Part shown: piece after piece, positions 1 through 50,264 of the stretch | Numbering within the stretch: position 1 is the stretch's first letter | Layout: every line of letters begins with the position of its first letter | Origin: Candidatus Zixiibacteriota bacterium | GTDB lineage: Bacteria; Zixibacteria; MSB-5A5; UBA10806; 4484-95 | Assembly (NCBI GenBank): GCA_029932605.1 | Contig: JAOZPT010000013.1 | Coordinates: 1-50,264, forward strand | Direction of reading: 5' to 3' | DNA: 50,264 bases | Made by a program: the position numbers and the translations under genes | Notes under the pieces: model-generated | The model's input: only the letters and a program-made list of their open reading frames with translations | Told to the model about the DNA's origin: nothing | Database searches by the model: none

Positions 1-998
1 TGTTTGACAACACTGATGTGGATTATGACCTTGCCCCTACTTATGAATGGATTGAGATCAATCCCAGCCTTGGTGGCCAGGGCACACGGCTTAGTTTCTC
101 CGAAAGTGATGACGCCTCGGTGCTTATCAACCTGCCGTTTGATGTTCAATATTACGGCCAGACCTATGGTCATATGATAGTTTGCACAAACGGTTTTGTA
201 GATTTTGACACCATTCCATATGATATGGCCGGTCACTACTGGTTCAACTGGGCAAATTACCCAATTCCTGATCCTGGCTGTGCTAAAGCCCAGATCTCTC
301 CATTCTGGGATGATTTAAAATATACAGGCTCAACCCATGGTGTCTATACATACTATGATGAGGATAACGATAGGTTTATAATTGAGTGGAGTGGCATGAC
401 ACATGCTAACACAAGTTCCCCCGAGACGTTCCAGATGATTATCTATGACCCGGCTGAATACCCTACGCCTACCGGTGATGCCGAATTCGTTTTTCAGTAT
501 CATACGATCTATAACAATGACAGCGGTGGCTCGGATGCTAACAGACCGGAATCATATTCCTCTGTGGGATTTGAGAACTGGGACGAGGATGATGGATTGC
601 AGTATGAATACGATAATGTATATCATCCTGGAGCAGCCACACTGCAAGCCGGCCGGGCGATAAAAATAACCACAGCGACGACAAGTTCTTTCTGTGATTA
701 TGTTCCCGGTGATGCCAATGGCGATGGTAGTGTGATGGGTAACGATGTTACCTATAGTGTTCGCTACTTCAAGGGCCTTGGTGACCCACCTCCCGATAGT
801 TGCCCATACAACGGTGGCTGGTTATACTCGGCTGGTGATGCTAACGGTAATTGCTCATATACAGGTTCTGATGTGACTTTTCTTGTGGGTTATTTCAAGG
901 GCTTAAATCCTGAGGTACTGTGGTGTCCGGACACGCCACCACCAGTTTATCTTAATCCCATTCTTCGTCATGGAACAACCCCTGCCTCCCAGCGATGA
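1..998 (+). CDS. 5'-truncated large secreted protein, C-terminal part: acidic beta-rich domain followed by twin dockerin-like Ca-binding repeats
   Basis: The frame is open from the window start (FDNTDVDYDLAP...). It has ISPFWDDL and FIIEW motifs typical of secreted FCB-group proteins, then GDANGDGSVMGNDVTY and GDANGNCSYTGSDVTF repeats at the C-terminus. Confidence 0.8.
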   Translation, partial: FDNTDVDYDLAPTYEWIEINPSLGGQGTRLSFSESDDASVLINLPFDVQYYGQTYGHMIVCTNGFVDFDTIPYDMAGHYWFNWANYPIPDPGCAKAQISPFWDDLKYTGSTHGVYTYYDEDNDRFIIEWSGMTHANTSSPETFQMIIYDPAEYPTPTGDAEFVFQYHTIYNNDSGGSDANRPESYSSVGFENWDEDDGLQYEYDNVYHPGAATLQAGRAIKITTATTSSFCDYVPGDANGDGSVMGNDVTYSVRYFKGLGDPPPDSCPYNGGWLYSAGDANGNCSYTGSDVTFLVGYFKGLNPEVLWCPDTPPPVYLNPILRHGTTPASQR

Positions 999-1046
999 TG
1001 TTATAATCCGTTAACTTAACCTCAACGGGTAATATCCCGGTACTTT

Positions 1047-1079
1047 AAGCCCCCTTCCTCTGATTGGGAGGGGGCTTTA
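1047..1079 (+). terminator. Intrinsic terminator-like hairpin
   Basis: AAGCCCCCTTCC-tctgatt-GGGAGGGGGCTT followed by a short T run, about 50 nt after the stop codon. Confidence 0.7.
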
Positions 1080-1350
1080 ATCATTGATTGTTATCGCGAA
1101 AAGACTGGCTTTTAGAAGTAAGACCAACGATAATGAAACCACGCAACTTTAATAGAGATTTTCCGTATCCATAAATGCAATTAAAAAAGAGGGCAAAAAA
1201 GCTGTTTGAAGAATAGGTTGGTCGCCATGAAAACTCAAACAACAGGTTCCTTACCCCGAAGGGGAAATCCGTATTTGCCCTCATGTTTAAAATAAGTGAA
1301 AAAGGGTAAAAAGTCAATAATAAATGTTAACCTTAACGCAGGAGGAAAAG

Positions 1351-1812
1351 ATGAGCAGAAAATTATTAAATGTGGTTTTGGTTTTTATGTTTGCGTCGAT
1401 GATTACAATGCCGGTTTTGTTATATGCTGGTGGAGACGTTCCAGAAACACCTATCACAAAAATCTTAAGCTGTAAGACCGGTTTACAGTTATCCGATTCG
1501 CAAATCAAGAAACTCACAATCTTGGACAATAACCTGAAAAACCAGATAATCCAGCTTAGGTGCCAGGCCCAAATTCGGAAAACGGAGATCGATAATTTCA
1601 CCTCAAACTGGCTAAATATGAACGGCACAGCAGTACGTCAACTTATTAAGGAATATTATAATTTTCTAGCAGATATAAAATTGCTTAATATTAAAGCCAT
1701 TATGCAAGCTCGCGGAGTTCTAACCAGGGAACAACTTAAAAAGTTTACCGAGCTTGTCTCGATTGAGTCGATGATACAGAAAATGGAATCAGGTATTGCC
1801 CAGTTTGATTAA
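1351..1812 (+). CDS. Spy/CpxP-like periplasmic helical protein (LTxxQ family)
   Basis: RBS GGAGG precedes ATG 1351. Signal peptide is present, with LQLSDSQIKKL and VLTREQLKKF motifs. Confidence 0.7.
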   Translation: MSRKLLNVVLVFMFASMITMPVLLYAGGDVPETPITKILSCKTGLQLSDSQIKKLTILDNNLKNQIIQLRCQAQIRKTEIDNFTSNWLNMNGTAVRQLIKEYYNFLADIKLLNIKAIMQARGVLTREQLKKFTELVSIESMIQKMESGIAQFD

Positions 1813-1852
1813 AATCAATAAACCATAAACCCTGTTTAAAAATCTGATCCAT

Positions 1853-1890
1853 ACTCCCGGTTTTTCCCCTCGGCCGGGAGTTTTTATTTT
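1853..1890 (+). terminator. Intrinsic terminator
   Basis: ACTCCCGG...CCGGGAGT stem followed by TTTTATTTT. Confidence 0.75.
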
Positions 1891-2025
1891 TCCATAATAA
1901 GACACCCTATTATATGAACCAATTAGAATACACAGGAACGACAATATTACAAATATTATTTTGATAATTGTTGAGACAGTATTAATGTTTTTTTGATTAA
2001 CTCTCATACCTTAAGAGGTGGGGGT

Positions 2026-2050
2026 TAAAGATTTTAAGTATATGCCGATA
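2026..2050 (+). promoter_or_regulatory. Putative sigma28 (FliA/SigD)-type promoter of the wzz-GT operon
   Basis: TAAA-N14-GCCGATA located 65 nt upstream of ATG 2115. Confidence 0.45.
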
Positions 2051-2114
2051 CTTTTAAGGAATTGATTTACACAAAGGGTGGGTGATTTTCTAACATGGTT
2101 TTAGGAGTTAAAGG

Positions 2115-3182
2115 ATGACATCAAACAGACTTTATGAATCTAAACAGGAAATGGGCAGGTTTAACTTATCGTTTTCCGAGGTTGTTCGTATAGTGTTATC
2201 TCGATGGAAATTCGTTTCCCTTTTTGCTCTGGGAACCGCTATCTGCACAGCGATTATTGTTCTTCTTATACCCAACAAATATACAGCCACATCTACAATC
2301 CTTCCGACTTCAACTGACCTAACAAAGAAAGGAGCGTTTTCTTTAAATGAGATGATGCCTGATTTGGGATCAATGGGCATGAGCTTCTGGGAAAAGTCAC
2401 CCTCGATTTTATACCCTGAGATCTTAAAGAGCCGCTTTCTGGGAGAGGATGTTTTAAGAAAGAATTATTCAATTACGAAAAAAGGTAAAACAATCACTTT
2501 CGATCTTTACGAATATTTCAAGACGGACAACCCTGACTTAGCATACAAATCTCTACACAAAATTACAGCTATTGATTATAACAAGAAAACTGGCATTGTC
2601 AGTGTATCTGTAACCACAAGGGATGCTCAGCTTTCAGCCCAGATAGCTAATTACTACATCCAGTGTTTGGATGAATTCAACAAACATAAACGCAAAACAG
2701 GCGCTGGATTAAACCGTGAGTTTATTGAGAAACGAATGGCTGACACCGAGAAACAACTTGAACAAGCCGAGGAAAACCTTAAGTCGTTCCGTGAGAAAAA
2801 CCTTAATTATTTCCGTTCAACCGACCCTGAGTTACTGATGGAGCATGATCGTTTATTTCGCGAAGTTGAGGTGAAGACCAAAGTTTATCTTACTTTATCT
2901 CAACAATACGAACTTGCCGCAATCCAGGAGAAAAAAGAATTGCCTGTTATACAGGTGTTAGATGTCGCTAAGCCTCCAACTTTAAAAAGCGGACCGGCAA
3001 GAGCCAAGACCACTATACTGGGGTTGCTAATGGGAATCTTGATATCGTCGATCATGGTGATTGCACAACAACAACAATTCATTAAAAGCAATGATATCGA
3101 TATAAAAAGGCTCATAAGGAAATTGCGCTTTGTTCGACTTCCCCAGACAATAAAAAAAACCGAAAGCATAAAGAAAGGTTAA
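2115..3182 (+). CDS. Polysaccharide chain-length determinant (Wzz/GNVR family, no kinase domain)
   Basis: N-terminal TM, PNKYTATSTILP, a coiled-coil region, VIQVLDVAKPP-KSGP and a C-terminal TM. Confidence 0.85.
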   Translation: MTSNRLYESKQEMGRFNLSFSEVVRIVLSRWKFVSLFALGTAICTAIIVLLIPNKYTATSTILPTSTDLTKKGAFSLNEMMPDLGSMGMSFWEKSPSILYPEILKSRFLGEDVLRKNYSITKKGKTITFDLYEYFKTDNPDLAYKSLHKITAIDYNKKTGIVSVSVTTRDAQLSAQIANYYIQCLDEFNKHKRKTGAGLNREFIEKRMADTEKQLEQAEENLKSFREKNLNYFRSTDPELLMEHDRLFREVEVKTKVYLTLSQQYELAAIQEKKELPVIQVLDVAKPPTLKSGPARAKTTILGLLMGILISSIMVIAQQQQFIKSNDIDIKRLIRKLRFVRLPQTIKKTESIKKG

Positions 3183-3289
3183 GGGATCTTCGATGTTTAA
3201 ATATCATAAAAAACCAGATAATTCTTTCCAAACCATTAACTCGAAATATCGAGTCTTGAAATAATCAATAATAAATAAGGGGGTATATT

Positions 3290-4636
3290 TTGCCTATCCT
3301 GTTTCCAGATGATTTTAAGCGGTTTATTCCTCCTATTAAAAACCCGTATCGACTGCGGATAGCGGATTCGCACGAATTTGTCGAGCTTTATCGCGGTGAC
3401 AAAGACCTCCGCGTGGGCAAGGTACTTTGCCAGAAATACAACTGCGAATTTGTTCAGCTCGGCACTGATATTGCCAGTCCGGCCGATTCAAGGGTTTTCA
3501 AAACAAAAAGTTTCCCATTTGACCAGATAGGACAGCTACCTGAAAACTACTATCTCCTGCTTATGAAAACACGTCTTATAGTTCATCGAAAGGGCAATAT
3601 CAGTCTGGGCGGTTTTTTCAGATGGACACCGGGGATAGCCCGTCAGTTGTTTCGCTGGAAACCTGACTTGATATTGGAAAACCCTTATCTCACCCTCACT
3701 CCGCGTTCATACATGACATTTTTTGCCTCTAAGTTGATGAAGATCCCTTTGGTTTACCTTGATTGCGGTGATATTATGCCTCAGCTTACATTAAAGCATA
3801 AAATAGTACTTCCATTCGAGAAAAGGGTTATCGGGAATGCGGCTGCGGTTATCACATATAACATTGAAGGTAAGAAGAGATTTACAAACAAGTATGGTTA
3901 TCCCTCCAACAAGATATATGTGATACCCAAACCCATCGATACTTTAAGATTTAATCCTGATGTAGACTGTCAGGATTTTAAGAAGAAATATAGTCTTGGG
4001 GGTAAGTTTGTGGTGGGTTATTTCGGGCGGCTTTGCACCAACAAGGGAGCAAGATATCTTCTGGATGCTGCCGATATCATGCGTAGTCGTCAAACTGACG
4101 ATAATACGACATTCCTGTTCGTGGGTGGGAATCTTGAAGCCGATCAGTCAGCAGAATTTAGAAATCATCTGCATAAGCTTAAACTTGATAACGTAAAATT
4201 GACCGGCATGGTGCCCAATAAAGACATACCCGAGGCTTATGCAGCGGTTGATATAGCGGTTTATCCCGATGTTACCAATTTACCGGGGTTTTCCACAGTT
4301 CTTGCCGAAAGCATGGCTTCAGGCAAGCCAATTATAATCGGCATAAAAGGTTGGGAGGATGCCATACCCATTATAGACGGCGAAACTGGTTTAATAATTG
4401 AAGCTAGAAATCCGAAACAGATAGCTGACAGGATTGAACTTTTAAAAGCCGACCATAACTTAAGAAAGAAACTATCAGGTAATGTCCTAAAATTTGCCAA
4501 ACAAGAGATGGATTATGATAAGGTGGTGGCCAAGTATTATAACATCTTCTGTAAATTGACCGGTAAAAAACTAATGGATTTTGAGAACAAGAATGTTGAC
4601 AGCCCAAAGTATAAACTTGAGAAAACCGCTGTTTGA
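3290..4636 (+). CDS. Glycosyltransferase family 4
   Basis: GYFGRL..NKG and the variant GT4 motif PGFSTVLAESMASGKPII. TTG start follows GGGGG. Confidence 0.85.
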   Translation: MPILFPDDFKRFIPPIKNPYRLRIADSHEFVELYRGDKDLRVGKVLCQKYNCEFVQLGTDIASPADSRVFKTKSFPFDQIGQLPENYYLLLMKTRLIVHRKGNISLGGFFRWTPGIARQLFRWKPDLILENPYLTLTPRSYMTFFASKLMKIPLVYLDCGDIMPQLTLKHKIVLPFEKRVIGNAAAVITYNIEGKKRFTNKYGYPSNKIYVIPKPIDTLRFNPDVDCQDFKKKYSLGGKFVVGYFGRLCTNKGARYLLDAADIMRSRQTDDNTTFLFVGGNLEADQSAEFRNHLHKLKLDNVKLTGMVPNKDIPEAYAAVDIAVYPDVTNLPGFSTVLAESMASGKPIIIGIKGWEDAIPIIDGETGLIIEARNPKQIADRIELLKADHNLRKKLSGNVLKFAKQEMDYDKVVAKYYNIFCKLTGKKLMDFENKNVDSPKYKLEKTAV

Positions 4637-6110
4637 GCGGTTGTATTTTTTAATCCCGGCGATAATCTTAACAGCCCTTGTTGCCACTTTTGCGCTTGAG
4701 CTAACAGGGTTTCTTCTGGCTGGAATTTTATTCGCGTATTTCTGGAAACATAAAGACAGGTTGGTACTGTTTTTAATCATTTACACCCCCTTTGAGGAAG
4801 TAGTTCTAAAGATCTTACCGGACTCACTATATGGGCCCGCCAGGTACTTTTGGGAGGGGATGCTATTTGCGATGCTGGGGTTGATGATTCTTGATAAGTG
4901 CATTCTCTCTCGCCAATGGAAAAAAAGCGTTATCGACGTATTGGTTTTGGTTTTTATAATAGCTTGGTTTCTATCAGGTTTTATTAATAACATTCCTATT
5001 TTCTTTTCTTTAGCCAGCATTAAAAACCTTATCAGATATATAGCGATTTTTTATATTGTTTATAATCTCAAGCCGGACAAAAAATTCCTCTCAAAAGCAA
5101 TATTTTCGATTATCACAATTGCTGTGATACAGTCTGTTATCTGCATAGGCCAAGCCATTGAAGGTGATAAGTTGGTAGAAGTTTTTAGGCCAAAGGATGT
5201 GGTTGTTGGAAATTTGCAATTGACATATCAAGATATCCAACGAGAAACATATTACAGCCGGTTCACAGGGACACTTTCACGGAGCAATCATCTTGGCAAT
5301 TACCTTACTTTTGCTCTCTGTTTCTTAATTGCTGTATATTTCAAAATAGGAAAAAATTCTAAGTATTTAATTGCTATAGCGCTTATCATAATAGCCTTAT
5401 TCTTTAGCTCCTCAAGGATATCATGGATCAGTGCCTTTATAGGGATTGGAGCGATACATTTTATTATCAGGCATCGATTCAGATTGTTTTATTTAATTTT
5501 ACCTTTGTTATTTATACTTATGATGGCAAGAGGTAATCCATTTGTTAAAACTGATAATCTATCTGAACATTTTAGTATACTCAATAGGTTTTATCATATT
5601 TTCACAGTAGAATATATAGATCTGGTTAAATATACTGGAAGAGGTTATGCTTTGCTTTATGCAATGCCTAAGGTGCTCACAACAAGCCCGATCTTTGGCC
5701 TTGGACCAGGAAGTTTTATACCTATGACTGGACATATAATGGAGTCTGAAGTATTTGACAAAGCAGATGATTTGGAACTGGAAAGGAAGTCTCTCACATA
5801 TGTCCACGATGTTGGTTACGCTGCATTATTTATCCAAGTTGGATTGATTGGGGCATTCGTTTTTATCTTGATGTTTATACACTTTTTCAAGATGGCTAAG
5901 AGAACATTGAAATTTATAAAAGATCCTATTGTTCAAACATTGTCTCTCGGCTCATTAGGATTTTTTGTGGCGGTTGGTATCCAAAATTTGGCCACATTCA
6001 ATTTTATGTATCGCAACGAATCATTAATAATTTGGACAGTTTGTGGGTTTATAGCACTATTTTCAAAAACTTATAGAAAGAAAATAAGTGGTTCTATATC
6101 AGAAAAATAA
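4581..6110 (+). CDS. O-antigen ligase / Wzy polymerase family membrane protein
   Basis: About 12 TM segments with RFTGTLSRSNHLG, SSSRISW, PIFGLGPG and VHD..YAALFIQVG motifs. The start position is uncertain. Confidence 0.85.
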   Translation: MRTRMLTAQSINLRKPLFERLYFLIPAIILTALVATFALELTGFLLAGILFAYFWKHKDRLVLFLIIYTPFEEVVLKILPDSLYGPARYFWEGMLFAMLGLMILDKCILSRQWKKSVIDVLVLVFIIAWFLSGFINNIPIFFSLASIKNLIRYIAIFYIVYNLKPDKKFLSKAIFSIITIAVIQSVICIGQAIEGDKLVEVFRPKDVVVGNLQLTYQDIQRETYYSRFTGTLSRSNHLGNYLTFALCFLIAVYFKIGKNSKYLIAIALIIIALFFSSSRISWISAFIGIGAIHFIIRHRFRLFYLILPLLFILMMARGNPFVKTDNLSEHFSILNRFYHIFTVEYIDLVKYTGRGYALLYAMPKVLTTSPIFGLGPGSFIPMTGHIMESEVFDKADDLELERKSLTYVHDVGYAALFIQVGLIGAFVFILMFIHFFKMAKRTLKFIKDPIVQTLSLGSLGFFVAVGIQNLATFNFMYRNESLIIWTVCGFIALFSKTYRKKISGSISEK

Positions 6111-6171
6111 TATTGATAAGGCTTATAATTAGTGTATGCTTTAAAGTAATACATTATTTTAAGTTAGCGAG

Positions 6172-7512
6172 GTGAGAAAATTTAAGGAAATAGGTTTTAC
6201 TAGCCGCCTGACAGTATTGGTAACTATTGCTGTTGTAGGGATTTTAACACGGATTCCATTTCTCGATAAGGGATTTGGTGAAGATTTTGATGGTTGGCGA
6301 GTGGTCTATGTTGGACAGCATATTGCATCTGGAATTTTTTATGAGGCTTCCCGTTTGCCTGGTTATCCTGTTGTAGAATATATTCATGCTCTCATCGAAT
6401 GGTTAGGCGCTTCAGGGCCAATAGTACATAACTGCTTAGCTCTCATTTCGGGATTGTTTCTTGGTTTCCTTTTCTATTATGAGACTAAAAATCTTATTGC
6501 TTCCGCAGGATTGCTATTACACCCGCTTATCTGGATTCATAGTACCACAAGTATGGATTATCTGATTGGTGCAACATTGATATTCGGCACTTGGGTATCA
6601 GCCCGATCTCATCCAGTGTTAAGTGGATTGTTAGGTGGAATTGCCACTGGAACCCGTATGACATTGACATTAACTTTTATATCGCTGACACGAAAGTTGG
6701 CGACGGCATTAATATGGATATGCGTTGCCGTTATATCCTTCTTGCCCGTTTTTTTAACTTATGGGTTCCAGATGTTTTCTTATGCACAATCAGATATAAA
6801 ACTAGGCATAGCAATATATAAATGCGTCTATGAGGTTTTTGGTATGCCACTTTTCCTTGGAATCTTAGCGCTTTTCATTTTTTATTGGAAAAGGATTCGT
6901 TATGTTTTTAATGATTCATACTCCCGTCGTATACTGATAACTATTGGCCTTTTAATTATTCCCTACTTAGCTTTACCTGTAGAAACAGCTTATATTATAC
7001 CGATATTGCCATTTGCCTACTTACTTGCAGTACGATGGTTTCCTAAGCGCTGGCTTTTCATTGGCGTAATTCTAGCTGTACTCAATGGATTAATATCATT
7101 CGGAGTCATTGACCCCCAGGCTTACAGAGAATACGGACGAGTTGCAATTCATGCTGTTTCGCCTGGAAGGGTAATCCGCGATTACCAAGTACGCGTTGAG
7201 CAAAAAAGTCGTGCAAAATTGCTTGCCAAAGCCAACTACCCAAAGAATTCTTATGTTTTCATCGATGTTTTTCCATCTGCTATTGTGGAAGCAGCCCCTC
7301 ATCGGTGGCAATTAACAGATTTCTTTGAGGCATATGATCCTTTACAAAATGTAACTTTAACAGGCGAGCTTTCCCCAAAAGATATTAAGGAGGCGATAGC
7401 AAACAACATATCCATTTATTATTTGGCCAATAGAGGGTTACGCTATCAGTATGAAAGGATATACGGTCATGACCCCGATGAACTTAATGCTAAGCCATTA
7501 ATTATTAAATAA
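6172..7512 (+). CDS. Polytopic membrane protein, possible GT-C-fold glycosyltransferase
   Basis: TM1 is followed by an acidic loop (GEDFDGW...PGYPV), then many TMs and a soluble C-terminal domain. It sits inside the glycan cluster. Confidence 0.55.
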   Translation: MRKFKEIGFTSRLTVLVTIAVVGILTRIPFLDKGFGEDFDGWRVVYVGQHIASGIFYEASRLPGYPVVEYIHALIEWLGASGPIVHNCLALISGLFLGFLFYYETKNLIASAGLLLHPLIWIHSTTSMDYLIGATLIFGTWVSARSHPVLSGLLGGIATGTRMTLTLTFISLTRKLATALIWICVAVISFLPVFLTYGFQMFSYAQSDIKLGIAIYKCVYEVFGMPLFLGILALFIFYWKRIRYVFNDSYSRRILITIGLLIIPYLALPVETAYIIPILPFAYLLAVRWFPKRWLFIGVILAVLNGLISFGVIDPQAYREYGRVAIHAVSPGRVIRDYQVRVEQKSRAKLLAKANYPKNSYVFIDVFPSAIVEAAPHRWQLTDFFEAYDPLQNVTLTGELSPKDIKEAIANNISIYYLANRGLRYQYERIYGHDPDELNAKPLIIK

Positions 7513-7559
7513 GACCAAGACGTTTTTAGTTAGTAGATTTTCAGAAGGAATGTGGATGA

Positions 7560-8834
7560 ATGAAGATACTTATCGCTAATAAATATCTCTACCCTCGCGG
7601 TGGCGATTGCCTTTATACGTTAAGATTGATGAAACTGTTGACAGATGCCGGTCACACGGTGATACCGTTTTCGATGCACCATCCACAGAACATTAAGACC
7701 GATTATGACAGATATTTCGTACCGTATATCGATTTCCGCGAGGAGCTGAAGCGATTTGATATTAAAAGTGCTATTAAAGTTGTCTCGAGGTCAATTTATA
7801 ACGCTAAAGCCGTAGAGTTGATGCAACAAGTTATCGAAGACCACCACCCTGACATCATTCACCTCAATAACATTCATCACCAGCTTACTCCAGCTATTCT
7901 CAAATGGCCTGCAAAATACAATATACCTGTAGTCTGGACTCTTCACGATTATATCTTAAGCTGCCCTGATAACACTTTTCTGAGAAATGGAAAAATTTGT
8001 GATAAATGCGCCCATGGGAACAATCTTTATGCCATAGTCCACCGCTGTAAAAAAGGTTCGCTCGGTGCCAGCCTTATCGCCGTTGTCGAATGCTCTTTTT
8101 ACTATCCAAAAAGACTGGCAAAAACTGTTTATAAGTTTATATCGCCAAGTCGATTCCTGGCTGACACGTTAACCAAAAACAGCCTGCCCGATGAGAAGGT
8201 GGCGAACATACCCAATTTTATTCCACCTCTACAGCTACCTTCAACCGGTGATGACTATTTTCTTTATTTCGGAAGGTTGTCCGGTGAAAAAGGAGTTGAT
8301 ACTCTTCTCGAGGCCTTTGCCAAGCTTGGCAAAGGGAAGTTGATAATTGCTGGAGACGGTCCGGACCGCCAGAAGCTCGAAAACAAGTCCATAGAACTCA
8401 ATTTAACCAATGCCTCGTTCGTTGGCTATCAAACGCCAGAATCAATTTTTAACCTTTTATCAGGATGTCTGGCGTCAATAGTACCATCGATCTGGTGGGA
8501 GAATTTCCCGTATTCTGTAATGGAGGCCATGGCTGCTGGTAAACCGGTTATCGCCTCGACAACCGGTGGCATACCGGAGCAGATTGAACATGAAAAAAAC
8601 GGTTTGTTGTTTGAGCCGGGTAATGCAGAACAACTGGCTCAGTGTATGGCAAGACTTTATCATGACAGAAAACTGGCCAAAGAATTAGGTCAGGCAGGCC
8701 ATGATAAAACTATAACGGAATATAGCCCTGAAACACACTATCAGAGAATAATGAAGATTTATAGTGAGGCGGTCGATAAAATGAAAGATAGCAGTTCCGA
8801 ACGAAGAGTTCAGGGGCATATACACACAGCTTAA
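7560..8834 (+). CDS. Glycosyltransferase family 4
   Basis: MKILIANKY..RGG, YFGRLSGEKG and ENFPYSVMEAMAAGKPVI. Confidence 0.92.
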   Translation: MKILIANKYLYPRGGDCLYTLRLMKLLTDAGHTVIPFSMHHPQNIKTDYDRYFVPYIDFREELKRFDIKSAIKVVSRSIYNAKAVELMQQVIEDHHPDIIHLNNIHHQLTPAILKWPAKYNIPVVWTLHDYILSCPDNTFLRNGKICDKCAHGNNLYAIVHRCKKGSLGASLIAVVECSFYYPKRLAKTVYKFISPSRFLADTLTKNSLPDEKVANIPNFIPPLQLPSTGDDYFLYFGRLSGEKGVDTLLEAFAKLGKGKLIIAGDGPDRQKLENKSIELNLTNASFVGYQTPESIFNLLSGCLASIVPSIWWENFPYSVMEAMAAGKPVIASTTGGIPEQIEHEKNGLLFEPGNAEQLAQCMARLYHDRKLAKELGQAGHDKTITEYSPETHYQRIMKIYSEAVDKMKDSSSERRVQGHIHTA

Positions 8835-8861
8835 AGAATATTTTAAAATTTGAGGGGGATT

Positions 8862-9944
8862 ATGAATGCATGTGTGATTGCAACTTATAGATGTAATGCA
8901 CATTGTCATATGTGTGATATCTGGCGCAATCCAACCAAAAAAAGTGAGGAGATAACGCCGGATGTTGTCGCTAAAATGCCGGGTAATCTTGGAAGGATAA
9001 ATCTTACCGGTGGTGAGCCCATGCTACGTGACGATATAGAGGAGCTTGTCCGGATTCTGTATAAAAAATGCCGCATAGTCGAAATCAGCACCAACGGTTT
9101 CTATACTGACAGGCTGGTGAGGATAGCCGAGAAATACCCCAAGGTTATGATTCGAATCAGTCTTGAGGGATTACCTGCGTTAAATGACAGGCTCAGGGGT
9201 ATCACAAACGGATTCGATCATGCATTGCGCTCCATTCTGGAGCTTAAAAAGACCAAGGTTAAGGATATCGGTTTTTCCATTGTCATATGCGATAAAAATG
9301 TCAAGGATCTCGTTAGCCTGTATAATCTTGCAGTTGGTTTGAATGTTGAATTGGCTCAATCGACCATGCACAATTCCTGGTATTTCCACAAAACAGATAA
9401 CAAGGTTGATGATAAGCAGATTGTTCTTTGCGAAATGGAGAGATTCATGACGGAACTTTTAACCTCAAAGCGAAGCTCACTCAGGCTGAAAATTAAAGAT
9501 TGGTTGAGGGCATTTTTCAATCTTAGAATTTATCATTATATAAAATACGGCTACAGCCATCAGAGAACTTGTACAGCCGGTACCGATTTGTTTTTCCTTG
9601 ACCCATTCGGCGACATTCTTCCCTGCAACGGCACTGATGATAAATGGGTGATGGGTAATCTTAATGAAAAAACCTTTAAAGAGATATGGACCAGTCCCCA
9701 GGCGGAAAAAGTCAGGGAGATGGTCAAATCGTGCCGTAGAGACTGTGCCTTCATCGGTACAGCTCGTTTTGATATGTTAAGAAACCCAGCGCGACCAATT
9801 AAGTGGATATTGAAAAATAAGATACGCTTTATGCAGGGCAAATCTATAAGCGTTGATTTAGGTGAAGGGGATACTATCGTTGATAATATAGATACCATTC
9901 CTGTATTGGAACGCGAGAAAAGCAAAAAGCTCGTAATAAAGTAA
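8862..9944 (+). CDS. Radical SAM / SPASM-twitch domain protein
   Basis: CNAHCHMC (CxxxCxxC) and TGGEP, plus C-terminal CTAG...GDILPC...MGN...CRRDC. ATG 8862 follows GAGGGGG. Confidence 0.9.
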   Translation: MNACVIATYRCNAHCHMCDIWRNPTKKSEEITPDVVAKMPGNLGRINLTGGEPMLRDDIEELVRILYKKCRIVEISTNGFYTDRLVRIAEKYPKVMIRISLEGLPALNDRLRGITNGFDHALRSILELKKTKVKDIGFSIVICDKNVKDLVSLYNLAVGLNVELAQSTMHNSWYFHKTDNKVDDKQIVLCEMERFMTELLTSKRSSLRLKIKDWLRAFFNLRIYHYIKYGYSHQRTCTAGTDLFFLDPFGDILPCNGTDDKWVMGNLNEKTFKEIWTSPQAEKVREMVKSCRRDCAFIGTARFDMLRNPARPIKWILKNKIRFMQGKSISVDLGEGDTIVDNIDTIPVLEREKSKKLVIK

Positions 9945-10004
9945 GCTGCTTTTTAAAGCATTTTTGAACTAATTTGCTCTTATAACATTTTTCCGGGAGA
10001 GTGT

Positions 10005-11252
10005 GTGCCCACAGTCGATTTAGAATCCAAAACGGCTAAAAAACCACCAGTCTCAAGGACAGACACAAGTTTCTCTCCTTTAAGACAATTAAGGATCGCC
10101 ATGATTGGGCAAAAGGGTTTACCGGCAACGTATGGTGGGGTTGAACATCATGTGGAAAATCTGAGCGTTGGATTGACCTCTCTGGGTCATAAAGTCACGG
10201 TCTTTTGCCGACGCTACTATTGCTCCGAAATTGATAAACATTTAAACGTCGAAACAACAGGCCCTTTGACATATTCCTATAAAGGACTGGACCTTAGGAT
10301 TGTAAAATCACTTAAGACAAAACATCTTGATGCAATTACCCATGCGACCCTGTCAACGTTGATCGCTTTAAGAGATGATTTCGACATAATTCACTTTCAC
10401 GGTATCGGCCCATCGTTTGTCAGTTTCGTTCCGCGATTATTTGCCAAGAAAGTTGTAGCCACAGTTCACGCTTTCGATTTTCGCCAAAAAAAATGGGGTA
10501 GATTTGCCAAATTCTGTTTGAGAATGGGATTGAAAAGCGCTGTAACTTTTCCACAGAAAACTATATGCGTCTCTAAAACGATACTGGGAAGTCTCGGTGG
10601 TTGTAAGAATACGGTATATATACCCAACGGCGTCAAAGAGCCTTATGTTTGGAGCAGCAATGAACTTGACTGGATACGGTCGAGGGGATTGGAACCCGGC
10701 AAATATATCCTATTTGTAGGAAGACTCATAGAGGACAAGTGTTGCCACCTTTTAAGCCGGGTGGTAAAAGAGATCGACGACGGATTAAAACTTGCCGTGG
10801 CAGGTGAATCCAGTTTCACCGATGGTTATGTTGAAAGGCTCAAACGATCGGCTGGCCCGAATACGATATTCCTCGGCAATGTCTATAACGAAAAGCTTTC
10901 TGCCCTTTATGCAAATTGCGCCCTTTTTGTGCTGCCCTCATCAGTTGAAGGGCTCCCCATTGTTTTAATTGAGGCAATGAAACATGGGGCTCCGGCATTG
11001 GTCTCCGATATCCCTGAAAATATGGAGATACTCAACAGCGCCGGCGCTTACAAACCAGTAGGCATTTCATTTAAGAACAAAGACTTCGAGTCGTTAAAGA
11101 GGGCCATTACCGAAAATCTGGCTCGCCCCGAGTTTCTACATCTGATTGCAAAAAATGCAATTAATTATGTTAACGAAAACTACAACTGGCAAACAATAGT
11201 TAAAGATACTCAAAGCGCTTATTTTGATGCTTTAGGTGTTATGGATGTATGA
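10005..11252 (+). CDS. Glycosyltransferase family 4
   Basis: IAMIGQKGLPATYGGVE, FVGRLIEDK and EGLPIVLIEAM. Confidence 0.92.
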   Translation: MPTVDLESKTAKKPPVSRTDTSFSPLRQLRIAMIGQKGLPATYGGVEHHVENLSVGLTSLGHKVTVFCRRYYCSEIDKHLNVETTGPLTYSYKGLDLRIVKSLKTKHLDAITHATLSTLIALRDDFDIIHFHGIGPSFVSFVPRLFAKKVVATVHAFDFRQKKWGRFAKFCLRMGLKSAVTFPQKTICVSKTILGSLGGCKNTVYIPNGVKEPYVWSSNELDWIRSRGLEPGKYILFVGRLIEDKCCHLLSRVVKEIDDGLKLAVAGESSFTDGYVERLKRSAGPNTIFLGNVYNEKLSALYANCALFVLPSSVEGLPIVLIEAMKHGAPALVSDIPENMEILNSAGAYKPVGISFKNKDFESLKRAITENLARPEFLHLIAKNAINYVNENYNWQTIVKDTQSAYFDALGVMDV

Positions 11253-11450
11253 CGACCTGTCATTAATAAAATAAATAAAATTTGAACATTTCTATAGATA
11301 TAAGATGGTTTAAAATTATAATAAATGCCATCATCTTGTTGTAATTTTCCTTTATTGTATAAATTGTTAAAATATGGAAACCACAATATGCTTTCTTTCG
11401 TAATTCATATATGCTGGAAAATATGAATAAAATCAAGGGAGTATTACAAG

Positions 11451-12530
11451 ATGAAGAAATTTATCATAATTGGGGCAATAATAATCGTGCTTGTTATATT
11501 GGCCTTCATTACCTTCGGCTCAACCAAAGAGAAGCAAAATGGTCTCAAGCTGGTAGAGGTAACAAAGGGCAATATCGTTGATAAGGCCTTGGCGGTTGGC
11601 CAGCTTGTGCCACGCCGGGAGATACAGGTCAAATCGAAGATTTCCGGTATTGTCAAAACACTTCATGTAGGCATTGGAGATGAAGTTAAGGCAGGGGCAC
11701 CTCTATTAACTGTAGCTCCAAACCCTACCCCCTTAGAGTTTGCTGAGGCTAAACGCAACCTTGAGCTTGCTCAGGTAGATTTTGACAACGCTCAAAAAAT
11801 ATTTCAGCGTATCAAGGAATTGTATAATAAAAATTTAATAAGCCGTGAGGAGTTTGATATCAACCAGGCACAATTCAGCGAATCAAAGTTAAGACTACAG
11901 CTCAGTCAGGAAAAGTTTGCCTTACTTCAAAAAGGTGTCACAAGTAACGGCAAGGATGAAAACACCATAAACTCTCCTATTAATGGAACGGTTTTAGAGA
12001 AACTTGTCAACGAGGGAGACCCGGTTGTGCCATTGACCTCATACCAGGCAGGAACTCCGCTTCTAACACTTGCCCCCATGGATGAGCTTGTTTTTAAAGG
12101 TACGGTTGACGAGATCGATGTTGGCAAACTCAGAGAGGGGATGACAGCTGATATAAAGGTAGGAGCTCTTCCTGACACAAAATTAACAGGAAAATTATCA
12201 AAAATTTCTCCTAAAGCAAAGAAGCGGGATAACACCACTCTTTTTGACCTTGAAATAGAGATTACCGATCCCGGCGATAAGGTTCTTCGTGCCGGTTACT
12301 CTGCCAATGCTGATATAATCATCAGTAAAAAAGATAGCATTTTGATTATCCCCGAAAGGCTGGTCAATTTTAACGGTGACACTTCACGTGTTGAGGTCCA
12401 GGATTCATCAGGAAATATTGCCTTTAAGGATATCAAGGTTGGCCTTTCAGATGGCTTAAATATAGAAGTGATTGAGGGGCTTTCCCTTGGTGACAAGGTG
12501 GTGGAACGTCCCCCTAAGGAGATAGAGTAA
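11451..12530 (+). CDS. MacA/HlyD-type periplasmic adaptor subunit
   Basis: N-terminal TM, lipoyl-like VKSKISGIV...GDEVKAG, helical hairpin, INSPINGTV and VDEIDVGKL. Confidence 0.9.
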   Translation: MKKFIIIGAIIIVLVILAFITFGSTKEKQNGLKLVEVTKGNIVDKALAVGQLVPRREIQVKSKISGIVKTLHVGIGDEVKAGAPLLTVAPNPTPLEFAEAKRNLELAQVDFDNAQKIFQRIKELYNKNLISREEFDINQAQFSESKLRLQLSQEKFALLQKGVTSNGKDENTINSPINGTVLEKLVNEGDPVVPLTSYQAGTPLLTLAPMDELVFKGTVDEIDVGKLREGMTADIKVGALPDTKLTGKLSKISPKAKKRDNTTLFDLEIEITDPGDKVLRAGYSANADIIISKKDSILIIPERLVNFNGDTSRVEVQDSSGNIAFKDIKVGLSDGLNIEVIEGLSLGDKVVERPPKEIE

Positions 12531-13763
12531 TTGAAGGTTCTTATAATACTTAAACAGTTTCTCCAGGATATAAAAAAGCAGAAGCTTCGCACCTTTCTTA
12601 CAACCTTCGGTATAGTCTGGGGTACGGTAGCAACTGTTACCCTTGTGGCGTTCGGCGAGGGTTTATATAAACATACTCAAAAACAGTTTCATGGTTTGGG
12701 CGACCGATTGGTTATCGTCTGGCCCGGTACAACCGCCAAGCCCTATAAAGGTATGCCTCGCGGGCGACGGATAAGGTTCCATGATGAAGATATCGATTTG
12801 CTGAAAAGTGAAATTCCAGAGATGACGGTTGCTTCCACTGAATACTCAAGCAGGGCAGCGATAACTTATGGTCGCAAGACCATGTCTCAAAGGATAGCTG
12901 CTGTTTTTCCCGAATTTGCCATTGCCAGGAATATCATCCCTGAACCCGGTGGACGCTTTTTGAACGGTATCGATTTCGAATATCGCAAACGTGTGATATT
13001 TTTAGGTAATAATGTTCGCAACGATTTATTTGGAAAGGGTGTAAATCCGGTTGGAAAATATGTTACCCTCGCTGGAGCACCTTTTCTGGTCATCGGCGTG
13101 TTGAAGGAGAAATTACAGAATTCCTCATACAATGGCCGGGATTCTTACAGGGTTTTTATCCCTGCCAGCACATTTAAAACAATGTTTACCCGCCGTTATC
13201 CTGATAACCTTGTCTACCAGGTTGAAGACCCCACGAGATCCTCTGAGGTTGAGAAGAAACTCTACAAGGTTCTGGGTAGAAAATATCAGTTCGACCCGGA
13301 GGATAAGGAGGCATTAGGTGTCTGGGATACCAATGAATCAGAGAAACAGTGGAAACCGTTTTTTGAGGGTTTCAAGATATTCTTAGCGATTATAGGTGTG
13401 TTCACCTTGATAGTAGGGGGTATTGGTACCGCTAATATTATGTATGTTGTTGTAAAAGAGAGAACTAAAGAGATCGGCATCAAGATGGCTCTTGGGGCAA
13501 CCCGAGCACATATTATGAGCCAGATAATTGCCGAGTCGTTGATGATTGCCGCCATCGGTGGATTTGTTGGATTCTTAATAGCCAAATTGTTCGTGGCTGG
13601 CTTCCCACTTTTGAAATTGGGCGAATATGTCGGCAACCCTGTCATTTCGATCGATGCTGTACTTGTAGCTGTGGGGGTAATAGGTTCAATCGGCTTGATT
13701 GCTGGTATTTTCCCCGCTAGGCGAGCCTCAAAACTAAATCCAGTCGAGGCTTTAAGGCTTTAA
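12531..13763 (+). CDS. MacB/FtsX-type ABC permease
   Basis: RTFLTTFGIVWG, GGIGTANIMYVVVKERTKEIGIKMALGA and PARRASKLNPVEALR. Confidence 0.92.
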   Translation: MKVLIILKQFLQDIKKQKLRTFLTTFGIVWGTVATVTLVAFGEGLYKHTQKQFHGLGDRLVIVWPGTTAKPYKGMPRGRRIRFHDEDIDLLKSEIPEMTVASTEYSSRAAITYGRKTMSQRIAAVFPEFAIARNIIPEPGGRFLNGIDFEYRKRVIFLGNNVRNDLFGKGVNPVGKYVTLAGAPFLVIGVLKEKLQNSSYNGRDSYRVFIPASTFKTMFTRRYPDNLVYQVEDPTRSSEVEKKLYKVLGRKYQFDPEDKEALGVWDTNESEKQWKPFFEGFKIFLAIIGVFTLIVGGIGTANIMYVVVKERTKEIGIKMALGATRAHIMSQIIAESLMIAAIGGFVGFLIAKLFVAGFPLLKLGEYVGNPVISIDAVLVAVGVIGSIGLIAGIFPARRASKLNPVEALRL

Positions 13764-13767
13764 TGCG

Positions 13768-15003
13768 ATGTTATTTATCAAGGTCATATTAAGAGAGTTC
13801 AAATCGCAGAAACTGCGAATGGCACTGACTGTTGCGGGTATCACCTGGGGCACGATCTCCATTACGCTTCTAATGGCATTTAGCGTGGGCCTGGAAAAGC
13901 AGATGATGAAATCCACTTACGGCCTTGGCAAAGGTATAGTAATATTGTGGCCCGGACAAACCACCCTGGTTTATGAGGGCCTTCCCCAGGGAAGGATAAT
14001 TCATTTCGTGCCCGAGGATTTGGATTTAATCAAAGAAGGTGCTCCTGGAATAGACAAGATATCCGGTGAATATCTCAGGTGGGGTGTCGTTGTAGAATAC
14101 GGCAAGAAACAGATATCAAAGCTTGTCAGCGGAGTCTATCCTGAATTTGAAGAGCTCCGTTCGCATTATGCTCAAGTTGGCGGTCGCTTCATAAACGAAC
14201 TCGATTTCAAACATAAAAGGCGGGTTGTTTATCTGGGATTTGGAGTGGCCAAAGAGATTTTCGGCGATAAAGACCCTGTTGGTGAGGTCATTTTGCTGAA
14301 TGGTATTCCATTTACTGTTATAGGTGTAATGGTGAAAAAACTGCAGAACTCCAACTATCATGGTCCGGATGAAGACTACTTGGTGATTCCGGCTTCGTCA
14401 TTTGTGATGATATTCGGTGACCCGTATTTCGATAATTTCGTTTACTCGGTCAAAGAGGGAGTTGATACGAAGGATGTTGAAAAGTCATTATTTAAGCTTC
14501 TCGGAGCTAAGTACCGTTTCGATCCTAACGACAGACACGCTCTCTGGTTCTGGGATGTTAAAGAACAGGCAGAAGTCACATCAAAGGCGTTTTTCGGCAT
14601 CAATCTTTTCATGTGGTTCATTGGCGGTATGACTCTACTTATCGCCGGTGTGGGTGTGGCCAATATCATGTATGTGGCGGTACGAGAGAGAACAAGAGAA
14701 ATCGGCACAAAAATAGCGCTTGGAGCCGAGAAAAAACATATCCTTTTCCAGTTTATGGCGGAGGCTTTGGCGATTGCCTTTGCAGGTGGGCTATTGGGGA
14801 TACTTTTCAGCATGGTGGTATGCAAGCTTTTCCGAATGTTACCGCTGGAGGGGCCATTGGAGTTATTGAGCCAGCCCACCGTAAACTGGCCTGTTGCTAT
14901 TATAACAGTAATAACTTTATCCATAATAGGTTTTGTCGCGGGCTTCTTCCCTGCCCGAAAGGCGGCATCGATCAATCCGGTTGAAGCGTTGAGGTATGAG
15001 TAG
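13768..15003 (+). CDS. MacB/FtsX-type ABC permease (paralog of the upstream gene)
   Basis: GVGVANIMYVAVRERTREIG and PARKAASINPVEALRYE. Confidence 0.92.
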   Translation: MLFIKVILREFKSQKLRMALTVAGITWGTISITLLMAFSVGLEKQMMKSTYGLGKGIVILWPGQTTLVYEGLPQGRIIHFVPEDLDLIKEGAPGIDKISGEYLRWGVVVEYGKKQISKLVSGVYPEFEELRSHYAQVGGRFINELDFKHKRRVVYLGFGVAKEIFGDKDPVGEVILLNGIPFTVIGVMVKKLQNSNYHGPDEDYLVIPASSFVMIFGDPYFDNFVYSVKEGVDTKDVEKSLFKLLGAKYRFDPNDRHALWFWDVKEQAEVTSKAFFGINLFMWFIGGMTLLIAGVGVANIMYVAVRERTREIGTKIALGAEKKHILFQFMAEALAIAFAGGLLGILFSMVVCKLFRMLPLEGPLELLSQPTVNWPVAIITVITLSIIGFVAGFFPARKAASINPVEALRYE

Positions 15004-15699
15004 ATGGACAACAGTAAATTGATTTCGTTAAAAAAAATAACCAAAACCTACCAAACCGGCAGGATAGAGGTCAAAGCCTTAAGAGGAGTCGACCTTGATA
15101 TCAATAAGGGTGAATTCCTTGCCATAATAGGCCCCTCTGGCTCGGGGAAATCAACCCTGATGAATATAATAGGTTGTCTGGATATACCGACCTCGGGAAA
15201 ATATTACCTTGACGGTCAACCTGTCGAGGATATGAATATCCATAAACTTGCCTCCATAAGAAATAAAAAAATCGGTTTTATATTCCAGAATTTCAACCTT
15301 CTGACATACGCCACCGCTTATGAAAACGTCGAGATGCCTCTAATTTTTGCCGGCAAACCAGGGAGAATCCGCAAGGAGAAGATAATGGAATGTCTTTCCT
15401 CGGTGGGCCTTGCCGACAGGGCTGAGCACAAACCCACCGAACTCTCCGGCGGTGAAATGCAGAGAGTAGCCATAGCCCGGGCGCTGGCCAACGACCCTGA
15501 AATTATCTTAGCCGATGAGCCAACCGGCAACCTCGATTCCCGCTCCGGTGGTGAAATCATTGACCTTTTCGAAAAGCTTAACCAGGCCGGCAGGTCAGTG
15601 GTTACCATAACCCATGATATGAATATCGCCAGCCGTTGTCATCGTATAATCAGGCTCAAAGATGGCTTGATTGAATCGGAAAAAAATAATCATCAGTAG
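15004..15699 (+). CDS. ABC transporter ATP-binding protein (MacB/LolD type)
   Basis: Walker A GPSGSGKS, signature LSGGEMQR and Walker [12 protein letters not shown]. Confidence 0.95.
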
Positions 15700-15786
15700 T
15701 AGGCCAAGAGCCCTGTGCTCTTGAATATTATAGTATATTTATCAAAATCACATGGATTTTGACCTACTTTCCTTTTACGAGACCAC

Positions 15787-15815
15787 TTGCTATTGTTATG
15801 TAAAAATCCTATTAT
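15787..15815 (+). promoter_or_regulatory. sigma70-type promoter
   Basis: TTGCTA-N17-TATTAT upstream of RBS GGAGG and ATG 15841. Confidence 0.5.
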
Positions 15816-15840
15816 TATCTTTTAAGAATATGGAGGTGAG

Positions 15841-17034
15841 ATGCTTAATTTCGAATTTATCCTACCCACAAAAATAATATTTGGCGCCGGTGAGATAAAG
15901 AAACTTGGCAAAGAGATTAAAAAAATCGGGAGCAAACCCTTAATAGTCACCGGCAGGAAAGCCATGCGCCAGACAGGTATCCTTGATAAGGTCATAGGTA
16001 TTCTTAAAGAGGTAAATGTCAAACCGGTTGTATTCGAAAAAATAGAACCCAATCCACGGGCAAAGACCGTGGATGAAGGTGGTAAATTGGCTCGTGATGA
16101 AGGATGTGACCTTGTGGTGGGTTTAGGTGGTGGTTCAGCCATGGATGCTGCCAAGGGTATTGCCGCGGTGGCAGTATCAAAAAGACCGGTTTGGGACCAT
16201 GTGTATTCTGGAGAGGGCGAGACATATATACCGGTGCGAAAAGCTCTACCGCTTGTATGTGTGCCAACTGTCGCAGCCACAGGTTCCGAGGCTGATAGTG
16301 GGGGAATAATCACCAACTCCGAAACCAATGAAAAAGCCGGTATATTCAGCAATGCCCTTTTCCCCGCTTTATCAGTTGTTGATCCAGAATTGACATTTAC
16401 CTGCCCCGAGGATTACACGATTGATGGCGGTATCGATATTATCAGCCATGTGTTAGAATCGTATTTCACCGGTACAAGCACGGCCTACCTCCAGGACCGT
16501 CTCTCCGAATCGATTGTTAAAACCGTTATACACTACTTGCCCTTAGCTATCAAAAACCCCCGTGATATAGAGGCACGTTCACATCTGTCTTGGTCCTCCA
16601 CATTGGCTCTTTCAGGCCTGATAAATATTGGTCGCGGTGGTGGTTTTCCTCTTCATGCATTAGAGCATGCTGTTTCGGGCCACTACGACATCTCACACGG
16701 TTGCGGGCTTGCCCTTCTTATGCCGGCTTTAATGAAATATACCTCCGTTGCCCGACCGGAGAAGTTTATGGAGATGGGTATGAATATTTTCGATCTGAGA
16801 TTCGAAGATGAATCCGTTGAACAGGCGGCTGCGAAGAGTATTGATGCTATGAAGGAATTTCTGGATTCGGTCAAAAGATTACTTCGCTTTTCCGATCTAG
16901 GCATAGGTGATGAAAAATTCGAGATAATGGCTGACGATATAATCAAGATATACGGGCACGGTAAAAACTACCTGGATAATCCTCGCCCTATCGACAAAAC
17001 AGGAATACTTGAGATTTTTAAAAACACCTTATGA
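15841..17034 (+). CDS. Iron-containing alcohol dehydrogenase (butanol dehydrogenase-like)
   Basis: GGGSAMDAAK, PTVAATGSE, D..SH..E and HALEH...HG metal ligands. Confidence 0.9.
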   Translation: MLNFEFILPTKIIFGAGEIKKLGKEIKKIGSKPLIVTGRKAMRQTGILDKVIGILKEVNVKPVVFEKIEPNPRAKTVDEGGKLARDEGCDLVVGLGGGSAMDAAKGIAAVAVSKRPVWDHVYSGEGETYIPVRKALPLVCVPTVAATGSEADSGGIITNSETNEKAGIFSNALFPALSVVDPELTFTCPEDYTIDGGIDIISHVLESYFTGTSTAYLQDRLSESIVKTVIHYLPLAIKNPRDIEARSHLSWSSTLALSGLINIGRGGGFPLHALEHAVSGHYDISHGCGLALLMPALMKYTSVARPEKFMEMGMNIFDLRFEDESVEQAAAKSIDAMKEFLDSVKRLLRFSDLGIGDEKFEIMADDIIKIYGHGKNYLDNPRPIDKTGILEIFKNTL

Positions 17035-17194
17035 ATTAATTTAGCGTAATGTGGATTTTCATAAAGATATTCGTAAAGTGTTTACAACTTAAATAGCATA
17101 TAGAGGAGCTTCCAGATTGGATTTTAATTGACTTTGATATTATAAATTATGATATTAGGGTTTGTTTTTGATTATGTAGGTTTAACGATAGAGG

Positions 17195-19069
17195 GTGCTG
17201 ATGAAAGGACTTAGTCAAGAAGACATAAAGGTGATTTTGGCCACCGATTGTGGTTCCACTACAACCAAGGCTATTTTGATAGAGTATCATGATGGCGAAT
17301 ACCGTCTTATTGTTCGTGGTGAAGCCCCTACTACGGTGGAGGCTCCTTTTGAGGATGTAACTATGGGCGTTTTGAATGCTATTGGAGAGGTTGAGGAGCT
17401 TACCGGTAGAAAGATTTTGGATGAAGAAAACAAAATAATATCACCATCCAAAGAAAAAACGGGTACCGATATTTATATCTCAACCTCCTCTGCCGGTGGT
17501 GGCTTACAGATGATGGTTGCTGGCGTAGTGCGCTCGATGACCGCTGAATCTGCTGAACGTGCGGCTCTCGGTGCTGGGGCGATTGTTATGGATGTCATAG
17601 CCTCTAATGATAAACGTTTGCCTCACGAGCAAATTGAGCGTATCCGCCACCTTCGCCCCGATATGATTTTACTCTCTGGAGGAATTGATGGCGGTACAAC
17701 TACGCATGTTGTTGAGCTGGCCGAGTTAATAAGTGCTGCTGACCCAAAACCTCGTCTTGGCTCCAGTTACAATTTACCCGTTATTTACGCTGGTAATGTT
17801 GATGCTCGTGAGGCTGTGTCGGAATCCCTTAAAGACAAAACCGCCCTGGACATAGTTGACAACTTAAGGCCGGTCCTTGAACGAGAAAACTTAATACCAG
17901 CACGTGAGAAAATCCATGACCTGTTTATGGAGCATGTTATGGCCCAAGCTCCCGGTTATTCAAAACTTATGTCCTGGACCGATGCCCCTATCATGCCGAC
18001 TCCCGGAGCGGTTGGACTAATTATCAAGACTATCTCCGACCTTGAAAACATAGAAACAGTAGGCGTAGATATAGGTGGTGCTACCACAGATATTTTCAGT
18101 GTCTTTCGTCCTGAAGGCAGCGAGGGGATATTCAATCGAACCGTGTCAGCCAACCTTGGAATGAGTTATTCAATATCGAACGTGTTTGCCGAGGCAACTC
18201 TCCCCAACGTAATGCGCTGGGTGCCATTTAACATGGATGAGCGTAACCTTCGTAACCGCATAAAAAACAAAATGATCCGACCAACAACCATTCCTCAGAT
18301 GCTGGAGGAGTTGATCATGGAGCAGGCTATTGCCAAGGAGGCTTTGAGGCTGGCATTTGTCCAGCATAAATCATTTGCCACTGTTTTAAAAGGTGTCCAG
18401 CAACAGCGCACCATCGCCGATGCTTTTGAACAAACAACATCAGGGGCAACGCTTGTAAACATGATGAGCCTTGACATGCTGGTTGGTTCAGGGGGTGTTC
18501 TCTCCCACGCCCCACGTCGCCAGCAAGCTGCGATGATGCTTGTCGATGGTTTCCTGCCGGAGGGTGTCACCCGCCTGGCGGTCGATTCAATCTTTATGAT
18601 GCCGCAGCTGGGTGTTTTATCAACCTTGCATAAAAAAGCAGCGACTGAGGTGTTTAATAAAGACTGCTTGATTCATCTGGGGGTATGTATAGCTCCAGTT
18701 GGTGAGGGTAAAGAGGGCCGTGAGGTAATGAGCTATAAAATCGAGTTACCCGATGGCAAAATCGAAGAGGGAAGTATCATGTTTGGCCAGATGAAGCTAA
18801 TCAAGCTGGGATTGGGTAAGGATGGTTTACCTTTGAAGGCAAAGGCTGAATTCAATCCGGCACGAGGTTTTAACCTTGGTCGTGGCAAAGGTAACCGGAT
18901 AGAAGGCACTATTTCCGGTGGTGTTGTAGGAGTCATACTTGATGGGCGTGGCCGCCCATTTAACCTTCCCACCGACGCCAAAACCCGTGTAGAAAAACTT
19001 AAAGAGTGGATGCTTGAGATGGAAAACTATCCTGCAAAGGAACTGGAAAGTTTGATAAAGCAGTATTAA
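17195..19069 (+). CDS. GlmL/MutL (glutamate mutase L)-family ASKHA ATPase, putative B12-enzyme reactivase
   Basis: Actin-like phosphate motifs TDCGSTTTKA and DIGGATTDIFS, plus SSAGGGL, GGIDGG, MPTPGAV, RTVSANLGMSYS and GSGGVL. Confidence 0.8.
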   Translation: MLMKGLSQEDIKVILATDCGSTTTKAILIEYHDGEYRLIVRGEAPTTVEAPFEDVTMGVLNAIGEVEELTGRKILDEENKIISPSKEKTGTDIYISTSSAGGGLQMMVAGVVRSMTAESAERAALGAGAIVMDVIASNDKRLPHEQIERIRHLRPDMILLSGGIDGGTTTHVVELAELISAADPKPRLGSSYNLPVIYAGNVDAREAVSESLKDKTALDIVDNLRPVLERENLIPAREKIHDLFMEHVMAQAPGYSKLMSWTDAPIMPTPGAVGLIIKTISDLENIETVGVDIGGATTDIFSVFRPEGSEGIFNRTVSANLGMSYSISNVFAEATLPNVMRWVPFNMDERNLRNRIKNKMIRPTTIPQMLEELIMEQAIAKEALRLAFVQHKSFATVLKGVQQQRTIADAFEQTTSGATLVNMMSLDMLVGSGGVLSHAPRRQQAAMMLVDGFLPEGVTRLAVDSIFMMPQLGVLSTLHKKAATEVFNKDCLIHLGVCIAPVGEGKEGREVMSYKIELPDGKIEEGSIMFGQMKLIKLGLGKDGLPLKAKAEFNPARGFNLGRGKGNRIEGTISGGVVGVILDGRGRPFNLPTDAKTRVEKLKEWMLEMENYPAKELESLIKQY

Positions 19070-19088
19070 ATTTCTCGCATTACGAATT

Positions 19089-19128
19089 AACCGCCATTTC
19101 TTACCAAGTAAGGATGGCGGTTTTTTTT
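19089..19128 (+). terminator. Intrinsic terminator after the GlmL-like gene
   Basis: AACCGCCAT..CTTAC-caa-GTAAG.ATGGCGGTT followed by a T8 run. Confidence 0.85.
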
Positions 19129-19354
19129 AATTATGTAAGAGATTATATTCATAGAACATGTAAGACATTTATATAAATAAAGCTTAATATCTCTTATTAT
19201 TTTAGTTAGTCCTAATAATTCACAACCATATTTTAACATTTAAGTAAGTGCTTGTTAATTCATTGGACTGTAATATAGTAACGTCAAGGATGTGGAACCT
19301 ATTAAAATTACGAAGTGTTTTTAAGTTGTCTGAAAGAATTTAATTGTCGGCAAT

Positions 19355-19404
19355 GTAGCACCGGCATTTTTGCCGGTGATTCTTGGGCAGGACGCCCAAG
19401 CCAC
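19355..19404. repeat. REP-doublet (REPIN)-like element
   Basis: GTAG+CACCGGCA-tttt-TGCCGGTG, and on the opposite strand GTGG+CTTGGGC-gtcct-GCCCAAG. It is a GC-rich island in AT-rich intergenic DNA. Confidence 0.6.
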
Positions 19405-19499
19405 TTCTTAAAATTAAGAAAGTTTATGAATAATACAAGTTAGTAATATTGATGTGTCATATTATGCCTTTGTCTTGCTCTTGAAACTGGCTAAGATTG

Positions 19500-19528
19500 T
19501 TGCAATATACTGATTAATGTGTTATAAT
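19500..19528 (+). promoter_or_regulatory. sigma70 promoter with extended -10 for the KamA-family gene
   Basis: TTGCAA-N17-TATAAT, with TG placed one base before the -10 hexamer. Confidence 0.65.
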
Positions 19529-19560
19529 ACATTATCAATAACATTTCAGGGGAAGTTGTT

Positions 19561-21357
19561 ATGAAGCAGGGAAATAAATCAGGAAGTTACAATTTAGATT
19601 TACTGAAACAAGCAATAGGTGACTTTTTGCCGCCGATTTCCAACTCCGCCAATCTCGAGGTTGCCCGCGAACGTTTATTTAGAATGATAAACAACATCCA
19701 GTATGATACATACTCTGGCGAGACAGTTCTCTTTGAGGGAAGGGTTGTTCGAGTGAGAGATTGCGTTCGAGCCCTAAAGAGTATAATAAAGCAGAGATCG
19801 GATATGCTTGCTGGTTTTAGTGTGATGCAGGCGGTATATGACATCGCCAAAGATATTCCCCGTCCTGACCTCAAAAAAGGTTTTTATGCAGAAATGTATC
19901 ACCTGTTTATGGGCGTCAGGGGAAAAGGGCCGGGCGTTGCTCCGGGGGATTTTTATATCGATAATGATTTGCAGGGAAAAGAAGCTGCCTTAGCCCGCTC
20001 AGAAGAGCTTGACAAACTCTGGCAGCATGTCGAAAAACAGATGTCCAGATTCAGACATGGGTTGGAGAAAAATATTATCGAATACAGGCAGAAACGCAAG
20101 AAAAAGGTGCTCTCTCAACTTGGCGGTAGTGACTCAGATTGGCATGATTGGCGCTGGCATCTCCGTAAGGTCGTGAAAAAACCAACGCAACTTTTCGATT
20201 TAATCCCGCTGTCTGATTCGGAAAAAGAGGCATTGAAGCTTGTTGAGGAAACTCATCTACCTTTTGGTATAACGCCATATTACCTCTCTTTAATGGATGA
20301 GAATGGGAATGGTCATGACCGAACCGTACGCGCTCAGGTCATCCCATCGAGATCCTATGTCGATTTTGTCTCGGTTAACAAAGACAATTTCCACTGTTCA
20401 TTTGATTTTATGTTAGAGAGAGATACCAGCCCCATTGACTTGGTTACACGACGCTATCCCTCCATTGTCATTTTAAAACCCTACAATTCCTGCCCGCAGA
20501 TATGCGTATATTGCCAGCGCAATTGGGAGATAGACGAGGTCTTGGCTGAGGGTGCATTAGCTTCAAAAAAGAAAATATTGGAAGCTATCAACTGGATAAA
20601 AGACCATCCCGCCATACACGAAGTTCTGGTAACCGGTGGAGACCCGCTTGGTATTGGCGATAAGAAATTATTCTGGATTTTGCAGGAATTGGCAAAGATT
20701 CCAAATATTGAGAGGATTAGAATCGGTACTCGCACACCTGTTACAATACCGATGCGTATAACTGAAACGGTGGTGGAATTTCTGGGAAGTTTGCGTCAGC
20801 CGGCGCACCGTGAAATCTCAGTTGTAACACATGTTGAACATCCATACGAGGTTACTCCTGAGATGTTTGAGGTTGTTGAACGACTGCGTAATCACAAAAT
20901 TAACGTTTATAATCAAAATGTTTTCACATTTTTTGTTTCGCGAAGGTTCGAGGCGGCGCTTTTGAGACGTCTACTGAAACGAATCGGTATCGAACCTTAT
21001 TACACATTTAACACTAAAGGTAAAGATGAGACAGTGGATTATCGTGTGCCGATTGCGAGGCTTTTACAGGAGCAAAAAGAAGAGGCACGACTTCTTCCCG
21101 GTTTAACTCGAACAGATGAAGCAGTTTATAATGTTCCAGCTCTGGGCAAAAATTATCTGCGTGCCATTCAGCATCGTGACGTAATATCTATTTTACCTGA
21201 TGGCTCGCGTTTGTATGAATTCCATCCCTGGGAAAAAAATATCAGGCGGCAGAAATCTTATGTCGGGATTGATGTTCCCATTCTTAATTACTTGCAAAGG
21301 TTGGAGAAATTAGGAGAAGATATAAAACAGTATGAAACAATATGGTATTATTTTTAA
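19561..21357 (+). CDS. KamA-family PLP/radical SAM aminomutase, long form; probable glutamate 2,3-aminomutase
   Basis: WHDWRWHL, PFGITPYYLSL, TRRYP, CPQICVYCQR, VTGGDPL, RIGTR and PLP-lysine motif VPALGK. Lys and Asn occupy the Asp293 and Asp330 positions of lysine 2,3-aminomutase. Confidence 0.8.
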   Translation: MKQGNKSGSYNLDLLKQAIGDFLPPISNSANLEVARERLFRMINNIQYDTYSGETVLFEGRVVRVRDCVRALKSIIKQRSDMLAGFSVMQAVYDIAKDIPRPDLKKGFYAEMYHLFMGVRGKGPGVAPGDFYIDNDLQGKEAALARSEELDKLWQHVEKQMSRFRHGLEKNIIEYRQKRKKKVLSQLGGSDSDWHDWRWHLRKVVKKPTQLFDLIPLSDSEKEALKLVEETHLPFGITPYYLSLMDENGNGHDRTVRAQVIPSRSYVDFVSVNKDNFHCSFDFMLERDTSPIDLVTRRYPSIVILKPYNSCPQICVYCQRNWEIDEVLAEGALASKKKILEAINWIKDHPAIHEVLVTGGDPLGIGDKKLFWILQELAKIPNIERIRIGTRTPVTIPMRITETVVEFLGSLRQPAHREISVVTHVEHPYEVTPEMFEVVERLRNHKINVYNQNVFTFFVSRRFEAALLRRLLKRIGIEPYYTFNTKGKDETVDYRVPIARLLQEQKEEARLLPGLTRTDEAVYNVPALGKNYLRAIQHRDVISILPDGSRLYEFHPWEKNIRRQKSYVGIDVPILNYLQRLEKLGEDIKQYETIWYYF

Positions 21358-21497
21358 ATAGTCTTAACTTAAAAAGCATGATAAAAAAACAGTCCAATAA
21401 AATCATTTGCTTTGGCGATATTATTTATTATACTGATTTAAAATGTATGAACATGTTTTAGAGTTGATGATAGTTTTTTGAAAGGATAGGGAAGTTT

Positions 21498-22625
21498 ATG
21501 ACTCACGCATACACACCGGGTTTAAGGGTAACCAATAAAACAAAGATAACAAAAAACAGAATCCTGCCGTTAAAAGGCGATGTGGTCGTTTCTCTTGGTG
21601 ATAAGGTCACTCCTGATACGGTAGTTGCCCGTACCGAGCTTCCTGGACCAGTCGAACCGATAAATGTGGCTAATATCCTAGGTGTTCCTCCGGAAGATGT
21701 TTTTGAGGCGATGATTAAAAAAGAGGGAGAACAGGTTGAACAGGGCGAAATAATCGCCAAATCAAAATCGTTTTTCGGCCTGTTTACATCGGTGGCCAAA
21801 GCTAAGATAACTGGCACGATTGAGAATATATCCCGCATTACAGGTCAGGTTCTTTTGCGCGGTGCTCCAATGCCTGTCGAAGTAAGAGCTTATCTTGAAG
21901 GGGAAGTGACAGAGGTTTTTGAAAATGAGGGTGTAGCTGTTACAACCTGGGGAGCGTTCGTTCAAGGGATTTTTGGCATTGGTGGTGAGGTTCACGGTCC
22001 CATTAAGGTTATCTCCAGTTCTGTTAATGATATCCTAACTGAAAAGGAGATCGACGATTCCTGCAAAGGATGTGTATTGGTAGGCGGAGCGCTTGTAACA
22101 GCAGGTGGTCTTCATAAGGCCATCTCTGTAGGAGCAGTTGGGATTGTTGTTGGTGGTCTCGATGATAAGGACCTTCGCGACTTCTTAGGTTATGACCTCG
22201 GCGTAGCCATCACCGGTAAGGAGGAAAAAGGAATCACTCTTGTGGTAACCGAGGGTTTCGGAGAGATCATGATGGCTCAGAAAACCTTTGACCTGTTAAA
22301 GTCGAAAGAGGGAGAAATGGCCTGTATTAACGGCGCTACACAGATACGAGCTGGTGTTATCAGACCCGAGGTTGTTATACCGCTTAAAGGCGATATCTCC
22401 AAAGAGGACACTATTCAACTTCAGGAAAATGTTGGACTTACCATCGGTTCTCCCATAAGGGTTATCCGTGAGCCGTATTTTGGCAAGCTGGGTAAAGTTG
22501 CTAGCCTACCAGCCCCTTTGCAGAAACTTGAGTCTGAATCATATGCCAGAGTATTAGAGGTCGAGTTTGCCGATGGCAAAAAAGCAATTATACCCCGTGC
22601 CAACGTGGAGGCGCTGGAGGAATAA
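21498..22625 (+). CDS. Uncharacterised protein (HAYTPGL start), candidate partner of the GlmL-like ATPase
   Basis: Long ORF with RBS. It has barrel-sandwich-like repeats (VSLGDKV, KKEGEQVEQGEIIAK), a Gly-rich alpha/beta core and a KOW-like C-terminus (GSPIRVIREPYFGKLGKV). Confidence 0.7.
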   Translation: MTHAYTPGLRVTNKTKITKNRILPLKGDVVVSLGDKVTPDTVVARTELPGPVEPINVANILGVPPEDVFEAMIKKEGEQVEQGEIIAKSKSFFGLFTSVAKAKITGTIENISRITGQVLLRGAPMPVEVRAYLEGEVTEVFENEGVAVTTWGAFVQGIFGIGGEVHGPIKVISSSVNDILTEKEIDDSCKGCVLVGGALVTAGGLHKAISVGAVGIVVGGLDDKDLRDFLGYDLGVAITGKEEKGITLVVTEGFGEIMMAQKTFDLLKSKEGEMACINGATQIRAGVIRPEVVIPLKGDISKEDTIQLQENVGLTIGSPIRVIREPYFGKLGKVASLPAPLQKLESESYARVLEVEFADGKKAIIPRANVEALEE

Positions 22626-22784
22626 CAAACACGATAAGAAAGCTGTAAGTAAGGTAATTAAAGTGCGCATCTTAAAACCCCCTGCATAAAATTCTCAAAA
22701 TCCTAGCACAAATCCAGTCTAAGCATTTGAGGATCATATTAACCCAAGCTATTCTACTTTATCGACTTCCTTAAAACTTATATT

Positions 22785-23318
22785 TTAATCTCTTACCACC
22801 ATCCCCTTCCTCACAACTATCCCCTCTTTTTCAAGCAATCTCTTTTTCAGGCCAAGCCCGCCACCGAAACCCGTGAGACTGCCATTAGAGCCAATTACAC
22901 GATGGCAGGGGATAACTATCGGAATAGGGTTTTTAGCCATCACCTGGCCAACTGCTCTTGAGGCGCCAGGCGATCCGGCCCTACAAGCAAGTTGCCCGTA
23001 AGTCGCTATTTCCCCGTAAGGGATTTTGCAAGCCGCCTTGAGAACTCTTCGTGTAAACGGGCTGAGATAACCAATATCCAACTTCACAGAAAAAGATCTC
23101 CTCTTATCATGGAAATATTCAATCAGTTGTTTCTTGATATTTCTGGTTTTACCATTTCCCTCAACCGGCATAAGATTATATTTTTTGGCGTGTTTTATAA
23201 ACTTTTTCAGGGCTGTTTTCTCGCCATAACTGAAAAGTCGCAGGCCCTTTTCAGTCACCGCAACCACCAGTTTGCCGAATTTTCTATCGCTATAAGTATC
23301 AATATACAATTTCATCAT
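22785..23318 (-). CDS. ogt: Methylated-DNA--protein-cysteine methyltransferase
   Basis: IPYGE..TYG, RAVG and NPIPIVIPCHRVIG active site. Confidence 0.95.
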   Translation of the reverse strand: MMKLYIDTYSDRKFGKLVVAVTEKGLRLFSYGEKTALKKFIKHAKKYNLMPVEGNGKTRNIKKQLIEYFHDKRRSFSVKLDIGYLSPFTRRVLKAACKIPYGEIATYGQLACRAGSPGASRAVGQVMAKNPIPIVIPCHRVIGSNGSLTGFGGGLGLKKRLLEKEGIVVRKGMVVRD

Positions 23319-23324
23319 GACTTT

Positions 23325-24482
23325 CTAAGGTAATAGCCCCAAACGCTTGGCTCTTTTTATCCTATTTTTGGCGTTTATATGCTCGCGATTTGTAACCGAG
23401 AAGATATGAGACCCGTCTCCTCTAGCAACAAAATATAAGTAATCCACATCAGCGGGGTTGACTGCTGCCTCAAGTGAGGCTTTCCCCGGTGAGCAAATCG
23501 GTCCGGGTGGAAGGCCATAATATCTGTAGGTGTTATATGGCGAATTGATCTCAAGGTCTTTATAATAAAGGGGACGGTTTAAACCGCCAAGCGCATATAT
23601 TACAGAAGGGTCACACTGGAGACGCATCCTTTTTTTAAGACGCGAATGATAAACCGCTGATATAAGCGGTCTTTCATCATCAATCATCGCCTCCTTCTCA
23701 ATCAGGGAGGCCATTATCACCGCCTCGTAAAAACTGAGGTCAAGCTTTTTAGCTTTTTGTTCGAACGAATCAGGAAGGTTAGCGAAAAAATAGCTAATCA
23801 TCTTGTTGACCACGCGTTGTGGCGATTCATCATAGAAAAAATTATAAGTATTTGGAAATAGATAACCCTCCAGATCATCTGCGGTTATACCCAACGAATC
23901 AAGCAAGACCCTATCTGAACATATTCTTAAGAATTCATCTTTATTAAAGTTTAATTGACGATCCAATAAATCAGCGGTCTGTGCGACGGTTAAACCCTCT
24001 GGAATGGTGATATTAAACGGAACCGCCGCCCCTTCTGTTAGGATCCTGAAGATTTCAGACATGCTGGTTTTGGGTTTTATTGCATACCGTCCCGATTTCA
24101 ATTTGCGCGAATGTCCTAACAGTCTGGAAAAGACAACGAAGCTGAATTCACCGGATATCGCACCCATTTTATAAAGCTTATGGCCAATATCGTAAACTGT
24201 GTCACCACGGTTGACTATAAAATACTTTGTCTTGTTCCCAAAATCTGGTGATTGATGTGGAATGTAGTATAAGTAGGAGCCAACAAACACACCTATAAGA
24301 AGACAGACAAAAATCAATCTCACGGCAAAACGCATACCCGCCGAACCGTAATTGCGAAAAGGCAATGTAAGCACGAAAGAAACGATGAGAACCACCGAAG
24401 CGATAAAGCCAAGTATATTTGAACCCCACCACCAGAGTTTATCTTTAAGCTCAAACCTGATGTCATTCGTTTTTTTCACCAT
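23325..24482 (-). CDS. mltG: Endolytic transglycosylase MltG (YceG)
   Basis: TIPEG, LEGYLFPNTY, ASLIEKE, LQCDP, SPYNTY..GLPPGPI and YLYFVA. Confidence 0.95.
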   Translation of the reverse strand: MVKKTNDIRFELKDKLWWWGSNILGFIASVVLIVSFVLTLPFRNYGSAGMRFAVRLIFVCLLIGVFVGSYLYYIPHQSPDFGNKTKYFIVNRGDTVYDIGHKLYKMGAISGEFSFVVFSRLLGHSRKLKSGRYAIKPKTSMSEIFRILTEGAAVPFNITIPEGLTVAQTADLLDRQLNFNKDEFLRICSDRVLLDSLGITADDLEGYLFPNTYNFFYDESPQRVVNKMISYFFANLPDSFEQKAKKLDLSFYEAVIMASLIEKEAMIDDERPLISAVYHSRLKKRMRLQCDPSVIYALGGLNRPLYYKDLEINSPYNTYRYYGLPPGPICSPGKASLEAAVNPADVDYLYFVARGDGSHIFSVTNREHINAKNRIKRAKRLGLLP

Positions 24483-24876
24483 CTAAAAACACCTGAAGTA
24501 TAATGGTGGCGGCAACTTCGTCAAGCCGACCCTTGCGGGCTTTTTTACCTGATGCGTGAAGCTGCTTGGTGGCCTCAACTGTTGACAATCTCTCATCAAT
24601 AAGGTGAACTGGAAGTTGTGTTCTTGATTTCAAAAAATCCGCCAGTTTCTCGGCTTTGCCAGCCTGCACTCCACGACTGCCGTTCATATTCAATGGCAAT
24701 CCTATAACAAATTCAGTTACATCTTCATCTTCGGCAATTGCCAGAAGTCTATCAATGAGCTCATCATAACTTCTAAACTTTAAATATCCATAACCCGAGG
24801 CAAGGGTATGTGAACGGTCGGATATCGCAAGACCAACACGGACATCACCTATATCTACTGCCAGTACTCTACTCAT
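24463..24876 (-). CDS. ruvX: YqgF/RuvX pre-16S rRNA nuclease
   Basis: LAVDIGDVRVGLAISD, VIGLPLNMNG and DERLST. The likely start is ATG 24876, which overlaps the Nudix stop. Confidence 0.93.
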   Translation of the reverse strand: MSRVLAVDIGDVRVGLAISDRSHTLASGYGYLKFRSYDELIDRLLAIAEDEDVTEFVIGLPLNMNGSRGVQAGKAEKLADFLKSRTQLPVHLIDERLSTVEATKQLHASGKKARKGRLDEVAATIILQVFLDGEKNE

Positions 24877-25435
24877 TCGGTTTTGGAAACTTTCCACTAT
24901 TTTTAAATTCGATATAATCTGAAATCGCCCGGCGATGAGCCTCGAATGCAATATTTCGGGGAAGTTTATCCATAGCAAAAAATTTCACCTCACTGGCATC
25001 ATCCCCAGGCTCAATATCACCACCAGTGATATCAGCCAAATACAATACTAATACAGCGTGGCTTCTCGGGTCATCGTCACCTGAATAGGTTTTAAAACTG
25101 CTTTTGAGATTCACCGTTAAGCCGGTTTCTTCCTTTATCTCACGCACACAGCACTGTTCGGGCGATTCATTATACTCCATGAAACCAGCAGGTAAACACC
25201 AGTCACCAACATAAGGAGGATACTTCCTCTTAACCAGAAGAATCTTGCCGTCTTTCTCGACGATAGCACCGGCGGCTGGAATGGGGTTTCTGTAATAAAC
25301 GAAATCACATCTAGGGCATTTTCTCCGCGTCTTGCCGTCGATAACCAACTCGACAAGCTCAGTGGCACACCAAGGACAATAAATATACAGCCTGCCGATA
25401 ACCAGTTTATGTTCCTTATCACCTATATTTTCCAT
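24869..25435 (-). CDS. Nudix hydrolase with N-terminal zinc ribbon
   Basis: CPWC...CPRC and Nudix box GFMEYNESPEQCCVREIKEETG. The start is 25435 or 25450. Confidence 0.9.
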   Translation of the reverse strand: MENIGDKEHKLVIGRLYIYCPWCATELVELVIDGKTRRKCPRCDFVYYRNPIPAAGAIVEKDGKILLVKRKYPPYVGDWCLPAGFMEYNESPEQCCVREIKEETGLTVNLKSSFKTYSGDDDPRSHAVLVLYLADITGGDIEPGDDASEVKFFAMDKLPRNIAFEAHRRAISDYIEFKNSGKFPKPNE

Positions 25436-25647
25436 AAGATAACAATCCATTCAAGGCTATTTGACATTAAACATGGGGATATCATTGCCAAAAATCCGTA
25501 TTGAAATTTAAATACAAGATGCCAACCAACAAATTAGACCCCGGCAAAACCTCCTGAATAAATATAAATCACAAAATCATTATAGATAAATAAAACTTAT
25601 CAGGCAAGCGATTTGAAAGGACGTTTATTTATAAAAATTATCATACG

Positions 25648-27165
25648 CTATCTTTTTACCACATCTCTTATCTTCCTGGTAAGCTTAAAACTTAGTATGT
25701 CCCCCAGAATGGTATATAAAAATATTTTTATTACCATTGCTACCCAGGCTCGAGGATTCGTGAACAACCACCAGAAAAATTTATCTGCAAGAGTGGTTTT
25801 GAAATAAGCGATAAAGAGTTTGTGCTGCCATATCCTGACTTTAAATTTATCGAACTCTTTTGTTTCAATCAATGGCTGGCTGAAAATAGCGGCTTTGTAA
25901 TCGGTAAAATCTTCTTCAAAAGATTTGCTGTCCAGGTATCCTTTATCTCTACATTCTTCAAACAGTCTTGTACCCGGTATGGGTGTAGCGATAAAAATCG
26001 AAAGATTGTTAAGCCTGAGATCTTCAATATATTTCCGGGTTTTGGCAATGGAGCTCTCGGTTTCACCGGGTATGCCAATCACAAAATAAGCATTGGGTTT
26101 GATCCCAATTTTATGACAGAATTCTACAACCTCATAAATTTTTTCTTTTTTCAACCCTTTTCTTATGACCTGGTTCCTTATGAAATCGTCGCCCGATTCT
26201 ATGGCTAAGTTCAAAGAATCACAACCTGAGGCTTTTGCCCACCCAAGCGAATCTTCATCCAGCGAACCTACATGGACACCGTTAGGAGTATTCCATCTGA
26301 TTTTAATCTTCCGGTTTACTATACCCTTACAGATTTGCACAAATCTATCCTTATCAAAAGCTAGATTATCATCCTCAAAAGAAATCTCATTAACTTTGTA
26401 CCGGTTCACCAGAACCTCGATCTCATCGACTACATTATCCGGAGAGCGGGAACGGTATTTAGGGCCCATGATTGAATGAATTTCACAAAAAATGCACCTA
26501 TAAGGACAGCTCCGCGAGGTTATCATCGGTGCATAACGTCCTTTACCTAATCCCCAACGACGCTCCCCAAGGTTCAGATATCGCTCCATATCGAATAGTT
26601 CCCAGGCAGGAAAACCGAGATTGTCAAGGTCTTTGATGAAGGAGGTTTTGGGATTTACAATCACCTTGCCACTTCTTTTAAAAGTCAGGCCGTCGATATT
26701 ATCGAAATTTTCCCTGTTAATAATAGCCTTTATAAGCTCCACAAAACTACGTTCACCCTCGCCCATCACGGCAAAGTCAATTTCAGAATGGGCGCATACG
26801 CTTTTAGGCATCAATGAGGGATGAACTCCGCCGGTAACAGTAATAATTTTATCATCTATACTTTTTACTACCTGCGCCGCCTCCAGCACCGCAGAAAAAC
26901 GTGAGGAAAAAAAACAGCCGATACCAACTAAGTCGGGCTTAATATCTTTTATACGTTGTCTTAATTCCTGTGAGCTTAAACCGTATCGCAAAACCCCACT
27001 TTCAATTTCAACCGGCGGTGAGATAGCGGCGCCATCAAGGGCTGAAACATCGATACCCGCATTTTTCAGGGCGGTTCCAAGGTAACCCAGGCCCAGCGGA
27101 AATGATAACCCCAAGCCGGCATGTTTAAGCGCTTTATAGGGAGGATTAAGAAGTAATACACGCAT
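25648..27165 (-). CDS. Cobalamin-binding (class B) radical SAM protein
   Basis: MRVLLLNPP, PLGLGYL, GGVHPS, GEGE, TSRSCPYRCIFC, FEDDN, IESG and PIPGT. Confidence 0.9.
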   Translation of the reverse strand: MRVLLLNPPYKALKHAGLGLSFPLGLGYLGTALKNAGIDVSALDGAAISPPVEIESGVLRYGLSSQELRQRIKDIKPDLVGIGCFFSSRFSAVLEAAQVVKSIDDKIITVTGGVHPSLMPKSVCAHSEIDFAVMGEGERSFVELIKAIINRENFDNIDGLTFKRSGKVIVNPKTSFIKDLDNLGFPAWELFDMERYLNLGERRWGLGKGRYAPMITSRSCPYRCIFCEIHSIMGPKYRSRSPDNVVDEIEVLVNRYKVNEISFEDDNLAFDKDRFVQICKGIVNRKIKIRWNTPNGVHVGSLDEDSLGWAKASGCDSLNLAIESGDDFIRNQVIRKGLKKEKIYEVVEFCHKIGIKPNAYFVIGIPGETESSIAKTRKYIEDLRLNNLSIFIATPIPGTRLFEECRDKGYLDSKSFEEDFTDYKAAIFSQPLIETKEFDKFKVRIWQHKLFIAYFKTTLADKFFWWLFTNPRAWVAMVIKIFLYTILGDILSFKLTRKIRDVVKR

Positions 27166-27354
27166 ATATGAAAAGTAGAAAACTGGTAATTTGATTTCAA
27201 GCTATATCTTTAAATTGTACGGCCAAATCCTCACACGCAAAGCTTTACAGAGCTGCATAATCTCATTACACAATATCATGATGTTTTTCTCTTGCTACAA
27301 TACCAATATTTAATTATGTTCTCTGTGAAATATAAATAGAAGGTAGGTGTAGAT

Positions 27355-28566
27355 ATGGGTGGAGCAATACAGGAAATAGAGAACATAGTCAAAGGATGGC
27401 GGTTCTCACGTAATGCGCTTGAGTTGAAAAGTTCAATAATCAGGGAAATACTTAAAGATTCATCAAAGCCGGGGGTTATAAACTTTGGAGGGGGTTTACC
27501 GGCACCAGATTTATTCCCGTTAGAGAAGATCAAGGAAGCTTGCATCAATGTTATCGATAAATATGGGACTCAAGCCCTTCAATATTCTCTCACATCGGGC
27601 ACCAAGCAAATGCTGAGTTTAATAACCTCGCGGCTCAAACAACAGGACATTGACATCAGTGCTGAATGTATCCAGGTGACAGCTGGGGCTCAGCAAGCGC
27701 TTGATATATTAGGTCGGGTATTCCTCGACCCAAAATCAGTTGTGTTAACGGAAACCCCCACTTACCTCGGGGCGCTTCAGGCATTCTCGTTTTACGGGGT
27801 AAAATTCATTTCGGTTAAAACCGACGATGAGGGTATTATACCCGAGGATGTCGAGAATAAGATGAAAGAATATAAACCCCGCTTCATCTATGTTGTTTCA
27901 AATTTTCAGAACCCAACAGGCAGAACCATATCGTTAAAACGCAGGGAAAAACTCGTAGAGCTATCGAGGAAATATGGGTGTCCTGTTATTGATGACAACC
28001 CATATGGCGAAGTTCGCTTTACAGGAAAACATGTGCCCTCATTGAAAACCATCGGCAAAGAATGTGTCATACAACTGGGGACTTTTTCCAAGCTTATTTC
28101 GCCGGGCCTGCGCATAGGTTGGATAGCCTCGGAACCAAATGTGCAAAAAATTATTGAACGGATGAAACAAGCTTGCGATCTGCACACAAATACCTTCACT
28201 CAATTCGTTATCAGCGAATTCGCATCTGCCGGCCATCTCGAACCGCATATCGAGCTTATCAAGAAAGTTTATGGTATTAGACGTAATTTTATGATAAAGA
28301 TGTTAAAGGAATATTTCGGTGATGACGTCAGCTGGACCGAGCCGGAGGGTGGTCTATTTCTTTGGCTAAAGCTCCCCAAGACAATAAACGCTACAGAACT
28401 TTTACCTAAAGCGATCAAAGCCGGTGTAGCTTATGTACCAGGTAAATTCTTTTTTAGTGAGAAACCGGATGACTCAACACTTAGGCTGAACTTCTGCAAT
28501 GCGACCGAGGAAAATATCAGGGAAGGAGTAAAACGTTTAGCAAAAGTTATAGCTTCGGCTAATTAA
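27355..28566 (+). CDS. PLP-dependent class I aminotransferase (LysN/Aro8-like)
   Basis: SSIIREIL, FGGGLPAP, NFQNPTG, DDNPYG and GTFSKLISPGLRIGW (PLP lysine). Confidence 0.9.
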   Translation: MGGAIQEIENIVKGWRFSRNALELKSSIIREILKDSSKPGVINFGGGLPAPDLFPLEKIKEACINVIDKYGTQALQYSLTSGTKQMLSLITSRLKQQDIDISAECIQVTAGAQQALDILGRVFLDPKSVVLTETPTYLGALQAFSFYGVKFISVKTDDEGIIPEDVENKMKEYKPRFIYVVSNFQNPTGRTISLKRREKLVELSRKYGCPVIDDNPYGEVRFTGKHVPSLKTIGKECVIQLGTFSKLISPGLRIGWIASEPNVQKIIERMKQACDLHTNTFTQFVISEFASAGHLEPHIELIKKVYGIRRNFMIKMLKEYFGDDVSWTEPEGGLFLWLKLPKTINATELLPKAIKAGVAYVPGKFFFSEKPDDSTLRLNFCNATEENIREGVKRLAKVIASAN

Positions 28567-28581
28567 TTCTTTCACGACATA

Positions 28582-29430
28582 ATGCCTATGAGCTTTAAGC
28601 CCTTACCATTTTTTAAAATGGGAAGCCTTGGTAACTGTTACATATTTATCGAGGCAAAAAATGTTGAAAAATACTCTCTTAAAAAATTAGCCAAAGAGGT
28701 TTCGGACACCTCAATGGGTATAGGTGCTGACGGTTTGATTATCGTTGATACTGCAAAACCGCCATTTAAAATGCGTATTCTCAACCGTGATGGTTCCCCA
28801 GCGGAAATGTGCGGAAATGGCATAAGGCAGGCCGCTTTATTCTTGAAAAGCTTGAGATACCCATCCAGAAAAAAGTTTTTACTGGTACTACCGGCAGGTA
28901 AGTTCGAGGCAGAGGTCGTTTCGGTAAAAGGTAGTCATGCCAAAATCAGAACAGCGCTAGGACCGCCAGATTTTTCAGCTAAGGCGGTAGGTCTGATAAA
29001 TCACGACGGTCTTGCCTTTGGAATAAAGATGAAATACGGTCAACGGAAAATCCTCGCCGATTGTGTAAGTATAGGAAACCCTCATGCTATCATATCTGTC
29101 AACAATTTTGACTTTGACTGGCAAGGTGCAGGATATTATATTTGTCATTGCAGTTTGTTTCCTGATGGGGTGAATGTTCATTTTTTAAAGGCTATCAATC
29201 ACAAATGCTTCGAAATGAGAACCTACGAAAGGGGTACAGGAGTTACAAAGGCCTGTGGTAGCGGAGCGGCAGCTTGCCTGGCCGTGGGAGTAATACGAGG
29301 CCTCCTCCATAGAAAAGCTGTTGCTGTCACAGAAGGCGGAAAACTTGAGCTGGACTGGGATTTCACAACGGGAATGATCGGCCAGACCGGACCTGCTGAT
29401 ATCATCTGCAAGGGAGTGTTCTTAGGTTGA
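28582..29430 (+). CDS. dapF: Diaminopimelate epimerase
   Basis: GIGADGL, EMCGNG, GNPH and ERG.G.T.ACGSGA (two catalytic Cys). Confidence 0.9.
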   Translation: MPMSFKPLPFFKMGSLGNCYIFIEAKNVEKYSLKKLAKEVSDTSMGIGADGLIIVDTAKPPFKMRILNRDGSPAEMCGNGIRQAALFLKSLRYPSRKKFLLVLPAGKFEAEVVSVKGSHAKIRTALGPPDFSAKAVGLINHDGLAFGIKMKYGQRKILADCVSIGNPHAIISVNNFDFDWQGAGYYICHCSLFPDGVNVHFLKAINHKCFEMRTYERGTGVTKACGSGAAACLAVGVIRGLLHRKAVAVTEGGKLELDWDFTTGMIGQTGPADIICKGVFLG

Positions 29431-31139
29431 ATCCTTTTAAGAAACATATATGCGATTGTCTGGAAAAAGCTACTGGTTTACCTTTTCAAGAAATATGTGA
29501 TTCTTTGGAAATGCCACCGGATGAAAGCTGGGGAGATTATGGTTGGCCATGCCATAATCTATCGAGGTCCTTAAAAAAGAACCCAAATTTGATAGCAACA
29601 GAACTTAAAAGTTCAATTTCGACTGAGCCATCTATTTGTTCGGTATCTGTGAAAGGGCCCTACCTGAATTTTAAACTTGATAAAAAAGAAGTAATTAAAT
29701 ACATTTGCCATGAGATTTTTTCCAAGGGGAGCGATTTCGCAAAAGACAACATCGGCCAGGGTAAAACTGTGGTCATCGATTATTCATCACCCAATATAGC
29801 CAAGCCAATGGGAATAGGCCACCTTCGTTCAACTGTGCTGGGAGCATCGTTGAAAAATATATTCAAACATCTTGGATACAGGGTCGTAGGAATAAACCAC
29901 CTTGGCGATTGGGGAACACAATTCGGTAAACTTGTTGTTGCTTATAAGCGTTGGGCGGATCCACAGAAAATGGAAAAAGAACCTATCGAGGAATTATATC
30001 GACTCTACGTCAAAATCCATAAAGAAAGTGAAGAGGATAAATCGCTTGAGGAGGAAAGTCGCTGTATTTTTAAAAAACTTGAGGATGGAGACCCGGAGAT
30101 AGTTACTCTCTGGAAAAAATTCGTGGATTTAAGCTGGAAAGATTTTCAACGGATATATGACCTTCTGGGTATAAAGTTCGAATTGGTTGCTGGAGAATCC
30201 TTTTATAACAAAATGATGTCTGACACGATATCCCTTCTCGAAAGAAAAAATTTGGCCAAGTTAAGCCAGGGGGCACTTATCATACCCCTAAGCGACTATG
30301 AGATGGAACCTCTACTTCTTAAAAAAAGAGATGGCTCATCGTTATACGGAACAAGAGACCTGACCGCAGCCATATATCGTTATAACACTTATAAATTCGA
30401 TAAATTGCTTTACGTTGTTGGTGTTGCCCAGAGTCTCCATTTCAAACAGCTTTTCAAAACGCTGGAACTGATGGGATATGATTGGGCTTCACGGTGTCAC
30501 CATGTCAGTTTTGGCTGGGTAACTCTTGCTGGTGAGATGATGTCAACCCGTAAGGGCAATGTGGTATTTCTGGAGGATGTCTTAAAACAGGCTTCAGCCA
30601 AAGCCTTAAATATAATTGAAAAGAACAATCCCGATCTTGAAAATAAACAGCAAGTGGCCAGTCAGGTCGGCATCGGCGCAATTGTTTTTACGAATTTGTC
30701 GGTAAAGCGCCAGACCGATGTTTCATTTGATTGGGATAGGATGCTTGATTTCAACGGCCAAACAGGGCCATACCTTCAATATGCCCATGCCCGTCTATCA
30801 AGCGTCATGCGAAAATATGGCGAAGACCTTGATGTTAAAGCCGATTATGAACTGCTAAAGTTACCGGAGGAATACAGGTTAGCTAAAAAGCTCATGGAAT
30901 TCCCTGATAAAATCGTTATCGCTGCCAAAACATACGAACCATATATAATCTCATCATACTTGTTAGATACAGTAAGCCTTTTTTCAACTTACTTTCAAAG
31001 ATACAAATCACCGAGAGACAAAATCCTTTCGGATGATCCCCGGCTGAAAAAAGCACGCGTAAACCTGTCCCATTGCTTAAAAACGGTTTTAAAATCAGGA
31101 TTGAACATTTTAGGACTTGAGGCCCCTGAAAAAATGTAA
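29427..31139 (+). CDS. argS: Arginine--tRNA ligase
   Basis: DYSSPNIAKPMGIGHLRST, HLGDWGTQFG, MSTRKG and GPYLQYAHAR. Confidence 0.97.
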   Translation: MNPFKKHICDCLEKATGLPFQEICDSLEMPPDESWGDYGWPCHNLSRSLKKNPNLIATELKSSISTEPSICSVSVKGPYLNFKLDKKEVIKYICHEIFSKGSDFAKDNIGQGKTVVIDYSSPNIAKPMGIGHLRSTVLGASLKNIFKHLGYRVVGINHLGDWGTQFGKLVVAYKRWADPQKMEKEPIEELYRLYVKIHKESEEDKSLEEESRCIFKKLEDGDPEIVTLWKKFVDLSWKDFQRIYDLLGIKFELVAGESFYNKMMSDTISLLERKNLAKLSQGALIIPLSDYEMEPLLLKKRDGSSLYGTRDLTAAIYRYNTYKFDKLLYVVGVAQSLHFKQLFKTLELMGYDWASRCHHVSFGWVTLAGEMMSTRKGNVVFLEDVLKQASAKALNIIEKNNPDLENKQQVASQVGIGAIVFTNLSVKRQTDVSFDWDRMLDFNGQTGPYLQYAHARLSSVMRKYGEDLDVKADYELLKLPEEYRLAKKLMEFPDKIVIAAKTYEPYIISSYLLDTVSLFSTYFQRYKSPRDKILSDDPRLKKARVNLSHCLKTVLKSGLNILGLEAPEKM

Positions 31140-31190
31140 AAAACAGTTGACTGTATATAAAAAGAAACTTTAATAAGAAGAATAAATGAC

Positions 31191-32564
31191 ATGGATAAAA
31201 TTATTAAAACAGCTCAAAAAGTTTACGGAAAAATAACCCTTCCCGGAGACAAATCGATTTCGCATAGAGCGACGATTTTAAGTTCACTGTGCAAAGGCGA
31301 CACCACTATTATCAACCGCAGTAAAAGCCAGGAGTTTGAATCAACCCTGAACTGTCTCGGACAGTATGGCGTAGAATATGACAAACCCGATGATAACACA
31401 TTAGTTGTTCATGGTCGGGGTATTGAGGGATTTTCCAAACCTGATGGTGTTCTTGATGCAGGAAATTCCAGTGCAACGGTCCGTTTGCTTTTAGGTCTGG
31501 CAGCGGCCTTTCCCTTCGAATCATATTTCGACGGCTCTGCTAAATTAAAAACACGACCAATGCGTAGGGTCATCGAACCTCTGGATAAAATGGGAGCTCG
31601 GATCGAAAGCGATAACTTCAGAGTACCTGTAAGGGTAGAGGGTGGTGACTTGAAGGCCATCCGGTATATTATGCCTCTATCAACATCCCAGGTCAAAGGT
31701 GCCGTCCTTACTGCCGCGTTATTTGCTGAGGGTGAAACCGAGTTGATCGAACGTTTTCCAAGTCGTGATCATTTTGAGAAGCTTATGGACCTGATGAAGA
31801 TTAAATATACCAAAGAGAAAATCCGTCCCGCTCCTGCAAAGGTCACCGATGAATTTGAAAGAAGGATGAAAAAGAAAAATAGATCAATTTTCAATGACCC
31901 GCGTGGCGACCTTTTCCGCCTATCGGGCGGCCAAACTCCCACGACTCCTACGACTATTGAAGTCCCGGGAGATATATCGGCTGCAGCCATGTTCGTAGCC
32001 GCCGCTGTTCTGGTGAATAACTCTGAACTGTTTATCGAGGACGTTTGTCTTAACCCTACCCGAATGGGATTTCTGGATATCCTATCCAAAATGCGCGCCA
32101 ACCTGAATTTCGAGGTCACCGGTTACAAGGGCATGGAACCGGTGGGTACTATAACCGCCAAGACAGGACCTCTGAAGGGTCGCAGAATCGTAGGCGAAAT
32201 GATACCAACCATTATCGATGAGTTACCTATCATGGCGGTAATAGCCACTCAGGCATATGGCACCACAGTAATCCGCGATGCCTTTGAACTACGGCATAAA
32301 GAAACCGACCGCATTAAAACGGTCGTTACTAACCTCAGAAAGATGGGGGCTCGAATAGGTGAACTTGATGATGGGATGGCCATCGATGGCGGCACTCCTC
32401 TTGAGGGCGCTGAGATAACAACATACGGCGACCATAGAATTGCTATGGCTTTCGCCATTGCCGGCCTTGTCGCTAAAGGAGAAACACTTATCAAGGATGC
32501 TGAATGTGTGGCAACATCTCACCCCGATTTCTGGGAGTTCATTGATTCTTTAGTCGAATATTGA
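31191..32564 (+). CDS. aroA: 3-phosphoshikimate 1-carboxyvinyltransferase (EPSP synthase) with a divergent active-site loop
   Basis: LPGDKSISHRA, RPM.RV, SQVK, PGDISAA, IDELP, ELRHKETDRI and DHRIAM. Confidence 0.9.
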   Translation: MDKIIKTAQKVYGKITLPGDKSISHRATILSSLCKGDTTIINRSKSQEFESTLNCLGQYGVEYDKPDDNTLVVHGRGIEGFSKPDGVLDAGNSSATVRLLLGLAAAFPFESYFDGSAKLKTRPMRRVIEPLDKMGARIESDNFRVPVRVEGGDLKAIRYIMPLSTSQVKGAVLTAALFAEGETELIERFPSRDHFEKLMDLMKIKYTKEKIRPAPAKVTDEFERRMKKKNRSIFNDPRGDLFRLSGGQTPTTPTTIEVPGDISAAAMFVAAAVLVNNSELFIEDVCLNPTRMGFLDILSKMRANLNFEVTGYKGMEPVGTITAKTGPLKGRRIVGEMIPTIIDELPIMAVIATQAYGTTVIRDAFELRHKETDRIKTVVTNLRKMGARIGELDDGMAIDGGTPLEGAEITTYGDHRIAMAFAIAGLVAKGETLIKDAECVATSHPDFWEFIDSLVEY

Positions 32565-32574
32565 TGAGGGTATT

Positions 32575-33048
32575 TTGACCGAAACCCCCGAAACCCATAC
32601 TTCGACCGAGATAAGCATATCATTTAAGGAAAGCTTGTATGAGGGTTTAAGACAGGGACTGTATTCTTTTTATACACTTTTCAAGATAATGACTCCTGTT
32701 TATATACTTATCTCCATATTGAAAGAAATCGCAGTCCTGGAGATCCTTGCTGGATATTTTTCCCCATTTATGAAATTTTTAGGATTACCCGGCGAAACTG
32801 CTTTAGCAGTAGTCCTTGGCTGGACTGTAAATCTTTACGCGGCCATTGCTGCTTTTGCCGGGTTGGGACTTTCCATCAGGCAGGTTACAATACTGGCGGT
32901 TATGCTGGGGATTTCACATTCCCACTTTATGGAAACTGCTATCATAAGTCGCATGAAGGCTCGTCCATGGCTGATTTTGCTTATAAGAATAGTTACCAGC
33001 CTCTTTATAGGAGCACTGATGAATCTGATACTGCCAGAAAACTTTTAA
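32575..33048 (+). CDS. Nucleoside-recognition (Gate) domain membrane protein
   Basis: SPFMKFLGLPGE, NLYAAI and SHSHFMET in a hydrophobic protein. Confidence 0.75.
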   Translation: MTETPETHTSTEISISFKESLYEGLRQGLYSFYTLFKIMTPVYILISILKEIAVLEILAGYFSPFMKFLGLPGETALAVVLGWTVNLYAAIAAFAGLGLSIRQVTILAVMLGISHSHFMETAIISRMKARPWLILLIRIVTSLFIGALMNLILPENF

Positions 33049-33488
33049 TGGAATTTATTCTCCAAACAGCTTTCGGTTTGTTAAAACTTATGGCGCTAAT
33101 TTTTATAATCATCGTGCCATTAATCATAATCCTCGAACTTTTTCGCTCTTATGGGGTATTAGAAAAACTAACAAAATTAATATCACCACTGACAAGTCGT
33201 CTGGGTTTTGAAAAAGATTCTGTCTTTCCTCTTCTGGCAGGGATCGTTTTTGGTATATCCTATGGTGGTGGCGTGTTAGTGAGCGAAGCCAAAAAAGGAC
33301 GAATAGTCGGCAATCAGGCATTTCTTGTGGCACTATTCCTTGCGTTGTGCCACGCCATATTCGAGGACACCCTTATTTTTATCGCTCAGGGTGCCATCTG
33401 GTGGATAGTTGTCTTAACCAGAGTAGCCACAGCATTTATGATAACAGCACTGGTTGCGATATGGCTTAAAAAACAAGGCCACCCATGA
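33048..33488 (+). CDS. Nucleoside-recognition (Gate) domain membrane protein, second subunit
   Basis: Translationally coupled via TAATG at 33046-33050. Motifs GIVFGISYGGGV and CHAIFEDTLIF. Confidence 0.75.
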   Translation: MEFILQTAFGLLKLMALIFIIIVPLIIILELFRSYGVLEKLTKLISPLTSRLGFEKDSVFPLLAGIVFGISYGGGVLVSEAKKGRIVGNQAFLVALFLALCHAIFEDTLIFIAQGAIWWIVVLTRVATAFMITALVAIWLKKQGHP

Positions 33489-33865
33489 AAAAACCAGGAG
33501 AAATAGGCGAGGATATGGCCACGGAATACCTTAAGAAGAAAGGTTATCAGATACTGGAAAGAAACTGGCGTGGCGATAACAAATTGAAATGCCCTGAAAT
33601 AGATATCATTGCTGAGAAAAATAACATAATAGTTTTCATCGAGGTCAAAACATCATCAACTGGCGTATTCGGAGAGCCTGAACACTGGATAACACTTCAG
33701 AAACAAAAACGGTTAGCGGTCGGTGCCAGCGGTTATCTTACCCGATACAGTCAAACAAAGATTGAATGTCGGTTCGATGCCATCACCATCAACCTTCAGA
33801 CACGCCCACCGCTTATAAACCACATCAAAAATGCTTTCTCAATGCCCGATGAGGATACAAATTAA
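33485..33865 (+). CDS. yraN: YraN (UPF0102) family nuclease-like protein
   Basis: GE..A..YL..KGYQILERNWR, EIDIIA, FIEVK and RFD. Confidence 0.9.
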   Translation: MKKPGEIGEDMATEYLKKKGYQILERNWRGDNKLKCPEIDIIAEKNNIIVFIEVKTSSTGVFGEPEHWITLQKQKRLAVGASGYLTRYSQTKIECRFDAITINLQTRPPLINHIKNAFSMPDEDTN

Positions 33866-34037
33866 CCAGGGAAAAGAAAACTACCTAAAGATTATATTTT
33901 AGGTTTGATAGTTGTAATACTTTTTATTAATTGAGATTTCTTTTTGTTTCCTCAGCAAGGATACGCAAAAAAGTTTATGGTGCCGAGTTCGATAAAGGTA
34001 AGACACTGTATTATTTCAAGATTGGCAGGAAAAGCTT

Positions 34038-35330
34038 TTAATATTCATTCAAAACATAAAGCTTTTTCTCAACAGGTCTCTTCAATTCAGCCATCCTTTC
34101 AGCTACTATGGCCTTAAAATCGCCCATGTACTCATCCTTAACAGGAGGTGAAGCCGGAACAGTCATCCTTAAAGGATTCACGAATCGGTTATTTTTTTTG
34201 ACCCTGTAATCGAGATGTGGTCCTGTCGCTATTCCTGTGGCTCCGACATAACCAATGACCTGTCCCTGGAGAACTCTTCGCCCCTCAACTATCCCCTTAG
34301 CAAATCCGCTAAGATGCCCGTAACTGGTTGAAAGGCCAAAATTATGTTTTATCTCTACATAGTTTCCAAAACCGTTTACCCATCCTTTAATCTTGATTAT
34401 ACCATCGCCTGCCGCAACTACAGGTGTACCTGTTGATGCGGCATAATCTATCCCGAGATGCGGTCGGTAGACCATATATATGGGATGAAGTCTTCTTTGG
34501 GAATAGCTGGAGGATATGCGCCTGTAATTCAATGGCGACTTCAATAAAGCTCGCCGTAATGAATAACCGTTTTCATCATAATAATCAGTATATCCATCCG
34601 GATCAGTGTAAAGGAAAGCACGATGGGGAACGCCACAGAGCGTATATTCAGATGCAAGGATATCACCGCACTTGACAAATTCATTATCTTTATAAAGAGA
34701 TTCAAAAACTACTTTAAAAACATCACCGGCTCGCGATTCTGTAAAGAAATCGATCTCCCAAGCGTATATGTCGGTAATCCTCTTGACTAACTCAGGGTTC
34801 GGTAAAACCGAAACCAGGGCGTCCCAGAGATTGGTCTTAACCGTAGTGCTGGCAAACTCCATTCTCCTTTCAAGTTCAACAGTTGTCACATAGTCTATAA
34901 AATCACCATCAACCCGTTCCAGATGATATTGTTTCAGGTCATTGGTGATATATTCAAACGACAAGACACTATCACCGGGAGAGATAAAAAGTTTAAATTC
35001 ATCACCGGGATGAGAATGGGTAAGGTCAAACAACTTCGAAAAATGAGCGGTAATAGCGGCAACAGCAGGTTCCGGAACCTCCTGGTTTAAAAGTTCAGCG
35101 AAAAGGGAGCTGTTTTTATGAATCTTACCGGTATAGATAGCCGAGATCTGCACATCTTCACATGGAGTATTATCAGCCTGCTGGCTCTCTTCAATACGTG
35201 TATGATTGTTTATCAAGTTGACCGTTACGAAAGTTAGTACCGCCAATACCAATAATACACGAATAATAATTCCATACAGTTTGGAGAATATACCAGGAGG
35301 TTTAAGATTCTTTATCTGTCTGACGATATC
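34038..35330 (-). CDS. M23 peptidoglycan DD-endopeptidase (MepM/Csd3-like); start uncertain
   Basis: RISS.Y..RRLHPI, HLGIDYAA, YGHL and ATGPHL zinc motifs, with an N-terminal TM. Confidence 0.88.
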   Translation of the reverse strand, partial: DIVRQIKNLKPPGIFSKLYGIIIRVLLVLAVLTFVTVNLINNHTRIEESQQADNTPCEDVQISAIYTGKIHKNSSLFAELLNQEVPEPAVAAITAHFSKLFDLTHSHPGDEFKLFISPGDSVLSFEYITNDLKQYHLERVDGDFIDYVTTVELERRMEFASTTVKTNLWDALVSVLPNPELVKRITDIYAWEIDFFTESRAGDVFKVVFESLYKDNEFVKCGDILASEYTLCGVPHRAFLYTDPDGYTDYYDENGYSLRRALLKSPLNYRRISSSYSQRRLHPIYMVYRPHLGIDYAASTGTPVVAAGDGIIKIKGWVNGFGNYVEIKHNFGLSTSYGHLSGFAKGIVEGRRVLQGQVIGYVGATGIATGPHLDYRVKKNNRFVNPLRMTVPASPPVKDEYMGDFKAIVAERMAELKRPVEKKLYVLNEY

Positions 35331-36900
35331 ATTCCTCTTTGAAAATATCGGCTTGGAACCTGTATATCTGGGTGCCTTCTTTTTTCCAGGTACCGGGTGG
35401 AAGGCCGGCTTTAAGGCACGTTTGGTCAAGAAAAGTCTCTCTATCCCAGTTATAATCAACCGCTACCTGCGGCAACAAAAGGCCGCTATTAAAACCCCTA
35501 GTTATGTAAAGCCCATCGCGGCCTACAACTACCTCATTAGGGTCTTTTACAATTGTCATCGGCGTCAAAACTGAAATCTCAACCCTAACTTTCATTAATT
35601 CCTCAGACGTAAGAGGTGGAAACCGTGGGTCATGAAATGCAGCCTGAACGGCCATTTCGGCAATAGTCTCATACAAAGGTTTTACCGCCTGAGTATAACC
35701 GATACACCCCCGCAAATTGCCACCTATTGTAAGCGTGACAAAAGCCCCTCGATTTTCAGCCAACACCCCGGTAAATCTGGACTTATCAAGCCCGAGGTCA
35801 TGTTTTTCCAAAACCGATAAAATAGCTTCACGGGCAAGTTTAAGAAGAGCTTTTTTGTCTTTGTCCGAAAGGCCGAAATCAACTGTCGAAGCAGGGTCAA
35901 CCTCAACCGAACCACTTTCCTCCTTCCCCAGATCTTCACTCTGAGACTTTTCGTCAATGACATGAACTTTCGATGACTTATCTGCTTTATAGATAACCGC
36001 AGAAAGGTAACCCACAACCGCGGACTTATCACCGGTAACATCACCTGAATTAGCATAATTAACCACCTTAATATCACCGGCGCCCAATTTTTCAGCAGCC
36101 ATCATAAGGGCAATAATCGGACCACCGCCGCAGGCTTCAATCTTCTGTTGTTTTATCTCCTCGAACAATTGGTTATAATCATAATTATTAACAAGTTCCA
36201 CTACTCTGTTATCCAGTTTTACCGCGGTATCGTAATCGTGGTAATGGGAAAGATCGGAACTAGCGACAATCAAGATGTCGTTTCTATTCCGGCAATGCTT
36301 GGCTATCGATTCGGCAAGGTCTTTGCAGGTTTGCATATCCTGGCTACCCATTACAATTGCTACAAGGCGGAAATCCTTGAGCATGGTCTGAAGAAATGGA
36401 AGCTGGACCTCAAGCGAATGTTCTCCACCACGATAGTTGAAACGGTGTCCTTGATCAGAAAGCTTAATAAGGTTTGAATATGATGCTATTTTATTGGAAA
36501 GCTCTTTGTTTATCTCAACATCACCTAAAGGAGTGGCGTATGCATCGCCCGGATAAACAGCGGCACCTGCAAAAGCTTCAACATGGCATGGAGCAATAAC
36601 AATAACATCAGAATATTCCATACCCTGAATGGCTTTATAGGCATAAGCAGCTACAGGGCCTGAATATATATAACCAGCATGGGGGACTATCAGGCCAATG
36701 ATGTCACCAGGGATAGACGGTTTTTCAGTTTTTGCTAACATTTCAGCAATCATTTTAGCCAGCTGGGATGGTTCACCTGGATAGAAACTCCCCGCTACTG
36801 CCGGTTGCCTGATTTCTTTATCCATATCTGCCTCCAATAAAGGGGCTCTAATATTCAAAGCCACCAATATTAATAATGTCATAGAAATAGATAATCTCAT
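35329..36900 (-). CDS. AmmeMemoRadiSam system protein B (Memo) fused to protein A (AMMECR1)
   Basis: Memo part: RQPAVAGSFYP, PHAGY.YSG, EHSLEVQLPFLQ, ASSDLSHY and ACG. AMMECR1 part: GAFVTL..LRGCIG, DPRFPP, EISVL and LLPQV. The start is 36900 or 36825. Confidence 0.92.
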   Translation of the reverse strand: MRLSISMTLLILVALNIRAPLLEADMDKEIRQPAVAGSFYPGEPSQLAKMIAEMLAKTEKPSIPGDIIGLIVPHAGYIYSGPVAAYAYKAIQGMEYSDVIVIAPCHVEAFAGAAVYPGDAYATPLGDVEINKELSNKIASYSNLIKLSDQGHRFNYRGGEHSLEVQLPFLQTMLKDFRLVAIVMGSQDMQTCKDLAESIAKHCRNRNDILIVASSDLSHYHDYDTAVKLDNRVVELVNNYDYNQLFEEIKQQKIEACGGGPIIALMMAAEKLGAGDIKVVNYANSGDVTGDKSAVVGYLSAVIYKADKSSKVHVIDEKSQSEDLGKEESGSVEVDPASTVDFGLSDKDKKALLKLAREAILSVLEKHDLGLDKSRFTGVLAENRGAFVTLTIGGNLRGCIGYTQAVKPLYETIAEMAVQAAFHDPRFPPLTSEELMKVRVEISVLTPMTIVKDPNEVVVGRDGLYITRGFNSGLLLPQVAVDYNWDRETFLDQTCLKAGLPPGTWKKEGTQIYRFQADIFKEE

Positions 36901-36906
36901 GTGAAA

Positions 36907-36936
36907 ATTATAACCATGACTTATTACCAGTGTCAA
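36907..36936 (-). promoter_or_regulatory. Consensus sigma70 promoter
   Basis: TTGACA-N18-TATAAT on the minus strand, 6 nt before ATG 36900. Confidence 0.7.
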
Positions 36937-37346
36937 GACAAAACAATCATCACCCTTTGTTTTGCTCCAACCTCATATCATTTGATTTGTTTGTAATATT
37001 GTTATTATCGGACATTACTATACGCCTGACTTTGCTCTCATTTATTTTAAGTAGATTTTAGTAAACGCCAAGACCTTATATATCAGGGTTGATAAAAGGC
37101 CGAGAGACTCTTTAAGTGTTTAACAAATAGCCAGTTAAATCATTGATAAGAGAACAACCCCTTCAAAAATTGGCTAATTGAATTGTTCAACCACAATTTA
37201 TTTTCAGCGTTTAGGCTTATTCAGAGTAAGATATCAGAAGATACAACCGATATAATTAATAATGAAATTATCACCAGGATTAATACAACTGCCTGGAGGG
37301 CAAGAAATAAATTTATTGTTAACCTTCTAAGTTCGCATGGAGGTAT

Positions 37347-38813
37347 ATGATGAGTAAGAAAATAGCGATACTGGTACTTTTGACAATACTTATTTATTCT
37401 GCGGGGCCATATCAACAAAAATTATGTTATGCTGGTATCGATAACCTTATTGGTGCCAGAGGGGAGGGCATAGGTTTTTCCCATATAGTCTTTGCTGATG
37501 AACCATATGGAGCGCTTTATAACCCCGCTGGACCCGCTTTTGTGAGAGACTGGCAGGTTCAGTTCCAATATTATCATCCTACAAAATACGGGTTAGCTGG
37601 TATTGATGAATCTCCCTATGATGGTTTAGTAGGCTTCAATTATTACAAGGAAAATTTTGGCAATATCGTTTTAAATACACATCAGTTTGGCTCAACCTCC
37701 AACCCAACGACAGTTACAACCACAAACAACATAAACCTCTCTTATGCCAGAATGCTCAACAATGACATTGCCGGTGGCATAGGTTTCAAATATATCTTTG
37801 AAACCAATCAAAGTGAGCGCTCATCTTTTGATTTGGATGTCGGGTTTAGCTATAGGCCACAGGTTAATTTCGCCTTGGCCGCAGCGGCTGAAAATCTCTT
37901 AAGAAGCAAACTCACACCTGACTTGCCGAGCACAACCGAGCATTTACCAAGAAAAATTCGCTTTGCTGGCGCTTACCTTATACCGATGACAGATAACCTT
38001 GGCTCAATTCTCGCCGGCTGGCAGTTAGAACAGGCCGGCGAAGCATCAACAATCAATACCTCGCTTTTCAACTTTGGTACCGAGTGGTGGATCGCCACCA
38101 ACTATACAATATCATTCGGCATTCGGGGAGGTTACACATTCGGCAAAACAACCATAGCCGATAATAAAACCGATTTCAACCGCTGGCATGCTGGTATGTC
38201 TCTTAATTTCAATCTCAAGGGCCGTGATTTGCGTTTCGACTATGGGTTCAGAAGTTACCCCTTTGAGTCATCGGAGACCCTGCCATCGGATAACTTCCTT
38301 TCGGTAACTTACGGATGGGGTGGTGTACCGGACTACGGTAGAAAAACAGATAAAATATACGACCTTACAAAATTCACCAAACGCCAGCCTCCTCAAGAAA
38401 AGAAACCTGAACAAACTATCGTTGATAAAACCCGGTATCCAGAAAAACAGAAACCCGTGCCAAAACCTCCCGCTTTCTTGAAACTCGATGTTGAAATGAA
38501 CGTCACCGACATCAGCATCTCCGGTAATAGAAGAATTGTATTTTATACAAGACCACAAAAATTGATAAGAATAACCTCCTGGAAACTTTACATATTCACC
38601 GCCAAAATAAAGCGATGGACTGATAAGATTGCCGATGAATACGCTATGCATATGATAGAAGGCAAGGGTATCCCGCCAATTAACAAAGTCTGGAATGGTG
38701 TGCTCAAGGATGGAACCACATTGCCACCCGGGAAATATTATTTTGTAATCATTGGCGAAGATAAATACGGTCAGAGATATATGTCCGATTGGTGCAAATT
38801 TGTTTTAAAATAA
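37347..38813 (+). CDS. PorV/PorQ-like outer-membrane beta-barrel with C-terminal FlgD-Ig-like domain
   Basis: Signal peptide, GARGEGIG..ADEPYGALYNPAG, alternating beta-strands, a Pro/Lys-rich linker and VWNG..KDGTTLPPGKYYFVI. Confidence 0.65.
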   Translation: MMSKKIAILVLLTILIYSAGPYQQKLCYAGIDNLIGARGEGIGFSHIVFADEPYGALYNPAGPAFVRDWQVQFQYYHPTKYGLAGIDESPYDGLVGFNYYKENFGNIVLNTHQFGSTSNPTTVTTTNNINLSYARMLNNDIAGGIGFKYIFETNQSERSSFDLDVGFSYRPQVNFALAAAAENLLRSKLTPDLPSTTEHLPRKIRFAGAYLIPMTDNLGSILAGWQLEQAGEASTINTSLFNFGTEWWIATNYTISFGIRGGYTFGKTTIADNKTDFNRWHAGMSLNFNLKGRDLRFDYGFRSYPFESSETLPSDNFLSVTYGWGGVPDYGRKTDKIYDLTKFTKRQPPQEKKPEQTIVDKTRYPEKQKPVPKPPAFLKLDVEMNVTDISISGNRRIVFYTRPQKLIRITSWKLYIFTAKIKRWTDKIADEYAMHMIEGKGIPPINKVWNGVLKDGTTLPPGKYYFVIIGEDKYGQRYMSDWCKFVLK

Positions 38814-38898
38814 TCCTTTATCTTTGTTAAAGGAGGGGGATAACGGTGCTTGCAAAAAGGCGCCGTTTTTAAATTAATACCGATAGGAGTTAACAACA

Positions 38899-39423
38899 AT
38901 GATCAAGAAAATCCTGATTTTTTCAATATCTATAATAGTGATAGTTGGTGCATATAGTTGCTCTCAACAATCACAACAGCCTGTGCTACTAAAAAACTTT
39001 CCCTTAGACGACCTCGAGGGAATCATAAGCCAATCAGGCATAGTGTTCGATAGGGAAATCTCAAGTGATGGCAATGGTTCATTGCAAATTGTCGTAACCG
39101 AGTCCACTTTGGTTCGATTATTTGAAATCGGTGACATCGATGTTGAAAACGCACGTTTATTTTACCAGGCGAAGATTCGCACAGAAAACGTAGAAGGCCG
39201 GGCATATTTGGAGATGTTGTGTCATTTCCCTGGCCGGGGAGAATTCTTCTCGCGGGGCTTTCAATCAGCCCTCTCCGGCTCCAATGATTGGTCAACTTCA
39301 GAGACTTTTTTCTTTTTAAAAAAGGGTGAAAATCCTGACAACGTGAAACTTAACCTTGTTATAAGCGGCAAAGGAACCGCCTGGATAGATGACATAAAGT
39401 TATTGAAAGGACCGCTTAAGTAA
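38899..39423 (+). CDS. Putative lipoprotein with beta-sandwich (CBM-like) domain
   Basis: RBS AGGAG, signal peptide ending GAYS-C, and DGNGSLQI, GSNDW and GTAWIDDIKL motifs. Confidence 0.6.
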   Translation: MIKKILIFSISIIVIVGAYSCSQQSQQPVLLKNFPLDDLEGIISQSGIVFDREISSDGNGSLQIVVTESTLVRLFEIGDIDVENARLFYQAKIRTENVEGRAYLEMLCHFPGRGEFFSRGFQSALSGSNDWSTSETFFFLKKGENPDNVKLNLVISGKGTAWIDDIKLLKGPLK

Positions 39424-39469
39424 TACCTTAGTAGTGTAGAGGTTTATTACGATACAATACTATAATATA

Positions 39470-40990
39470 TCAATTATCATTAAACCTTAAAACTATACCC
39501 GGCGAAGAAAGTATTATTTCAAATTCAATACTCCAGTCCGTTTCATCGACTCCGGGAATATTTCCCTTATTTTTTATATCAGCAACACCGCAGGCTATCC
39601 TGGCTTGCAGAAAACTGTCTCTGTGGAATAAAAGTTCAAATTGGCCCCCAAGCCTTTTCTCGACGACACCCGAGGGAAATTTCTCAGAGTATGTACTGTC
39701 ATCGATCCAGGGCGTTTCCCAGTCGTTATTTATTCGTCCCTCTCCTCTATTTAGAACATAAAATATAAACCCACCGGTCAAACCCCTTTTAATATGATAC
39801 GTATATGATAGATTGACCGATTCATTATCAGGGCCAAGAGGGTGTCCTAACGGATAGTTTTGATTAACATAGCGGTTTCTGGGTTTCATCTGATTATAGG
39901 TTCTGTTGTTGATACGGGTATATTCAAGCTCCATAAAGCCCATTCTAACCGGAAAATCAAATATATCAACCCCGGCAATAAAACCTATTTCATTGGGTTC
40001 ATAATCGGAGGCGGTTTTTTTCTCAATCTGATAATCGTCTATCAGCAACTCAAGGTAACCCGCATATCGATTTTTAAGTCGAATAACCGTCTCGATACCG
40101 AAGAAGGTGTTGTCATCGATATTGGCGTTTAACTGTTCGGCGTGGAACCATAGAAGCGGCATTGCATAAGATGGCTCAAATCGTCGTCCAAACCCGCCAT
40201 ACACGACCGATTCCTTTAAAACAAAGTCCAGCCATTTGACTGGTGAAATCATTAAAGCATGCGCTGAAAAATACCTGTTCTCCGTATGTCCGCTTTCAAG
40301 GAAAAGCGAATCTACTTTGATTGGTGATAAACAGGCGATAGTCGAATGAAATGAGAGGGTCTTACGTATCCTGTAGTCGATAAACAATCCATCGAGAGGC
40401 ATAGCCGTTGCTGACAACATCAGGGTTTTTCCTTTTCGGGCAACGCCCCATGCGCACCGTCGACGGCCGAAACCAATCGATAATCTCTTCGTCCTGTAAC
40501 TTATCATCGCCAGTTCACCATAACCGGCAAATTCACTCCATCGCTTGCCGGTATAAAGTGAATCATCATTAAGTCCACTGTCAATCCTGTAGGCGATATC
40601 GATAAACAGATTTGGCGAGATTTTATAATTTGCTCCGGGGTAAAAGGCGAAATAGCTTTTTGAAACATCGCCATTAAACAAGCCATAAGGAACAACCGAT
40701 AAATTGAGCTTGAGGCCTTCCAATTCATTGTGAAAACGGCGGTCTAGATAAGCCAACGGCTTGGTCAGCTTATCAAACATAGGCGGTATACCTTCCAGGG
40801 AAAGCCCTGATATATATCTATAATCGACCGGTATAAACAACGCAGCCTGCGCATCTACATAACCCCTGAGATACAGCTCCCTCAAATAATCATATGATAT
40901 TCTTGTATCAGGTCTACCTACAGGCAACATACTTCCAAAAGCTAAATTGGAGCATAAAACGACAATAAAAAATCTTAATGTAATTCTCAT
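39470..40990 (-). CDS. Capsule assembly Wzi-family outer-membrane protein
   Basis: Signal peptide, GRRRCAWG...LMLS, ESVVYGG, ELLIDD, EYTRI and PLGHPLGPD. It lies in the EPS export operon. Confidence 0.75.
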   Translation of the reverse strand: MRITLRFFIVVLCSNLAFGSMLPVGRPDTRISYDYLRELYLRGYVDAQAALFIPVDYRYISGLSLEGIPPMFDKLTKPLAYLDRRFHNELEGLKLNLSVVPYGLFNGDVSKSYFAFYPGANYKISPNLFIDIAYRIDSGLNDDSLYTGKRWSEFAGYGELAMISYRTKRLSIGFGRRRCAWGVARKGKTLMLSATAMPLDGLFIDYRIRKTLSFHSTIACLSPIKVDSLFLESGHTENRYFSAHALMISPVKWLDFVLKESVVYGGFGRRFEPSYAMPLLWFHAEQLNANIDDNTFFGIETVIRLKNRYAGYLELLIDDYQIEKKTASDYEPNEIGFIAGVDIFDFPVRMGFMELEYTRINNRTYNQMKPRNRYVNQNYPLGHPLGPDNESVNLSYTYHIKRGLTGGFIFYVLNRGEGRINNDWETPWIDDSTYSEKFPSGVVEKRLGGQFELLFHRDSFLQARIACGVADIKNKGNIPGVDETDWSIEFEIILSSPGIVLRFNDN

Positions 40991-40996
40991 TTAATT

Positions 40997-42169
40997 CTAT
41001 GATAAAGTTGGTTCAAGGGTACTTCTTTTTTCCTGACTTTTGTTGGTAAGATTTATCGTTACCCGGCGCCCGTCAAAATCAGCTATTAGACTGTTTATCT
41101 TCCTCTCATCAAGAGTATTACCGTCAAGGAATAGCTCTTTTGGGTTATGTGCATTATAGCGATTCCTTTCAGACTTGCCGCCTTTGTAAGATGGAATTCT
41201 TTCCGGCTCGTACAAGCTTTCATTATCGCTGATGATATTTACTACGTTATTGTTTCCAAATCTCTTTTTCATCTGTTTGAAAAGCTCGTCAGCCTTTTTT
41301 CCCGAACCAACTATGATAATACTTTTTTGACCTTCCTGCCGCTTTGCGAAAAAGCCAGCCAATCGAGGAACCAGAATAAATCTGTTGAACCTTAATCCGA
41401 CCAAACCAACTACGTAACCGAACATCAACGCTAAACGAAAGTCGGCAAAATATATTTTCTTTAAAAAGAAAAGTATCGCTACAAATACTACATAAGCCCA
41501 GGTCAATCCCCCCATATCTATACCGAACCTTTTCTTTCCGGCAAAAAAGCGGTTGTTTTTATAATTTCTCGAAAGAACAAAACCATAACAACATGCAAAT
41601 GAAGCAAGAAGATAAATGAGCTCTTTTGCTCCCCAAAGCAAGGGTATCTTACTCGATTGGAAGATTTCTCCTTGAAGCGTAAAACCAAAAAATAACGCCA
41701 GAATAGCCATGAAAATATTGGTTGCAACACTTAGAATATTCTCTACCCTGTCATGTTTATTTTTATAAGGCTCATATTTATATGCGTAACCGGCATCAAT
41801 CATTCGCTTTCGCTCGGTAGAAGCCGATTTTGTAATTTTCAGGATATCATCTATATCAAAAGGCTTCATGAGATAGTCATAAACACCCAATTTTATAGAG
41901 TCAACAGCTGCATTAAAATCATTTCGACCGCTCATAACGATTGCCACGGTCAGGGGCGATTTCCTTTTCAGTGTTTTTAAAATATAAAAGCCATCGATAC
42001 TGGGTAAGACCAGGTCTATAAAGGCGATATCAAAGTCTTTTTTATATATCAGATTCAAAGCTTTGGAGCCGTCACCAACAACGGTAACCTGATGTCCATC
42101 CCTGGACAAGATCTCGTTTAACAGTGTGGTTATATGTTTGTTGTTGTCGACAACAAGTACTTCAGCCAT
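40997..42169 (-). CDS. Response regulator: receiver domain + 4 TM + Rossmann-like module resembling the non-catalytic part of a priming PGT
   Basis: Receiver motifs VLVVDN, FIDLVLP.IDG, MSG and YLMKPF. These are followed by four hydrophobic helices and SIIIVGSGKKA. Confidence 0.8.
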   Translation of the reverse strand: MAEVLVVDNNKHITTLLNEILSRDGHQVTVVGDGSKALNLIYKKDFDIAFIDLVLPSIDGFYILKTLKRKSPLTVAIVMSGRNDFNAAVDSIKLGVYDYLMKPFDIDDILKITKSASTERKRMIDAGYAYKYEPYKNKHDRVENILSVATNIFMAILALFFGFTLQGEIFQSSKIPLLWGAKELIYLLASFACCYGFVLSRNYKNNRFFAGKKRFGIDMGGLTWAYVVFVAILFFLKKIYFADFRLALMFGYVVGLVGLRFNRFILVPRLAGFFAKRQEGQKSIIIVGSGKKADELFKQMKKRFGNNNVVNIISDNESLYEPERIPSYKGGKSERNRYNAHNPKELFLDGNTLDERKINSLIADFDGRRVTINLTNKSQEKRSTLEPTLS

Positions 42170-42175
42170 TTTCTT

Positions 42176-43600
42176 CTACCTGGCGCCCTTACCGGAAAGC
42201 ACTGCCGGAATTGTCCTGGCAAGGATTTTAGTATCCAGCCAAAGTGACCAGTTATCGATATACTCCAGGTCCATTTTCATCCACTGCTCGAAGCTGATAT
42301 CATTTCTTCCGCCAACCTGCCAGAGGCATGTAAGGCCCGGTTTCACAGATAGTTTTCGTCTTTGCCAGAGGTCGTATTTTTTTACTTCATTAGCCAGCGG
42401 TGGTCGTGGCCCCACCAAAGACATATCTCCTCTCAAAACATTAAAAAGCTGTGGCAACTCATCAATAGAGGTTTTTCTCAACCACCTGCCAAAAGTGGTT
42501 ATTCTTGGGTCATTCTTTATCTTAAAAGCTGGGCCATCCATCTCATTTCGCTTGAGCAAATTTGCTTTGAGTTTTTCAGCATCAACAACCATCGTCCTAA
42601 ATTTATAAAGCGAAAATTTCTTACCATTAAGTCCACAGCGTTCCTGTTTAAATAAAATCGGCCCTTTTGATGATAATTTGATAGCTAACGCAACAAAAAA
42701 CATCAGAGGTGATAATAAAATTATGCCAATAGCGGCTACGACACGATCAATAACACATTTAAAGATGAAAGCAATATTTGCTCGGGGGGCAGTATCAAAA
42801 AGCAACATTGGATATTCCAAGAACTGATCAACTCTCTCCTTTGCATATTTTGCAGGGAAGAAATCAGCCAGCACTGCCACCCGTGTGCCCATCTCCTGAC
42901 AGATTGCAACAGATTTTTCAACTTTCCTGAGATGGCCATTTTCAACAGCGTAAACCACCCAATCAACCTGTTGGGACTTGATTATGTCCGGCAAATCCTC
43001 AAGGCATCCTATATAAGGAATATCACGATAGCTTGAGAGGTGATATTTGGAAGTACCCTTTGGGGATCCTTTCCAATCAATAAAACCAGTGATGTTAAAT
43101 CCCCAGTGGACATTTTCGATGACCTTATCAGCAAATTCCTTAGCCTTTTTACCCCTACCAACGATTATCACGGTTTGACTGTTGTATCCACGTTTCCTGT
43201 AATATCTTAAAAGAGAATTAACAGTAAGGCGGAGAAGATTGAGACTTATCAAACTCAAAATTAAAAAGCTGGCAACTTGAATCCTGCTCTGGTTGGGATA
43301 CCCCATCACAAAAAAGTAAACTAGGAAAAGCCCCGATGCCTTTAAAGAAGCAGAGGTCGATGCTTGCATAATCTCAAAACCGGTTCTCAGACGGAATGTA
43401 TAACAGCCTTTATGGTTCCAGAGAACCAATCCCCAGATGACGATAGCAGCTAACATAAAATCGTCAAATGTGAAATGTGTAATCCCTGTTTTATAATAGA
43501 AGGCTTTAACATATAAAGATATCTGAAAACTCAGCACGACCAAACACAGGTCGGCGGTAAATAAAAGTTTCCTCAGCGTATTGAAGTGTTCCCTAATCAT
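42176..43600 (-). CDS. Undecaprenyl-phosphate sugar phosphotransferase (WcaJ/WbaP-type priming PGT)
   Basis: 4 TM, VIIVGRG, K..ID, FKQER.G, KFRTM, DPRIT, SIDELPQLFNVLRGDMSLVGPRP and KPGLT..WQV. Confidence 0.95.
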   Translation of the reverse strand: MIREHFNTLRKLLFTADLCLVVLSFQISLYVKAFYYKTGITHFTFDDFMLAAIVIWGLVLWNHKGCYTFRLRTGFEIMQASTSASLKASGLFLVYFFVMGYPNQSRIQVASFLILSLISLNLLRLTVNSLLRYYRKRGYNSQTVIIVGRGKKAKEFADKVIENVHWGFNITGFIDWKGSPKGTSKYHLSSYRDIPYIGCLEDLPDIIKSQQVDWVVYAVENGHLRKVEKSVAICQEMGTRVAVLADFFPAKYAKERVDQFLEYPMLLFDTAPRANIAFIFKCVIDRVVAAIGIILLSPLMFFVALAIKLSSKGPILFKQERCGLNGKKFSLYKFRTMVVDAEKLKANLLKRNEMDGPAFKIKNDPRITTFGRWLRKTSIDELPQLFNVLRGDMSLVGPRPPLANEVKKYDLWQRRKLSVKPGLTCLWQVGGRNDISFEQWMKMDLEYIDNWSLWLDTKILARTIPAVLSGKGAR

Positions 43601-43646
43601 TAATGCCCCCTTTAATGATTATTTTTTTACAAATTGTTCAAGTTTA

Positions 43647-43673
43647 CATTCGGCATTAATAAGAAAATGTTTA
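43647..43673 (-). promoter_or_regulatory. Putative sigma28-type promoter of the PGT-regulator-wzi operon
   Basis: TAAA-N15-GCCGAATG on the minus strand, 47 nt upstream of the ATG. Confidence 0.45.
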
Positions 43674-43901
43674 GTTTTGAAACAATTTAATGTATTCAGC
43701 TGTAACATTGGGCATTTAACAATCATAAAAAGTGAAATGTAACGATATGAAACAACACCTGTTATAGAGTTTAAGACTCAAAATTGGCGTTGAAACATCC
43801 ATTTTAAGACATCATGGTTTACACCTATAATCAACCTGTTAAAATGCATTCTTTATGATTATTCATTAATCTTTGTTCAATGATAAGCCTGTTTTTTTTA
43901 A

Positions 43902-46190
43902 TTACTTAAGCCTGTCAATAACGAATATGGTTGTTGCAACCGAACCAAGTATAGTTGCGGTCGAGCTAATAATGTCACTCCAATCGGTCTTGCTTTTTAA
44001 TCTCGACGGCACAACAACTGCATCACCAAGCTCAATAACTTTTTTTCGAGCCTTGCGTCCGTAAAATACTTTGCCGTCAGGTTTCACGAGGCGGATCTCC
44101 GATTTATCAGCATCCGGTGTAAAGCCACCGGCCTGCTCGATATAGAACATAGCCTTTTTGTTTTTAACATAGGCAATGGTGCCGTTGGCAGCGACAGCTC
44201 CAATAACCTGAACACCGGACGGATAAGTAGGTATATAGATGTAATCACCACCTGAGAGAACTATATCTTGTGGTCCATCAGGCTCCTTTAAAATTTTATC
44301 AAGGTCGATGATTATTCTATTTAATAATGAAGGATTGAAATCTACTTTATTGCTTGTTATGGGATGGCCAAGAGAATCCATCTGGGTCTCCCGGCTGTTT
44401 TCAATTATCTTACCTATATTTCGACGTGTAACATCCTCCTCAATTGAACTGCGATAGAACATCGCCCCCTTCGAAAACGCTGATGGCGTTAAACCACCGG
44501 CCCTCTTTATAAGATCAGACAATCTCTCATCTTTCTGCTTGATAGCATACTGGCCTGGGAAAATTACCTCACCCTCGATTGTAACTATCTGTACTGGTCG
44601 CCAATCAGGGATCAACCTTATGAAAACATGGTCATCCTCTTTTAAAAATATATCAGCGCCGGGTTTCTTATTTATAAGAACATCTTCAAGATTAACGGAG
44701 ACGATATTGGGAGGGTTACCCGGGTTTGCTCTGGCAATTTCAGCTCTGACCATATACGCCTGTTTGGTCAGGTTACCAGCCAAAAAGATAAGGTCAGTGA
44801 GTTTCATTCCCTGATATAACGGATAAACGTCCGGTTTTTTTATAGCTCCGGTGATGCTTACAGATTTCTTTCGCTTAACCTGGTCATTAGAATAGACCAC
44901 TAAATTGTCGAACGGTTGAAGATAAATATCTGAAGCTTGGTCGCCCTCGAGGATTTTCTCGAGGTTAACAGGTATTATTTCCTTCTCACCATTATCGTAT
45001 GTTCGGTAAAGGTCAGCTCGTTTTTTATAAGTGTTTCCTTTTAATTGTTCGCCACAAGCTATGAGCTGTGAGATACGCATCGAATCGGTAAAGCCAAACG
45101 GTCCCGGGTGCTTAACATGACCTGTCAGTTGAACCATGTTCTCATGAAAATCGTAAATCGATGGAACACTGATTCTGTCACCATCTTGGAGTAATATGTT
45201 ATTTTCGGCAATGCCTGCTGTATCAGCGAGATTGAGGTCTTTTAATATACGGCTATCGTTTGGGCCAACCCTATCCAAACTTATCGATTCCAGAAAGGCG
45301 GTGGGATTGGTTCCACCAGCAATTTCTAATAAATCTGTGACCCTTTCGTCACCTTTAAGCTCATAGATCGCTGGTCTTTTTACCTCACCACTTATACTCA
45401 CCAGAGGTCCTGCTACCGGAACATAAACCACATCGCCCGAAAGAAGCTTTAAATCGCCTTTTGTATCGCCCCTTAAAAGTAGGTCATATAAGTCATAATG
45501 ACTGAAAACCTTGGTGTTGCGGATAAGCCTAACATCACGCAAACTTCCATTGGTTGTTATCCCATCAGCTACGTATAAAGCATGGAGAAGCGTTGCCAAA
45601 GAGGACACACTATAACCCCCGGGCTTGTTAACCTCGCCAAATACAAATATCCTGATTTGCCTTAACTTGCCCAAAGCAACCGAAACATGGTAATCAGAAT
45701 ACACATCGTTAAGTTTATCTTTAAGGCTTTGCTTAAATTGTTCAAGCGTTTTGCCCACAGCTACTAACTCGCCAACTTTGGGAATAAATACCTTACCCTC
45801 CCGATCCACAGTTAGGGTTAATTCAAGGTCAACCCGGCCCCAGACATTAACTATAAGATTGTCTCCCGGCCCAAGTGTATAGTCCGCTGGCGGTAAAGAA
45901 ACCAAATTTGGAGCATATAAAGCCCCGGAACCGGTAAATATATTATGACCAAAAAGTACTAACTCTTGTCCCGCACTAGGTGTTTGCTGGGCTACATTCT
46001 CTGTCGACGATGTTTGTGTCTCCTCTGTGAAATACTCCGGGGATGTAAATCTTTCGGTCTCGTAATCGACTGGGAGTTTTTGTTTCTCCTGATATTTTTT
46101 AATTATACCTTCTTGAGACTGGGTTAGCTGTCCAAAGCTACTCACAACTCCATAGATAAAAAACAGTGTCAAAGCTATTGTTTTTCTCAT
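43902..46190 (-). CDS. Polysaccharide export protein with multiple SLBB domains (Wza/KpsD-like)
   Basis: Poly_export motif YTLGPGD...VDREGKVFIPKVG and repeated V.GEV..PG.Y...AGG SLBB units. Confidence 0.92.
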   Translation of the reverse strand: MRKTIALTLFFIYGVVSSFGQLTQSQEGIIKKYQEKQKLPVDYETERFTSPEYFTEETQTSSTENVAQQTPSAGQELVLFGHNIFTGSGALYAPNLVSLPPADYTLGPGDNLIVNVWGRVDLELTLTVDREGKVFIPKVGELVAVGKTLEQFKQSLKDKLNDVYSDYHVSVALGKLRQIRIFVFGEVNKPGGYSVSSLATLLHALYVADGITTNGSLRDVRLIRNTKVFSHYDLYDLLLRGDTKGDLKLLSGDVVYVPVAGPLVSISGEVKRPAIYELKGDERVTDLLEIAGGTNPTAFLESISLDRVGPNDSRILKDLNLADTAGIAENNILLQDGDRISVPSIYDFHENMVQLTGHVKHPGPFGFTDSMRISQLIACGEQLKGNTYKKRADLYRTYDNGEKEIIPVNLEKILEGDQASDIYLQPFDNLVVYSNDQVKRKKSVSITGAIKKPDVYPLYQGMKLTDLIFLAGNLTKQAYMVRAEIARANPGNPPNIVSVNLEDVLINKKPGADIFLKEDDHVFIRLIPDWRPVQIVTIEGEVIFPGQYAIKQKDERLSDLIKRAGGLTPSAFSKGAMFYRSSIEEDVTRRNIGKIIENSRETQMDSLGHPITSNKVDFNPSLLNRIIIDLDKILKEPDGPQDIVLSGGDYIYIPTYPSGVQVIGAVAANGTIAYVKNKKAMFYIEQAGGFTPDADKSEIRLVKPDGKVFYGRKARKKVIELGDAVVVPSRLKSKTDWSDIISSTATILGSVATTIFVIDRLK

Positions 46191-46240
46191 TAACCACCTA
46201 ACCTGTTAATTCTTATATACTTACTCGACTAAAAAAATAA

Positions 46241-46256
46241 AGCAAATAATATGCCG
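46241..46256 (-). promoter_or_regulatory. sigma54 -24/-12 promoter of the export gene
   Basis: CGGCATATTATTTGCT (GG-N10-GC), 51 nt upstream of the ATG. Confidence 0.6.
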
Positions 46257-46395
46257 TCAACACCATTAAGAGTTTATAAACATAATTTGTAGCCTATCAA
46301 TAAGTTACTCGTTATCATGGAAATCTGTGCCAAAAAAGTTATATTCGAAAAGGGAAAAAAGTATCTGATAAATCTGAAAAATATTCAATTCAAAA

Positions 46396-46415
46396 ATGTG
46401 CAATATATTACACAT
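46396..46415. promoter_or_regulatory. Palindromic operator / candidate enhancer site
   Basis: ATGTGCAATATATTACACAT is a 20-bp palindrome with one mismatched pair. Confidence 0.5.
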
Positions 46416-46540
46416 GAACCACATTGCCTAATCAAATAAAAGGTGACCTTTTAATCGGATTTTTTCAGAGAAATAATGTATCCGGTTGTAAAACATATCG
46501 TTATATCCACAAATGCAAGCTGTTTATACTGTCAATTAGA

Positions 46541-46556
46541 GGGTATGGTTTTTGCC
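46541..46556 (+). promoter_or_regulatory. sigma54 -24/-12 promoter (divergent)
   Basis: GGGTATGGTTTTTGCC (GG-N10-GC). Confidence 0.5.
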
Positions 46557-46638
46557 CTGATAGAATGATGATACAAGATTGGTAAACAGCCATAAGGGGG
46601 GAAAGGCGCTGGCAACATTGTTAACGAGGTAGGGTAGT

Positions 46639-47073
46639 ATTAAAAAGGCATTTTTATTTTTAGTATTAATCGGGGCTTATCTTTTCATTCCTGTAAATAA
46701 CTTATCCGCGGGCATACTTTTCAATTACCCTCGGGATGGGCATTTCAAGTTATTGTCCGCCAAATATGACAAGTGGTATTATGTAGATAACGAAAATTGG
46801 TATTTCAAGGCTCCTGATAAGTGGCAGCATTATATCGGAAATTATTTTGCCGCAAAGTTGTTAAAGGATAAAGTAGGCATTATTCCAACAATTTCCCTCC
46901 TCTCAACGGCTAGCATTTTAAAAGAAATAGAGGATGGTTATAGAGAGGGCGCCTCCATCAGAGACCTTGAGATGAATCTTTTTGGTATAATAACGGGCCT
47001 TTTCCAGCAGAACTTAATATGTTACTACGATAATGAAAAAATACTCCTAATATATTATTTCAACCACTTTTAA
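46639..47073 (+). CDS. Small exported/membrane protein, YfiM/DUF2279-like; probable ATT start
   Basis: DKWQH, KE..D and GAS..DL..N..G motifs. An in-frame signal peptide IKKAFLFLVLIGAYLF...LSA follows GAGGTAGGG. Confidence 0.6.
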   Translation: MKKAFLFLVLIGAYLFIPVNNLSAGILFNYPRDGHFKLLSAKYDKWYYVDNENWYFKAPDKWQHYIGNYFAAKLLKDKVGIIPTISLLSTASILKEIEDGYREGASIRDLEMNLFGIITGLFQQNLICYYDNEKILLIYYFNHF

Positions 47074-47643
47074 AACATAGAGGATTGCTTTATTTCTCAA
47101 TGTGAAAATTCTGCATAGTATATTATATTGACTTAAAAAAACACTTAAGAAAGGGGAAACAAACCTGATAAAATAAATTTACCTTTCAGATTCAGAAAAC
47201 AATCTCTTTGTAAAGTCCAAATTACCAGCAGACAATTATTGATATAATTGATCTAACAGGAAGTTATATAAAGCATGTTTTGCAAGACAACGACTTATCT
47301 TCTTATGAAATGTCGTATCCCGCCTTGTTCAGGTATTATTTTAAATATTGGGCAAAAAAAGAGAGTTCACCAAGTTCTTAAGTGAATCGGATATTAAAAA
47401 AAGGTTGAAATTAATTAGTTGCTTCTGAAAAAACGGTTAATTCATTTGCTTTAAACGGAGTTATATGGTAAAAGGTGGTAATCAAATTACAAGGAATCGT
47501 GGGATTTTTGTCAAAAAGTTTGAGTTTGCAAAATGGAAAACAGATGAACTGAAAAATGTGGAAATATCATAACATCATAAAATCCTCATGCATATTAAAG
47601 GATATGCTATTGTTTTGATTAACTTTATATCAGGGAGTTGAAA

Positions 47644-49110
47644 ATGGCTTTGAGAAGTTATGACGAGTATATCGACTCACTTAAAAGGATGAGACCAAAT
47701 ATCTATAAGTTCGATGAGCTTATCGAGGATGTCACCACTCATCCGGCCACCCGTTACACAGTGGAAGGGCATAGCAAATCATACCGTCTATATGATAATC
47801 CAGAAGAGAGAGAGATTTTTGTAACCACCTCACATTTAACTGGTGAAACCATTAGTCGATACCTTTCTATTATTAGAAGCCCCGAGGAGATGTATGCCAA
47901 CAGCCGAATGAAGCGGCGGATGTTTCAGTTGACCGGTACCTGTACCGGAGGGCGCTGTGTCGGTTGGACCTCTCTCAACTCGATGTTTGCCACAACATTC
48001 GAAATCGATGAAAAACTTGGCACCAATTACCATAAGAGATTTCTCGATTGGCTTAAAGATGCTCAATCCAGGGATATCACTATTGCTGGAGCTTTAACCG
48101 ATCCTAAAGGAGACAGGACTAAGCCCCCATCTATGCAGGATGACCCTGATTTGTCCTTGCGGATAGTAAAGAAACGTGATGATGGCATCATTGTCCGTGG
48201 TGCCAAGGTTATGATCTGCGGTGTAGCAGCAGCTAATGAGATATTTATCCTGCCGGGTTCAGGATACAAGGAGCCTGATAAGGATTATGCTGTATCCTTT
48301 GTCATACCCCGAGACATAGAGAACCTGACGATTGTTGAGACTCGCCATCCCAGTGACATGAGGGAATACGAAGAGGGATTTGATACACCGGTTAAAGAGG
48401 GTGGCATAACCCAGGCTTACCTGTTTTTCGAGGATGTTTTCATCCCTAAAGAAAGAGTTTTCATGGCAGGTGAATATCAGTTTTCTCTTAATGCGGTATT
48501 GTATTTTATAAGTGCTTATCGAGCTGCAATTGGTGGTTGCGTAGCCGGCCAGGGGGATATCAAAATAGGAGCGGCGGTTTTGACAGCTCGCACCAACGGC
48601 TTGCAATCGAGGGTATTCAACGAAAAAATCATCAGGATGCATATAAACAATGAGACCACGTTTGGTATGGGGATTGCAGCAGCAGCGCTGGGAAAGAAAC
48701 ACCCCTCGGGGGCCTGGCAGTGCGATATGCTCCTATCCAATGTCAATAAAGTCCATGTAGCTACTTTACCCTATGAGACATCACGGTTGGCTCAGGATAT
48801 TGCCGGGGGCATCGGCGAAACCGGCTGTATGCCGTCATACAAAGATTTCAAATCGTCAAAATACGGTAAACTTATACAAAAATATATGAAAGCTAAATAT
48901 TCCGCAGAATCACGTGCTCGTGCTGCTCGCCTGGTAGAATGGACGACCATCGGTGCCGGTGTGCCAGGTTGCATGCATGGCGGAGGTTCACCCGATGGCG
49001 CCAAACTGGTTATTCGATCCTTGGCCGAACTCGAAAAGAAAGTTGAAATGGCTAAAAAACTTGCCGGAATCACAGAGGATATCCCAGAGCCGGAGAAGAA
49101 AAAAAAGTAA
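47644..49110 (+). CDS. 4-hydroxybutyryl-CoA dehydratase / HpaB-family flavoprotein homolog (divergent)
   Basis: YIDSL, GALTDPKGDR, DGIIVRGAK, FEDVFIPKERVFMAGE, AQDIAGG and MHGGGSP. ATG 47644 follows GGGAG. Confidence 0.85.
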   Translation: MALRSYDEYIDSLKRMRPNIYKFDELIEDVTTHPATRYTVEGHSKSYRLYDNPEEREIFVTTSHLTGETISRYLSIIRSPEEMYANSRMKRRMFQLTGTCTGGRCVGWTSLNSMFATTFEIDEKLGTNYHKRFLDWLKDAQSRDITIAGALTDPKGDRTKPPSMQDDPDLSLRIVKKRDDGIIVRGAKVMICGVAAANEIFILPGSGYKEPDKDYAVSFVIPRDIENLTIVETRHPSDMREYEEGFDTPVKEGGITQAYLFFEDVFIPKERVFMAGEYQFSLNAVLYFISAYRAAIGGCVAGQGDIKIGAAVLTARTNGLQSRVFNEKIIRMHINNETTFGMGIAAAALGKKHPSGAWQCDMLLSNVNKVHVATLPYETSRLAQDIAGGIGETGCMPSYKDFKSSKYGKLIQKYMKAKYSAESRARAARLVEWTTIGAGVPGCMHGGGSPDGAKLVIRSLAELEKKVEMAKKLAGITEDIPEPEKKKK

Positions 49111-49218
49111 TATTTGCCAAAGCGGAGATTGAGAATTCAAAACATAGCAAAGAGCGCGATAGATGCGTTTTCCGGAAAGGTAAAATAATGTACCGTTATT
49201 TCGGGAATGTTACTCTGG

Positions 49219-49983
49219 TTATATGTTCTTTTTTGACTCTTCCCAGAGGGCATCCATCTCCTCAAGAGATGTATCAGCGGGGGTCTTACCATTTTGAGCA
49301 AGCTTTCTTTCTATAAACTGAAAGCGCTTAACGAATTTTTTGTTTGTGTTTTCTAACGCCTCCTCCGCTTGAAGACCTAGGTGACGGCTTAAGTTGACTA
49401 TCGAAAAAAGCAAATCACCCAGCTCGTAGTTCATGGCTTTTAAATCCTTCGAACGTAATGCGCTTTCAAATTCCCTGACTTCTTCTTTTAACTTTGATAT
49501 AACCTCGGCAGTATTTTCCCAATCAAAACCGAGGCGACCGACTTTCTCTTGAATCCGATAAGCCTTCAACAGTGCAGGTAATGACCTGGGAACACCATTT
49601 AAAACAGAATAATCCGCTTTATTATCTCTCTTAACCTCTTCCCATTGGTCGATAACCTGGGCAGCGGTTAATTTTCTCTTACTTTTAAAAACATGGGGAT
49701 GTCTCTTGATAAGTTTATCGGATATTTTACGGCAAACATCCTCGATATTAAATTCCCCTTTTTCATCGGCTATCTGAGCATGAAAAACCACCTGCAAAAG
49801 CAGGTCCCCTAGTTCGTCAGCAATCATATCTGGATTATTCTGGTCAATTGCCTCTAAAACTTCATAAGCTTCCTCTATCAGATACGGCCTCAATGACCGG
49901 TGATCTTGAGCTCTGTCCCAGGGACATCCTTTAGGTCCTCTTAAATGAGCCATAATATGAACTAGACGCTGAAATTGATTCAT
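49219..49983 (-). CDS. mazG: Nucleoside triphosphate pyrophosphohydrolase MazG
   Basis: LR.P.GCPWD..Q, EEAYEV, ELGDLLLQVVFHAQ, RHPHVF and a second ELGDLLF. Confidence 0.96.
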   Translation of the reverse strand: MNQFQRLVHIMAHLRGPKGCPWDRAQDHRSLRPYLIEEAYEVLEAIDQNNPDMIADELGDLLLQVVFHAQIADEKGEFNIEDVCRKISDKLIKRHPHVFKSKRKLTAAQVIDQWEEVKRDNKADYSVLNGVPRSLPALLKAYRIQEKVGRLGFDWENTAEVISKLKEEVREFESALRSKDLKAMNYELGDLLFSIVNLSRHLGLQAEEALENTNKKFVKRFQFIERKLAQNGKTPADTSLEEMDALWEESKKNI

Positions 49984-50094
49984 GGGTGCAAGCTATTTAA
50001 TGTAAGATTTTTTGTCAAGCTCATTCATGGATAGAAGAAGATGCTATTTTTAAGTAGGCATTGACTTTTTGATGATAGATATTATTATGGAAGT

Positions 50095-50183
50095 GGAGAG
50101 ATGTCCGAGCTGGCCTAAGGAGCACGCCTGGAGAGCGTGTAGCCCTCAAAAGGGGCTCCTGGGTTCGAATCCCAGTCTCTCCG
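50095..50183 (+). tRNA. tRNA-Ser (anticodon GGA), CCA not encoded
   Basis: Acceptor stem GGAGAGA/TCTCTCC with discriminator G, anticodon arm CACGC-CTGGAGA-GCGTG, a long variable arm and T-loop GGTTCGAATCC. Confidence 0.97.
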
Positions 50184-50264
50184 TTTTACTTTTTTCTAAT
50201 CATCTAATCAAAATGATGTAAATTTAATTGTGTAAAATTGTATTAGTTGAAATTTAGAAGGTTT

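Follow-up and report, generated by a model that had tools for sequence, protein, structure and literature searches.

Large monotopic phosphoglycosyltransferases (PGTs) of the WbaP/WcaJ type carry a bundle of four transmembrane (TM) helices and a DUF ahead of their catalytic Bac_transf domain. The role of these two non-catalytic domains is the broader issue behind this work, and the DUF has lately been tied to dimerisation and to UMP sensing. According to the accessible part of PMC10942596, nearly all of the contact in the WbaP dimer comes from a hairpin of the DUF, the TM contact amounting to only 176 Å2, and the DUF is stabilised by UMP/UDP/UTP. Control of a large PGT by a receiver has been described in Myxococcus xanthus, where, in the accessible text of PMC12802240, phosphorylated EpsW stimulates EpsZ. 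Here we describe P0001, a protein in which a receiver is joined to the membrane module of large PGTs and which is encoded directly behind one of them, P0002. Both lie in the 50,264-nt window, that is, the whole stretch of Candidatus Zixiibacteriota DNA analysed.

The locus and the domains of P0001

On the minus strand of the window the genes follow one another in the order Wza/SLBB, PGT P0002, P0001 and Wzi (Table 1). P0001 starts 6 nt after the P0002 stop, which confirms the spacing given in the first-pass annotation, and its frame closes cleanly 6 nt ahead of wzi, likewise in relatives; this rules out that P0001 is a frameshifted PGT. Promoter-like sites showed no excess in a count of 20 observed versus 22.8 expected by chance. 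The gene for X488 stands on the opposite strand in this genome; in relatives it is found on the same strand, behind the P0001 ortholog or wzi.

Table 1. Features of the P0001 locus, with positions in the window
Feature	Position	Strand	Details
REC-4TM-(DUF remnant) protein P0001	42169-40997	minus	390 aa; without catalytic domain
Receiver domain of P0001, residues 4-112	41834..42160	minus	Response_reg Pfam E 7.6e-24; D52, S80, Y99, K102, P103 kept
Asn9 at second acidic (DD2, metal-binding) position	42143..42145	minus	Residue comparison across receivers
Asp52, phospho-acceptor position, retained	42014..42016	minus	Kept in 15/17 genome orthologs and 39/40 receiver-bearing representatives
Four-TM bundle of P0001, residues about 144-270	41360..41740	minus	Homologous to large-PGT TM bundle
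DUF (PF13727-like) remnant of P0001, residues 279-374	41048..41335	minus	Initial strand bearing GSG, a disordered middle and the final strand; stops short of the hairpin
Large monotopic PGT P0002 (4TM-DUF-Bac_transf)	43600-42176	minus	Catalytic D380-E381 intact
Predicted DUF beta-hairpin of PGT P0002, residues 257-268	42797..42832	minus	Strands E257-260 and E263-268; pLDDT about 50-65
Wzi-like outer-membrane capsule assembly protein	39470..40990	minus	PF14052 E 2.2e-15
Wza/SLBB polysaccharide export protein	43902..46190	minus	Poly_export and SLBB domains
X488, 488-aa protein	37347..38813	plus	Weak TraF_2 match, E 0.0036

The best solved match of the P0002 model was WbaP (8t53, E 1.4e-20). In P0001 the receiver is followed by a TM module with a DUF remnant, in keeping with the earlier statement that it has no DNA-binding or enzymatic output: the catalytic Bac_transf domain with its DE dyad was found neither in P0001 nor in any of the 72 family representatives described below. 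Homology of the module to the N-terminal part of large PGTs is well supported. P0001 residues 156-379 align with positions 4-225 of TIGR03025 (E 1.5e-14), which is also matched by 19 of 20 homologous modules, and hhalign paired the P0001 family with the PGT family at 96.5% (E 7.9e-10, 164 columns), joining the same segments of the two proteins that the first-pass annotation had quoted side by side. The four TM helices announced there are borne out as well, as four hydrophobic segments homologous to the large-PGT bundle. Basic residues fall on alternating loops (K+R family means 4.7/1.4/4.8/0.6/5.1), so that the receiver and the C-terminal part are predicted to be cytoplasmic.

The two halves of the module have fared differently. 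Only the TM bundle is retained by all 23 orthologs, and its omega is 0.12-0.29 in all unsaturated ortholog pairs; the DUF is the most decayed part, 35-116 residues being left after the EG motif across members. Four members (L020, L021, L023 and L026) possess a full DUF, which could be aligned by eye with the PGT DUF to its last strand; in the others it is eroded. The CoA_binding_3 domain (PF13727) that had been assigned to P0001 gave no match in this protein at E up to 1; of the 20 homologous modules, 7 were matched with E values no higher than 0.1, the best being 9.2e-10, and the TIGR03025 alignment of P0001 reaches residue 379. In the P0001 model residues 314-345 have pLDDT under 50. The DUF beta-hairpin is missing: homology of P0001 stops with the final strand of the DUF, the hairpin is not reached by any member, and the model, in a region of low confidence, does not contain it.

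In the Atlas, P0001 residues 135-390 resembled CoA_binding_3 clusters of 238-278 aa (0.93-0.95), and the full-length L020 ortholog retrieved receiver clusters only (0.82). With the full-length P0001 model as query, fold searches returned receivers alone and so cover the receiver part. The module profile had no significant match by sequence among solved chains.

Distribution, linkage and origin of the module

A search with the single module sequence detected it in 9/9 genomes of P0001's own taxonomic family and in 12/14 of the other family of the order. A profile built from 20 sequences of those genomes then found one strong copy in 23 of the 24 genomes of the order; in the 24th the start of the gene is present and the contig ends about 150 nt into it, so the gene is carried in 24/24. 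Elsewhere in the phylum, 261 genomes gave the profile no strong match. In 17 of them it matched weakly, at E 3e-7 to 6e-4, and almost all of the frames concerned were 462-625 aa long; the five other weak matches inspected were PGTs. Among 1.84 billion representatives the profile made 122 matches, 71 of them at E up to 1e-10. We took 72 representatives as the family, 40 with a receiver and 32 without (about ten of the latter fragment-like). The 51 weaker matches, with P0097 counted in both sets, comprised 24 large PGTs, 6 GT2 fusions, 17 proteins with CoA_binding_3 only and 4 blanks; none carried a receiver or a dehydratase domain.

An orthologous PGT (48-62% identity) is present in 21 of the 24 genomes, and in 21/21 of these the P0001 ortholog lies 2-15 nt behind it. 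The next gene is wzi in 16 of the 19 PGT-linked loci that could be scored. Two PGT relatives from outside the order, 42% identical, have no P0001-like neighbour, as would be expected if P0001 is an accessory of the linked enzyme. The module was also absent from 151 other loci gathered by receiver similarity, and word-based searches with the module profile recovered 4 members of the family but no longer protein, a result of little weight. Three outcomes had been named in advance as fatal to the idea of a PGT-related subunit, namely missing homology, missing PGT linkage and a gene confined to one genome; what we found was homology at 96.5% in hhalign, linkage in all 21 genomes and conservation throughout the order, the last of which rules out a one-off gene.

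The literature searched contained no description of a receiver-4TM-DUF protein; the fusion lists and supplements of O'Toole 2021 may mention it. A survey that starts from the catalytic domain would probably miss such an architecture. We conclude that the architecture is real, order-wide and apparently undescribed.

Where did the module come from? It had been viewed as a copy of the corresponding part of the neighbouring PGT. The homology stands, but P0001 and its neighbour share only 13/29 identities in pairwise BLASTP (E 0.001), and in hhalign the module is about as close to the clade of the neighbouring PGT (96.1%) as to a second PGT clade (96.5%) and to PGTs of other orders (95.0%). In an unrooted tree of 45 rows with long branches, which included 9/19 neighbour PGTs and 6/15 fusion proteins, the module occupied its own side of a branch with support 100/98, and a clade of module plus neighbour PGT was marginally rejected (p-AU 0.04). 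The near-equal scores to three PGT groups, together with this test, rule out a recent duplicate of the neighbour; on these sequence comparisons the P0001 module is an old paralog of the PGT N-terminal module. Origin from a dehydratase is unsupported, as Polysacc_synt_2 occurs in 0/51 weaker matches, though 17/51 carry only CoA_binding_3.

The receiver and its active site

The receiver of P0001 had been called intact. Asp52 (in FIDLVLP), Ser80 (in MSG) and Lys102 (in KPF) are indeed kept, and in the fold search the full-length model matched the NtrC1 receiver 1zy2 closely (Z 23.0, rmsd 1.2, 125 aligned), but the metal-binding Asp at DD2 is replaced by Asn9. The active site thus reads D8-N9, D52, S80, K102, and the full canonical five residues are not present. 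This sets P0001 apart within its own genome, where 37 of 42 receivers are canonical and Asn at DD2 is seen in P0001 alone (1/42). Asn9 is common to all 10 genomes of P0001's taxonomic family. The seven receiver-bearing members from the other family of the order are more diverse: four are canonical, two have no phospho-Asp and one is otherwise altered.

Counted over the order, 4/17 receiver-bearing orthologs have all five canonical residues, 2/17 lack the phospho-Asp, and the receiver is absent from 6/23 orthologs. According to the tree, there were at least two losses in which the PGT stayed adjacent (L028/L029; L030). The 40 receiver-bearing representatives follow the same trend: 10 are canonical, 18 combine Asn at DD2 with retained D, S/T and K, 9 show other changes, the Asp is missing from 1, and 2 are incomplete. 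On these counts, with so few canonical orthologs, some without the phospho-Asp and others without any receiver, what the P0001 family conserves at its core is not a conventional phospho-switch.

Where present, the receiver is the best-conserved part of the protein, mean identity falling from 38.7% in the receiver to 27.0% in the TM bundle and 17.7% in the DUF; receiver omega was 0.08-0.22 in five unsaturated ortholog pairs. A tree with 41 other receivers from this genome set the 17 family receivers apart as a single group (SH-aLRT 95), which fits a single old receiver fusion. No conserved kinase was found next to the gene in the loci read; one hybrid kinase occurs near one locus (L017).

Pseudo-receivers have been given a definition in PMC12632262, the accessible part of which names replacement of DD2 by Asn as a common change and states that such changes need not abolish phosphorylation. 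Judged by its residues, the P0001 receiver is a pseudo-receiver under this strict definition. With the pseudo-receivers and atypical response regulators treated there it shares the Asn at DD2; it keeps D, T/S, K and the aromatic residue at the K-3 position, and weak phosphorylation may therefore still occur.

Candidate roles and comparison with known systems

Three genomes of the order (G011, G013 and G021) bear directly on function. Neither the orthologous PGT nor Wzi was found in them, and no large PGT of any kind was seen in G011 or G021. Completeness is 95% for G013 and 90% for G021, each a single contig, and 95% for G011, which is split into 280 contigs. Between the genes of the three loci there is no remnant of PGT or wzi. 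In 3/3 the gene encodes a receiver-less protein of 223-234 aa with a shortened DUF. Its TM core has omega of 0.14, 0.27 and 0.23 (pairwise Nei-Gojobori; pairs not independent), where the glycosyltransferase next to it gave 0.20-0.25 and X488 gave 0.07-0.08, and pN is under pS with p at most 1.1e-8. Since the three proteins (L032, L035 and L120) share a single long-branched clade, the simplest history is one loss of the PGT that preceded the selection we observe, and such selection without the cognate PGT implies that the TM bundle has some role apart from that PGT. Two further proteins are present in 24/24 genomes: a small PGT of about 290-300 aa without a 4TM-DUF of its own, and a fusion of Glycos_transf_4, which we take to be MraY-like, with 4TM-DUF and a dead PGT (DE dyad missing in 15/15 aligned). 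In G011 and G021 these two account for all Bac_transf matches.

Our leading, still tentative reading is that P0001 is a membrane-tethered accessory subunit of the neighbouring PGT, probably a braking one, in the manner of EpsW and EpsZ. Gene linkage and homology suggest that the two proteins pair, with P0002 the likely partner. The four-TM bundle would sit in the inner membrane and pack against the PGT, leaving the receiver and the DUF remnant in the cytoplasm, and the receiver might contact the DUF or the catalytic face of the PGT, as has been proposed for EpsW on EpsZ. Such pairing would cap or dilute active PGT dimers and so brake the first step of surface-glycan synthesis. A brake is favoured over an activator because the PGT has its own predicted hairpin and should be able to do without an activator, and P0001 could at most accept a hairpin but neither donate one nor catalyse. 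Members with a canonical site, like the ancestor, would take their input from phosphorylation of the Asp; in the taxonomic family of this genome the receiver may be a slow or weak phospho-acceptor or a docking surface independent of phosphorylation, and receiver-less members, having no input, would act as a fixed damper. For an accessory speak the order-wide single copy and its PGT linkage, the conservation of the receiver with its Asp, and the finding that wherever the PGT is missing the receiver is gone too and the DUF is shortened (3/3). Against a PGT accessory stand the purifying selection on the TM core in the three PGT-less genomes, the fact that the DUF, which in WbaP makes the dimer where the TM contact is small, is the most decayed part here, and the repeated receiver loss, with 10/40 representatives canonical and no dedicated kinase linked as far as the sequences tell. 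A complex prediction for the PGT with P0001 scored 0.23 against a mark of 0.32 in a run whose controls did not fold, and it counts neither for nor against pairing.

The selection seen without a cognate PGT lends itself to a broader view, possible if rather unlikely, in which the four-TM bundle serves the glycan pathway as a general scaffold in the membrane, its main partner not, or not only, the neighbouring PGT, and the receiver an added input. Partners could be the MraY-like fusion, the small 290-aa PGT (a PGT split in trans) or the lipid carrier; the universal presence of the first two, their position as sole Bac_transf proteins in G011 and G021, and the retention of the bundle alone by every ortholog all agree with this. 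Yet neither the fusion nor the small PGT is linked to the gene in the loci read, the coupling to the large PGT is tight in 21/21 genomes, and the module is least similar to that of the MraY-like fusion (hhalign 10.7%); the PGT-less trio, as a single long-branch clade, may moreover reflect one later change of role. Signalling might also run the other way, the membrane module sensing UMP through the DUF, or the load of lipid carrier, and the receiver relaying to a two-component system or draining phosphate from it. The nucleotide stabilisation reported for the WbaP DUF and the strong conservation of the receiver fit this, and a sink or a docking surface might well have a slowed active site, but this direction seems improbable given a DUF decayed in most members, receiver-less forms in 6 of 23 orthologs that remain under selection, and the lack of a kinase conserved beside the gene.

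The first-pass annotation had envisaged a catalytically empty PGT subunit that gates glycan initiation upon phosphorylation. Its subunit part draws on the PGT linkage and on the EpsW-EpsZ precedent as far as PMC12802240 presents it; the phospho-gate sits poorly with receivers that are mostly noncanonical or absent and with the missing hairpin. In its strictest version, a heterodimer formed through the DUF as in WbaP and switched on by phosphorylation of Asp52, it is distinctly improbable: the four canonical orthologs, three of which (L020, L021 and L023) also have a full-length DUF, and the activating character of EpsW in the accessible text of PMC12802240 would accord with it, whereas Asn9 in place of the metal-binding Asp, the disordered middle of the DUF and the absence of a hairpin in P0001 do not, and the PGT, unlike EpsZ, has a predicted hairpin of its own. 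That P0001 is a functionless, decaying relic of a PGT duplication, as DUF erosion and repeated receiver loss might suggest, is hardly tenable and largely refuted by the selection signal: the frame is open, a single strong copy persists across two families, and both the TM omega values and the deficit of pN in the PGT-less trio point to constraint.

A further reading, doubtful and offered as speculation, would treat the four-TM(-DUF) bundle of large PGTs as a portable membrane pairing module with which this order wires together the active large PGT, the receiver-bearing empty subunit and the MraY-like/dead-PGT fusion. The empty subunit would then be a signal-controlled decoy that chooses which initiating enzyme is active and routes limited lipid carrier between glycan pathways.

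Whatever its partner, the P0001 family is a natural dissection of large PGTs: the module occurs in it free of catalysis, and the receiver, a complete DUF and the PGT can each be present or not. Because the TM bundle is never lost, it has a role beyond catalysis and beyond the dimer contact made by the DUF. If P0001 does bind the PGT, as we infer, glycan initiation would be controlled after translation by a pseudo-enzyme as well as by EpsW and by the phosphorylation of CapM, within the scope of one uncultured order.

How does P0001 relate to described proteins? Like the PglF/CapD dehydratases, whose N-terminal 4TM-DUF is noted in the accessible part of PMC10942596, it has the module without a PGT catalytic domain, but Polysacc_synt_2 is absent from P0001 and was found in 0/51 weaker matches, 30 of the 51 being PGTs or GT2 fusions; in this genome no Polysacc_synt_2 followed a 4TM-DUF at E 1e-20. 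With the receiver-fused small monoPGTs of O'Toole 2021, as cited in PMC12802240, it shares the joining of a receiver to part of a PGT; those proteins, by that account, keep the catalytic domain, and P0001 keeps the non-catalytic module instead. To the large monoPGTs WbaP and WcaJ (TIGR03025; 8T53; PMC10942596, accessible part) it is akin in its four-TM bundle and DUF start, in the same order and with the same predicted topology, and it differs in having an N-terminal receiver, no catalytic domain, no hairpin and a DUF often eroded in the family. By membership, then, P0001 is not a large PGT, not a PglF-type enzyme and not an EpsW-type protein. EpsW, as far as PMC12802240 describes it, is a soluble, stand-alone canonical receiver with the kinase DifE, whereas the receiver of P0001 is atypical, fused to a TM module and without a linked kinase; EpsZ has no DUF hairpin, whereas P0002 has one predicted at moderate confidence. 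What the two systems have in common is a receiver without DNA-binding output, a polysaccharide locus and a large monoPGT, and just as EpsW acts post-translationally on the initiating enzyme, P0001 may, by analogy, do the same.

Fusions that carry the PGT N-terminal module

The module that P0001 shares with large phosphoglycosyltransferases (PGTs), that is, their 4TM(-DUF) N-terminal part, also occurs within a 770-aa fusion protein found in all 24 genomes of the order. Its monoPGT domain is without the DE dyad in 15 of the 15 aligned sequences. With this Glycos_transf_4-4TM-DUF-monoPGT fusion, the module is put to catalytically empty use for a second time. In addition, a domain scan of the weaker profile matches found the module joined to GT2 in P0105, P0114, P0124, P0132 and P0138, with a weak, partial Bac_transf match in four of these five proteins. 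The GT2-module fusion is a third architecture, in which the module may likewise serve without PGT catalysis.

Features in the window and in related loci
Feature	Location	Description
770-aa fusion protein	L124:5733-8045 (G000:C70)	Polytopic transferase (Glycos_transf_4) + 4TM-DUF + monoPGT domain
Small monoPGT, 290 aa, with neighbouring genes	L125:6425-11926 (G000:C33)	Without 4TM-DUF
Glycan gene cluster	window 2115-11252	Wzz, glycosyltransferases, Wzy_C-like protein, radical SAM
Class I/II aminotransferase	L016:8196-9383; L017:9407-10636	Between Wza and PGT
X488 + 174-aa lipoprotein-like ORF	window 37347-39423	Plus strand, converging on wzi
Two ORFs in place of one wzi	L023:8119-10533 (G020)	X488 shortened

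Other glycan and export genes

The neighbours of the small monoPGT in L125 are a Wza, a P-loop protein and a protein of the Wzz/GNVR type, and this region is a second locus for export. All 24 genomes encode a small PGT like this one. The glycan gene cluster of the window lies about 30 kb away from the PGT; the genes with which it begins have homologs in L020 and L023 that adjoin the PGT on the opposite strand.

Layout around the PGT and wzi

Unlike L016 and L017, the window has no aminotransferase between Wza and PGT; similar-sized ORFs occupy that position in L019, L025 and L034. The split wzi and short X488 (a 488-aa protein in the window) of L023 reflect either frameshifts or assembly errors. 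The X488/174-aa ORF/wzi layout of the window is repeated in L146, a metagenome contig 98-99% identical to it, and is therefore not an assembly error. In relatives, X488 lies on the operon strand, whereas in the window it lies on the plus strand, facing wzi.
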